IMG/VR virus record: IMGVR_UViG_3300000032_000001
DNA length: 49,747 bases
DNA from: a virus
Strand: one strand, 5' to 3'
Shown here: positions 1 through 49,747 of the stretch, one piece after another
Layout: the number at the start of each line of letters is the position of its first letter
Position numbering within the stretch: the first letter of the stretch is position 1
Made by a program: the position numbers and the translations under genes
The notes under the pieces: model-generated
What the model saw: the letters and a program-made list of their open reading frames with translations, nothing else
The model's database searches: none
Told to the model about the DNA's origin: nothing

Positions 1-141
1 CGTCGAACCCGTCGAACCCGTCGAAAATTCTATAAACCCGTCGAAGCCCTATATTGTTGAGGAAACCCGTCGAACCCGTCGAAAATTCTATAAACCCGTC
101 GAAGCCCTATATTGTTGAGGAAACCCGTCGAACCCGTCTAA
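1..141. repeat. Iteron array: tandem ~58-bp units carrying the 9-mer CCCGTCGAA; continuation of the origin region at the window end
   Basis: CCCGTCGAA occurs at 8, 17, 37, 66, 75, 95 and 124, with variant CCCGTCTAA at 133. The unit at 63..120 repeats 5..62. It lies directly upstream of the primase-helicase gene end. Confidence 0.75.
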
Positions 142-2528
142 CTTTTTTCAGTTAAAAACTCTTCTGTCTCCATAATCCTTTTAATGCCCTTCCACTGTCT
201 TGAGATCCCTCTATATTCAGTAACTTCAGGGTAAATAATTTTCATCTTCGCATTAAAATTGACCTGGTTCACCGGATAACAGCCCCAGTTTAAGCATTTA
301 CCTCGATAGGTATCATATAATTCCTGTTTTCCAACTTTCTCATTAGGATTAAGCTCACAACATTCCTTCAAGAACTGATATACGCTGTCACTCTTTTCCC
401 GGTATTCTTTCGCCATTTTCTTGATTTCCTCAAGCTCTGAAAAGCCGTCCTGCGCCCGGAGGCGCTGCAGCCCTGCAATCGCTTTTAATAACAGACCGGA
501 AAGCTCCTCCGGGAGAAACAAGCGCTGCCGGAGTTCTCTGTCGGTAAACTTATTGGGAAAGGGTATTATTACCCAGCGCCGGTGAAATCCTTCCGAATTA
601 TCCTTTGAGGAAGACAACTCATTGGCGCTGAATATAAGTTTAGCCCGGTTGCAGAAATTGAACGGTGTCTTATGCTTACGCTCTGCCTGTATACGGTCCC
701 CCGAGGTAAGCTCTTTAAACAGTGATGTGTCTTCAATTAACTTGTTAGGTATATCAGCATGTAGGTTTACCATCTTTCCGAACAGTTCGGCAGCTGAAAA
801 TCTATTCTCTGCCAGTGATTGCAGGGCCACGTTAGAGACATTTTCCGGGCCAAAAAAGGCCTGCATGACAGCTATAAGCGTACCTTTGCCGTTTCCCCCG
901 TCTCCGTGAAAGAGAAAGGACTTTTCATATTTCATGGTCGGGATTAAGCAGTATCCCAGCATCTCTTCAATAATACTGACGCTTTCGGGAGCGACAAAGT
1001 TCAGGAAAGTATCAATCGCCGGGCATTTTGCGTCAGGATTGTATTCCACAGGCAGCCGCACAATCGTCCGGAGATCGCTCGTATGAGGCAACAGTTCAAA
1101 GGTTTCCAGGTCAAGCAGCCCGTTTATGAGGTTTAAATACAGGTTTGTATCTGTCGCCTCATCCGTGGCCAGCTCCTGGACCGTGTTTTTTATATAGTTT
1201 AGGGCCTCCGTTATCCGGTTTGTCTGGAATTCTGACTTTAGAATGGCCGTAGCTTTTTCCCTGAATATCCGTTCTCCGTAGATGTAACGCCCGTTCTCAT
1301 AGACGTATAGATCATCCTGCAACACCACAGCTTCATGCTGGGATAGAAACCACTCGCCCATGTACATTGGTATGAAGCGTTTCTTCTCAAAAAACAGTTT
1401 TAACGGGCTGACTTCTTTCCCCTGGAAGTCCTCTTCATAAGCCGCCAGGCGCTCTGTGTGCCTTGTCTCCTGGACCCGCTCATCAGCCCGGCAGAACTCC
1501 AGCATAGCAGTATATGACGGCAGCCTGGTTACCGGCGTCCCCGGCTCAGCCGCATCGTCCAAGTCGCCAAATTTATGCAGCCGGACAAGGTCGAAGGCGT
1601 TGACCAGCCTGCCGCTTATCGGGTCCGTTCCATGGTGTGAGTAAGCGAACGTGTCGCTGTCGTAGACCACCAGGCCCCCCGTAGTGGTACCGGGCAGGTA
1701 TGTATACCGCCCTTCCCCGCTTGAGGCGTAAATGCCCTCCAGGAAGGTCTCTAAAGCAGCCGATATAGTATAAGTACGGCAGAAGGCGCCCACCATGCCC
1801 GGCTTCTCCAGCGGGTCTCCCTGCTTGTCCGCAAGCTTTTTCCTGTCCGCTTTAACCCGGGAGGATTCCGGCCAGTATGACGGGTCCCGCCAGTCCGGAT
1901 ACCTGGCCAGGACCTCGTCGGGATCTAGCCAAGGCTCGTCCAAGTATTTGAAAAAGAATCCCCCATCCAAGGACGTAGACGGCCAGTACATCAGCCTGTG
2001 AGGCTGGTATGTGGTATCGTCGAAGAAGTCTATCCCTAAATCTGCGGCTATCCGCCGGGCCACTGCCGGGTATTCGTCCGGAGTGACTGGACGCAGTAAA
2101 GGGAATACCAGGCGCAGCCGCGGGTTTTGCGGGTTGTGCTTGTGTGTGGAGTAAACGACACAGGCGTAACCGAACATAATTTCCACGGCTGCCCAGAAAT
2201 CACCCTGGACGTAATCAGCATCCAGGGTAATGACCTGGCGCCAGACAACAGCTTCGGTCTTCCGCCGGCCGCCCTTCAGTGTTCCGCCGACAAAGCCTCC
2301 TGTGTCTTTCCGCTCATCCTGCTGGGCCTTGGTCATTTTCCGGTACTCGTCATATGTCTCCTGGGTTCGTGTGGTCTGGCTTAACCGGGAGACCAGCTCA
2401 GACCAGAGCATCTCCCGGTTCTTCCAGTTAGTTTCTTTCCGGCTGCGGCCTATGGCGATAGTGACAGTACCGTCGTGTTTTAATTTTCGTTTGATTGTGG
2501 TATCTGGGGTTTTCGGATCTTGCTTCAT
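138..2528 (-). CDS. DNA primase / SF3 helicase, P4/D5 family
   Basis: 796 aa. Walker A motif FHGDGGNGKGT. N-terminal primase-polymerase-like region (LDADYV, VYSTHKH). Adjacent to the iterons. Confidence 0.85.
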   Translation of the reverse strand: MKQDPKTPDTTIKRKLKHDGTVTIAIGRSRKETNWKNREMLWSELVSRLSQTTRTQETYDEYRKMTKAQQDERKDTGGFVGGTLKGGRRKTEAVVWRQVITLDADYVQGDFWAAVEIMFGYACVVYSTHKHNPQNPRLRLVFPLLRPVTPDEYPAVARRIAADLGIDFFDDTTYQPHRLMYWPSTSLDGGFFFKYLDEPWLDPDEVLARYPDWRDPSYWPESSRVKADRKKLADKQGDPLEKPGMVGAFCRTYTISAALETFLEGIYASSGEGRYTYLPGTTTGGLVVYDSDTFAYSHHGTDPISGRLVNAFDLVRLHKFGDLDDAAEPGTPVTRLPSYTAMLEFCRADERVQETRHTERLAAYEEDFQGKEVSPLKLFFEKKRFIPMYMGEWFLSQHEAVVLQDDLYVYENGRYIYGERIFREKATAILKSEFQTNRITEALNYIKNTVQELATDEATDTNLYLNLINGLLDLETFELLPHTSDLRTIVRLPVEYNPDAKCPAIDTFLNFVAPESVSIIEEMLGYCLIPTMKYEKSFLFHGDGGNGKGTLIAVMQAFFGPENVSNVALQSLAENRFSAAELFGKMVNLHADIPNKLIEDTSLFKELTSGDRIQAERKHKTPFNFCNRAKLIFSANELSSSKDNSEGFHRRWVIIPFPNKFTDRELRQRLFLPEELSGLLLKAIAGLQRLRAQDGFSELEEIKKMAKEYREKSDSVYQFLKECCELNPNEKVGKQELYDTYRGKCLNWGCYPVNQVNFNAKMKIIYPEVTEYRGISRQWKGIKRIMETEEFLTEKS

Positions 2529-2531
2529 TTC

Positions 2532-4139
2532 TTATACCGCCTCTTGCACTAATTCGGTATCCTCAATCTTCAGGTCACCTGTTTTTATCTGCAGGCCTGC
2601 GCCTTTTGCCCAGGCAAGGATTTCACTGTTCAGCTTGGGATCGTTTGCAGCAGGCTTGTTCTTATCAATCTTGGCCTGCACAAGTTTCCTTCCCTGTACT
2701 TCCAGGCAGGCTGACAGCTTCCCCTTATCGTCGGCTACGAGGACAACCCAGGAGGAATTATCCTTCATAGCCTTGCCGTATGAGGCTACACAGTTATGCA
2801 GCGTCATACCGGCTTCCAGCAGTTCCATTGACTCTTTGGGCATGAAGAACTTCAGCCGGTCCGTTTGCATAGACAGCCGCCTGATAATTGGTTCCGGGAC
2901 TTCGAATTTCAGGTTCTTATGTTCCTGTCTCCGGTGCCTTATAACCATCCAGTCATGCAGATCTTTAATCCTGACCTGTTCAGTTTTAATTGCTTCCCTG
3001 TTCTCGGGGTTAAGCTGGTTATAGAGGCTGAAGCAGTCCCAGAGGCGTAGGTGTATCGCGTCTTCTACCATGTGGACGATTCCGGCTTCACCATACAGAG
3101 AGCGCATTTTTTCCAGGAACTTGAATTGCTCTGTCTTGAGCTGGTACCCATTCCCCAGTTCCTTCAGCCTGGCGAACATCCTGACGGCGTAGTCATAGTT
3201 CTGGCATAACTCAAAGGCCTTCTTTAGCAGGACAACGTCAAAAGGGTCTCCGTTCAGTATTTTTCTTATGGCCGGCTTATCCGGCAGGGAGCGGACTTCT
3301 GCAAGAGCTGTAACGAAAGCTTTCTTTGACTTCTTGGCCAGGGTGATAGCCTCATCCATAAAGCTGTGGTCTTCAATCAATCTGGCTTTCCAGAAAAAAC
3401 CGATAGTAGCCTGGTCGTTACGGTATATGGCCGGCAGATTTGGAGCGTCGGGAAGCATGACACGGTACGCCATATTCATGATCGGCAGCAGGAACATGCC
3501 ATAATATGAACCGGGGCTGACGTACATTGAAGGTATTTTATAGCCCAGCTGCTTTTCCAGCCTCTCATGAACGCTCTCCCGGAGAGTCTTCAGCAGCTCG
3601 TTAAACTTCATCCTCTCACCCTGCTTAATCAGGCTGTAAGGTATGAAGAATTTCAGGATACTCTTACTTAGGAATTCCAGTTTGAACGGATTGCCGATTT
3701 CCAGAGTTTCCACTTTACAGTCTTCATTGTAGCGGGTGAACGTCGTAGTACGTTTGGCCAGATTAAAACGGAATCTCTCCTTATACTTTCCTCCGTACAC
3801 TCTCAGCAAATCCCGGAACTGCACAATGCTGCTGTTGATTTCCAGGATGACTATACTCTTATACGTCTTGACGCTTAGTCGGATTTTATTCGGCGCCTGC
3901 ACGTTACGGCCTATGGCTATTGCATTATCGGCGTGCCTCATCCCGCAATAAGGGCAGTGGAAATGCCTGCCCTTCTCATAATGCGTAGCTCCCGGAGCTT
4001 TACCCCAGGCTGAGGTAAAAGCCTGGCCGCAGGACTCACAATAATATTGAAAGTGGTGCAGACCGTTTTCCAAGTAGCCCAGGTCTTCAGCGTAGGCTGT
4101 GAACATTTGCGGAATAACAACCTCAGCGGTTTTTTGCAT
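2532..4139 (-). CDS. PcfJ-like protein with N-terminal zinc ribbon
   Basis: 535 aa. CESCG...HCPYCG zinc-ribbon pattern. The C-terminal LHNCVASYGKAMKDNSSWVVLV...LEVQGRKLVQAK resembles the PcfJ-like domain signature as I recall it. Confidence 0.45.
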   Translation of the reverse strand: MQKTAEVVIPQMFTAYAEDLGYLENGLHHFQYYCESCGQAFTSAWGKAPGATHYEKGRHFHCPYCGMRHADNAIAIGRNVQAPNKIRLSVKTYKSIVILEINSSIVQFRDLLRVYGGKYKERFRFNLAKRTTTFTRYNEDCKVETLEIGNPFKLEFLSKSILKFFIPYSLIKQGERMKFNELLKTLRESVHERLEKQLGYKIPSMYVSPGSYYGMFLLPIMNMAYRVMLPDAPNLPAIYRNDQATIGFFWKARLIEDHSFMDEAITLAKKSKKAFVTALAEVRSLPDKPAIRKILNGDPFDVVLLKKAFELCQNYDYAVRMFARLKELGNGYQLKTEQFKFLEKMRSLYGEAGIVHMVEDAIHLRLWDCFSLYNQLNPENREAIKTEQVRIKDLHDWMVIRHRRQEHKNLKFEVPEPIIRRLSMQTDRLKFFMPKESMELLEAGMTLHNCVASYGKAMKDNSSWVVLVADDKGKLSACLEVQGRKLVQAKIDKNKPAANDPKLNSEILAWAKGAGLQIKTGDLKIEDTELVQEAV

Positions 4140-4153
4140 TTTGGCTTTCCTCC

Positions 4154-4507
4154 TTAGTCAAGGAAGTCGAAGTTCTCTTCTTCGCTCTTAGGCTCTTCAG
4201 CCGGCGGGTCTTCTTTCTTAGTCCTTGTCCTCTTCGGCTTTTCTTTTGGCTCTTCGGGAGTAACCGTCTCCTCGGCAGGTCTATTTTCTACCGGTGCGGT
4301 ATCAACTTTCTTGTAATGCTCGGCCAGGGTCTTCGCGGTTGTAACGGCCTGTTTCATACCGGTAACGTAGCCTTTGAGGGCCTCTATATCGTTTGGATTA
4401 ACCGAATGCGTCTGCTCCTGCTTCTCGTTATATTTGATCAGGTCTTCAAGCTCTTTTAAGGGTTTAAGTTGTTGATTCATGAAGTTTATTACTTGATTGA
4501 GATCCAT
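4154..4507 (-). CDS. Hypothetical protein, highly charged C-terminus
   Basis: 117-aa ORF in the operon orientation. A GGAGG-like RBS (aggaggtaatcggtaaca) precedes the ATG. Confidence 0.55.
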   Translation of the reverse strand: MDLNQVINFMNQQLKPLKELEDLIKYNEKQEQTHSVNPNDIEALKGYVTGMKQAVTTAKTLAEHYKKVDTAPVENRPAEETVTPEEPKEKPKRTRTKKEDPPAEEPKSEEENFDFLD

Positions 4508-4683
4508 TGTTACCGATTACCTCCTATGTATTCAATTTCTTAGCCGCTTCGACGGCTTCAGGGTCTTTTAATATCTCCTCTGTCGGTCTGTCCCAGTTAA
4601 CCTTTTGCCGCGTGGTCGAGAAAAGCTTTTAACCGCTTTTGCGCATGTTTGACCATTTTCCACCTATTATGAGCCCTGATTTT

Positions 4684-5016
4684 TCATGCGAAAGGGTATA
4701 AACCAGGCAGGAGGTCACTGTTATAGCCGTAAACTCTATGGATCATTACACCAGGATATTTTTCATTCCGGTAGACCTCGACGGTTATTGGGTTATCTTT
4801 TCTGATCTTTAGTTCTCCGGTACCTTTTACCCAGCCTTTGGCCGCTTTCTTCTCGTCTTCAGCTGATATGTAGGCTTGCAGATCAGAGATGCTTTCTTCA
4901 AGGATATAGTTACCATCCAGTCCTTTATTCAGGTTGGTTAAGTCATTAAGAATCTGTTCCAATGTCTTTTGAGACATGTTACTGCGCTCCTTTCTTTTTA
5001 ACTCTTTTTCGCTCAC
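4684..5016 (-). CDS. Hypothetical protein
   Basis: 110-aa ORF, co-oriented, with a short overlap with the upstream HNH gene. Confidence 0.5.
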   Translation of the reverse strand: MSEKELKRKERSNMSQKTLEQILNDLTNLNKGLDGNYILEESISDLQAYISAEDEKKAAKGWVKGTGELKIRKDNPITVEVYRNEKYPGVMIHRVYGYNSDLLPGLYPFA

Positions 5017-5605
5017 CTATCTTGTTATAAACGTCTGCGATAAGGACGCCTGTTTTTGTCAGTTCAGCATCATCTTTAATTAAGCCGAATTGGTTCAGTC
5101 TTACCAGCTGTTTCCGGGATACACAGATAAGGTTTTTAAGGTCAAAGTTCCGGTTATTACGGTCTCCGAATATAACTATATGACCGTCAGGCACCGGCCC
5201 GTTTGCAGCTTCCCAGATTAGAATGTGCTTGCCTTTCCATTTGTTCGGGTCTGCGACCTTGATATCGGCATAGCCATCACCGTTTACCCGTTCAGTGCCG
5301 ACAGGTTTGTAATTTCCGGGTATGTGGCCTTTCTTGAATTGCGTTGGTTCCCAGCCGCCAGTACCCTTTAAACCTTTATTCCATGGAATTAATCCTTTTT
5401 TAAACTGGGTCGGCTCATGCCCTTTATTAAGCCGGGAATCTATCCCGTTATGCAGACCGTGTTTGTTGGTAAGATTTACCATGGCTGAAACGCTTATCGA
5501 CATTCTGAACCGCTCATTAAACTTGGCTGTCAAGGCTTTAAAAGGACATCCGGAAATGTTGGCTGCTAGAAAATCGATATGCTCTTGGGTGTATTTACGG
5601 TTCAT
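4979..5605 (-). CDS. HNH homing endonuclease (free-standing)
   Basis: 208 aa. Duplicated GxEPTQFKKGxIPxNKG motif and C-terminal GHIVIFGDRNNRNFDLKNLICVS, typical of the HNH_3 type. Confidence 0.7.
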   Translation of the reverse strand: MNRKYTQEHIDFLAANISGCPFKALTAKFNERFRMSISVSAMVNLTNKHGLHNGIDSRLNKGHEPTQFKKGLIPWNKGLKGTGGWEPTQFKKGHIPGNYKPVGTERVNGDGYADIKVADPNKWKGKHILIWEAANGPVPDGHIVIFGDRNNRNFDLKNLICVSRKQLVRLNQFGLIKDDAELTKTGVLIADVYNKIGERKRVKKKGAQ

Positions 5606-5606
5606 C

Positions 5607-5873
5607 TTACTCCCTCAAAAAATCGGCTTTGAGCATTGGCGGTATCTTCTTTTTGCTTTTGTCGCTCTCGTCATCATCAACGCCGTATTCAAGCTGGATC
5701 TGTCTTCCCTTCAGTACCAGGGTACCGTTAGCAATAATCTGCGAAGCAAGACCTGTAACCGCCTTAGCCCTCAGTATCTCTTCTTTTAACTTATCGCCAT
5801 TCAGCTCTTCATCGCCCAGGCGTTCCAGCTGGGCGAAAAGGTGATTATTTAAGTCACCGAGCGTGTTCTGCAT
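5607..5873 (-). CDS. Hypothetical protein
   Basis: 88-aa co-oriented ORF. Confidence 0.5.
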   Translation of the reverse strand: MQNTLGDLNNHLFAQLERLGDEELNGDKLKEEILRAKAVTGLASQIIANGTLVLKGRQIQLEYGVDDDESDKSKKKIPPMLKADFLRE

Positions 5874-6364
5874 TTTTGTTCAAAACCTCCTTTCAACAGT
5901 CTTTTCCAGTAATCAAGTTCAATGAGTGGTAGCCTCTCAAGCAGCAGTAGTTGATACCGGGGCAGTTCGTATAAAACTATTGTTCCTGTCTGCAGCTGGT
6001 CTTCATGCTTTCTATAAATCAATTCCAGCATAGGTATTCCGGCTTCTTTCTCTTTAATGCTCATAGACCGAACAAACTGTCTGGGATTAAGAAGCTTATC
6101 TAATTTTTCCAGGCGCTCATAGTCCGTAGCTATTATCTTTCCTGATATTTTGAGCGCTACGGGCCTTCCAATAATACGTCTGTTCTTTTCGAGTTCTTTT
6201 TCCAATTCTTCGCAGGTATATTTAGCTGCTGCAGTTTTTCGTTTGAGTAGGTTTTGCAATTTAGCATTTATTGATCTTCTATTAGCTGTGAGTATCTTAT
6301 TAGCTTTGTATTTTGCCGCTTTTATTACTTCGTTTTCTTCCTCAGTAAGCTTTCGAAGGTACAT
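5849..6364 (-). CDS. Hypothetical protein
   Basis: 171-aa co-oriented ORF with a coiled-coil-like N-terminus. Confidence 0.55.
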   Translation of the reverse strand: MYLRKLTEEENEVIKAAKYKANKILTANRRSINAKLQNLLKRKTAAAKYTCEELEKELEKNRRIIGRPVALKISGKIIATDYERLEKLDKLLNPRQFVRSMSIKEKEAGIPMLELIYRKHEDQLQTGTIVLYELPRYQLLLLERLPLIELDYWKRLLKGGFEQKCRTRSVT

Positions 6365-6367
6365 TAA

Positions 6368-6676
6368 TTACCCTTCTTTCATCAATTCTTTTATTGTCAC
6401 CCCAACTATTCCAGGGCTTTCATCGCTATCGGTTGCTCTGAAGTGCGCCTTCGGGTGCTGGGGATACATAAATTCAATCATGCAAAAATTGGCCGCATCA
6501 ACGAGAAATTCTGTATTCCCTGTCCTCTTGTACGCCTCCAATCTTTTCTCCAGACTGGCTACCATATCCACCATTCCCGGCTTGCAATTTTCTTTCAAGG
6601 AGCCGTATTTGTGATAACTGGTACGCATTCTATTCCGGCGCAGTCTATCAAATTCTTCACTGTATTCAGCTTCCAT
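6368..6676 (-). CDS. Hypothetical protein (possibly MazG-like nucleotide pyrophosphohydrolase fold)
   Basis: 102-aa ORF. Only a weak resemblance (KYGSL...LEKRL...FLVDAANFCMIEF) to small phage NTP-PPase-like proteins. Confidence 0.4.
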   Translation of the reverse strand: MEAEYSEEFDRLRRNRMRTSYHKYGSLKENCKPGMVDMVASLEKRLEAYKRTGNTEFLVDAANFCMIEFMYPQHPKAHFRATDSDESPGIVGVTIKELMKEG

Positions 6677-6681
6677 TCGTC

Positions 6682-7731
6682 TTAGCCTTTCATATAATAA
6701 GAAGTCTCAAATCCGTCTGCCTTCATAGGCAGCCCGGGAGCCCAGTCAAGAGGACACCCCATAACCTCGTTAACTGTTTTTAAATCACCCTGGCCGGCCG
6801 GGACTTCCAGGACTGCTTCGTCGTGCACATGGAAAACTATCTTATAACCATAACCGGCAAGCCTCAGCAGTGCTTCGGCCAGACAATCACGGGCTGTTGC
6901 TTGCACAATATTTTCGACGAGCCGGCCGGAATATGTCCTCAAGCGGCCCCATTTGCCTTTTTCGTACCCCTCATATGTCAGGCCCAACTTGTCAAACCGC
7001 CGGTCAATTTCCATTCTTGGTCGGACAAAAGCAAGGCGCCGTCCGGAAGGAAGGCGGATGAATAGTACTCCCGGCTCATAAATAAAGGCCAGGCCGTATT
7101 GAAGCACTACTGTAGCTTTTTCTGTGACAGCTTTTATAGCAGCGCTCTCCACGTCATGCCAGAACCTTACGATATTTTGATTAGCTTGCCGCCAGGCCTT
7201 TACCAGGTCAGGCAACTCTTCTTCAGCCAGGCCCATTTTTAAAGCGCCCATGGAGATAAGCGCCCCCGCTCCGCCGGCATAGCCAAGCGCCAATTCTGCG
7301 ATCTTTCCTTTCTGCCGGAGCGGATTTCCCTTTGTTATGCTTTCCACCGGTACCCTGAACATTTGAGCAGCTGAGGCTTCGTATATTTTTCCGTGGGTAT
7401 TGAACACGTCCATCCGCCACTTCTCCCCGGCCAGCCAGGCTATTACTCTGGCCTCAATGGCGCTGAAGTCCGTTACAATAAACCTGCAGCCCTCGGAAGG
7501 TATGAAAGCAGTCCGTATGAGTTGGGAAAGCGTGTCTGGCGTGTCACCGAACAGCAGTTCTAAGCTTTCGTAATCGCCATTAAGCAAGAACTGCCGGGCA
7601 AGGTCGAGGTCGGGTAAATGGTTTTGAGGAAGATTGTGGATTTGCACTAACCTTCCTGAATTTGAGACTATTCTACCGTTTACCATGAACCTGTTCTTTG
7701 GCCCGGCATTGAGAATATCATAGGTTCTCAT
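6682..7731 (-). CDS. Family A DNA polymerase, C-terminal half, preceded by a 24-aa C-intein
   Basis: Motif A DFSAIEARVIAW, motif B RQKGKIAELALGYAGG, motif C HVHDEAVLEV. The N-terminus MRTYDILNAGPKNRFMVNGRIVSN followed by S matches intein blocks F/G. Confidence 0.85.
   Translation of the reverse strand: MRTYDILNAGPKNRFMVNGRIVSNSGRLVQIHNLPQNHLPDLDLARQFLLNGDYESLELLFGDTPDTLSQLIRTAFIPSEGCRFIVTDFSAIEARVIAWLAGEKWRMDVFNTHGKIYEASAAQMFRVPVESITKGNPLRQKGKIAELALGYAGGAGALISMGALKMGLAEEELPDLVKAWRQANQNIVRFWHDVESAAIKAVTEKATVVLQYGLAFIYEPGVLFIRLPSGRRLAFVRPRMEIDRRFDKLGLTYEGYEKGKWGRLRTYSGRLVENIVQATARDCLAEALLRLAGYGYKIVFHVHDEAVLEVPAGQGDLKTVNEVMGCPLDWAPGLPMKADGFETSYYMKG
7660..7731 (-). other. Split-intein C-fragment (IntC, 24 aa) ending VSN with +1 Ser
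   Basis: TYDILNAGPKNRFMVNGRIVSN aligns with the DnaE IntC VYDIGVERDHNFALKNGFIASN. An in-frame TGA at 7747..7749 prevents a longer IntC. Confidence 0.7.
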
Positions 7732-8657
7732 TTCCCTTTTTTCCTTTCAAGAGTGCGTTTTAATGTGGCTTTACGTTGCTCTATGTAGGCCTTATATTGT
7801 TCTGGATCTTTTCTAAGGTCCTCCCAGAAGCTCTTTAAACCTCTGCTTGCCGCCGGACCTTGCTTTTTGCGATCAACTGCCTTTCTCGCATCAGCAGTTA
7901 TTCTCGCTCTTTCTTCTGGGTCTTGTATACTCTCCCAGCGTGTTTTTGCTTTGCCTGATATTTTTGTAGCTATCTCTTCTTTTTGCGCTTTTGTTCTACG
8001 CTCCCATAGAGCAAAAGCGTTTTCTCTTGTTTTAACTGATCTTTTATGCTTCCATAGAAGCTTCTCTTTTAAAAGGCGCGTGTCTTCTTCCTTTTTGGCT
8101 CCGATTCTAGCCTTAGCTTTAGTTTTATTAGCTATTCTTAAAGCTCGTCGTGATGCTTTATATGCCTCTCTCGGATTATCCTTACGCCACTGTGCTGCTT
8201 TCTGAGATAGGGCTTCATAGTCCGACCAATCACTAGCGCGTTTAATGTCTGATAACTTTTTTACGTATTGTTCCTTCAGCCCAGGATTTGCAGCCATTTT
8301 ATCCCAAAATATTCTACCTCCTGCTTCGCCGTCAGCCTCTCCTCCTGGTGAGATGTTATACGACAACTCAAGGGGCTGCTGGGCTATATAGAACCGTTCT
8401 AGTTTTTGTGCCGCCGGTTTATTAGGAGCCGTATCAAGCAATTCAACCTTAAAACTATTAGGGCCGTATTTACGAATAGCGTTATAAAACGGATGGTTGC
8501 GGTCCTCGTCGAAGGCCCTTCTCTTATGCTGCCTCCAACGCTCTTGGATGCTTGATTTAGTAAGGCCGATATAACTCTTTTCAGAAGGTGAAGTAATTTT
8601 ATATATCCCGTACATTATCGCCGCACCATAGTTTCCTTTCATGTTTTCTTGCGTCAC
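7728..8657 (-). CDS. GIY-YIG homing endonuclease located between the two polymerase/intein halves
   Basis: MYGIYKITSPSEKSYIGLTKSSIQERWRQHKRR...NAIRKYG. The C-terminus is Lys/Arg-rich. Its stop overlaps the IntC start as ATGA. The true start may be ATG at 8615 or 8642. Confidence 0.8.
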   Translation of the reverse strand: MTQENMKGNYGAAIMYGIYKITSPSEKSYIGLTKSSIQERWRQHKRRAFDEDRNHPFYNAIRKYGPNSFKVELLDTAPNKPAAQKLERFYIAQQPLELSYNISPGGEADGEAGGRIFWDKMAANPGLKEQYVKKLSDIKRASDWSDYEALSQKAAQWRKDNPREAYKASRRALRIANKTKAKARIGAKKEEDTRLLKEKLLWKHKRSVKTRENAFALWERRTKAQKEEIATKISGKAKTRWESIQDPEERARITADARKAVDRKKQGPAASRGLKSFWEDLRKDPEQYKAYIEQRKATLKRTLERKKGK

Positions 8658-9876
8658 TCAGTGCCATTTTTTCGTTTGGTCCTACCCAGACGGTATGCTC
8701 AGGTGTGGCTGTGATACCGTCCCATTCGATAACGTCTTTTTCTCCACTGAATACTACTCCGTTATGATTAACCCATGTGCTACCGTCCCAAACTTTATCG
8801 GTTATTAGAACTCTTTCGATCGGTTTATCACATATTACGCTCTCCTTAGTTCTCACCCTGACTAAGGACCCCTCAGCTATACACCACCTTCCCGTTCTGT
8901 TAGCCCCATAAAACTGCATTGTTCCCCGGATCCTGTTGTCCATGCAGTGCGCCCGGTCCATGGCTTCATATTTTTTAACTGAAGTCCTTGACATCTCCTG
9001 GCGAAGCTCCAGTACCCGTTTGACCGTTGCGCTCTCCGTCTGCTTCAGCAGTTCCGGAACGGATTCTTTATTGAGGCTTTCAACCTCCAGCCCGTCAGTC
9101 TCAAGCAGCCAGGCTTTCAGCTGTGAAACGCTTTTGGGATTGTCCAGACCAGTTAGCTTGATTGCTTCTTCAGTCCGCCGCTGCTGGTAGGCCGTGTCAC
9201 ATGCTATCGCATTTTTGACCAGGTCAAGGTCAATGAGCACGCCCCTGTCGTTAATGGCCTGGTCCAGGTTCCAGAGCTTCTGTTCAAACGCTGAAATAGG
9301 ATGGCGGAGAAGCTTTTCCCGGATGGTTCTTTCAACTACGACATCCTGCCGGCAATATTCCTTGAACTGCTCCCACTTCTCGGGTGCGTGTTCGGGTAGA
9401 TTCCTGGTCCGTTGACCGTTAGTTTTGGAAGGTTTGCATGGGACAGAGAAATACCGGATTAAGGCTTTGCCGGCAGCGTCTTTTTGCTGCTGGAGCTTCA
9501 GGGCTTTTGCCACGTCTTCCAGGCGCATCGGCAGTCCCAGGGTCAGGGCGTGAACCTGGGTGCAGCGCCAGTTGGTTGGAGGGATGAAATCCATTTGGCA
9601 TTGGTTTAAACGAAACTCGAAATATTTTGATAAGCATACTCTTTCAAAATTGGCATTGAAGGCGGTCTTAACGATATTTGGATTGAGTATTGCATCTTGT
9701 AAATGGATAGGCAGCCTTTTACCACCGGTCAGGTCTATTACTTTTACCGGCTCGTCATTAGAGGCATATCCGAAAAGCAATATTTCAAAATCCGGGGCTT
9801 CGGTGTAAGCATAGACACCGCATTTTTTGAGGTCTACGCTGCTGTATGTTTCCAAGTCGATTGATAGAGTAATCAT
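8599..9876 (-). CDS. Family A DNA polymerase, N-terminal half (3'-5' exonuclease) fused to the N-intein
   Basis: ExoI motif SIDLETYS. The sequence stays polymerase-like up to FYGANRTGRW and is followed by a Hint-like tail and a stop. Confidence 0.85.
   Translation of the reverse strand: MITLSIDLETYSSVDLKKCGVYAYTEAPDFEILLFGYASNDEPVKVIDLTGGKRLPIHLQDAILNPNIVKTAFNANFERVCLSKYFEFRLNQCQMDFIPPTNWRCTQVHALTLGLPMRLEDVAKALKLQQQKDAAGKALIRYFSVPCKPSKTNGQRTRNLPEHAPEKWEQFKEYCRQDVVVERTIREKLLRHPISAFEQKLWNLDQAINDRGVLIDLDLVKNAIACDTAYQQRRTEEAIKLTGLDNPKSVSQLKAWLLETDGLEVESLNKESVPELLKQTESATVKRVLELRQEMSRTSVKKYEAMDRAHCMDNRIRGTMQFYGANRTGRWCIAEGSLVRVRTKESVICDKPIERVLITDKVWDGSTWVNHNGVVFSGEKDVIEWDGITATPEHTVWVGPNEKMALSDARKHERKLWCGDNVRDI
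8602..8883 (-). other. Split-intein N-fragment (IntN, 94 aa) starting at Cys332 of ORF 8599..9876
   Basis: Block A CIAEGSLVRV and block B GITATPEHTVW. It follows the polymerase sequence ...GANRTGRW. The Cys codon is at 8881..8883. Confidence 0.75.
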
Positions 9877-9881
9877 TTTCC

Positions 9882-10136
9882 TTACCCCAGCATTTCTTCT
9901 AATTCTCTGTCCCGCTCACGCTGCAGGCGCCGCTTATGCCCTTCGACATCGACCTTCTGGACGATCCAGCTAGTCACTTTGGTCGAGGTCTCGATAAACG
10001 CAACTGCCTTGCCTACGCTGTAACCTCTGACGGTATCACAGACAACCGGATCCCCTACTTGGAGTTCTAGGTCAGTAAAGAAGTCGTAGAGAACTTCCGT
10101 GTTGCCGGCGAAAGAAATTTGTACAATCTTGTTCAA
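9882..10136 (-). CDS. Hypothetical protein
   Basis: 84-aa co-oriented ORF tightly packed against the polymerase gene. Confidence 0.55.
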   Translation of the reverse strand: MNKIVQISFAGNTEVLYDFFTDLELQVGDPVVCDTVRGYSVGKAVAFIETSTKVTSWIVQKVDVEGHKRRLQRERDRELEEMLG

Positions 10137-10140
10137 CTTT

Positions 10141-10425
10141 TCACCTTCTATCAGCCTTCTTTATTGCGTTAGCTTCCCAGTAGGCTAAAAGCTCAGGCAG
10201 ATCTCTGTTTATGAAGGGCAGAGTGCTTGTAAAATCCTCTGTACTTTTAAGTTCAGGCACTTCGTGAATACGGATATAAGACCTGCTCCAAAGGCTTGAT
10301 CCTCGCAGTTCTTCCATGCGCATTTCATCATCGTAGTATTTCTGAATCAGCTTTTTATTTTGCTCAGCTAATTCCTCAGTAGCTGCCACCGCTATGGGAA
10401 AATCGTTTCTGCAAATTACGTACAT
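10141..10425 (-). CDS. Hypothetical protein
   Basis: 94-aa co-oriented ORF. Confidence 0.55.
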   Translation of the reverse strand: MYVICRNDFPIAVAATEELAEQNKKLIQKYYDDEMRMEELRGSSLWSRSYIRIHEVPELKSTEDFTSTLPFINRDLPELLAYWEANAIKKADRR

Positions 10426-10446
10426 TCAGATCCCCTTCCGTCTATT

Positions 10447-10478
10447 AGCGGGGGCGGGTAATAAGCTACCCGCCCGCT
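10447..10478. terminator. GC-rich hairpin (terminator-like) between the DUF2815 gene and the next gene
   Basis: AGCGGGGGCGGGTA-ataagc-TACCCGCCCGCT. The T-rich tail is on the plus strand only, so its function on the minus-strand transcript is uncertain. Confidence 0.35.
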
Positions 10479-10488
10479 ATTATTTTAT

Positions 10489-11088
10489 TTATCCCAGGAA
10501 ATCGTCTTCCTCGGCAACCTCGTCGAAGTCATCTTCCGGCCTGGTGCGTCCACTTAAAGATTCCCCGTCAGCAAGCTTCTGGACGTTATTCAACCCGCAA
10601 CCAATGCCTTTGTTTCCAGCCTGGTTGAAAGCAAAGAAGTTAATACTGGCCCGGCCGTAGCAGCCTGAGTAAACTTCTGTCTGGTCAAGGATCTCATTGA
10701 CGTTCTTGTCCACAATGCCGGGCTTCTGTTTGGAACTTGCATTCAAGAAATAATGTCCGGCGTATTCCGGCTGATCAGGTCTGTCCACATCTCCGTCACG
10801 TAAAGGCAGTTTCAAATTTGGGGGCAGTTTATTTCCCCACAGGCTCAATCCTGCCTGTTTGGCAGCGTCAACTGCGGCTTTGACCTTGCGCAGTGTTTCT
10901 TTATCACTCTTCGGGATCAGGATACACACCGAATACTTCGGCTCCTGGCCCTCTATAATTGCTTTAGGCTGGAACAGGTGCGCATAACTAAACCGTACTT
11001 TTCCAGTCACTACTTTGGTATCCGGAGTTTTCGTTTGCGCTTGGGTAGCCAGAGTCATATATTTTATTTCCTCCTTTTTATAGGGCAT
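10489..11088 (-). CDS. DUF2815-family phage ssDNA-binding-like protein
   Basis: 199 aa. GKVRFSYAHLFQPKA...YSVCILIPKSDKETL...LPLRDGD...INFFAFN...GIGCGLNNVQ is typical of DUF2815 next to DUF2800 and PolA. Confidence 0.8.
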   Translation of the reverse strand: MPYKKEEIKYMTLATQAQTKTPDTKVVTGKVRFSYAHLFQPKAIIEGQEPKYSVCILIPKSDKETLRKVKAAVDAAKQAGLSLWGNKLPPNLKLPLRDGDVDRPDQPEYAGHYFLNASSKQKPGIVDKNVNEILDQTEVYSGCYGRASINFFAFNQAGNKGIGCGLNNVQKLADGESLSGRTRPEDDFDEVAEEDDFLG

Positions 11089-11100
11089 TAATTTGCCTCC

Positions 11101-11658
11101 TTAATTTAAGACGTTGAAGTCTTCCGCTGCCGAAGCGACCGACTGTATCTCCGGACGCTTGTCCGATTCCGGAACAAGGGTCGGTTTACCGGCAGGTTTG
11201 ATAACTAACTCGCTGAGCAGTTCGCCAAAAGGCTTCCTGCCGATTGACTTTTCCATAGCAGTGATACCGAAGATCACTTTTGGAGCGTATATCTTTTCTT
11301 CCGGATATTCGGCTGCCGTTAATACCTTGGCTACGGCTCCCTCATCGATGTATTTTCGGTTACTCCTGCCTTCGACCAGCTTCCATCCGGGCCATTTCTT
11401 TCCGTGATTTTCAGCCTGGTTGAGAGCGTAGGCCTGGACATCAGCCGCCCACTTCTGCAGTTCATCCGCCCGGGTCAGTATGTCTGCAATCTCATCATCC
11501 GATAATAAAGGCGGCTGCTGGAAATCGTACTTGGCGAGCTCAAGGTTGCTTTCCGCCCTGGCTCTGCAGGTCTGCCGGGCTCTGCAAAAGCGGCAGTGCT
11601 CACCTGCACAGAATTGGCCGTTTGCCGAAGAACGCCTGCGATGCACGGGGTTCGACAT
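11101..11658 (-). CDS. DUF2800-family PD-(D/E)XK nuclease, C-terminal fragment (frameshifted)
   Basis: Cys cluster FCAGEHCRFCRARQTC. It overlaps the N-terminal fragment in another frame around 11600..11658. Confidence 0.7.
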   Translation of the reverse strand: MSNPVHRRRSSANGQFCAGEHCRFCRARQTCRARAESNLELAKYDFQQPPLLSDDEIADILTRADELQKWAADVQAYALNQAENHGKKWPGWKLVEGRSNRKYIDEGAVAKVLTAAEYPEEKIYAPKVIFGITAMEKSIGRKPFGELLSELVIKPAGKPTLVPESDKRPEIQSVASAAEDFNVLN

Positions 11659-12274
11659 ATTCCTGCGCCCAGGTCAGGAGCTCTTCAACTGTCATTTCTT
11701 CAGTCGATATACTGTCAAGGCGGGGTTGGACGATGGTCATCCTGACTTTGGAAAAGTCGTACAGCATGTTGAAGGTGGATATAGCGCCCAGGCCGTAAAG
11801 CCGGGTCTGTGGGTTTTCTGTAGCTGAGACGGGCACCCCTTTACCATACTTGAGATCTATGACCTCCAGGGTGTCGTCGGAGATAATCACAACGTCCCCG
11901 GTACCGAACCCGAACGGTACCCATTTGGAGAAGTCTAATTTCTGTTCCAATAAAATCAGGCTGTCGGGGCAGCCGTTTACCGCATCCACGAACCGTTCTG
12001 ATATAACGGCCGTGTAGCTCTCCAAGTAATCTTCCATGTCGGCCGCGTACAACGGATCTGCCTGAAAGCTTGCAAGTCTCTTAGTATAAACACCGGGTTT
12101 AATTTCTCTGAGCAGAAAGCGCCTAAGCTTCAGTTCTGCTATCGCGTGAGCGAGTGTACCTTCCGAGGCGTAACTGCTTGTCTCTTCCGGAAATTCCTGC
12201 TCAAGCCTTGCGCTTGGCGGGCAGGAAAGCCACTTGTGTGATGCCGAGGCTGCCAGAATTGCATGATCGGCCAT
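11600..12274 (-). CDS. DUF2800-family PD-(D/E)XK nuclease, N-terminal fragment (frameshifted)
   Basis: LAASASHKWLSCPPSARLE...EGTLAHAIAE...IDLKYGKGV. The frame is lost near GGCAAACGG at about 11610..11625. Confidence 0.75.
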   Translation of the reverse strand: MADHAILAASASHKWLSCPPSARLEQEFPEETSSYASEGTLAHAIAELKLRRFLLREIKPGVYTKRLASFQADPLYAADMEDYLESYTAVISERFVDAVNGCPDSLILLEQKLDFSKWVPFGFGTGDVVIISDDTLEVIDLKYGKGVPVSATENPQTRLYGLGAISTFNMLYDFSKVRMTIVQPRLDSISTEEMTVEELLTWAQEYVEPRASQAFFGKRPILCR

Positions 12275-12276
12275 GA

Positions 12277-12675
12277 TTAAAGCTCCTCTGCCTTAACAAG
12301 TAATTCAGCGTATTTTTCAGCCGGGATCTCGGTCAGCTTGGTTGCCCCGAGGTCGGTAATCAGCTTCTTAACCTGAGCTTGCTTGCCTGCCTGGGATAGA
12401 GGCGTTAGTTTAGCCCGGACCTGTTCAAGAGTAATATTGGTTTCAAAAGGCGGGTCCTCGGTTACGGGTTCTGCCGGTTCGGTATTATTTTCCTGCACGG
12501 TCTTAACCTCTTCGTTTGTGGCAACGACGGTGTTCTGCTCTTCAGAGACTGACTTTGTGCAGCAGGCAGAAACGGCGGCCGCGTTTGTCTTCATAGATAA
12601 TAAAGAGGCGGCCAGGACTCCTATGGCATTCGATAATTCAGGGGCGTTCACATTGACGTTGACGGTAAGATCCAT
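12277..12675 (-). CDS. Hypothetical protein
   Basis: 132-aa co-oriented ORF. Confidence 0.55.
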   Translation of the reverse strand: MDLTVNVNVNAPELSNAIGVLAASLLSMKTNAAAVSACCTKSVSEEQNTVVATNEEVKTVQENNTEPAEPVTEDPPFETNITLEQVRAKLTPLSQAGKQAQVKKLITDLGATKLTEIPAEKYAELLVKAEEL

Positions 12676-12754
12676 TTATTTTTCACTCCGTTTTCTTTAT
12701 AATTTTATTGAGTGTTTTTAATTTCCCGGGTGAACTATTGCCCGGGGTTCTTTT

Positions 12755-12943
12755 TTAGGCTTTCTGGAACACATTCAAACCGATTTTGATACCAGGTGTT
12801 CCCGGTATTTCTGCGTTTCCTTCCGATGATGCAATGATTATAGATTTGCCGGATGAAGAAACACCAAAGTTTTTTGTCAGTTTAACTTTGATCGTCAGCA
12901 TATTCCCGTCCAGCTGCATGTCTACGTTCTTGATAAGTGACAC
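12755..12943 (-). CDS. Hypothetical small protein
   Basis: 62-aa co-oriented ORF. Confidence 0.45.
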   Translation of the reverse strand: MSLIKNVDMQLDGNMLTIKVKLTKNFGVSSSGKSIIIASSEGNAEIPGTPGIKIGLNVFQKA

Positions 12944-12959
12944 CTCCTTTCTCTGATAT

Positions 12960-13202
12960 TTAATTTACGTTTTGTTTTCTCAGCTCTGGCCGCCGTTTCT
13001 CAAGCCGCCTGAGATGCCTGTCCCCTCTGTTTTCCTTGTTTGGCTTCCGAAGCTCATTCCAGAAAGTGCGCCAGTATTGCCTTCTTTCGTGCCGGTTTGT
13101 ACCTTCCATAAAGCCCCGTCTGTTTTTCCAGATACCTTTCCAAATACGACGCTTCATTTTACGGGGTTCGTTTCTGGCCTTTTTTAAGGCTGTTGTTTTC
13201 AT
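12960..13202 (-). CDS. Hypothetical, extremely basic small protein
   Basis: 80 aa, Arg/Lys-rich. It starts just after a strong terminator hairpin and has a weak RBS (aggacggtgaaat ATG). Confidence 0.4.
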   Translation of the reverse strand: MKTTALKKARNEPRKMKRRIWKGIWKNRRGFMEGTNRHERRQYWRTFWNELRKPNKENRGDRHLRRLEKRRPELRKQNVN

Positions 13203-13215
13203 ATTTCACCGTCCT

Positions 13216-13265
13216 AAAAAGATTTTCCGGGGCCGGGCCTGCTGGCCGCTCATATACGGCCCCGG
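13216..13265 (-). terminator. Rho-independent terminator
   Basis: On the minus strand, CCGGGGCCG...CGGCCCCGG forms a 9-bp GC stem followed by AAAATCTTTTT. It lies directly after the stop of 13286..13531. Confidence 0.6.
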
Positions 13266-13285
13266 TACGAGAAAGAGAGAGGAAG

Positions 13286-13531
13286 TTAGGTTGTTGGTCT
13301 CATTGTTTCACCAATTACAAATACACGCTTTGGCTTTGCCTGTTCAATCCAGTGTTGTATAATGTCAAGTTCTTTTTGTGCTTGTTCCTTCGTTGCAAAA
13401 TCACCTAAAGGCCAGAAGTCATCATTTGTTATTTGCGAGGCTGTCGTGCCGCGTAATTTGTTTTCCGATACCCATATAGCATTTAATTCCAGTAAATTAC
13501 GTTTGTTTTGTGTCCTGACCCATATTGCCAT
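13286..13531 (-). CDS. Hypothetical protein (overlaps the end of the PAPS-reductase-like gene)
   Basis: 81-aa ORF with a 49-nt overlap with the upstream ORF. I cannot exclude that part of it is a frameshifted continuation of that gene. Confidence 0.4.
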   Translation of the reverse strand: MAIWVRTQNKRNLLELNAIWVSENKLRGTTASQITNDDFWPLGDFATKEQAQKELDIIQHWIEQAKPKRVFVIGETMRPTT

Positions 13532-14208
13532 ATATTACCCTTACCTTTCTTTGAAAAGGTTTCCGGGACCCGGTTTCCACCCTCGGAAGCCATTAATCCT
13601 AGATAAGGGCTTAGTCCATTTTGTTTCGCAAAGTCATCAGCAGGCTTCTCTTTCATCCAGTAGCAGCACCTGTCAGACACTTTAAAAGGGGCTATTGCAC
13701 ATTCCAAATCAGGCCTGTGCTTGTTGTTATATAGCCCGCCGAAAAGCTTCAGCCATTTATCAGGCAACTTGATTTTGTCGCTATGCTTGTACTTGCCCTG
13801 GGCTCCCATATCGCCGGTAAAGAGAGCGTGAATATAGGTTTGTTTCGGGTTGTCAGGCTTTTGCAAGTGCTCAATTTTTCGGGCTTTCATCTTACTAATA
13901 ACTGGATACCCGAATTCTTTTATAATTTGTACTTTGCTTTTATATGGCGTTAGGAAAACCATGTTTTCCATTTGCCGATGTATACGCTGAATGCTTCTGT
14001 CTTCAAGGGCTGAGACTGAAACGCCAGGAATCTTTTTATTGGTGTATCTGCGCAGAAAGTGCAGGAGTGTGATGCTATCTAACCCGCCAACTGAGCAACA
14101 AACATCTCCTTGCAATCTATTGTAAAATTCCCAGGCCTTTTGTTCGGCGTGAGCAATTTTTTCATCATATGGCAGACTTTGCTTCTGTTCAAATTCCCAG
14201 GGTTTCAT
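13483..14208 (-). CDS. Phosphoadenosine phosphosulfate (PAPS) reductase-family protein
   Basis: 241 aa. PP-loop-like CCSVGGLDSITLL, CCYWMKEKP, and GLMASEGGNR (ES..R motif). The C-terminus looks short for the family. Confidence 0.65.
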   Translation of the reverse strand: MKPWEFEQKQSLPYDEKIAHAEQKAWEFYNRLQGDVCCSVGGLDSITLLHFLRRYTNKKIPGVSVSALEDRSIQRIHRQMENMVFLTPYKSKVQIIKEFGYPVISKMKARKIEHLQKPDNPKQTYIHALFTGDMGAQGKYKHSDKIKLPDKWLKLFGGLYNNKHRPDLECAIAPFKVSDRCCYWMKEKPADDFAKQNGLSPYLGLMASEGGNRVPETFSKKGKGNIWQYGSGHKTNVIYWN

Positions 14209-14288
14209 GATTGATTCAAATACCTTTCTGTGTTATATTTGCTTTAACCGATTTTCCTTTCGGGCCGCTCTTGCCAGCGGCTTTTCAT

Positions 14289-14444
14289 TTAATCCAACCC
14301 GCCCAACTTAAAAATAGCCCAGGCTGCGATAGTACCGGCAATGGTCATCACAAGCCCTGAAGTAAGCACCTTTAATATTCTGTGATTAATCCGGTCTATC
14401 CGCTCATCCATCACCGCCCTTACTTGAGCATCGGTCAACCTCAT
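14289..14444 (-). CDS. Small membrane protein (51 aa, below the ORF-track cutoff)
   Basis: My own translation is MRLTDAQVRAVMDERIDRINHRILKVLTSGLVMTIAGTIAAWAIFKLGGLD. An AAGGAG RBS lies 7 nt upstream and there is one hydrophobic helix. Confidence 0.4.
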   Translation of the reverse strand: MRLTDAQVRAVMDERIDRINHRILKVLTSGLVMTIAGTIAAWAIFKLGGLD

Positions 14445-14450
14445 TGTTGG

Positions 14451-14639
14451 TCAGCTCCTTTCTGCTTTGGCCAGTGCTTTTCTGGCTGCTTCTAAAGCAG
14501 TGCAGAGATCACAGGCTCCTTCTGTTGATTCGCAGGTACAACAAAAATTCTCAATTACTTCATCAAAATCAATTAGTCCGAATAATGCTTCATACATATC
14601 TTGAGACGCAGCGATAAGATGTGATTGTGTCGGTTTCAA
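14451..14639 (-). CDS. Hypothetical small Cys-containing protein
   Basis: 62-aa co-oriented ORF. Confidence 0.5.
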   Translation of the reverse strand: MKPTQSHLIAASQDMYEALFGLIDFDEVIENFCCTCESTEGACDLCTALEAARKALAKAERS

Positions 14640-14777
14640 TTACCCTACCTCCTCAAGTCGCCAGGTAAATGTACTGGCCCAGCTTGTACAGCCTTGGAAA
14701 AATCCTCATGATAAACTCAAGCAGCTTGTTTTCGCTGTCACCGTCGAAGCACCTGGCCCGGCCTTTGTGGATGACGA

Positions 14778-14981
14778 TTACGCTTGACAACTATGTTCCC
14801 TCCTTTCCCTCTCCTGCAGTACCTGTGCCCTGATTGCCCTGCGCCCCGGCATTGAGTGCCGAAGTATAGCCTGCTGTAACTGATCAATCTCAGCCTCACA
14901 CGCTGGGCAGTTGCCCTCTGCGACGTGTCCGCAGGCCGTGCGGGGCTTGTACAGGCGGGGCGCATATTGTGAGTAGGCCAT
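14778..14981 (-). CDS. Hypothetical small protein with CxxxxxxCxxC
   Basis: 67 aa. An AGGAG RBS (agaaaggagacaacctaATG) favours this frame over the overlapping 14738..14965 ORF. Confidence 0.5.
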   Translation of the reverse strand: MAYSQYAPRLYKPRTACGHVAEGNCPACEAEIDQLQQAILRHSMPGRRAIRAQVLQERERREHSCQA

Positions 14982-15072
14982 TAGGTTGTCTCCTTTCTGG
15001 TAGGGTTTTCCTCCCCTCCTGTCGAATAAGTAATTGTCCAGATTACCAATTCGAGGAAGGGAGGTGTAGTTG

Positions 15073-15252
15073 TGTCTGATAAAACTAACAAAGAACTAAC
15101 TGTTGAATTAACGAGCGCTTATATTCAAGCTTGGTCTAGTAATGGCCACGTATCACCGCTTTGCAAAGAAGAATGCGTCGAGATCCTGCATTGTTTTAAA
15201 GATGCGATTGATGCTATTGATGACTTTGATCGGGAGAAAAAGACTTAATAAG
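15073..15252 (+). CDS. Hypothetical small protein on the plus strand (59 aa, GTG start)
   Basis: My own translation is VSDKTNKELTVELTSAYIQAWSSNGHVSPLCKEECVEILHCFKDAIDAIDDFDREKKT. An AAGGGAGGTG RBS lies 6 nt upstream. Confidence 0.4.
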
Positions 15253-15387
15253 GTGACGCATTCCATTTCTCAGTCCTACAACCTCCGGCAGTATTTCAAT
15301 CTCCTTGTCGGAGGTTGCGCCTCCTTTTAGCACCCTAAGCGCAAATTCTATTAAGGCATCAAATAGTTCCTTGTCCTGTTCGCTCAC
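15214..15387 (-). CDS. Hypothetical small protein (57 aa, GTG start), convergent with and overlapping 15073..15252
   Basis: My own translation is VSEQDKELFDALIEFALRVLKGGATSDKEIEILPEVVGLRNG... A GGAAAGGAGGTG RBS lies 6 nt upstream. Confidence 0.4.
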   Translation of the reverse strand: MSEQDKELFDALIEFALRVLKGGATSDKEIEILPEVVGLRNGMRHLIKSFSPDQSHQ

Positions 15388-15422
15388 CGCTTACACCTCC
15401 TTTCCTGGTTGATTAACTGGCC

Positions 15423-15659
15423 TTAGCCCGCCGTGCTAAAGGTCAGCGGCTGACCTGTCATATAGCGAATGAACCTCTCCGTATTAATGTAGTAAGCCCA
15501 TTCAGTCATTTCAATCCCGCATCCAAATGGAAAGCAGCCATGCTGCAGCCCCATTTGTAAAAAGCGGGGTGTTACATCCATCATTGCCGCCGCCTCAGTA
15601 ATCTTTAACTTTGCTGGGCGGTCATCCTCATACATATTAATAAGTTCTTGAAATGTCAT
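15423..15659 (-). CDS. Small HTH DNA-binding protein (early regulator or excisionase-like)
   Basis: 78 aa. KITEAAAMMDVTPRFLQMGLQHG is a helix-turn-helix-like segment. It is the second gene of the Cro operon. Confidence 0.5.
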   Translation of the reverse strand: MTFQELINMYEDDRPAKLKITEAAAMMDVTPRFLQMGLQHGCFPFGCGIEMTEWAYYINTERFIRYMTGQPLTFSTAG

Positions 15660-15673
15660 GGGCCTACACCTCC

Positions 15674-15883
15674 CTAGGCTGATTTTTCAACCGCTTCAAA
15701 AAGATATTCCAAAGTCATGCCAGGAAAGAATTTGTTTCTGATATTGACCATATCTGCCCTTGTAAATTCTGTCTTGCCACTCATTTTGTTGTTAAACGAT
15801 TCCTTTGTTATTCCGATTGCCCCAGCAATATCTAGGCTTTTTAAATTATTACGGGCCATTTCTGCTTTCAGATTTCTAAACAT
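15674..15883 (-). CDS. cro: Cro-like XRE-family repressor
   Basis: 69 aa. LKSLDIAGAIGITKESFNNKMSG is an HTH. The gene is divergent from the CI-like gene across an operator-rich intergenic region. Confidence 0.75.
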   Translation of the reverse strand: MFRNLKAEMARNNLKSLDIAGAIGITKESFNNKMSGKTEFTRADMVNIRNKFFPGMTLEYLFEAVEKSA

Positions 15884-15911
15884 TTTTGCCTCACCAGCCT
15901 TTTTGTATATA

Positions 15912-15927
15912 TTACCCTGCGGGGTAA
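15912..15927. promoter_or_regulatory. Operator O1: TTACCCTGCGGGGTAA (palindrome TTACCC-N4-GGGTAA)
   Basis: Perfect 6+6 inverted repeat in the cro leader. Confidence 0.7.
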
Positions 15928-15937
15928 CTTTAATACG

Positions 15938-15966
15938 ATAATATACCCTGAGGGGTAACGTGTCAA
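15938..15966 (-). promoter_or_regulatory. PR-like promoter for cro: TTGACA-17 nt-TATTAT
   Basis: The -35 box is at 15961..15966 and the -10 box at 15938..15943 on the minus strand. Operator O2 occupies the spacer. Confidence 0.65.
15943..15958. promoter_or_regulatory. Operator O2: ATACCCTGAGGGGTAA
   Basis: Second copy of the palindrome, located inside the PR spacer. Confidence 0.65.
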
Positions 15967-15983
15967 TATGTTTATGAAAAAAA

Positions 15984-15999
15984 TTACCCTGTAAAGTAA
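15984..15999. promoter_or_regulatory. Operator O3: TTACCCTGTAAAGTAA (degenerate right half)
   Basis: Third copy of the palindrome, nearest the CI-like gene. Confidence 0.55.
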
Positions 16000-16048
16000 A
16001 ATTTTATTTCTTTTTCTGCTTTTTATGGTTATAATTATTTAAGGGAGA

Positions 16049-16435
16049 GTGATTATAATGACCATGGTAGAAAAAATCGATTTACTTATGAAAGAAAAAG
16101 GCATTAAGGATTTAATGGTATTGTCCAAACAATCAGGGATACCTTATACCACATTAAAGGGTATTTATGAGAAAGGAGATAATTCTAAAAGAGAAACATT
16201 AGTGAAACTAAAAAAGTTCTTCGGATGTTCTATAGATTACCTTGCTGATGATGAATGCAATGACAGATCACTTAGTAAAGATATTCAAATGCAAAACACT
16301 CTATCAAAAATGGAGCAAGAACTATTGCATTTATGGAGAAAGCTTCCAAATGATGAGCAGTATAAGTTTATAGGCAGAATAGAGGCAAGGGTCGAAGAGT
16401 GCGCCACTGATGAATTCTATGCAAAAATGGCGTAG
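16049..16435 (+). CDS. cI: CI-like XRE-family repressor
   Basis: 128 aa. The HTH is LSKQSGIPYTTLKGIYEKG. The likely start is ATG at 16058 after AAGGGAGAG. A TATAAT at 16030..16035 implies a very short leader. Confidence 0.8.
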   Translation: MIIMTMVEKIDLLMKEKGIKDLMVLSKQSGIPYTTLKGIYEKGDNSKRETLVKLKKFFGCSIDYLADDECNDRSLSKDIQMQNTLSKMEQELLHLWRKLPNDEQYKFIGRIEARVEECATDEFYAKMA

Positions 16436-16476
16436 AGGCAATATTATTTTTGTAGATTTCAGAAAGCGGGATTGAT

Positions 16477-17157
16477 ATGCCTCGCAAAAAAGTAGTCAAG
16501 GTTAAACGTGATGATTTCAAGCGGCCAAATGGCCAGGGCACGGTTTATAAAATGCACGGCAACCGCCGCCGCCCATGGATTGCACGCGTTACGACAAAAT
16601 ACCGTAAAAGAGGGAAGCAAGAATATCAAAATATTGGCTATTTTAAGAGTGAGGAAGAGGCAGAGGCAGCCCTTTCCTTGCACCAGATACAACCTGTTTC
16701 TCCACGAGCGGGAATGACGCTGGAAGAACTCTATAGTGAGTGGTCTGCCGGAAAATATGAATATATCAGCCATGATACAATAAACACATATAAAGCAGCC
16801 TGGATTAATTTTGCTAAGTACAAAGATGTAAAAGTTAAAGAGATCCGGACAGGACATTTTCAAAGCATAATTGATCAGTGCTACAAAGAAAACAAAAGCA
16901 AATCCTCACTTGAAAAGATTCGCAACGTGGCTTCGGCAATGCTTGATTATGCAATCCAGAACGACATAACAAACAAAAATTACGCTAAATTTATACGGAT
17001 ACCGAAGTTTGAAAAAGCAGAAAAAGACCGCTTCAGCGATTTAGAGATAGAAAAACTGTTTAAGGCTATCAATAAAAACGAATGGATCTCGACGGTATTG
17101 ATCATGATTTATACCGGTATGAGAATTTCCGAGATGCTCCAGCTTTACAAAGTTTAA
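16477..17157 (+). CDS. int: Tyrosine integrase, N-terminal fragment (AP2-like arm-binding domain plus core-binding domain); frameshifted
   Basis: RPNGQGTVYKMHGNRRRPWIARVT...IGYFKSEEEAEAAL and catalytic Arg region YTGMRISEML. The ORF stops at 17155..17157. Confidence 0.8.
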   Translation: MPRKKVVKVKRDDFKRPNGQGTVYKMHGNRRRPWIARVTTKYRKRGKQEYQNIGYFKSEEEAEAALSLHQIQPVSPRAGMTLEELYSEWSAGKYEYISHDTINTYKAAWINFAKYKDVKVKEIRTGHFQSIIDQCYKENKSKSSLEKIRNVASAMLDYAIQNDITNKNYAKFIRIPKFEKAEKDRFSDLEIEKLFKAINKNEWISTVLIMIYTGMRISEMLQLYKV

Positions 17158-17248
17158 TGTTGATCTAAAAGACGATGTTATTACGGGAGGTATTAAGTCT
17201 GAAGCAGGCAAGAATAGAATCATACCCATACATACTAAAATAAAACCT

Positions 17249-17545
17249 ATGGTTGAAAAATGGTATAACAAAGACGGCCAGGCGTTAATTTGCCACAAAG
17301 AAGGAAAAGGCATGTTAGCAAAATACTACCGGGAAGAGTATTATTACCCGGCCCTGGATACTGCCGGTGTTCGAAAACTTGTTCCGCATGTCTGCCGGCA
17401 CACATTCGCCAGCCTCATGGCCGAAGCAGGAGCAGATCCGATTTTTATACAGAAGGTGATCGGCCATGCGGACTATTCAACAACAGCAAATATTTACACG
17501 CATCTTGAAAAAGAAAAGCTAAAAGAGGCAGTAAATAAGATATGA
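17249..17545 (+). CDS. int: Tyrosine integrase, C-terminal catalytic fragment (open frame extends upstream to about 17151)
   Basis: HVCRHTFASLM...VIGHADYSTTANIYTHL (HxxR...H...Y). Upstream in the same frame is FNVDLKDDVITGGIKSEAGKNRIIPIH. Confidence 0.8.
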   Translation: MVEKWYNKDGQALICHKEGKGMLAKYYREEYYYPALDTAGVRKLVPHVCRHTFASLMAEAGADPIFIQKVIGHADYSTTANIYTHLEKEKLKEAVNKI

Positions 17546-17566
17546 GAAATGCTCTGAATGCCCTTG

Positions 17567-17590
17567 GGTAACTTGCACGTAACTTGCAAA
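17567..17590 (+). repeat. attP arm repeat (P arm): GGTAACTTGCACGTAACTTGCAAA, two tandem GTAACTTGCA sites
   Basis: A 24-bp sequence repeated exactly at 17765..17788. The two copies flank the tRNA-derived core. Confidence 0.65.
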
Positions 17591-17625
17591 TATACCTTTA
17601 ATGCCAATGGAATCAAGACCTGTCC

Positions 17626-17675
17626 CTTGCTTGACACGCAAGAGGTGGTTGGTTCAATTCCAATCCCGCCCACCA
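17626..17675 (+). other. attP core: 3' part of a tRNA-Val(GAC) gene (anticodon arm, variable loop, T arm, acceptor 3' strand, CCA)
   Basis: CTTGC-TTGACAC-GCAAG anticodon arm, GTTGG-TTCAATT-CCAAT T arm, and CCCGCCC-A-CCA. No matching 5' acceptor or D arm lies upstream. Confidence 0.75.
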
Positions 17676-17679
17676 AAAG

Positions 17680-17716
17680 AATCCCTGCAGGAGTAAGCTT
17701 GCAGGGATTTTAATTT
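17680..17716 (+). terminator. Rho-independent terminator following the tRNA fragment
   Basis: AATCCCTGCA-ggagtaagct-TGCAGGGATT followed by TTAATTT. Confidence 0.6.
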
Positions 17717-17764
17717 GCCCAGAAAGAGCACTAAAAGCACCTTGAAATGCGGAGAATTCTTGAC

Positions 17765-17788
17765 GGTAACTTGCACGTAACTTGCAAA
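17765..17788 (+). repeat. attP arm repeat (P' arm), identical to 17567..17590
   Basis: Exact 24-bp direct repeat. Confidence 0.65.
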
Positions 17789-17792
17789 CAAT

Positions 17793-17832
17793 AAACCCGC
17801 CTGGACATCGCCGGACGGGTTTGTGATTTTTT
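17793..17832. terminator. Hairpin terminator (possibly bidirectional) between attP and the accessory operon
   Basis: AAACCCG...CGGGTTT stem followed by GTGATTTTTT on the plus strand. It lies 8 nt past the stop of 17840..18541 on the minus strand. Confidence 0.5.
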
Positions 17833-17839
17833 GGCGCAA

Positions 17840-18541
17840 CTAAAATTTTACTTCATCAAATTTAACATCTTTTAAGATACCAGGAGCAATATAATAATTA
17901 TCTGCAACGCGATACATATTCCCCGGATCAGTTACCTGCCGCCATGCAAGTCCCTTCCAGTCAATTTTATCAGCCGTTTCCCTAGTCAATGTAATGCTTG
18001 CGACATCTGTTAACTCTGATTTTCCGTACTTATCAGTCATTTCAGTCTGAGAAATTAGCGTGATTTGCTCTATTTTGGTATTGACAAATAACTGGCTTCC
18101 CGCTACTAATATTGTTCCCGCTGCCTTTTTAACAAAATCTGTTTCGTCCCAGGCATTATCTAATTTATAGGTTATTAATAATCTCTTTTGGCCTTCTTTT
18201 TCGGTGATGTCAATAATCTGAATCTCTGTGATGTCATCAGGAAAATTAACATCAGTAGTTATACCGGAATCTATTGTTGTTTCCTCTGCCAGTGCTGATT
18301 TTATATTATTTTCTGTTACATCAGCCGCTGCCCAATCAAAAGAAGGCTTTTCTGGCGCTGGTTGCGCTTCTGACGCTGTTTGCGTCTCGGTCGGTGTCTG
18401 AGATTCATCATCTCCGCTTGAACCTATTATCATTAAAATAATAATAAAAAGCACAAGCAAACCGAGACAACCTATACCGTATTTTTTCTTTTGAACATTA
18501 TCCACAAATCTCACCCCCTTTCCAAGTTTCATTTTCGACAA
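17840..18541 (-). CDS. Membrane-anchored protein of unknown function (accessory/moron)
   Basis: 233 aa. N-terminal TM helix IGCLGLLVLFIIILMIIG followed by an acidic Thr/Pro-rich linker. It sits next to attP. Confidence 0.6.
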   Translation of the reverse strand: MSKMKLGKGVRFVDNVQKKKYGIGCLGLLVLFIIILMIIGSSGDDESQTPTETQTASEAQPAPEKPSFDWAAADVTENNIKSALAEETTIDSGITTDVNFPDDITEIQIIDITEKEGQKRLLITYKLDNAWDETDFVKKAAGTILVAGSQLFVNTKIEQITLISQTEMTDKYGKSELTDVASITLTRETADKIDWKGLAWRQVTDPGNMYRVADNYYIAPGILKDVKFDEVKF

Positions 18542-18699
18542 ATAATTCGCGTGTCCTCCAATTCGACAAAACTTGCCATAATTTTACCTGCTTAAGCCTA
18601 AAAACCGCTGTCCTATCTGCGAAACAAAAAAGCTGCAAACTTTAGAAAGCGCCAAAAAGGTATCATCTACAGAAATAGATGCAAAATAGAAAAGCCGGG

Positions 18700-18882
18700 C
18701 TATTTGTCCGGCCTATCACCATACACTCTCCGCATTCCCTCAACCGTCACCAACCAGTTTTTGCCTGACTTGCGGGCCTCCTCCGGCTTAAACCGTCCCT
18801 GCTGGCAGGCTTTTTTCACGGTGGAGCTGTCCAGGTCCCAAAGGCGGGCCGCTTCGGCGGCGGTTAGGATGTCGTTGATCAT
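18700..18882 (-). CDS. Small HTH DNA-binding protein (mobile-element type)
   Basis: 60 aa. LTAAEAARLWDLDSSTVKKACQQGRF...GKNWLVT resembles short HTH proteins common in Firmicutes mobile elements. Confidence 0.55.
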   Translation of the reverse strand: MINDILTAAEAARLWDLDSSTVKKACQQGRFKPEEARKSGKNWLVTVEGMRRVYGDRPDK

Positions 18883-19184
18883 ATACCAGCCAACTCCCGT
18901 AATTCCTCGTTTTCGCCATTTGTCCGGAACAACTCAATAATGGTATCCCATTTACTTCCCTTGTGCTGGGCGTAAATAACAGCCAATGCCTTCAATGTTT
19001 GTGGTCCATTATGGATACCATTGGCGACGGCATACTTGACAAATCCTTCCCAGCCCTTTTTCTGTTTGGCTGTGGCGGTATCTTCTTTTTTGGATAGCGG
19101 ATTGTTTTGGCAGTCCCGGCCATAGTTGACCAAACTACAAGTCTGGCAATCTCCTTCGTTTTGCGTACAGTAATCTTTTTTCAT
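18879..19184 (-). CDS. Cys-rich hypothetical protein
   Basis: 101 aa. The N-terminus reads CTQNEGDCQTCSLVNYGRDCQN. Confidence 0.5.
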   Translation of the reverse strand: MKKDYCTQNEGDCQTCSLVNYGRDCQNNPLSKKEDTATAKQKKGWEGFVKYAVANGIHNGPQTLKALAVIYAQHKGSKWDTIIELFRTNGENEELRELAGI

Positions 19185-19231
19185 TTTATATCCTCCCTCT
19201 GCCGGTATAGGCCCCGGCTGGCCTATTATTT

Positions 19232-19732
19232 TTAACTTTCACAATCTCCGTAACAATAACTGTGGCACTTGGGGCAAAATCCGTTTCTTATCATCTGTGT
19301 ATATTCTGCGGCTGCCTCTTTAGCATTTTCCATTTTCCGATTTTCTTTTTCTGTTTCCTGAGCTCTTACCGCTTCAAATTCCTGTGTCGGAGTTAGTTCT
19401 GCTTCAATCTCATTCAGGGCGGCGATTATCATATTGTACTGCTCTTCTTTAACAAAACTATCGCCGAGTCTTGCATATGCTCCCTTTGCTCTCAGTTGAT
19501 TGGCCCTTGCGGAGTTTTCAGTTATTATTTCTGGCCTGTTGTAACTCCGGGTTACGAATTTACCATCTACAAAAACCTCTATGCTCAGTTGGTCAACCGT
19601 TTCTTTGCCAGTATTTACTTTGTATCCGTCAGCGTCAACAATATTATCTCTGACGTCTTTGATTCTTTCTATTTGCACTTCAACTTTTTTGTTGCTTGCT
19701 GTTGTCCATGTTACCGTTCTCTCTATTTTCAT
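19232..19732 (-). CDS. Hypothetical protein with C-terminal CPKCHSYCYGDC
   Basis: 166-aa ORF. It is the first gene behind a consensus promoter. Confidence 0.55.
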   Translation of the reverse strand: MKIERTVTWTTASNKKVEVQIERIKDVRDNIVDADGYKVNTGKETVDQLSIEVFVDGKFVTRSYNRPEIITENSARANQLRAKGAYARLGDSFVKEEQYNMIIAALNEIEAELTPTQEFEAVRAQETEKENRKMENAKEAAAEYTQMIRNGFCPKCHSYCYGDCES

Positions 19733-19765
19733 TTTATTGCCTCCCTTGTTTTTATCTTATAATTT

Positions 19766-19794
19766 ATTATATCCCGTACACGGGATATTGTCAA
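19766..19794 (-). promoter_or_regulatory. Consensus sigma-A promoter TTGACA-17 nt-TATAAT with an embedded palindromic operator
   Basis: On the minus strand, the -35 box is at 19789..19794 and the -10 box at 19766..19771. The spacer and -10 overlap ATATCCCGT-GT-ACGGGATAT (19769..19788). Confidence 0.7.
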
Positions 19795-19849
19795 CGGTTT
19801 TTTTAAAATAAATTTAACTTTTTTAAAATATTTTCTCCCCTCTAAAAAC

Positions 19850-19879
19850 AAAAAAACCCCGCCCATTTCTGGACGGGGT
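19850..19879 (-). terminator. Rho-independent terminator ending the late/lysis transcript
   Basis: On the minus strand, ACCCCGTCCAGAAATGGGCGGGGT is followed by TTTTTTTG. Confidence 0.6.
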
Positions 19880-19889
19880 ATCGTTTTGC

Positions 19890-20045
19890 CTAATCTTTTT
19901 CGCATTTCCCGGCCTGCAGGTTATAGTACCGGCAGTTCCCGCAATTCGGGATGACCTCATCCTGAAACGGCGCAGGCTCTACGCCGGGGCGCTTGTCCCA
20001 GTCGATGCAGTGGCGGGATTTGTGATCCTCCTCAATTGTACTCAT
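19890..20045 (-). CDS. Small Cys-containing protein (51 aa)
   Basis: My own translation is MSTIEEDHKSRHCIDWDKRPGVEPAPFQDEVIPNCGNCRYYNLQAGKCEKD. A GAAGAGG RBS-like sequence lies upstream. Confidence 0.35.
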   Translation of the reverse strand: MSTIEEDHKSRHCIDWDKRPGVEPAPFQDEVIPNCGNCRYYNLQAGKCEKD

Positions 20046-20157
20046 TCCAGGCCTCTTCGATCAGTGGCTTCCAAGCCAAGAAAAGGAACACAGCCAGGAT
20101 AAAATAAAGCAGACAGGGCACTACTTTGGCAAGCACCTCTAAAAACAATTCGTACAT
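20032..20157 (-). CDS. Small hydrophobic protein (41 aa)
   Basis: My own translation is MYELFLEVLAKVVPCLLYFILAVFLFLAWKPLIEEAWNEYN. A GGAGG RBS lies 7 nt upstream and there is one TM helix. Confidence 0.35.
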   Translation of the reverse strand: MYELFLEVLAKVVPCLLYFILAVFLFLAWKPLIEEAWNEYN

Positions 20158-20304
20158 ATGTTTACCTCCACAATTTTGTTTTGAGCATAAACAAAGCCCT
20201 CTTCCACCAGGAGCGTTGAGCTTCGCATATCGCTTTAACCAGGGCTAGTTTCTGCCCTGGCCTCATTTCCCGCAGGGACGTTGTTTTCCTTTCACAGTGA
20301 TCAC

Positions 20305-20545
20305 CTACTTTCCAAACATCTGCAGCAGCCTGTCCAGAACCGCCGCCAACTGTGCCCGCGTAATCGGTGCATCTGGATTAAAGTTGCCCTGCTGGTCGCC
20401 TTTGATTAACCCCAACTGCGCCAGTCTTTCAATGCTTGCCTTGGCCCAGAATCCCTCGCCTACATCTTTAAACATGCCTAACACCTCCTGTAATACTGTG
20501 CTTACCTGTAAATCATTTAACAGCCTTGCCCATGGAAAATTAGGC
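20305..20545 (-). CDS. SLH cell-wall-binding domain: frameshifted C-terminal part of the endolysin, or an internally initiated 56-aa product (ATG at 20475)
   Basis: My own translation is ..PGPNFPWARLLNDLQVSTVLQEVLGMFKDVGEGFWAKASIERLAQLGLIKGDQQGNFNPDAPITRAQLAAVLDRLLQMFGK. AGGAGGTG lies 6 nt before the internal ATG. Confidence 0.6.
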
Positions 20546-20998
20546 CCTGGTACATTTCGGCCTGTTAACGCTGTCGATCCGGTAATGGCCTATAATGTGG
20601 TCCTTATCTACAACTACCCCGTACTTGGCTATAAGCTGCTTGTGTAGCCACAAAGTAGCCTGGTACTGCGCTTCTGTAAGTGTACCGTCGCCGCCGTTAT
20701 TTCCGTAGCCTTCGTGTTCGATGCCGATAGTGTACCTGTTAGGATTTGTTCCGTCGTACAGCGACCAGGACGGTTTATTTACGATTCCAGCGTGCCAGGC
20801 TGCGTTCTCGTCCTTAACAAGCTGCCATATCTCCCCTGTTCGGGAGATTACATAATGGGCGCTGGACTGGGCCTTTGTATTGCAGAGCCAGTCCCTGCAG
20901 CCGGGAAATTGACCTGCGGTGATATGGTTAACTATCGCAATGATTTTGCTGCCCTTCCTGCTGCTGAAATTAGGAGACTCCTTCCACTGTATTTTCAT
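20540..20998 (-). CDS. N-acetylmuramoyl-L-alanine amidase (Amidase_2/PGRP) endolysin catalytic domain
   Basis: AIVNHITAG...SAHYVISRTGEIWQLV...AWHAG...IGIEHEG...IIGHYRI...KC. The ORF stops 3 codons after the Zn-ligand Cys. Confidence 0.85.
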   Translation of the reverse strand: MKIQWKESPNFSSRKGSKIIAIVNHITAGQFPGCRDWLCNTKAQSSAHYVISRTGEIWQLVKDENAAWHAGIVNKPSWSLYDGTNPNRYTIGIEHEGYGNNGGDGTLTEAQYQATLWLHKQLIAKYGVVVDKDHIIGHYRIDSVNRPKCTRA

Positions 20999-21010
20999 AT
21001 ACTCACCTTC

Positions 21011-21343
21011 CTAAATTTCTCCGCTTAGGTTACTATTTGTGTTTTCTGCTGATGTTGTAGGAGTTGCCGTTTGCTGCGTCACATAGTTGCTGTAGCCGCT
21101 GTAGTTGTTATAGCCGCTTGTATAGCCCTGATTCCTGGTAAGCCACATTGCCGCAATCTCATGCCCGAAGTAACCGCCAAGAATGGTTAACATAATTGGC
21201 ACGAGTACCTCAAGTACAGCCAGGGCAGAGGCTATCCCGAAACAGGCTAAGACGCAAATAAATAGAAAAATGCTGGAAAATGCAATTGCCAATACATCTT
21301 TGAAGGATAAGTCCCAAGGACGGCTAAAAAATCCCTTCATCAT
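21011..21343 (-). CDS. Putative holin / membrane protein
   Basis: 110 aa with 2-3 TM helices and a polar Tyr/Ser/Asn-rich tail. It lies immediately upstream of the endolysin. Confidence 0.5.
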   Translation of the reverse strand: MMKGFFSRPWDLSFKDVLAIAFSSIFLFICVLACFGIASALAVLEVLVPIMLTILGGYFGHEIAAMWLTRNQGYTSGYNNYSGYSNYVTQQTATPTTSAENTNSNLSGEI

Positions 21344-21567
21344 GTCGCAACCCTCACAAGTTGCATGGCGTATGATATGAGCCAGCCAACCGCCGCCGCC
21401 AATCCGGAGATAATCAAAACCGCCCAGTTCGGCAGGCGGTTTCTAAGCTCGTCTATGGCTTTCCACATTCTGACGTTTTCGTCGCATTGAGCGGTTTCAT
21501 GTGCGTCAAAATCTTTCCTGAGCTGGTCTACCTTTTCGTTGACAACAGGCACTGTTGCTTCAGTCAA
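21340..21567 (-). CDS. XhlA-like membrane protein (lysis accessory)
   Basis: 75 aa with an N-terminal coiled coil and a C-terminal TM helix (WAVLIISGLAAAVGWLISYA). Confidence 0.45.
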   Translation of the reverse strand: MTEATVPVVNEKVDQLRKDFDAHETAQCDENVRMWKAIDELRNRLPNWAVLIISGLAAAVGWLISYAMQLVRVAT

Positions 21568-21645
21568 ATCTCACCCACCTCCGCAATAAAATAACCGCCC
21601 TGGAGAGGCGGTCCTATTTCCGTTCTCGCTACTTCGTTAGTTGAA

Positions 21646-23757
21646 TTAAGCAAAATATTTTATGACCTTCGCTTTCCACGTTCCAGAAGCCAGGTCAATC
21701 GCTCCTGCCGTGGGATTGTACAGCACAACAGTTACCGTATTAGCCGCCGACACATAAGCGGTGACAACCAGTCCAGCTAAATCAACAGGCGCAGAAGCTA
21801 CCGCAAAATCGCCCAGCGCCGCACCCGTTACGGTAATAGTTGTCGTTGTCGTTGCCCCCGCCGCAATGCTTGGAGCGTCATAAGTTGCAGAACCCTGATA
21901 AGCCCCTATTTCATCCACCCAGACACAGGAAACTCCTATCTTATCACGATTATATGTACCTGTTACCCCTGTGCTGCCGACATCCGTAAATGTAGCCGCA
22001 GACGATGCACTAGAGGTCAACTTTACAAGTGTAAACGTCCCGCCTGCTGAAATAGGAGTTACGGCAGCCCCTGTCCCGCTTGAATAACCGGAACCCGCCG
22101 CTAGAATTGTTACGGCAGTAACCCCGCCAAGACCGTCAATAGCAGAGACGGTCACTAAACCACCGGCTCCACCTGCAATAAACAAGATGTCGCCAACTCT
22201 GTAACCACAACCATACCAAGGCCGTGCAGAGTTTAAATGAGCAGTTACGGCGGTTAATGCGCCTGCCACGGCAGTTATATCAAAAGTTGCACCCAATGCG
22301 CCAGTAGCAGGTACCTTCTTCCATCCTGTGAAAGTTGCCGATCTAAGAGCCGCTTCAATTTGAGCAATGGTATCTCCTGCTAAAACTGCTACATCGACAT
22401 TACCCGTCGATAAACCAATCCTGATATTACCGCTTGCAGTTGCCGTATGGGTTATTGTTAAGGTATCTTGCTCCCGAACTCCTGCTGTTTTAACGTCGAT
22501 GCCATAACCCAAGTTGGTATCAAAATGATGATAGCCGACATAAACATCGTAAGGACGATCGGCAGTCGCAGAACTCATCGAAGTCAAAGGTACAAAATAG
22601 CCGTCCCAGGCTAATCCAGTAGCATCGGCAAGGCGTTTCCAAACCTCATTGTGATAATTATAAGGATAGAACAATTGAAAATCATTACCAGCCAAACCAA
22701 AACGATGAGTTACAAGAATTCCTGCCGCTGCGTGTGGAAAACTCGTCGCATAATTAGCACCTATAATACTATAAGTAACCGTACCCGCTGGAAAATCGCC
22801 TGGAGGCGAATAGAAATTATAAAGATAATTACGATCATCAATACCAATTGAATGAGCATAGTGTATGCCATTATGTCCCAATATACCAAAATGTTTCTTG
22901 TAGTTATTGTTGTGATCACCAACGTCGATCACATTTCCCAACGCATCTATACATTCGCTCTCAGTACCGATATTAACACCCAATGAAACAAGATAATTAT
23001 ATACATCAGTTATTAATGCTGATGTATCACCACCCCTGTTCCAATACTGAGAATGTGTAGTAAACCTAAAAAGTACATGCCTATTTGCAACTAAAGCGGC
23101 ATCAATCTTTGCTTTAACTTGATTAAACGTCGGAGGACTACTGCCAGAATCGGTAAGATTCATGCCTACCAGACCGTATTGATTAAATGGCGCAACATTA
23201 TAGGGAGTTAAATTTGTATACGTCCCACCCTGGGAGGCTGCCCTGAAATATTTTTTAGCAACCTTTCTGACAAGTTCGTTGTTTCCACCAACAGGGTAAA
23301 CCAAAAAATCATATGTCATACCGTTCTGACGCAGTAATGCTTGTGCCGTTTCAAACTCAGTCTCTAGGCTTGCCTCGTCTGGAAACGTCACGGTATTAGT
23401 TAGGTCTATATGCTGATGAGCGTGACATATACATTCTATGCGATCAGGATAGGTGGACATAAATGCTTTTAGCCCCGCCCATGTGAGATATGATCCAGTG
23501 CCTATTTTTCCTGTTGGGACAGCGAGGTTGAGTTTAAGCCCTGGGATAGCAGTTAATAATGCTGCCCAATAGCCCTCGTTAACTACCCTAGCTTCGCAAT
23601 CATCATCCTTAAACGCCGCCCAACACGCAGAATAACGCAATGGACGTAGCTCACGGTTATCAAATAGTTTCTGGTGCTGTTCAACTTCACTTAAGGAGGG
23701 TCTGGCAGAATTAAATCGCGACATAACTGATCCCCTCCCCGTCAACAGAGGAATCAA
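21646..23757 (-). CDS. Tail fibre / receptor-binding protein with N-terminal polysaccharide deacetylase-like (NodB/CE4) domain
   Basis: 703 aa. CICHAHQHIDLT and VYPVGGNNE resemble CE4 motifs. The C-terminal half is Gly/Ala/Thr-rich and beta-strand/Ig-like. Confidence 0.5.
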   Translation of the reverse strand: MIPLLTGRGSVMSRFNSARPSLSEVEQHQKLFDNRELRPLRYSACWAAFKDDDCEARVVNEGYWAALLTAIPGLKLNLAVPTGKIGTGSYLTWAGLKAFMSTYPDRIECICHAHQHIDLTNTVTFPDEASLETEFETAQALLRQNGMTYDFLVYPVGGNNELVRKVAKKYFRAASQGGTYTNLTPYNVAPFNQYGLVGMNLTDSGSSPPTFNQVKAKIDAALVANRHVLFRFTTHSQYWNRGGDTSALITDVYNYLVSLGVNIGTESECIDALGNVIDVGDHNNNYKKHFGILGHNGIHYAHSIGIDDRNYLYNFYSPPGDFPAGTVTYSIIGANYATSFPHAAAGILVTHRFGLAGNDFQLFYPYNYHNEVWKRLADATGLAWDGYFVPLTSMSSATADRPYDVYVGYHHFDTNLGYGIDVKTAGVREQDTLTITHTATASGNIRIGLSTGNVDVAVLAGDTIAQIEAALRSATFTGWKKVPATGALGATFDITAVAGALTAVTAHLNSARPWYGCGYRVGDILFIAGGAGGLVTVSAIDGLGGVTAVTILAAGSGYSSGTGAAVTPISAGGTFTLVKLTSSASSAATFTDVGSTGVTGTYNRDKIGVSCVWVDEIGAYQGSATYDAPSIAAGATTTTTITVTGAALGDFAVASAPVDLAGLVVTAYVSAANTVTVVLYNPTAGAIDLASGTWKAKVIKYFA

Positions 23758-24082
23758 TCCATAATTCGTTAAGATTATTTACCTCAAAATCCATCGAATC
23801 AAGTGCCGCTAATTCAGCACCAAATACAGTTGACGAAACCGTATTCATGCCTACATAGATATATCCACCATTTGTACGCCTTGCAATAATAGTCACTTTA
23901 TTACAAGCCAATATCGGTAACTGAACCCTAGTTCCAGCTGTAGTTACGGTGGCGACGTTTGCTCCTTTCATTAAACTGCCTGTTAGCTGTACAGGCATTA
24001 CCCATTTTTCCAAAACTTCATCATAAATTAACGGGGTCCATCTGCCCAGACTGTCACGGTTTAAAGCTTGTCCGTATTGCAA
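23711..24082 (-). CDS. Hypothetical tail-fibre-associated protein
   Basis: 123-aa ORF in the fibre cluster. Confidence 0.5.
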   Translation of the reverse strand: MQYGQALNRDSLGRWTPLIYDEVLEKWVMPVQLTGSLMKGANVATVTTAGTRVQLPILACNKVTIIARRTNGGYIYVGMNTVSSTVFGAELAALDSMDFEVNNLNELWIDSSVDGEGISYVAI

Positions 24083-24095
24083 TTTTCGTACCTCC

Positions 24096-24521
24096 TTATA
24101 TGCTTATTCCCCAGGTCACTCTTAAGTTGTTGGTACCGTCTGATTTAATCTTGATCTGCAGTGACGTTTTAAATTCGAGCGAAAAAAGTGGGCTTATGTG
24201 ATGATCATCAATAGCCGCAAGATTAGCAACATCACAAAGTTCTGTTAGCGGCCAGCCTGGCAGCGGTAAAAGCGAATGCCCAGTGTTAAAATTGGTAATG
24301 TTAAATTGGAAAGGACTGCCGTCTATACTGACATATATCTCACCGCTAGATACTGTATTTGCAGTTGGATTGTGTACACGAATGTAATTCAGCGCCCCCC
24401 TCCCGGCAACGCTTAACGCCGTCTGCAGGGAATCCAGGGCTGTATAAAACGAGCTTGAGGTAAAGCCGCGTGTTACGCCGTCAGAGATATCCGCCAGTAA
24501 GGCTAACCCTACTCCGTCCAA
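24096..24521 (-). CDS. Hypothetical tail-fibre-associated protein
   Basis: 141-aa ORF in the fibre cluster. Confidence 0.5.
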   Translation of the reverse strand: MDGVGLALLADISDGVTRGFTSSSFYTALDSLQTALSVAGRGALNYIRVHNPTANTVSSGEIYVSIDGSPFQFNITNFNTGHSLLPLPGWPLTELCDVANLAAIDDHHISPLFSLEFKTSLQIKIKSDGTNNLRVTWGISI

Positions 24522-25046
24522 TTAGCTCACCGCCTTTGTAATGTTTGTTATCAGGCCGTCCGTCCGGTTGACCGTGTAAACGATCGTTCTGTTGCCGACG
24601 CTTTTGACAAGGGATGAAATAAGCCCGCCTGCCCGGTTGATCGTCACAGACTCAACCGTGCTGTTGTCGGTAGGGTCTTTTACCGCTACCGAAGATACCC
24701 GCCCGCTTGACCGGGTTATAACAACGCTTCGGGTGTCCGTGTCGATCGGTAGCGTTTTTACCTCCTGGGTGCTTTTGTTATTTATGCCCAGGAGCGCGTC
24801 AACGGTATCCTTCCGGGCTATGTCCTCAGCTGCAGACGGGGCCGATACCTTAGCCCTGCCGTTTGCATCGCGCAGGATAAGCCGGTTTGCCAGGTTCAGC
24901 GCCGTGGCGCCGTGGACCAGGGACTGGCCGGCGTGGCCGGCAATGGCTGCGTCTATAATATCCGCATTGTCGTTAAAATCGTCTACATCATAGTGATCGC
25001 TTTGCGCCGGTTTCTTGAGACTGTAATTGGTTGTATAAGTTGCCAT
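24522..25046 (-). CDS. Tail fibre protein (N-terminal baseplate-attachment type)
   Basis: The N-terminus MATYTTNYSLKKPAQSDHYDVDDFNDNADIIDAAI is typical of phage fibre N-termini. Confidence 0.55.
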   Translation of the reverse strand: MATYTTNYSLKKPAQSDHYDVDDFNDNADIIDAAIAGHAGQSLVHGATALNLANRLILRDANGRAKVSAPSAAEDIARKDTVDALLGINNKSTQEVKTLPIDTDTRSVVITRSSGRVSSVAVKDPTDNSTVESVTINRAGGLISSLVKSVGNRTIVYTVNRTDGLITNITKAVS

Positions 25047-25058
25047 AAAATACCTCCT

Positions 25059-25790
25059 TTATATTCCGGATGCTAATTGCGCATGAGTGTAAGCCTGTAA
25101 TTGCAAGTGAGTATAAGACGCCAGGGCAGCATGGGTGCCGCTCACCGCAAACCCGTCAAAATAGCTCCGGGCATTTTTCGAGTAGTTGACCGCTCTTGTT
25201 AACTGCGCCACCAGGGCAGGATCGGCAATGTCTGCTGCCGTGGTCAGCACCCGGAAGTGATACGGATCCCCTCCATACTCAAACCACTCCTGGAGCGTCC
25301 CATGGTTGAGATAATCGTTGACCACCTGACTGACGGCGTACGGCGTCCCCAGGTACATATGCACCCGATCACTGCTTTTTATTAAGGCTCGTTTGACAGC
25401 CAGGCTTGCCGTCGAATCGTACCACTCGATGTGGAGCTCATAGGCCAGTTGATCAAGTATTTCCTCAGTCAGGTAATCAACCCTTGCCAGGATGATTATT
25501 TTATTTATCTCATCGGCCATTTGCTGCAGCAGTGAGCCAAGGACAGCACACAGGGCCTGTGTTGTGAGGTCCTCCTGCATATACGGCGTCTGCAGCTTTA
25601 GAAGGTCGAACTGGTCGAACTGGTTGAGCTGCTGAAACTTACTTACCCGGATCAGTACCTCGACCGGAAACTGACTGAGCCGCTGCCCGCCGGGCTGGAT
25701 GAGCACCTCAACGGGCATGTGGCTAAGGCGCTGAATACCGTCTTCGGCGCTCCCGCCGGACATTTCCCAAAATTTTAATATGCGGTGCAT
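25059..25790 (-). CDS. P2 gpI-like baseplate/tail protein
   Basis: LDQLAYELHIEWYDSTASLAVKRALIKSSDRVHMYLGTPYAV...LQEWFEYGGDPYHFRV matches the Tail_P2_I pattern. The N-terminus has a tandem 14-aa duplication and the true start may be internal. Confidence 0.65.
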   Translation of the reverse strand: MHRILKFWEMSGGSAEDGIQRLSHMPVEVLIQPGGQRLSQFPVEVLIRVSKFQQLNQFDQFDLLKLQTPYMQEDLTTQALCAVLGSLLQQMADEINKIIILARVDYLTEEILDQLAYELHIEWYDSTASLAVKRALIKSSDRVHMYLGTPYAVSQVVNDYLNHGTLQEWFEYGGDPYHFRVLTTAADIADPALVAQLTRAVNYSKNARSYFDGFAVSGTHAALASYTHLQLQAYTHAQLASGI

Positions 25791-25808
25791 TTAATCACCT
25801 TACCTTAC

Positions 25809-26564
25809 CTATTCGCCGTCAAACTCAAGCATTAAACTACCGTATAAATTACCGCCTGTAGGAGCAAAATCAGCGGACGTGGAATAAGCAATAGCTATTT
25901 GACCACCTTTTGCGAAAGTTAGGGAGCTGCTCTCAACTGCATTGTAACTTGGATTCGATGTTGATAATACTGCAGAAAGAGATGATGACTGCTGAATTCC
26001 GTTTTTCGCAGGAGCAACGGTAATACTGCCTGCTGTTACATTGCTGCTGTATTTCGCACTGACAGCTACAATTCTGCCTGCCCTCGGAGCAATCAAGGGA
26101 TACCCTGACAAAATAGACCATGAAATGTTCGCCGCAAGAGTACCCATGCTACCAGATACAGTACTATAATAATTTTTATATTTGCCAAAAAGCGTTACCG
26201 CATCAACGATTTGGCCGCCGTTGACAATGCTTCTATCCAAGGTATTGCCCGTAAATGTTGTGTCCGCATGGATATTACATATTCCCTTCCGGGCGGCTTG
26301 AACCGCAACCGTTGTATTGTAGTTAAATTCAACATGCCCCCCGGTGTACCCGTCGATCATAAAGTAGGCATCTTCGGCGTATACTCCTATAGCATTAGCT
26401 TCTACGACACTGTTTCCGCGTAATAAAAAATAAGATCCCTTTTGAACAGTGATACCCGTGGAAGTGCAGTTAATGACTGTAGCATTTTCGGCATGTATAG
26501 TAGAACTGTAAAGAGCCAAAATACCATACGTACCGCCTGAATTCCAACAGTCGTAAAGCTCCAT
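25809..26564 (-). CDS. Right-handed beta-helix tailspike/fibre protein, C-terminal part (open frame extends upstream to about 26755)
   Basis: Repetitive N/G/T-rich beta-helix rungs (ENATVINCTSTGITV, NSVVEANAIGVYA). The same frame stays open upstream through LIDLKIQNYEAYQVRAHNKGRIYGSNVRVY. Confidence 0.6.
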   Translation of the reverse strand: MELYDCWNSGGTYGILALYSSTIHAENATVINCTSTGITVQKGSYFLLRGNSVVEANAIGVYAEDAYFMIDGYTGGHVEFNYNTTVAVQAARKGICNIHADTTFTGNTLDRSIVNGGQIVDAVTLFGKYKNYYSTVSGSMGTLAANISWSILSGYPLIAPRAGRIVAVSAKYSSNVTAGSITVAPAKNGIQQSSSLSAVLSTSNPSYNAVESSSLTFAKGGQIAIAYSTSADFAPTGGNLYGSLMLEFDGE

Positions 26565-26700
26565 CTTTGATTGATTGCCGCAATAGAATCCCTCTTTGGC
26601 CGTTCCCGCGGAAGGGGGGTATACGCGTACATTGCTTCCGTAAATACGCCCTTTGTTATGCGCCCGTACCTGATATGCTTCATAATTTTGTATTTTTAAA

Positions 26701-27084
26701 TCAATAAGCCGTAAATATTTGTCGTCCTGCGCCGAAACGCCTAACGCCGTTTGTTATACCTGTTCCGTCCAGAATAGCTGTCGGCATTCCTCCGCTGACG
26801 TCCGGACCGCGCAATGTGATGGTACCTACGCCCATCGAATTAAGTTCGAATTGTTCAGCATAAGTGCCTGCTGCCAAATGTATTTCGTAATTGGCAATTC
26901 TGAAGGTTGGTATACAAGACTGCGCTTTTTCCAGCGTTAAAAAAGGGTGTTCTGCAGTGCCAACGTTTAGATCGGAGCCGGCAGGATCTACATAAAAGTG
27001 TATGGTATCTCCAAAAACAGGTTCAGGATCAATGAGTTTTCCCCAATTCCATATCCGTATTTTAGGCACTGACTTCACATCCAC
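26701..27084 (-). CDS. Right-handed beta-helix tailspike/fibre protein, N-terminal part (frameshifted relative to 25809..26755)
   Basis: YVDPAGSDLNVGTAEHPFLTLEKAQSCIP is the classic pectate-lyase-fold N-cap motif. The ORF ends 9 codons after ITNGV. Confidence 0.6.
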   Translation of the reverse strand: MDVKSVPKIRIWNWGKLIDPEPVFGDTIHFYVDPAGSDLNVGTAEHPFLTLEKAQSCIPTFRIANYEIHLAAGTYAEQFELNSMGVGTITLRGPDVSGGMPTAILDGTGITNGVRRFGAGRQIFTAY

Positions 27085-27409
27085 TTACGGTCATAGTCAC
27101 CTTGTCTGCCACGTCAGCAATCCCCGACAGGAAATCACCAGGCGTATCCATGACGATATAACAGTCTATCGGTAACGTATCCCCGGCGGCTATCTCCGTT
27201 TCGGTCGGTATTATCCGGTTTGCATTGCCGGCGGTGTCGCCTACCGGAACACAGGACAGGCCAAAGGTGTGATCGGCGGTATCAGTATTAGCGATCATGA
27301 TATGCAGGATAATCCATTTCTTGTCAACCGGTACAACCGCAAGGGCCGTCTCAGAAGCGGGCAATTGCCCCTGATAAAGTTGTTTCGCATTAGTTAATAA
27401 ATCAGCCAC
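27062..27409 (-). CDS. Hypothetical structural protein
   Basis: 115-aa ORF in the baseplate/fibre cluster. Confidence 0.5.
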   Translation of the reverse strand: MADLLTNAKQLYQGQLPASETALAVVPVDKKWIILHIMIANTDTADHTFGLSCVPVGDTAGNANRIIPTETEIAAGDTLPIDCYIVMDTPGDFLSGIADVADKVTMTVSGCEVSA

Positions 27410-27420
27410 TTATCATCCTC

Positions 27421-28437
27421 CTAACTTTCAGCTTTAATGCCAAATTGAGCGGCGTTTATTTCTTCAAGTGTCCAGGGCAGTTCCGTGGCAGGGTTGACCG
27501 TCTGTATCTCCGGAAAATATTTATAGTCCTCGTCCAGTTCCTGGGCAGCCCCCTCGTAATTTGCTGAATGTGTTTTGGTCACGGTTTTAAACGTGCGTGT
27601 TTCAGTGTCAATCTTTTTGATGTACGGGAGCAGCTGCACCCCGAGAACCTTTCCCTGCGTTTCGGCAAGGGCCGGAAACTTGTACAAGTCAATTTGCCCG
27701 GTTGCAGTAGATTTAACTGAGGTTGTATCATCGTCCGGACGGGAGCCGGCATCCTCATTGACGCATTCAAAATTATCTCCCGCTGATGGTATCCAGGCAT
27801 TGGTATCGCCGTTTTCGTCCGGAAGCAGACACCTTACCTGGCAGTCACCGAGAAAATCATTTTCCGACGTCCCAAGGTTATCGCAGGCGTAGAGATCGTC
27901 AAAGTACACAGCGTTTTCCATACCGTGCAAGTTGATCCTGTTTGCGTAATAATTCGCAGTGACTATCGTGCTGCCTGCGTAATAAAAGATTTGTGCGCCG
28001 TCTTTTCTGATGTTGATAATCCCCAGCGCATCACTAAAAGTCACATAAGCTTCCAGATAGCACCCCGCCCCGGCATCGGCAATTACTTCCGTTTCGCCAA
28101 GAAGTTCCGCTCCCCGGTACACGTGTATTTTTTTGTCAATGCCCGGAGACATTTTAAAAGAGAGCTGGGCCGTTTCGCCGTCAAGAAACTGCAGAAACGG
28201 CAAGTCTAAAATACTGCCGTCAGCGTAATCAAAAAAGAAACCGGCTATCAGCAGCCCTTTGTTGCCCAAATCTTTGGTGGTTACGCTGCCATCGCCAAGG
28301 AGGTACAGGCGTTTGCCTCCATTGCGCCCTCCTGACTGAGGCCCTGCCGTCTGAACAACAATCTCCCATTTTTTATCAAGGTGTTCGCCGTCGTAGTGGT
28401 CAAAACCGTCAAATAAAAGTAAGGCCATTTTATTCAA
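27421..28437 (-). CDS. Hypothetical baseplate/fibre-associated protein
   Basis: 338-aa ORF directly after the baseplate J gene. Confidence 0.5.
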   Translation of the reverse strand: MNKMALLLFDGFDHYDGEHLDKKWEIVVQTAGPQSGGRNGGKRLYLLGDGSVTTKDLGNKGLLIAGFFFDYADGSILDLPFLQFLDGETAQLSFKMSPGIDKKIHVYRGAELLGETEVIADAGAGCYLEAYVTFSDALGIINIRKDGAQIFYYAGSTIVTANYYANRINLHGMENAVYFDDLYACDNLGTSENDFLGDCQVRCLLPDENGDTNAWIPSAGDNFECVNEDAGSRPDDDTTSVKSTATGQIDLYKFPALAETQGKVLGVQLLPYIKKIDTETRTFKTVTKTHSANYEGAAQELDEDYKYFPEIQTVNPATELPWTLEEINAAQFGIKAES

Positions 28438-29635
28438 GCCCTCCGTAAGTAATCGTTACCGTATCTGCTGCCGCTACTTCGTCCTCGTCTATAGTTGCAT
28501 AAGCCGGATCAGTCAGAGTTATCCGGCAGGCTCCGGCATTGAGCATCAGTTGCCGGAGATAATCCGGACTGATAGCCCGCCCTATCTTGCCGCCCTGCCA
28601 GGCCTTATATTGGTCAATAGCTCCGTCAGTATCTTCGATGGCCGCTCTAATGCTTGATTCGCTAGCCGAATTGTCCTGGCTGATGTAATAGGTCAGCGTG
28701 ATATCGTAGGATACCGGTGTGGGAGCTGCAGCCGTAACATAGTCAGTTAGCGGACGTACTTTCATGTCGTTGCAGATTGCTAAAACGGCGTCCAAAACTC
28801 CTTGTGTCGGCAGTTCCCCGCCGTCCATCAATATCACCAATTTCAATTTTGCGCCCGGTATCACCGTATAAAACGGGGTTGGATCGACCTCCGGATAAGC
28901 CGTCTGAAAAGCGGCCAGGTTAAACTCGTTGACTGTGTCGTAAAGAACCGGCGCCACGTCCTGTATGTTGGCGTCGGCGGTCTTGGCCCAGTAGATATAG
29001 GCATCTCTGGGACCTGCTGTAGAAAATTTAGTTGGGCTCTCCCGGATGCGCTCCCGGTACCCGGACCAGACATTTGTACCGTCATCATCAGCTTCGGTAT
29101 CGGAGCCCCCGGCTGATGTATCGGTATTGGCAACGCTAGCTTCGTAAGCTATCGGATCAACTATCTGATTGATCAGCCCGGCGGTAAACCCGTTATAGGT
29201 TTCGCCGGTGCTCGTACTTTCGGCTGCAGCGTCCCCGTAGGTACTGCCAGCCGGAATAACAAGGTCTGCCACAGTTGCGAAAAACAGATCCCCGTCAGGC
29301 GTGGCCCTGGTCCCCGCCGGTATCGTCACGTCTACCGCCTGTATGGCAGACAGCGTAAACCTCAGCGTTACGGATGCTTTCTGAGCTGCAAGCCTGGGTG
29401 TGTCGGTCCGGGCTCCGAATGCGTCTAAAACCTCACCGCGTGCATATTGGAGTAAGTTTTGCTTACCCGTGTCATTAATAGCATTGTAAAGGGCTACCAG
29501 GATCAGGTTTTCCTGCTCCAAAAAAATACGCCGCTCATCGCCCTGATATAGAGTTTCTCCCAGGGCAGCGGCAACCTGGGAGATTAAAGCGTTATATATT
29601 GTTTCAGCGTCGACTGTTACAAACTCTATACTCAT
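28430..29635 (-). CDS. Baseplate J-like protein
   Basis: 401 aa. The N-terminal ETIYNALISQVAAALGETLYQGDERRIFLE...LLQYARGEVLDAFG matches the Baseplate_J pattern, and the gene follows the gp25-like gene. Confidence 0.8.
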   Translation of the reverse strand: MSIEFVTVDAETIYNALISQVAAALGETLYQGDERRIFLEQENLILVALYNAINDTGKQNLLQYARGEVLDAFGARTDTPRLAAQKASVTLRFTLSAIQAVDVTIPAGTRATPDGDLFFATVADLVIPAGSTYGDAAAESTSTGETYNGFTAGLINQIVDPIAYEASVANTDTSAGGSDTEADDDGTNVWSGYRERIRESPTKFSTAGPRDAYIYWAKTADANIQDVAPVLYDTVNEFNLAAFQTAYPEVDPTPFYTVIPGAKLKLVILMDGGELPTQGVLDAVLAICNDMKVRPLTDYVTAAAPTPVSYDITLTYYISQDNSASESSIRAAIEDTDGAIDQYKAWQGGKIGRAISPDYLRQLMLNAGACRITLTDPAYATIDEDEVAAADTVTITYGGLE

Positions 29636-29946
29636 ATCTCGATCGCCACCTCAAAATCCATATTGCCGTCATCGTCCAGCCCGGAAAAACTAACGCTGGT
29701 AACTGTCGCCCTGGGTTCGTACAGTTCGACAACCCGGTATATTTCAGCCGTATAGACCATGACAGCTTCGTTCAAGGGCATGTCTACTACCGCCGGGTTA
29801 ATGCCCCTGGTCCGGTCGTATCCAACGGAATAACGAAACGTCCTGATCAGGTTCAGGACGTTTTGAACAATTCGCTCATTGCCGGTAGCAGTCCAGTTTA
29901 ATACTGGGTTAGAGGTACTGATTACATATTCAGCCAAGGACATCAC
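29632..29946 (-). CDS. Baseplate wedge protein, GPW/gp25 family
   Basis: 104 aa. IVQNVLNLIRTFRYSVGYDRTRGI...EIYRVVELYEPRA is typical of the family. Confidence 0.7.
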   Translation of the reverse strand: MMSLAEYVISTSNPVLNWTATGNERIVQNVLNLIRTFRYSVGYDRTRGINPAVVDMPLNEAVMVYTAEIYRVVELYEPRATVTSVSFSGLDDDGNMDFEVAIEI

Positions 29947-29949
29947 CCC

Positions 29950-30450
29950 TTATTTCAGCTGCTCTTTTTCTGAGGCCGTTAATGTAGGTACTTTTATCTG
30001 CACTTTACTTTTTCCGGTTTTGGAAGTGCTTTTTTCTGTCTTCTTCCCCGGCCTGACATACTCGTCAAAGCTCAGGTTAAGAGTAAGTGCCAGAAAATTG
30101 CCGTCGTTGTCGATAACCTCTTCGGAAGCCTGCACATTAACCAGCAGCCACTTATTAGGCCGGAAAGGTTTTCCTCCCAGGATAAAAGGGTAAGCCACTC
30201 CTGCGTCTTTGATTTTCAGCCATTCCCCCAACTGATTCCTGGGATTGACGCCAAGGTCTGCGCTGAGTCTTACTTTTATACTCAGGGTATCCAGGCCCGA
30301 CCCTTTGTTGTACGTGCTCGGCTTTTTACCAGCGGCATCCTGCTTCTCTGTTTCCAGGGTGGAGCCGTACTGAAAATCATTAAAGGTTACAATCTTGCTA
30401 TCCATTACCACAAATGCCTTATTGCCAAAAACTGCTATTGCCATCAGCAC
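29950..30450 (-). CDS. P2 gpU-like tail protein
   Basis: 166 aa. The pattern F..F....T....Q...GKKP....G.GLDTLSI...L...G...W...V matches my memory of GpU. The C-terminus is Lys-rich. Confidence 0.5.
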   Translation of the reverse strand: MLMAIAVFGNKAFVVMDSKIVTFNDFQYGSTLETEKQDAAGKKPSTYNKGSGLDTLSIKVRLSADLGVNPRNQLGEWLKIKDAGVAYPFILGGKPFRPNKWLLVNVQASEEVIDNDGNFLALTLNLSFDEYVRPGKKTEKSTSKTGKSKVQIKVPTLTASEKEQLK

Positions 30451-30454
30451 ACAC

Positions 30455-31552
30455 CTAAACTTTCGCTATGATTACGCCTCCCGACAGTTGCCAGGTGAAG
30501 AAAACTACAATTACTTCATCCCCAACTTCAAGCTCTCCAACGTGTTCAGCCTTGTCTAAAACCTGACTGACTACATCCTCCTTATCGGGGAACGTCACCC
30601 GGTACCCGTTATCAATGCTTGATATTTTTCCTTTGAGGACCATTAGTACCCCTCCAGCGGCTTTCTGAGCTTTAAGCCTGTTTTTTCCGTCAACGAATTT
30701 ATGGATGACCTGGTAGGCAAAATATTTTCCATCTGCTAGGCCGAAGCCTGACAACTGGACGGTATTACCCGCCGCTATTCCGGGATCAAATTTCAGTTGA
30801 CAGGATAAAGTTTTTTCAAGACAGTTTTTATCCCGGAGCAGCCCGGCGGCAAATCGCTTTCCCTCGCCGATGCTGCCGATGGCCAAGTCAAAATATTTCA
30901 GTGTCGGCCCGTATGCGCCGGAAGCTGTAAACTCTCCCTTGATACCGCCGTTGATTATTTTACAGGCGCCGAAAATTCCCGATGCTTTATCCTGATATAA
31001 AAAATCACCGTCAATGTCTTCGACGGTGATCTCCCTGGCTGTGTCCAGACCCTCCATGTATGCGTTACTGAAGAGTATTAGCTTTCCCCCGCTGACCTTC
31101 AACGCGTAACCTTCAAGGAGAGCACGCCAAGCCAGAAACTTAATATCGGGGTCACTCTGGTCTACCCGGCTGTAATAGTGGTTTGTTATGCCATATGTTT
31201 CTGCGGTCAGGCCCCAGCGGGAGGCAATCTCCTGGACCAACTCCAACAGCCTGATGTTTTCCCAGGCTTTTACTCTTTCCTGTTTGGCTTCTTGCTTTAT
31301 CGGCAGGGCACGGAGGACTATCGCCCCTCGCTGCTGGCCGATCTCATCGATGTACATGATCCCGGAATCAAAACCGGAATCCTTGACCTGTACAGTGTGA
31401 TTTTTTTCCGGCCCCCACTGACTCCAAAACCCCTTAGAATCGTCAAGCACAAGTTCCAAGCTGTCCAGTTCCCCACCTGCGTTTTCTGTCAAATCAGCCC
31501 GTCTAATCTCAACATCATCGGTAATGTCTTTGACTTCATAAATCAAATACAT
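30455..31552 (-). CDS. Late control gene D-like tail/baseplate hub protein
   Basis: 365 aa. The N-terminus reads DITDDVEIRRADLTENAGGELDSLELVLDD...MYIDEIGQQRGAIVLRALP. Confidence 0.65.
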   Translation of the reverse strand: MYLIYEVKDITDDVEIRRADLTENAGGELDSLELVLDDSKGFWSQWGPEKNHTVQVKDSGFDSGIMYIDEIGQQRGAIVLRALPIKQEAKQERVKAWENIRLLELVQEIASRWGLTAETYGITNHYYSRVDQSDPDIKFLAWRALLEGYALKVSGGKLILFSNAYMEGLDTAREITVEDIDGDFLYQDKASGIFGACKIINGGIKGEFTASGAYGPTLKYFDLAIGSIGEGKRFAAGLLRDKNCLEKTLSCQLKFDPGIAAGNTVQLSGFGLADGKYFAYQVIHKFVDGKNRLKAQKAAGGVLMVLKGKISSIDNGYRVTFPDKEDVVSQVLDKAEHVGELEVGDEVIVVFFTWQLSGGVIIAKV

Positions 31553-31555
31553 GGC

Positions 31556-31786
31556 CTATGCCCTCTTCCAGGGCGGTAAAGTTGATGCCGCCTCGTCTTC
31601 AATGTCTGGTATCGTCAAGGTGACACCGGCGGGGAAAATTACTGTGCTGATATGCGTCGGATTAGCTTGCATAAGAGTAGACGCCTGAAACTCATCATTA
31701 TATTGCTGTAGGGCAATAATATCAAAGGTATCACCTTGTTTAGTTATATACGTATCAGCCAAATGACACCCGCTCCTTATCGGCAA
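31556..31786 (-). CDS. P2 gpX-like LysM tail protein
   Basis: YITKQGDTFDIIALQQYNDEF...ANP...FPAGVTLTIP. The true start is probably internal, because the ORF overlaps the tape-measure end. Confidence 0.65.
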   Translation of the reverse strand: MPIRSGCHLADTYITKQGDTFDIIALQQYNDEFQASTLMQANPTHISTVIFPAGVTLTIPDIEDEAASTLPPWKRA

Positions 31787-33473
31787 AATACCGCTCCAAC
31801 CATATTTTGAATTCCTCGAAGGACATAGCCAAAGCCTGCTTTACTTCCGGGCCGCTGCCGCCCTGAATTACCGGCGCGTAAGTAATAGTGACATCGCCTG
31901 AGCGGCCTTTCAGGATCTGTGTCGCCTGACTGAGCAGGCCCAGGCTCCGGGGTGTACGCTGCAGCGGGATAGCCATTTCCGGGCCGCGCTCTGCAAAGAT
32001 AGAGGCCTGGGTTGCAATGCCACCAAGGGCGAACTTGGGAAGCGGTATCAGGGGAATATTCAGAGCCTTCCCGCCAAAATTAGGTATCCAGTCGGGTATT
32101 TTAACACCATTTATGGCTTGAATTACTGCATTTACCTGGTTAATCATGCCTTTTATCGGCAACAGGAGCAGGTTTCCGATCCCTTTGAATATATTACCGA
32201 ACACCTCTTTTACGCCTTTCCATGCTTTTGCCCAGTCGCCGGTAAAAACACCCGTAATAAAGTCCAGCAGCCCCCCGAGTATACCAAATACATTTTTTAT
32301 CGTCGGCCAGAGAGCGTTAAAGGCTCCGGCAAGCACGTAAACTATGAACTTACCAACTACTTTTAACACGGGAGCTAGTGCCTTTAATGCGTCGCTAAAC
32401 TCGCCAAGTATGGGTATCAGCACCTTACCTATCTGTAATGCAATCGGCTGCAATTTCTTAAACAGCAAAACCAAAATCGGGGCAGCTATATCCCATATGG
32501 TTTTTACAACCTCAAAGACGCCCTGACCCAACTTCTGCAGCACCGGCATAAAGGGCTGGACATACTTTATCAGTGTCTGAAAGCCCTTATTTTTACCTAA
32601 ATTATTCAGACCGCCAAATACTTTGTCCGTAAGGGACATTATTCCCGACGCAAGGCGGGTAAAAAAGCTTGTCTTTTTGCCGGTATCGTCTACAAATTTT
32701 CCAAAAGCGTTACTGGCATACGTCAAAGCCTGGCGTATTGTCGGCTTCATTTTCTTAAAATTTTTGTCTATTGCGCCCGACTGTGACTGCAGGGCCTTAA
32801 CAATGATATCAGCAGTCAAAACACCGTCTGCGCCTAACTGCTTGAGGTCGCCTGTCGCTACTCCCAGCCCCTCAGCCATGGCCTTAGCCAAATACGGAGC
32901 ATTTTCGAGGATAGACCGCAGTTCATCACCCTGCAGCCTGCCGGAGGCTAACGCCTGGCTAAATTGCATGATGGCAGCCTCGTTCTGCTGGGTAGTCCCG
33001 CCGCCGACAATCAGCGCTTTATTTACCAACTCAGTGAGCTTTAAGACATCATTATTGGCTAGTCCTAACTGCTTGGCGTTCATGGCAACTTTGGCGTACA
33101 GATCGCCTGTAGCCTCGTATGACTGCCGTGTCTTTTGAGATATTTCATATAACTTGTTTAGGGATTCCTGCTGCTGCTGAACGCTGTCGGTTACAAGACC
33201 GACCCTTGACCGGACGGTTGTCCAGGCGTCGGCTACTTCAACGATTTTTTGAACGCTCATAACAGCCGCTAAAGTTCCGGCCAGAGCTGCAGCCTGTCCA
33301 AGTATCATATTTTTTGCCGATGCTGATACTTTGTTTAGCTTACTGGCCGATTTTTCCGCTGTCTGGGCCAGCTTCTGGGTTTGGCCTGCTGCTCTTGTCA
33401 GAGCCAGCTGCAGGGACGGATCAACTTTGCCGGCCAGAGTAATTAATGCTCTCAATTCTTTAGTGGTGGCCAC
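31755..33473 (-). CDS. Tail tape measure protein
   Basis: 572 aa, GTG start, helical and Ala/Gly-rich, with a hydrophobic central segment. It follows the chaperone frameshift pair. Confidence 0.85.
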   Translation of the reverse strand: MATTKELRALITLAGKVDPSLQLALTRAAGQTQKLAQTAEKSASKLNKVSASAKNMILGQAAALAGTLAAVMSVQKIVEVADAWTTVRSRVGLVTDSVQQQQESLNKLYEISQKTRQSYEATGDLYAKVAMNAKQLGLANNDVLKLTELVNKALIVGGGTTQQNEAAIMQFSQALASGRLQGDELRSILENAPYLAKAMAEGLGVATGDLKQLGADGVLTADIIVKALQSQSGAIDKNFKKMKPTIRQALTYASNAFGKFVDDTGKKTSFFTRLASGIMSLTDKVFGGLNNLGKNKGFQTLIKYVQPFMPVLQKLGQGVFEVVKTIWDIAAPILVLLFKKLQPIALQIGKVLIPILGEFSDALKALAPVLKVVGKFIVYVLAGAFNALWPTIKNVFGILGGLLDFITGVFTGDWAKAWKGVKEVFGNIFKGIGNLLLLPIKGMINQVNAVIQAINGVKIPDWIPNFGGKALNIPLIPLPKFALGGIATQASIFAERGPEMAIPLQRTPRSLGLLSQATQILKGRSGDVTITYAPVIQGGSGPEVKQALAMSFEEFKIWLERYFADKERVSFG

Positions 33474-33953
33474 CCGTCCCAGCCTCCTTCCTCATCCGCT
33501 TGGCTTCCTCGCATAGTGTTTCGTAAAAGTCAACAAAATCAGCAATCGGCAGGGCATAACAATACTCTGCCGATGTTGACGTATTTAGCGTTATCTGGGC
33601 AACAGCCTTTTTCAGGTAGTCGTCGGGGACTGTCCCGCCGATTCGATGTAGAAAAAATCCCTGGCCAGAGCTCCCCCTTTTTGAGCATCTTTGGCCGAAA
33701 TTCTCAGCACGTCGGATATGTCTATACCGGGATCAGCCTTATTAACGGCGCCGGCAAAAAGATACAGGTGATAGTCTGAGTCAAGCTCTTCCACGGTTAC
33801 CAGTACGCCGTCAGATTTAATCCTTTTGCCGACATTCAACTTGTCACGGGCCGTCATGTTTTCGAAATCATAGGTTAGTTCGGTCACTTCGGCGCCGTTG
33901 ATCATGATCGGTTTTGTAAGTGGTAATTTTTCAGGCATAAATTTTACCTCCAT
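33460..33953 (-). CDS. Tail assembly chaperone -1 frameshift product (gpGT / P2 E+E'-like)
   Basis: After T TTT TTC, the -1 frame stays open for 64 codons (FLHRIGGTVPDDYLKKAVAQ...LCEEAKRMRKEAGTGGHH). It stops at 33460..33462, just inside the tape-measure gene. Confidence 0.6.
33612..33953 (-). CDS. Tail assembly chaperone (gpG / P2 E-like)
   Basis: 113 aa, located between the tube and tape-measure genes, with a slippery heptamer near its 3' end. Confidence 0.75.
   Translation of the reverse strand: MEVKFMPEKLPLTKPIMINGAEVTELTYDFENMTARDKLNVGKRIKSDGVLVTVEELDSDYHLYLFAGAVNKADPGIDISDVLRISAKDAQKGGALARDFFYIESAGQSPTTT
33651..33657 (-). promoter_or_regulatory. Programmed -1 ribosomal frameshift heptamer T TTT TTC
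   Basis: The zero frame reads GAT TTT TTC, 13 codons before the chaperone stop. Confidence 0.6.
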
Positions 33954-33996
33954 GTAATTATTTCACGTGGAATATTTTATCCGGAGGCTGCCCCGG

Positions 33997-34503
33997 TTAA
34001 AGAGCAGCCTTTATGTCGGCCATATAATCTGTACCGTTGACCACATACTGGTATTTGAATTTGTCAATCAGCAGCGTTTCTACTCCTTCGATCACCTGCC
34101 GGTACCGAAGCACCTCGAACTCTATACTTCCGTCCATGGTTGCCCCCTGCTCAACTTTGCCGGGGCCGTACTTTTTGAGTACGCCGGTTATAAAGATTTT
34201 TGCGCCGGCAGGAATCACCGATCCGTCAGCCTGGACGACATCACGCACGAAACGCAGTTCAAGGCTCTGCTTCCCGGTTTTGGCAAGCGCAGCTGATTTT
34301 TTGTTTATTGCCCGGGAGTTGATAACAAATGTCAGGGCGTTTATCTGGCCAGGAGAAGGCATATCGACGGTACCTAATATCCCGGCTCCTTTTACCTCAG
34401 TTGTGCCAAATTCGATGGACGGCAGCTCGCAAGATACGTTGTCGTCTATTTCTACGCTGTCAGCAAATAGCTTGTGCGCAATTACGTTGCCGGATATAAT
34501 CAT
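33997..34503 (-). CDS. Tail tube protein (P2 FII-like)
   Basis: 168 aa, located immediately after the sheath gene. It contains ELPSIEFGTTEVKGAGILG. Confidence 0.7.
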   Translation of the reverse strand: MIISGNVIAHKLFADSVEIDDNVSCELPSIEFGTTEVKGAGILGTVDMPSPGQINALTFVINSRAINKKSAALAKTGKQSLELRFVRDVVQADGSVIPAGAKIFITGVLKKYGPGKVEQGATMDGSIEFEVLRYRQVIEGVETLLIDKFKYQYVVNGTDYMADIKAAL

Positions 34504-35411
34504 GCCTCTTCACCTCCAAACAACGTGTCGATTCCTTTTGTCGTGTAGGATACCTTAGCGGTCAGGCTCTTACCGGGGACGGCAGGAGTGCTGGACACAT
34601 CAAAGACAAAATCGCCCTCAACGATATCGCTGGTCGGGTTGCTGGTCTCATTGAAGATGATCGTCCCGTAGATCAACGCTCCTTGTGCAATCAGCCCGTC
34701 AAGGTACTCCTGAAAATCATTCAGGATGGTATCTACTCGCGCCCTGGTCATCGGCTGATCCACCAGGAGACCATAATTTACCTGGAACTGGTTCATCAGG
34801 TGATAGAGCATCCGGACGTTGCTGTCGAATTTGTCTTTCGGGTCCATATCGGCGCCGTAGGTATAGGCCCCGGTATGCGGTCCCCAGAGACGCCATTTAC
34901 CGCCCCAGTAGATACAAGTTTTGATTCCGGCAGCGTTAAGCTCATTGGCCTGTGCCTGGTCGTAAACCATATCGTCACCACTGGCCAGGACCAGCCCTGT
35001 TATATCAACCTGTTTATTGCTGGGTGATTCAAATGGTACATTATTGTTGTTGTAGTCCACCCACTGCATCGTGACCGTTGTCAGGGTGGACAAGTGAAAG
35101 ACGCGGTCTCCGTTTTTGGCCAAGGGCCAGCAGGGAGATTCCCCGGCGCCGTCGTATCCGTTTGTCGATTTCCAGGTTATCGCCTCAGCCAGCGTTATGG
35201 CTCCTGTGGCGTCTGTTGTGTCAAGGTTTGAGTTGACCCAGGCATACCAATGCCCGTTGATTTTCTGGCTTGCCGCTTTTAAAGCTGCATCAACGTCGGG
35301 ATCATGGCTCCAGCCGGGAGCGTCCATGATCGTCGGTATCATGTTGTGTGTCAGGTACACAAGGTCAACTGCGCTTATGCCGGTCTTGACCGTGCCTGCA
35401 ACCCCACGCAC
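34500..35411 (-). CDS. Tail sheath protein, C-terminal fragment (frameshifted)
   Basis: GVAGTVKTGISAVDLVY... plus a conserved sheath C-terminal domain. A GTG pseudo-start follows an in-frame TAA. Confidence 0.75.
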   Translation of the reverse strand: MRGVAGTVKTGISAVDLVYLTHNMIPTIMDAPGWSHDPDVDAALKAASQKINGHWYAWVNSNLDTTDATGAITLAEAITWKSTNGYDGAGESPCWPLAKNGDRVFHLSTLTTVTMQWVDYNNNNVPFESPSNKQVDITGLVLASGDDMVYDQAQANELNAAGIKTCIYWGGKWRLWGPHTGAYTYGADMDPKDKFDSNVRMLYHLMNQFQVNYGLLVDQPMTRARVDTILNDFQEYLDGLIAQGALIYGTIIFNETSNPTSDIVEGDFVFDVSSTPAVPGKSLTAKVSYTTKGIDTLFGGEEA

Positions 35412-35682
35412 TTACATCGTCGGCGTCAACGTCGCTTGGTTTTGCCTCGTCAAAAGTGACCGTCGCGGGAGAGGAAACGGTTGTTAGGACAGTTATAAGG
35501 ACTTGGCTTCCGTCAGGCAGATATTCCGCCGTGTAATCCGTCCCGAGAACTTTCCCTGAGATTGCTACGGTTTTCAAAATCACCTTATCGTTGTCAATGT
35601 AGCCCTTACCGTTTGTCAGGGTTACGCTGGCAGTCTGATCCGCTGTCTGGTGTGTGTCCGGGTCCATGACATTGATTAGCAC
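35365..35682 (-). CDS. Tail sheath protein, middle fragment (frameshifted)
   Basis: (IGPIV)LINVMDPDTHQT... is typical of a sheath. The frame is open upstream to about 35700. Confidence 0.7.
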   Translation of the reverse strand: MLINVMDPDTHQTADQTASVTLTNGKGYIDNDKVILKTVAISGKVLGTDYTAEYLPDGSQVLITVLTTVSSPATVTFDEAKPSDVDADDVSAWGCRHGQDRHKRS

Positions 35683-35690
35683 GATAGGAC

Positions 35691-35954
35691 CTATCGCCTG
35701 AATGTCGTTTTGAAATGCGCGTATATTGCCTCACAAAGATCAAAGTCAGTCCAATTATCATCGTTATAGCCGCATTTTGAGACTGCATCATTAAAACTTG
35801 AGACAAGGATCGGCTGATTGATTTTGTCACTGTAATCCGCCAGCTGATGCACCGGCAGCCGGCCAAAATACACCGGCAGCGTCGATACTCCAGAGGGCGG
35901 TACAAAATCTTTAGTGGCAAGTAAATCAGCAAATGCGCCGTGTTTGTATGGCAT
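35691..35954 (-). CDS. Tail sheath protein, N-terminal fragment (frameshifted)
   Basis: MPYKHGAFADLLATKDFVPPSGVSTLPVYFG... The ORF ends at a stop right after a TTCAAAAC run. Confidence 0.7.
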   Translation of the reverse strand: MPYKHGAFADLLATKDFVPPSGVSTLPVYFGRLPVHQLADYSDKINQPILVSSFNDAVSKCGYNDDNWTDFDLCEAIYAHFKTTFRR

Positions 35955-35969
35955 TATCTGACCACCTTC

Positions 35970-36482
35970 CTATAGGTATTCCTTTACGATTTCCGAGGGT
36001 GGATAACTCCGCCTCCCGGTTGAAAATGTAATCCAGCCGTACCAGTACGGGTACGGCTGTTCTTGATACATCCCCCACTTTACGGGAGGAGAAACGATTC
36101 TATTTTTCAGCAGCTCCGCTTTAGTCCTGTCGATCAGGTTCAGCAGGTCAAGATAACCCTGAAAATCAGGGGTGTATTTAATGCTGTCGTCGTCAGGTTC
36201 ATGGAGGCCAGGGCTGAATACCGCTGCTGAAATCCGGATATTGTATTGACCTTCTCCCCCATCATCCAAAGCCTCATCCAGCCCGACAACCAGGCAAGGG
36301 ATAGCTGAATCCATGCCTTCAGGTAAGTAGCCGTTCGGGGAAATCCAGCCGACAAAGACGTTCGGATTGTCTAAGGCATACGCTAAAACGTTATTGTCGT
36401 TAGCCTGCTGAAGCTGTATGTTCGGGGCTACATTTGCCAATAAAAAATCCCGGATTTCCTCCAGGATTGCAACGGTTGACAT
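35970..36482 (-). CDS. Hypothetical tail completion/terminator-position protein
   Basis: 170-aa ORF between the head-tail joining genes and the sheath gene. Confidence 0.45.
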   Translation of the reverse strand: MSTVAILEEIRDFLLANVAPNIQLQQANDNNVLAYALDNPNVFVGWISPNGYLPEGMDSAIPCLVVGLDEALDDGGEGQYNIRISAAVFSPGLHEPDDDSIKYTPDFQGYLDLLNLIDRTKAELLKNRIVSPPVKWGMYQEQPYPYWYGWITFSTGRRSYPPSEIVKEYL

Positions 36483-36488
36483 ATTTGT

Positions 36489-37100
36489 TTACCTCTTCGG
36501 TATTTTTATTTTGGTCATCCTGTATATGATTTCATGTTCCAGGCGTTCCGAGAGCTTGTTATTCGCCGCCTCCTGAATTTGATCGGCCACTTTTTTGATA
36601 GTGACCATCTGAGGGACGGACAGAGTATACAATGGCTTAATCGGCAGTCTCGGTTTGCCAAGCCGGACAAAGACATTGTATTGGATCTTATCTGCTGACT
36701 TGGCCCCTGTTTTTGCAATGAAAGGCAGGGGCTTGGTTGTTATCGCCTTCCTGCCTTGTCCTCGTTTTACCGCTACTTTGACCGCATATTTGCCCTTCCT
36801 GGGGGCCATCGGCGAATGGGGGAACCGGGCCAGCGTCAGGGTGCGGCCAACAATCAGCAACCCCATGCTCCGTATACGGTTGCCGCCGCTTTTGTTAATC
36901 GGTTTGTAAAGACTTTTTACAAAGCTGCTCTTAACGGAGTATTCCTTACTGACCAGCTGGGCAGTCTTTGTTTTTACGTGATCCATTGTCCGGGTTAGGG
37001 CCGCATAAGTAGCCTCAGAGAGTTCACTTTCAAAGCCTTTCAGCTCTTTTACAAGTCGGTCAATCTGCTTTGTGTCCAGGTATATCGTGCCTTTTGTCAC
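36489..37100 (-). CDS. Putative tail completion / head-tail joining protein
   Basis: 203 aa. The call rests on position and a weak resemblance to gpZ/HK97 gp10-type proteins. Confidence 0.4.
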   Translation of the reverse strand: MTKGTIYLDTKQIDRLVKELKGFESELSEATYAALTRTMDHVKTKTAQLVSKEYSVKSSFVKSLYKPINKSGGNRIRSMGLLIVGRTLTLARFPHSPMAPRKGKYAVKVAVKRGQGRKAITTKPLPFIAKTGAKSADKIQYNVFVRLGKPRLPIKPLYTLSVPQMVTIKKVADQIQEAANNKLSERLEHEIIYRMTKIKIPKR

Positions 37101-37102
37101 GG

Positions 37103-37432
37103 CTAATACCCCCGGTTTTGTCCCAGGATGATTTCATAGACGCCCATATCCTCTTTGCAATCGATGACGTACATCTGCCGGCCGTCAAAAATTTGAGGAG
37201 TGCCCTCTTCAGGACGCTCCCCAAAATCTTCAGCCTTTACGTAATAGAGGATTTCCCCTATGCTGATGCCGTCGTATTCACTGCCATATTCCGCTTGTGT
37301 CCGCTTTTTAAGCTGGTCCCTGTCAACCACCACGGAGAGCGTGCGGCTGTCAATCACATGTTCCTCGGCAAACTCATCCAGGTTAACAAAGGTATCCAGA
37401 TCCTCAGCTATTTGATCTTTCAGCCCGGCCAT
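37103..37432 (-). CDS. Putative head-tail connector protein
   Basis: 109-aa acidic ORF. The call is positional only. Confidence 0.4.
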   Translation of the reverse strand: MAGLKDQIAEDLDTFVNLDEFAEEHVIDSRTLSVVVDRDQLKKRTQAEYGSEYDGISIGEILYYVKAEDFGERPEEGTPQIFDGRQMYVIDCKEDMGVYEIILGQNRGY

Positions 37433-37433
37433 G

Positions 37434-38147
37434 TTACATCCATTCCAGGGTTACGGTGATGGTGCCCAGCGCGTAAGATGTCGCAGCTCCGGATGCCAGC
37501 TTCAGGCACAGAGCGTCACCAGCAACAAGCTCTTCTTTGCCGTCGGTTACAGCAGCCTTGCTGACCGGAGTGTTCGCTGTGCTGGTCAGGTCCCATGCAG
37601 CCGCCAGTACAACGTCACCGGCGCCGGGGGCCTCTCCGGTATTCAGCTTCTCAATTGTCAGGGTACCCGCCTGCCCCGCTACAGTTACATGGCGTTCATA
37701 GGCGCTGATAACCTTGCAAGGCGCCGGAGCAATAAAAAAGGTCTTGGCTACATCGGCAGCCGCTACCTGGGGATAATTGACCGTGAAACGGGAGCCTTTT
37801 ACAAACTGCCCGGCTGATTCGATAGCCGAACCGTCGAGTTTTACTTTTGCGGTCGTACCGGCTGTTAATTTTGCCTCTACACAGATTCCAGCGGGTGTAT
37901 TATCTGCTGATACCTTTGTAAGTTCCTCATTCGTGGCGTCCCAGAAAAGCCGGTCACCTACGACAAATGCTACGGAATTTATTGCTGCAAGCTCCCAGAC
38001 GCCTTCCAGGTGTACTGATCCAGTGGCAGAGGCGGCAATCGCTTCACCGGCGATACCGATACAATTTGTCAGTGGAACGACATCGCCGTATGAAATAGCA
38101 GAGCCGCCGTTTACATAATCAATTGTTTTTCCGTCTTGTACGAACAT
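37434..38147 (-). CDS. DUF2190-like head decoration/cement protein
   Basis: The N-terminal GDVVPLTNCIGIAGEAIAASATGSVHLEGVWEL pattern is followed by a second similar domain. The gene follows the capsid gene. Confidence 0.45.
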   Translation of the reverse strand: MFVQDGKTIDYVNGGSAISYGDVVPLTNCIGIAGEAIAASATGSVHLEGVWELAAINSVAFVVGDRLFWDATNEELTKVSADNTPAGICVEAKLTAGTTAKVKLDGSAIESAGQFVKGSRFTVNYPQVAAADVAKTFFIAPAPCKVISAYERHVTVAGQAGTLTIEKLNTGEAPGAGDVVLAAAWDLTSTANTPVSKAAVTDGKEELVAGDALCLKLASGAATSYALGTITVTLEWM

Positions 38148-38177
38148 ATGTTCTTATCCTCCTTGATTAATTTATAC

Positions 38178-39635
38178 TTAGGCCGCAGCCTTGCCGGGGT
38201 TGCAGTACAGACCACGGTAGTCAATGACGGTCACGCCGTAGTCGATAAAGATGCGCCACTTGATCCCGAGGAAGTCAAAACCGACCTGGCTTTCAAGCTT
38301 CGGCATATCACTGCCGTTAAGAAAGGCCACTTCGATAGTGTCAATATCTCCGGGAGCAGCTGCCAGATACCAGGCGTATTCGTGAGTCGTATCGATCTCA
38401 GCGTCAACGACAAGGGATAGAGCGTTCCGGAATACGTTAGCAACGCCGGAATGGTCCCCAGCCGGATCGGCGATTGACCACAGGAACTGTTGAGAATCGG
38501 TTTCTAAGGCTGCCGGGACCAGCAGGAACGAAGGCGCGATGTTTAGTGTTTCCAGGCCGCGAAGATTTTTCTGTTTCCGCATAGCCGTGCGCCCGGCGCT
38601 GACTGTGCTTGTCCCGATATAATCTCCAGTACCGGCCAGGTTTGCATGGTCAGTGTGAAAAAGGGCCTTGGTATCGTATATTGTGACATTGTCATTGAGC
38701 TGCTTGTAAACCAGCTTATTTATGCCGCGAGCGGCTGCCCTGACGTATGCTTCCGGTACTCTGACCAGCATCCCGAGATCGTCGTTGATCAGTGCCTGCC
38801 GGGTAAATCCCCAGCTACGACCAAATGTGGCCAGACTGCGCGAAACGCCCTGGTCCTGCACTTCATCGAACTTGAACTCACCGGATTGCGTCATTTCTTC
38901 CAGTTCTCCGGCTTCAGAGATTTGATATATTTTTGTCGCCTTAAAATCTACCAGGCTGCCCCGGCTGGTCCATGCCTGGTAGGTAGTGACCGCCGCCCGG
39001 TATGCCTGAGCCATGGATTTGTTTACCGTGTTGTCCAAGATACCGGAGAACTGGCTATCCGGAGTCAGTGCTTCACGGAACAGGGCATCGTCATCCATCC
39101 GGTGAGCGTTTGCCCTGCCTTTACGCAAAACGCAATCTACGGCCAGGTCACGCAGCCGCATACCCCGCAGGTCTGTAGCTCCGGGAGCTGGTTTCTCGAT
39201 TACTTTACCCGCACGCAGGAGGATACCGTCGGAAGCTGCCGCCCTGAATTTATCAGCCTCTTCCCGGACAACACTAACAACAACGGGGCCTTTTTCTCTC
39301 GTTAGTTTCTCAATTACCGCCGCCCTGACCTGGTCAAGGTTTGCGCCGCTATCGATATGGTCCTTGGGATCAATCTCAAACTCCCGGCACAGGGCTGTGA
39401 TGTCACTAACGCGCTGTCTTTCAGCCTTAACCGCTCTATCGGTGTCGGACTGGACTGTAATAGCCCTTTCCTCTTCTGCAATCTCTTTATTCAGAGTATC
39501 AATATCTCGCTGCAGAGCATCAAATTCAGTCTGTTCCTCCGCAGCCAGATCACGCCCTGCAGCTTTGGCGCTGTTTATGATCTCCTGCTGCCTTGCTATT
39601 TTCTTATCACGCTGTTCTTTCTTGCCCAATTCCAT
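38178..39635 (-). CDS. Major capsid protein, HK97 fold, with N-terminal coiled-coil delta/scaffold domain
   Basis: 485 aa with a charged helical N-terminus of about 110 aa. The gene follows the prohead protease gene. Confidence 0.75.
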   Translation of the reverse strand: MELGKKEQRDKKIARQQEIINSAKAAGRDLAAEEQTEFDALQRDIDTLNKEIAEEERAITVQSDTDRAVKAERQRVSDITALCREFEIDPKDHIDSGANLDQVRAAVIEKLTREKGPVVVSVVREEADKFRAAASDGILLRAGKVIEKPAPGATDLRGMRLRDLAVDCVLRKGRANAHRMDDDALFREALTPDSQFSGILDNTVNKSMAQAYRAAVTTYQAWTSRGSLVDFKATKIYQISEAGELEEMTQSGEFKFDEVQDQGVSRSLATFGRSWGFTRQALINDDLGMLVRVPEAYVRAAARGINKLVYKQLNDNVTIYDTKALFHTDHANLAGTGDYIGTSTVSAGRTAMRKQKNLRGLETLNIAPSFLLVPAALETDSQQFLWSIADPAGDHSGVANVFRNALSLVVDAEIDTTHEYAWYLAAAPGDIDTIEVAFLNGSDMPKLESQVGFDFLGIKWRIFIDYGVTVIDYRGLYCNPGKAAA

Positions 39636-39642
39636 TTACCCC

Positions 39643-40305
39643 CTATAAATAGTTTTTATTTACCTGTACTTGCCTCTGGGCGAGGCTAATAAAATAAGCG
39701 CCTGTTTCGGCGCTTTGTTCTGTTTCAGCCTGTTCCGCTTCCCTGCCAACACCGACAGTATCATCAGCCGGAACAGAGACGATTGATATTTCAAGCGGCG
39801 CCCACCTGACGGCGATATAAGCGGGGCCGGTAAAGCGGCCATTGCTGGATGCTTTTCCGGCGGCAACCTCTTCCCAAACGTCAACGGTATATCCCACGGA
39901 AACACCTTTTAGGGTGCCGCTCTGGACTTTTTGAAAGATAAGGTCTGCATCCGGATCAGGGTCAAAAATGATATCCGCATAGGTTTTTTTATCGTTTGCG
40001 TCCAGCCGGGCATTTTCTATCCGGCCAAGAACCCGGTCTCGATTATGGTTGAATAGAGACACTCCTATACTGTTAACCCGGTCAAGTAGGATGCTGTCCT
40101 CATCATGCTGAAGGATCTCCGTCCCATACCACCGGCTAACTGGCTGTTCCGAAGAAAAAGAAACGGTGACGCGTCTTTCGTCTGCATTCACTGCTCTTAC
40201 GGCCAGGTCAGTTATTATTCGCTGATCCTGTATCCCCGCCTTGGGTTTGTTGCGCTGTGGCATTTTGTGCACCACCCCCCGTCTGCCCTGAAATATCGAT
40301 CCCAA
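39643..40305 (-). CDS. Prohead maturation protease, HK97 (S78) family
   Basis: LFNHNRDRVLGRIENARLD and GTLKGVSVGY motifs. Confidence 0.7.
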   Translation of the reverse strand: MGSIFQGRRGVVHKMPQRNKPKAGIQDQRIITDLAVRAVNADERRVTVSFSSEQPVSRWYGTEILQHDEDSILLDRVNSIGVSLFNHNRDRVLGRIENARLDANDKKTYADIIFDPDPDADLIFQKVQSGTLKGVSVGYTVDVWEEVAAGKASSNGRFTGPAYIAVRWAPLEISIVSVPADDTVGVGREAEQAETEQSAETGAYFISLAQRQVQVNKNYL

Positions 40306-47599: not shown

Positions 47600-48950
47600 T
47601 CCTTGCCTTCACCGCTTCCAGCAAGGCATTTTGCCCTGTTGCCTTACGGTTCAGAACGTTCATCACGTCTTCGTCAATTGTGCCTTCAGCGACCAGGTGA
47701 TGCACAATAACGCTCTCCTGCTGGCCCTGCCTGTCCAATCTTGCATTAGCCTGCTCATAGCTCTCCAGTGACCAGGTGAGGCCGAACCAAACGATAATAC
47801 TTCCCCCGGCCTGAAGGTTCAGCCCGTGCCCGGCGGAAGCCGGATGAGCCAGAGCTACCGAGATCAGGCCGGTATTCCAGTCTTCGATATCCGCAGAGGT
47901 GTTCAATGCCCGAGGCTTATATCCCCGTAAAAAAGTATTAAGGCGGTCATAATCATGCCTGTAGGCGTAAAATACCAGGACCGGCTTTCCGTTTGCCGCT
48001 TCCAGAATATCTCCCAGGGCTTCAAGTTTTGCATCATGGAAGGCCCTGGCTTTCCCGAACTCATCATAAACCGCTCCATTTGCCATCTGTAAAAGCTTGT
48101 TAGTCAGCACGGCAGCCGTTCCGGCAACGACATCCCCGCCTACAAGAGGTAATAAAAGCTCACGTTCCAACTTTTCATACTGCTTTTTTGCCGCCGGCGG
48201 AAGTTTAACCGGGACGACCCTGTCAATTCGCTCCGGCAGCTTCAGCCAGTCTTCCGCCGACATGCTAAGACAAAGGTCAGACAGCTTTTGGTAAATTGCT
48301 TTTTCCGCTTCAGGTTTAGGTACCCAGTCAAAAATAACCGTGCGGTTTCGCTTGCCAGGGTTAAAGTATCTGCTGCGATAACCGGTTATCGTCTGGCCCA
48401 GCCGCTCCCCGCGGTCCAGCAAATATATTTGAGCCCACAGATCCATTAATCCGTTTGGCGCCGGCGTGCCGGTCAGCCCTACAATCCGCTTTATCAAAGG
48501 CCGGACTTTACGTAAGGCCCTGAAGCGCCTGGCCTTGGATGATTTAAAGCTCGACAGCTCGTCCACCACTACCATGTCAAAGGGCCATTTTTTACCGTAG
48601 TAATTAACCAGCCATTCAGTATTTTCGCGGTTAATTACCCAGATATCCGCTTTTGAATTCAAGGCAGCAATACGCTGCTGCTCGGATCCAAGGACTTTGG
48701 CTATCCTCAAATGCCGAAGGTGATCCCACTTAACCGATTCACGGCTCCAGGTATCCTCAGCTACCCGCAAAGGAGCTATCACCAGCACCCGGGAAACGTC
48801 AAAATAGTTATAAATTAATTCATCAACAGCGGTAAGGGTAACAGAAGTTTTCCCTAAACCCATGTCGAGAAAAAGGGCCGCGGCTTCCTGGTCAAGTATT
48901 TTGTTTATTGCGTAGGTCTGATAAAGATGAGGCCGATAAATCATTTGCAT
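47580..48950 (-). CDS. SNF2-family helicase
   Basis: 456 aa. Motif I LDMGLGKT, motif II VVDELSSFK, and C-terminal helicase motifs HPASAGHGLNLQ and QANARLDRQGQ. Confidence 0.9.
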   Translation of the reverse strand: MQMIYRPHLYQTYAINKILDQEAAALFLDMGLGKTSVTLTAVDELIYNYFDVSRVLVIAPLRVAEDTWSRESVKWDHLRHLRIAKVLGSEQQRIAALNSKADIWVINRENTEWLVNYYGKKWPFDMVVVDELSSFKSSKARRFRALRKVRPLIKRIVGLTGTPAPNGLMDLWAQIYLLDRGERLGQTITGYRSRYFNPGKRNRTVIFDWVPKPEAEKAIYQKLSDLCLSMSAEDWLKLPERIDRVVPVKLPPAAKKQYEKLERELLLPLVGGDVVAGTAAVLTNKLLQMANGAVYDEFGKARAFHDAKLEALGDILEAANGKPVLVFYAYRHDYDRLNTFLRGYKPRALNTSADIEDWNTGLISVALAHPASAGHGLNLQAGGSIIVWFGLTWSLESYEQANARLDRQGQQESVIVHHLVAEGTIDEDVMNVLNRKATGQNALLEAVKARIERSGA

Positions 48951-49429
48951 ACCTCTGTGATAAAATTTTCTACTTCCTGGATTGAAGCTATTTTATAAGC
49001 TTGAAATCCAAGAGCCCTTAACTCTTCTGCTCTTTTTTCCTGCAGCGGTCTTAATTCCTTTCTCGGCGCTTTCAGTTCCACGAATACAGCCCTGCCTCCT
49101 GGAAGCAGAACAATCCTGTCTGGCATGCCTGCCGTGCCCGGAGATATAAACTTAAAAGCCTTGCCGCCATGTTTCTTGATTTCATTTTTGAATCGACGTT
49201 CAATTGTGTTTTCGATAATGCCTTTATTAGCCTCTTTTTTGTATAGTTTATAAGCTCTTTTGAAAGCAGCTATGGCCCCTTCACAGGCCTGTACTCTCTG
49301 TAAATGAAATAATATTCTTTCAAGGTCATCCGTTTTTGGAAACGTAATATCTCTTTTTGCGTCTTTCGCCAGATCACCAATTAGGCTATCTTTATCCAAA
49401 TATTTTTTTATTAACCAGTTATAAAACAT
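48941..49429 (-). CDS. VRR-NUC domain nuclease
   Basis: GMPDRIVLLPGGRAVFVELKAP...LRPLQ is the D...ExK PD-(D/E)XK signature of VRR-NUC. Confidence 0.8.
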   Translation of the reverse strand: MFYNWLIKKYLDKDSLIGDLAKDAKRDITFPKTDDLERILFHLQRVQACEGAIAAFKRAYKLYKKEANKGIIENTIERRFKNEIKKHGGKAFKFISPGTAGMPDRIVLLPGGRAVFVELKAPRKELRPLQEKRAEELRALGFQAYKIASIQEVENFITEVCK

Positions 49430-49747
49430 TTGTTATTTCCTTCCATATTTTTATACTTCGACGGGTTCGACGGGTTTAGACGGGTTTTCTTATTCCTTCT
49501 CTATATATTTATTTATAGATTTTTTCTTTTATAGATTTATCTATAATTTCTATATTTCTTTACGCATTAATTAAAAAAAGCCGTCTATTCCGTCGAAACC
49601 TTAGCGCACCTAAGCTTTAACCCTTTTTTAAACCCGTCGAACACCCGTCGAAAATTCTATAAACCCGTCGAAGCCCTATATTGTTGAGGAAACCCGTCGA
49701 ACCCGTCGAACCCGTCGAACCCGTCGAAAATTCTATAAACCCGTCGA
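49430..49747. promoter_or_regulatory. Putative origin of replication: inverted iterons, AT-rich unwinding region, then direct CCCGTCGAA iterons continuing into 1..141
   Basis: Inverted copies TTCGACGGG x2 plus TAGACGGG lie at 49457..49488. A tract of roughly 80% A+T by eye lies at 49489..49580. Direct 9-mers start at 49633, 49644, 49664, 49693, 49702, 49711, 49720 and 49739. Confidence 0.65.

Follow-up and report, generated by a model that had tools for sequence, protein, structure and literature searches.

The stretch of viral DNA analyzed here (IMG/VR record IMGVR_UViG_3300000032_000001, 49,747 nt, hereafter the window) encodes a family A DNA polymerase (PolA) in two separate ORFs with a third ORF between them. 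This raises the question of whether the gene has been destroyed or is expressed as two parts that are rejoined at the protein level. We consider it highly probable that the locus is a fractured SPO2-like PolA gene carrying a mobile cassette, composed of an N-terminal intein half (IntN, 94 aa), an out-of-frame GIY-YIG gene and a C-terminal intein half (IntC, 24 aa). From the sequence, we infer that the two halves trans-splice.

Anatomy of the interrupted polymerase gene

The three ORFs, read directly from the nucleotides, all lie on the minus strand, in the order PolA N-half with IntN, GIY-YIG ORF, IntC with PolA C-half. The N ORF (9876..8599) encodes 425 aa, in which PolA residues 1-331 are followed by a 94-aa tail from Cys332 (codon 8883..8881). 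Its N-extein (8884..9876) contains the 3'-5' exonuclease domain (DLETYS, residues 7-12) and the first part of the polymerase domain, and ends in ...FYGANRTGRW. IntN (8599..8883) consists of 94 codons (8883..8602) and a TAA stop (8601..8599). The maximal ORF of the endonuclease gene (7728..8657, 309 aa) ends at a TGA (7730..7728). The C ORF (7731..6682, 349 aa) opens with MRTYDILNAGPKNRFMVNGRIVSN followed directly by SGRLVQIHNLPQ. The first of these is IntC (7660..7731), 24 codons with blocks F/G and a terminal Asn118; the C-extein (6682..7659) begins with the +1 Ser (7659..7657), continues GRLVQIHNLPQ... and stops at 6684..6682.

The N and C ORFs share a single frame (start coordinates mod 3 = 0) and the endonuclease alone differs (mod 3 = 2). 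The preliminary description, which placed the endonuclease in a third frame, was thus right about the difference but not about the two halves being in frames of their own. Between IntN and IntC the intein frame contains 39 stop codons, so the intein is truly split. The last of these is an in-frame TGA (7747..7749), also read from the nucleotides. Since the stretch from this TGA to the IntC ATG contains no start codon, a longer IntC is impossible. The IntC start and the endonuclease stop overlap as ATGA (7728..7731), with a purine-rich Shine-Dalgarno-like run ahead of it. Promoter and terminator signals at the locus did not rise above chance. A neighboring exonuclease gene in the window carries a 1-nt frameshift.

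Judging from its sequence, the host gene belongs to a phage replication module and encodes a family A DNA polymerase of the SPO2-like type. N ORF residues 1-331 match positions 670-975 of the phrog_17 (DNA polymerase) profile (E = 4.7e-60) and C ORF residues 25-348 match positions 976-1233, the two matches abutting exactly at 975/976. The C-extein also matches phrog_10285 (E = 1.2e-108) and Pfam DNA_pol_A. The N-extein is 62% identical to the polymerase (gene L) of Bacillus phage SPO2 and 64% identical to that of Brevibacillus phage Emery. SPO2-like polymerases constitute cluster 3 in a PolA classification (PMC10201439). The exonuclease and polymerase motifs are intact (DLET, motif A DFSAIE, motif B RQKGKIAEL, motif C HVHDE).

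The joined exteins (656 aa) align over residues 1-655 with uninterrupted homologues at 66-72% identity and with a gapless junction. The homologues read RTGRW-AGRLVQ and have nothing corresponding to the 94 + 24 aa, which are therefore an insertion, placed between Trp331 and the next residue of intein-less alleles (RTGRW, then A or S, then GRLVQ). This alignment, a check proposed with the preliminary description, together with the abutting phrog_17 matches upholds its claim that no polymerase sequence is missing; the spliced product would be 656 aa rather than the predicted 655 or so.

Sequence, fold and splicing residues of the intein halves

IntN runs from Cys1 (CIAEGSLV...) through block B (T60-P-E-H63) to a conserved LW.G, followed by a variable tail (DNVRDI) and the TAA. 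All 23 homologous IntN tails (89-108 aa) terminate just past LW.G. The 13 homologous IntC heads are 24-25 aa long, so the short IntC, singled out as unusual in the preliminary description, is a trait of the whole family. This IntC is without the strand that docks DnaE-type halves.

Profile comparison and structure prediction support a Hint fold (class 1 intein) for the 94 + 24 aa. When the family profile was compared with Npu DnaE using hhalign, 97 columns aligned in register (probability 86.6%, P = 4.5e-6), and IntC aligned with Npu DnaE YDIGVERDHNFALKNGFIASN with a 10-residue gap at the first strand of the DnaE IntC. An AF2 model of an artificial IntN-IntC fusion, built with a paired alignment, has a pLDDT of 90 and a pTM of 0.64 (pLDDT 84-88 in IntC). 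The top four Foldseek matches to this model are Npu DnaE split-intein structures (probability 1.00, TM 0.52-0.66), at modest E-values of 0.01-0.035. The best PDB profile match, across block B, is the sub-significant one to NEQ068, from the Nanoarchaeum split PolB intein (E = 0.12); phmmer returned no match against the PDB. No Hint or intein Pfam family matched the ORFs at E <= 1 or 17 fused family members at E <= 10. We read this as limited sensitivity of the Pfam profiles, because the hhalign comparison with Npu DnaE is in register. The search with intein profiles proposed earlier thus failed with Pfam and succeeded with hhalign.

The splicing residues Cys1, Thr60/His63, Asp99, Asn118 and Ser+1 are invariant or nearly so in relatives down to 53% identity. 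One alignment (A2) shows no variation at C1, H63, N118 or S+1 and at least 90% conservation of T60. In another (A5), C1 and H63 are invariant, T60 is again at least 90% conserved, N118 is present in 12/12 rows with IntC columns, and the +1 residue is Ser or Cys. Ser+1 goes together with the presence of the intein: with the intein the +1 residue is Ser in 23 cases and Cys in 1, and at intein-less junctions it is Ala in 167 and Ser in 3.

The block F His and the penultimate His are absent. The family has Asn107 and Ser117 in their place, although contiguous relatives have P[HN]HRF and VHN, and consequently Asn cyclization may be slow or differently assisted. This absence, with the truncation of IntC relative to DnaE, is also what might be seen if the polymerase halves formed a non-covalent two-subunit enzyme, the intein halves serving only as a dimerization module after splicing was lost. 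Aeh1 nrdA offers a precedent, as a fractured phage gene whose two parts make a functional enzyme without an intein (Dassa et al., PMC2677866). We regard such an enzyme as unlikely here. The near-invariance of the splicing residues argues against it, as does the replacement of Ala by Ser at +1 only where the intein is present, which pure docking would not require. Furthermore, contiguous mini-inteins with the same residues (NRF...SN followed by S) occur at the same site inside full-length polymerases, and these would have to splice to give an unbroken polymerase chain. Neither the block F His nor the penultimate His is universal among active inteins, and the DnaE split inteins splice despite a penultimate Ser.

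Distribution of the fractured layout

The intein family comprises 2,516 clusters at E <= 1e-3, and 60 of its top 150 clusters contain split N-halves at the same polymerase site. The layout is retained in six further loci (L003, a Caminicella sporogenes prophage, and L004, L005, L006, L008 and L015), is conserved across relatives with only 53-88% identity, and is found in a complete bacterial chromosome (CP126462.1). The 4-nt overlap between the endonuclease and IntC recurs in L003, L005, L008 and L015, and is TTGA in L006. The exact N-half is present on 5 contigs. Among 50,697 isolate phage records the split form was not found (0/50,697). The view that the layout is rare in characterized phages is therefore correct for isolates, but it understates the frequency in metagenomes, where the layout is common. 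Databases name the N-halves 'hypothetical protein'.

This retention bears on whether the endonuclease, by inserting, has turned the polymerase gene into a pseudogene, with the phage using another polymerase. The frameshift in the neighboring exonuclease gene and one relative (L009), in which the endonuclease call and the C-half call are both shortened, are what decay might look like. Here, however, both halves are open and full-length with every exonuclease and polymerase motif in place, the same split persists in many lineages, and on either side of the break lies one of a matched, conserved pair of intein halves, unlike in a random truncation. We consider a pseudogene very improbable.

At the same site, the family may include a mini-intein, a split intein with an out-of-frame endonuclease, an in-frame fusion of IntN and endonuclease, and a contiguous intein with a nested out-of-frame endonuclease. 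These four forms may represent every proposed stage in the capture of endonucleases by inteins.

The GIY-YIG endonuclease

On the evidence of profile matches and intact catalytic motifs, the middle ORF is a GIY-YIG homing endonuclease. It matches Pfam GIY-YIG (PF01541, 31.1 bits against a cutoff of 22.6) and PHROG homing endonuclease families (E = 3.6e-20). GIY, YIG, R26, H30, E73 and N87 are invariant in 6/6 homologues, and the ORF is kept in L003-L006 and L008. The ORF can be aligned in register with I-TevI, though not significantly. The 309-aa length and 59-nt overlap with the IntN ORF, as first described, are true of the maximal ORF from GTG 8657. The start is probably not this GTG but ATG 8642 (304 aa, 44-nt overlap) or ATG 8615 (295 aa, beginning MYGIYKIT, 17-nt overlap), which are preferred because of the comparison with relatives and the JGI gene call. 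In relatives, the endonuclease starts inside the IntN Leu-Trp codons.

Introns often encode GIY-YIG endonucleases, and the ORF also matches TIGR01453 'group I intron endonuclease' (E = 2.8e-12), although at 47.1 bits this is below the cutoff of 56.05. The locus could on these grounds be a group I intron that contains a GIY-YIG ORF and is spliced out of the RNA, in which case the 94 + 24 aa would be misread intron or exon sequence. However, a scan of both strands of 6500..10000 gave no Rfam match at E <= 1, to group I or group II introns or to any other family. Both intein segments (94 and 24 aa) are moreover conserved as protein, with a Hint fold and splicing residues, and the unit that has been transferred (see below) is bounded by the intein ends. 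An intron is in our view even less probable than a pseudogene.

Recent transfer of the cassette

A tract of 1,268 nt (7640..8907, minus strand) shows 0 differences from contig L008. It contains the whole cassette of IntN, endonuclease and IntC (1,224 nt) and extends into the exteins by 24 nt on the 5' side and 20 nt on the 3' side. The exteins around it are 17% diverged, with flanking extein DNA 80% and 86% identical, and the chance of zero differences over 1,224 nt is ~1e-97. Identity of the tract within exteins that have diverged by 17% indicates recent, en bloc lateral transfer of the cassette as a single unit, with its endonuclease as the putative catalyst. Across loci, the ranking by cassette similarity disagrees with the ranking by extein similarity. 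The identical cassette occurs in an independent ENA assembly. Given that assembly, the 5 contigs with the exact N-half, the 39 stops between IntN and IntC and the same layout in chromosome CP126462.1, we give almost no credence to the idea that errors of assembly or sequencing made a contiguous intein-bearing gene look split, although the metagenomic source and the 1-nt indel in the neighboring gene might speak for it.

Proposed mechanism

In the fractured-gene reading, the whole operon would be transcribed as one message. The N precursor would end at a stop that the endonuclease insert provides at its 5' end, and the C precursor would be translated from the ATG within the ATGA overlap, downstream of the Shine-Dalgarno-like run. 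IntN and the 24-aa IntC would then associate and trans-splice, by an N-S acyl shift at Cys1, trans-esterification to Ser+1 and cyclization of Asn118, releasing a 656-aa polymerase (...ANRTGRW-SGRLVQIHNLPQ...). During co-infection, or infection of a lysogen, the endonuclease would cut intein-less polymerase alleles near the conserved site, and repair would copy the entire cassette with very short co-conversion tracts.

Discussion

The preliminary description proposed a PolA gene fractured by a split intein with a GIY-YIG ORF between the halves, and the anatomy, the insertion, the fold and the residues all agree with it. Its coordinates are accurate throughout, including the Cys332 codon, the ATGA overlap and the TGA at 7749..7747 that excludes a longer IntC. 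The list of enzymes with genes fractured by split inteins is thereby extended to family A phage polymerases; inteins go unmentioned in a survey of PolA diversity from 2023 (PMC10201439). As far as we have found, sequence evidence for the joint movement of a split intein and its free-standing endonuclease as a single homing unit is seldom as direct as this identical tract of 1,268 nt. How endonucleases come to occupy inteins, and how genes are broken in two, are long-standing questions for which this family supplies a natural series of intermediate forms. A predicted Hint domain of 118 residues, its IntC with neither the docking strand of DnaE/gp41-type split inteins nor the two helper His, and apparently selected and homing as a unit, could be the most compact natural split intein yet, which we suggest tentatively. 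Protein semisynthesis seeks short IntC fragments. The 24-mer, if efficient in splicing, would be a natural IntC of peptide-synthesis size with a different association mechanism.

The closest known arrangement is that of the fractured genes described by Dassa et al. in 2009 from ocean metagenomes (gp41-1, gp41-8, NrdJ-1, NrdA-2, IMPDH-1, DnaE, ligase and terminase loci), with an IntN of 88-105 aa and an IntC of 33-54 aa (PMC2677866). Their endonucleases fall into two families, of which GIY-YIG is one, the 3' end of the endonuclease gene overlaps the IntC gene, the loci come mostly from phages, and the 94-aa IntN falls within their range. In contrast to those loci, the host here is a SPO2-like family A polymerase, an enzyme absent from their list of hosts; the IntC has only 24 aa; the endonuclease of relatives starts inside the IntN Leu-Trp codons; the carriers are Firmicutes-type phages and prophages rather than marine plankton; and there is direct evidence of recent en bloc transfer.

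The Npu and Ssp DnaE split inteins, the best structural and profile match, are likewise class 1: they start with Cys1, have TxxH in block B and end in Ser-Asn, and their natural break also falls at the endonuclease-insertion position. Unlike the present halves, theirs are encoded at distant loci without an endonuclease. Their IntC, of 35-36 aa, has a first strand (MIKIATRKYL) missing from the present IntC, and they have His in block F and Cys at +1 where this intein has Asn and Ser. The Nanoarchaeum equitans PolB intein (NEQ068/NEQ528) is also naturally split and in a replicative DNA polymerase, but the polymerase is of family B, the genome is archaeal and the genes are far apart with no endonuclease between them.

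Contiguous PolA inteins of the same intein and enzyme families are present in APSE (P45), Jersey-like Salmonella phages, Streptococcus Javan prophages, Gardnerella vB_Gva_AB1 and Ruminococcus NatCom phages; one such record is annotated 'intein-containing DNA polymerase precursor'. Those of isolates differ from the fractured gene in all being single CDSs, in their position at the motif B site in those examined (between AELA and CGYGG), and in having His in block F and at the penultimate position and Cys at +1. In Javan113 an HNH-like ORF is nested out of frame, and the same motif B arrangement is present in the metagenomic locus L004. Inteins of actinobacteriophages similarly hold an endonuclease gene in the endonuclease-insertion region, read in a different frame, although their main frame is open where this one has 39 stops, and the endonuclease families and host proteins differ. 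The authors of that work propose that free-standing endonucleases invade inteins and that split inteins are a frequent outcome.

Results

The window's family A polymerase is encoded on the minus strand by two separate ORFs with a third between them, at exactly the positions given in the preliminary description. The N ORF (9876..8599, 425 aa) encodes the normal N-terminal part of such a polymerase, including DLETYS (residues 7-12), up to Cys332 (codon 8883..8881), which begins a 94-aa tail (CIAEGSLV...ITATPEHTVW...KLWCGDNVRDI) ending at TAA 8601..8599. The C ORF (7731..6682, 349 aa) opens with MRTYDILNAGPKNRFMVNGRIVSN and continues with SGRLVQIHNLPQ and polymerase motifs A, B and C. The tail and this opening stretch are the putative N- and C-terminal intein halves, IntN and IntC, and the flanking polymerase parts are the exteins. 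The in-frame TGA reported upstream of IntC (7749..7747) is real, with no start codon between it and the ATG of the C ORF, and 39 stop codons separate IntN from IntC in the intein frame.

The middle ORF (8657..7728 at maximal length, minus strand) encodes a GIY-YIG endonuclease (Pfam GIY-YIG, 31.1 bits against a gathering score of 22.6; PHROG homing endonuclease families, E = 3.6e-20; TIGR01453, E = 2.8e-12), and its stop codon overlaps the ATG of the C ORF as ATGA (7731..7728). It had been assigned to a third frame, but both polymerase ORFs share one frame and the endonuclease alone differs. The length of 309 aa and the 59-nt overlap with IntN hold for the maximal, GTG-started ORF and not for the likely start, which relatives and the JGI gene call place at ATG 8642 (304 aa) or ATG 8615 (MYGIYKIT..., 295 aa). 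No match to the endonuclease was found in the PDB with phmmer; hhalign placed its family in register with I-TevI, at a non-significant probability of 2.7%. A -1 frameshift on the A-rich run GGAAAAAAGGGAAATGA at the endonuclease stop could in principle join the endonuclease to IntC, but the sequences at this junction vary among the loci L003-L006 (a Caminicella sporogenes prophage and three metagenomic contigs), and we therefore do not regard it as conserved. A promoter and terminator scan returned no signals above the counts in shuffled sequence.

When compared with the phrog_17 profile, residues 1-331 of the N ORF match positions 670-975 and residues 25-348 of the C ORF match positions 976-1233; since positions 975 and 976 are consecutive, the two matches abut exactly. 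Uninterrupted homologues of ~650 aa, including the polymerases of Bacillus phage SPO2 (62% identity) and Brevibacillus phage Emery (64%), read ...FYGANRTGRW-AGRLVQVQNLP..., with no residues aligned to the 94 + 24 aa, and the intein reading thus survives this comparison. Residues 1-655 of the joined exteins align to four uninterrupted homologues at 66-72% identity with an ungapped junction, and the joined sequence retains Exo I as well as motifs A, B and C. The predicted spliced product, previously put at about 655 aa, is corrected to 656 aa. On these alignments, the 94 + 24 aa constitute an insertion relative to uninterrupted polymerases.

Curated profiles are silent on the identity of this insertion, with no Hint or intein family in Pfam at E <= 1 for the ORFs or at E <= 10 for 17 fused family members and no Hint match in NCBIfam for the ORFs, whereas hhalign aligned the family to the Npu DnaE intein with 86.6% probability (P = 4.5e-6) over 97 columns in register. 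The paired segments include ITATPEH-IRATKDH, LSDARKHERKLWCGD-IDEIFERELDLMRVD, YDI-YDI and NGRIVSN-NGFIASN. Among PDB sequences, phmmer found nothing for the fused intein, and the best match of the family profile, weak at E = 0.12, was across block B of NEQ068, the N-terminal partner in the naturally split PolB intein of Nanoarchaeum. We also modelled IntN joined to IntC with AlphaFold2. When the alignment contained no paired rows, IntC was modelled as undocked (pLDDT ~40) and Foldseek matches to inteins were sub-threshold. Using an alignment that included natural contiguous mini-inteins of the family, the mean pLDDT was 90 and the pTM 0.64, and the top four Foldseek matches in the PDB were all Npu DnaE split-intein structures (probability 1.00, TM 0.52-0.66, E = 0.01-0.035). 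MAFFT paired IntN block B (VI.WDGITATPEH; window 8700-8740) with IntC block F (MRTYDILNAGPKN; 7690-7731), a pairing that may stem from pseudo-twofold symmetry within Hint domains.

Cys1, His63, Asp99, Asn118 and Ser+1 are invariant or almost so in the family, and Thr60 of the block B TxxH is at least 90% conserved. Across all sequences fetched, the +1 residue is Ala in 167 and Ser in 3 uninterrupted junctions, and Ser in 23 and Cys in 1 of those bearing an intein. The +1 residue therefore tracks the intein, as expected if a nucleophile is needed for splicing. The only serious alternative to a splicing intein is a two-chain enzyme that does not splice and is joined by dead intein halves; the conserved nucleophiles, the switch at +1 from Ala to Ser and the presence of the same residues in contiguous mini-inteins within full-length polymerases count against it.

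The shortness of IntC is a family trait. Thirteen homologous C-halves start M-[RK]-T-Y-D-I, 24-25 residues ahead of SN|S, and the alignment to DnaE has a 10-residue gap exactly at the first strand of DnaE IntC (MIKIATRKYL). The contiguous mini-inteins of the family at the same site (124-140 aa) have an unconserved linker alone between LW.G and TYDI, so that the conserved C-terminal splicing region of the family is ~23 residues. Dassa et al. (PMC2677866) report 33-54 residues for IntC and 88-105 for IntN, and according to Aranko et al. natural IntC has 35-36 residues and the presumed minimal Hint domain ~135; the window intein is smaller (94 + 24 = 118 residues). In addition, Asn107 and Ser117 replace the block F His and the penultimate His of its contiguous relatives.

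The conserved Leu-Trp codons of IntN (CTATGG or CTTTGG) contain the start codon of the endonuclease in L003, L004 and L006, and the variable IntN tail past LW.G is the 5' region of the endonuclease read in another frame. In the model of Dassa et al. (PMC2677866), the upstream stop and the downstream start both come from the invading element. The interleaving fits this model, in which the invader would bring the stop for IntN and the start for IntC.

An exhaustive profile search with IntN retrieved 2,516 clusters (defined at 50% identity) at E <= 1e-3 and 974 at E <= 1e-10. Among the best 150 of the 2,516 clusters, for which architectures were scored, the RTGRW site is occupied by split N-halves in 60, contiguous mini-inteins in 11, large contiguous inteins with junk-like linkers in 2-3 and in-frame fusions of N-extein, IntN and GIY-YIG without IntC in ~8. 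In these fusions (L015 2501-5943, P0249, P0257, P0258, P0275, P0279, P0284, P0291 and P0370; ~575-730 aa in complete examples) the GIY-YIG domain directly follows IntN (…LWRG..Y.IYRLTSPSGKSYIGLT…) and IntC-PolC remains a separate gene. We checked the locus L015: its fusion is 724 aa long, and MRTYDILNAGPNNRFMANGVIVSN|S...PolC comes next, again overlapping by 4 nt. Such a fusion stands midway between endonucleases that are free-standing and those integrated into an intein. Two more polymerase sites harbour the family, motif B (AELA|CGYGG) and GGKLVEN|C, and two or three copies are often present per protein. At the RTGRW|S point itself, P0171, P0177 and the truncated P0172 carry an intein of a different family (…VWVTGN|SGRLVQVQNLPQN), so that this polymerase site is a hotspot shared by at least two intein lineages.

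At the DNA level, the three-gene layout is present in five other loci, L003 (the Caminicella prophage, CP126462.1), the metagenomic contigs L004-L006, and L008. Throughout 50,697 isolated-phage records the intein family is restricted to single polymerase CDSs, for example in APSE P45, Jersey-like Salmonella phages, Javan prophages, Gardnerella AB1 and Ruminococcus NatCom phages. Partial matches to IntN in two Ruminococcus phages do not mark split cases, as the polymerase there is a single 796-aa CDS. The full-length endonuclease had no match among these records, nor did the polymerase region in a megablast against isolated phages. Scanning species-representative genomes for the endonuclease family returned 3 MAG loci only, and the host range is thus poorly defined. 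That the polymerase is a pseudogene is unlikely, given that both halves are open and complete in many diverged lineages. Rfam returned no match at E <= 1, which, within the reach of that database, excludes a group I intron; an intron would also be at odds with the conservation of both intein halves at the protein level.

Evidence for mobility of the cassette (IntN, endonuclease and IntC) comes from the comparison locus L008 (ENA ERZ27315067), whose N-half is 88% and IntN 100% identical to those of the window. From window position 8907 to 7640 the two share 1,268 nt with zero differences, comprising the 1,224-nt cassette with 24 nt of extein on its 5' side and 20 nt on its 3' side, while DNA identity is 80% in the N-extein, 86% in the C-extein and ~74-75% in the outer flanks. 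At the 16.7% extein divergence, the chance of zero differences over 1,224 nt is ~1e-97. Because the identical tract ends near the cassette ends, the transferred unit matches the intein boundaries within ~20 nt, a pattern characteristic of homing in which co-conversion tracts are short. In comparisons with more distant loci, the similarity of the cassette is likewise out of step with that of the exteins: the exteins are 65% and 73% identical to those of L003 (IntN 49%, endonuclease 41%), and 53% and 56% identical to those of L005 (IntN 60%, endonuclease 59%). The notion that the split is an assembly artefact is excluded by the 39 stops, the exact N-half on 5 contigs, the identical cassette in an independent assembly and a complete bacterial chromosome with the same arrangement.

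Within the otherwise 86%-identical C-extein, the window and L008 again agree perfectly over 206 nt (window 7094-7299), a stretch that begins 12 nt upstream of the point at which inteins insert in motif B (codon at 7287). An earlier gain or loss at that second site could have left this footprint, or the patch could stem from unrelated recombination. In L009 (7217-9091), near-identical to L008, the gene calls are shorter, at 199 aa for the endonuclease and, from a later start, 320 aa for the C-half; this locus may be a decaying cassette copy or a lower-quality assembly.

A related contiguous intein occurs at motif B in Streptococcus phage Javan113 (L001, 2486-5368), Gardnerella phage vB_Gva_AB1 (L002, 2492-5395) and L004 (5292-7283), as an insertion of ~310 aa (AELA|C...VHN|CGYGG) with a K/R-rich, junk-like main-frame linker. 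An out-of-frame ORF with the HNH-like motif DRIDNNGHYEKGNLRF lies within it (L001 3993..4766, 257 aa; L004 5779..6621, 280 aa), and looks like a nested out-of-frame homing endonuclease. In L004, this element and the split GIY-YIG cassette share one polymerase.

The replication module of the window also contains a free-standing gene for an HNH endonuclease (4979-5605, minus strand; phrog_1891, E = 4.8e-69), ~1 kb downstream of the polymerase C-half, which is a second likely mobile endonuclease of the genome. L008 and L009 also carry a gene with Pfam HNH_3 (PF13392, 207 aa). A PD-(D/E)XK exonuclease (phrog_69 / DUF2800; 11101-12274, minus strand) is present as overlapping ORFs of 224 and 185 aa, broken near 11620 by one extra base (GGCAAACGG vs GGCAAA-GG in L008, where the gene is single and 390 aa). 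Either the assembly is wrong at this base or the frameshift is real.

Discussion

[quoted passage not shown] 2009 (PMC2677866) use the term; from the sequence and its relatives we infer both splicing and cleavage. We found no published description of this arrangement in a family A polymerase; our literature coverage is incomplete and a prior report is possible. Compared with the cases of Dassa et al., the host enzyme here is an SPO2-like family A polymerase, and the Hint domain is unusually compact, its 24-aa IntC having neither the DnaE-type docking strand nor either of the two helper histidines. The locus differs further in the close interleaving of the endonuclease with IntN, and in how clearly recent transfer en bloc is evidenced.
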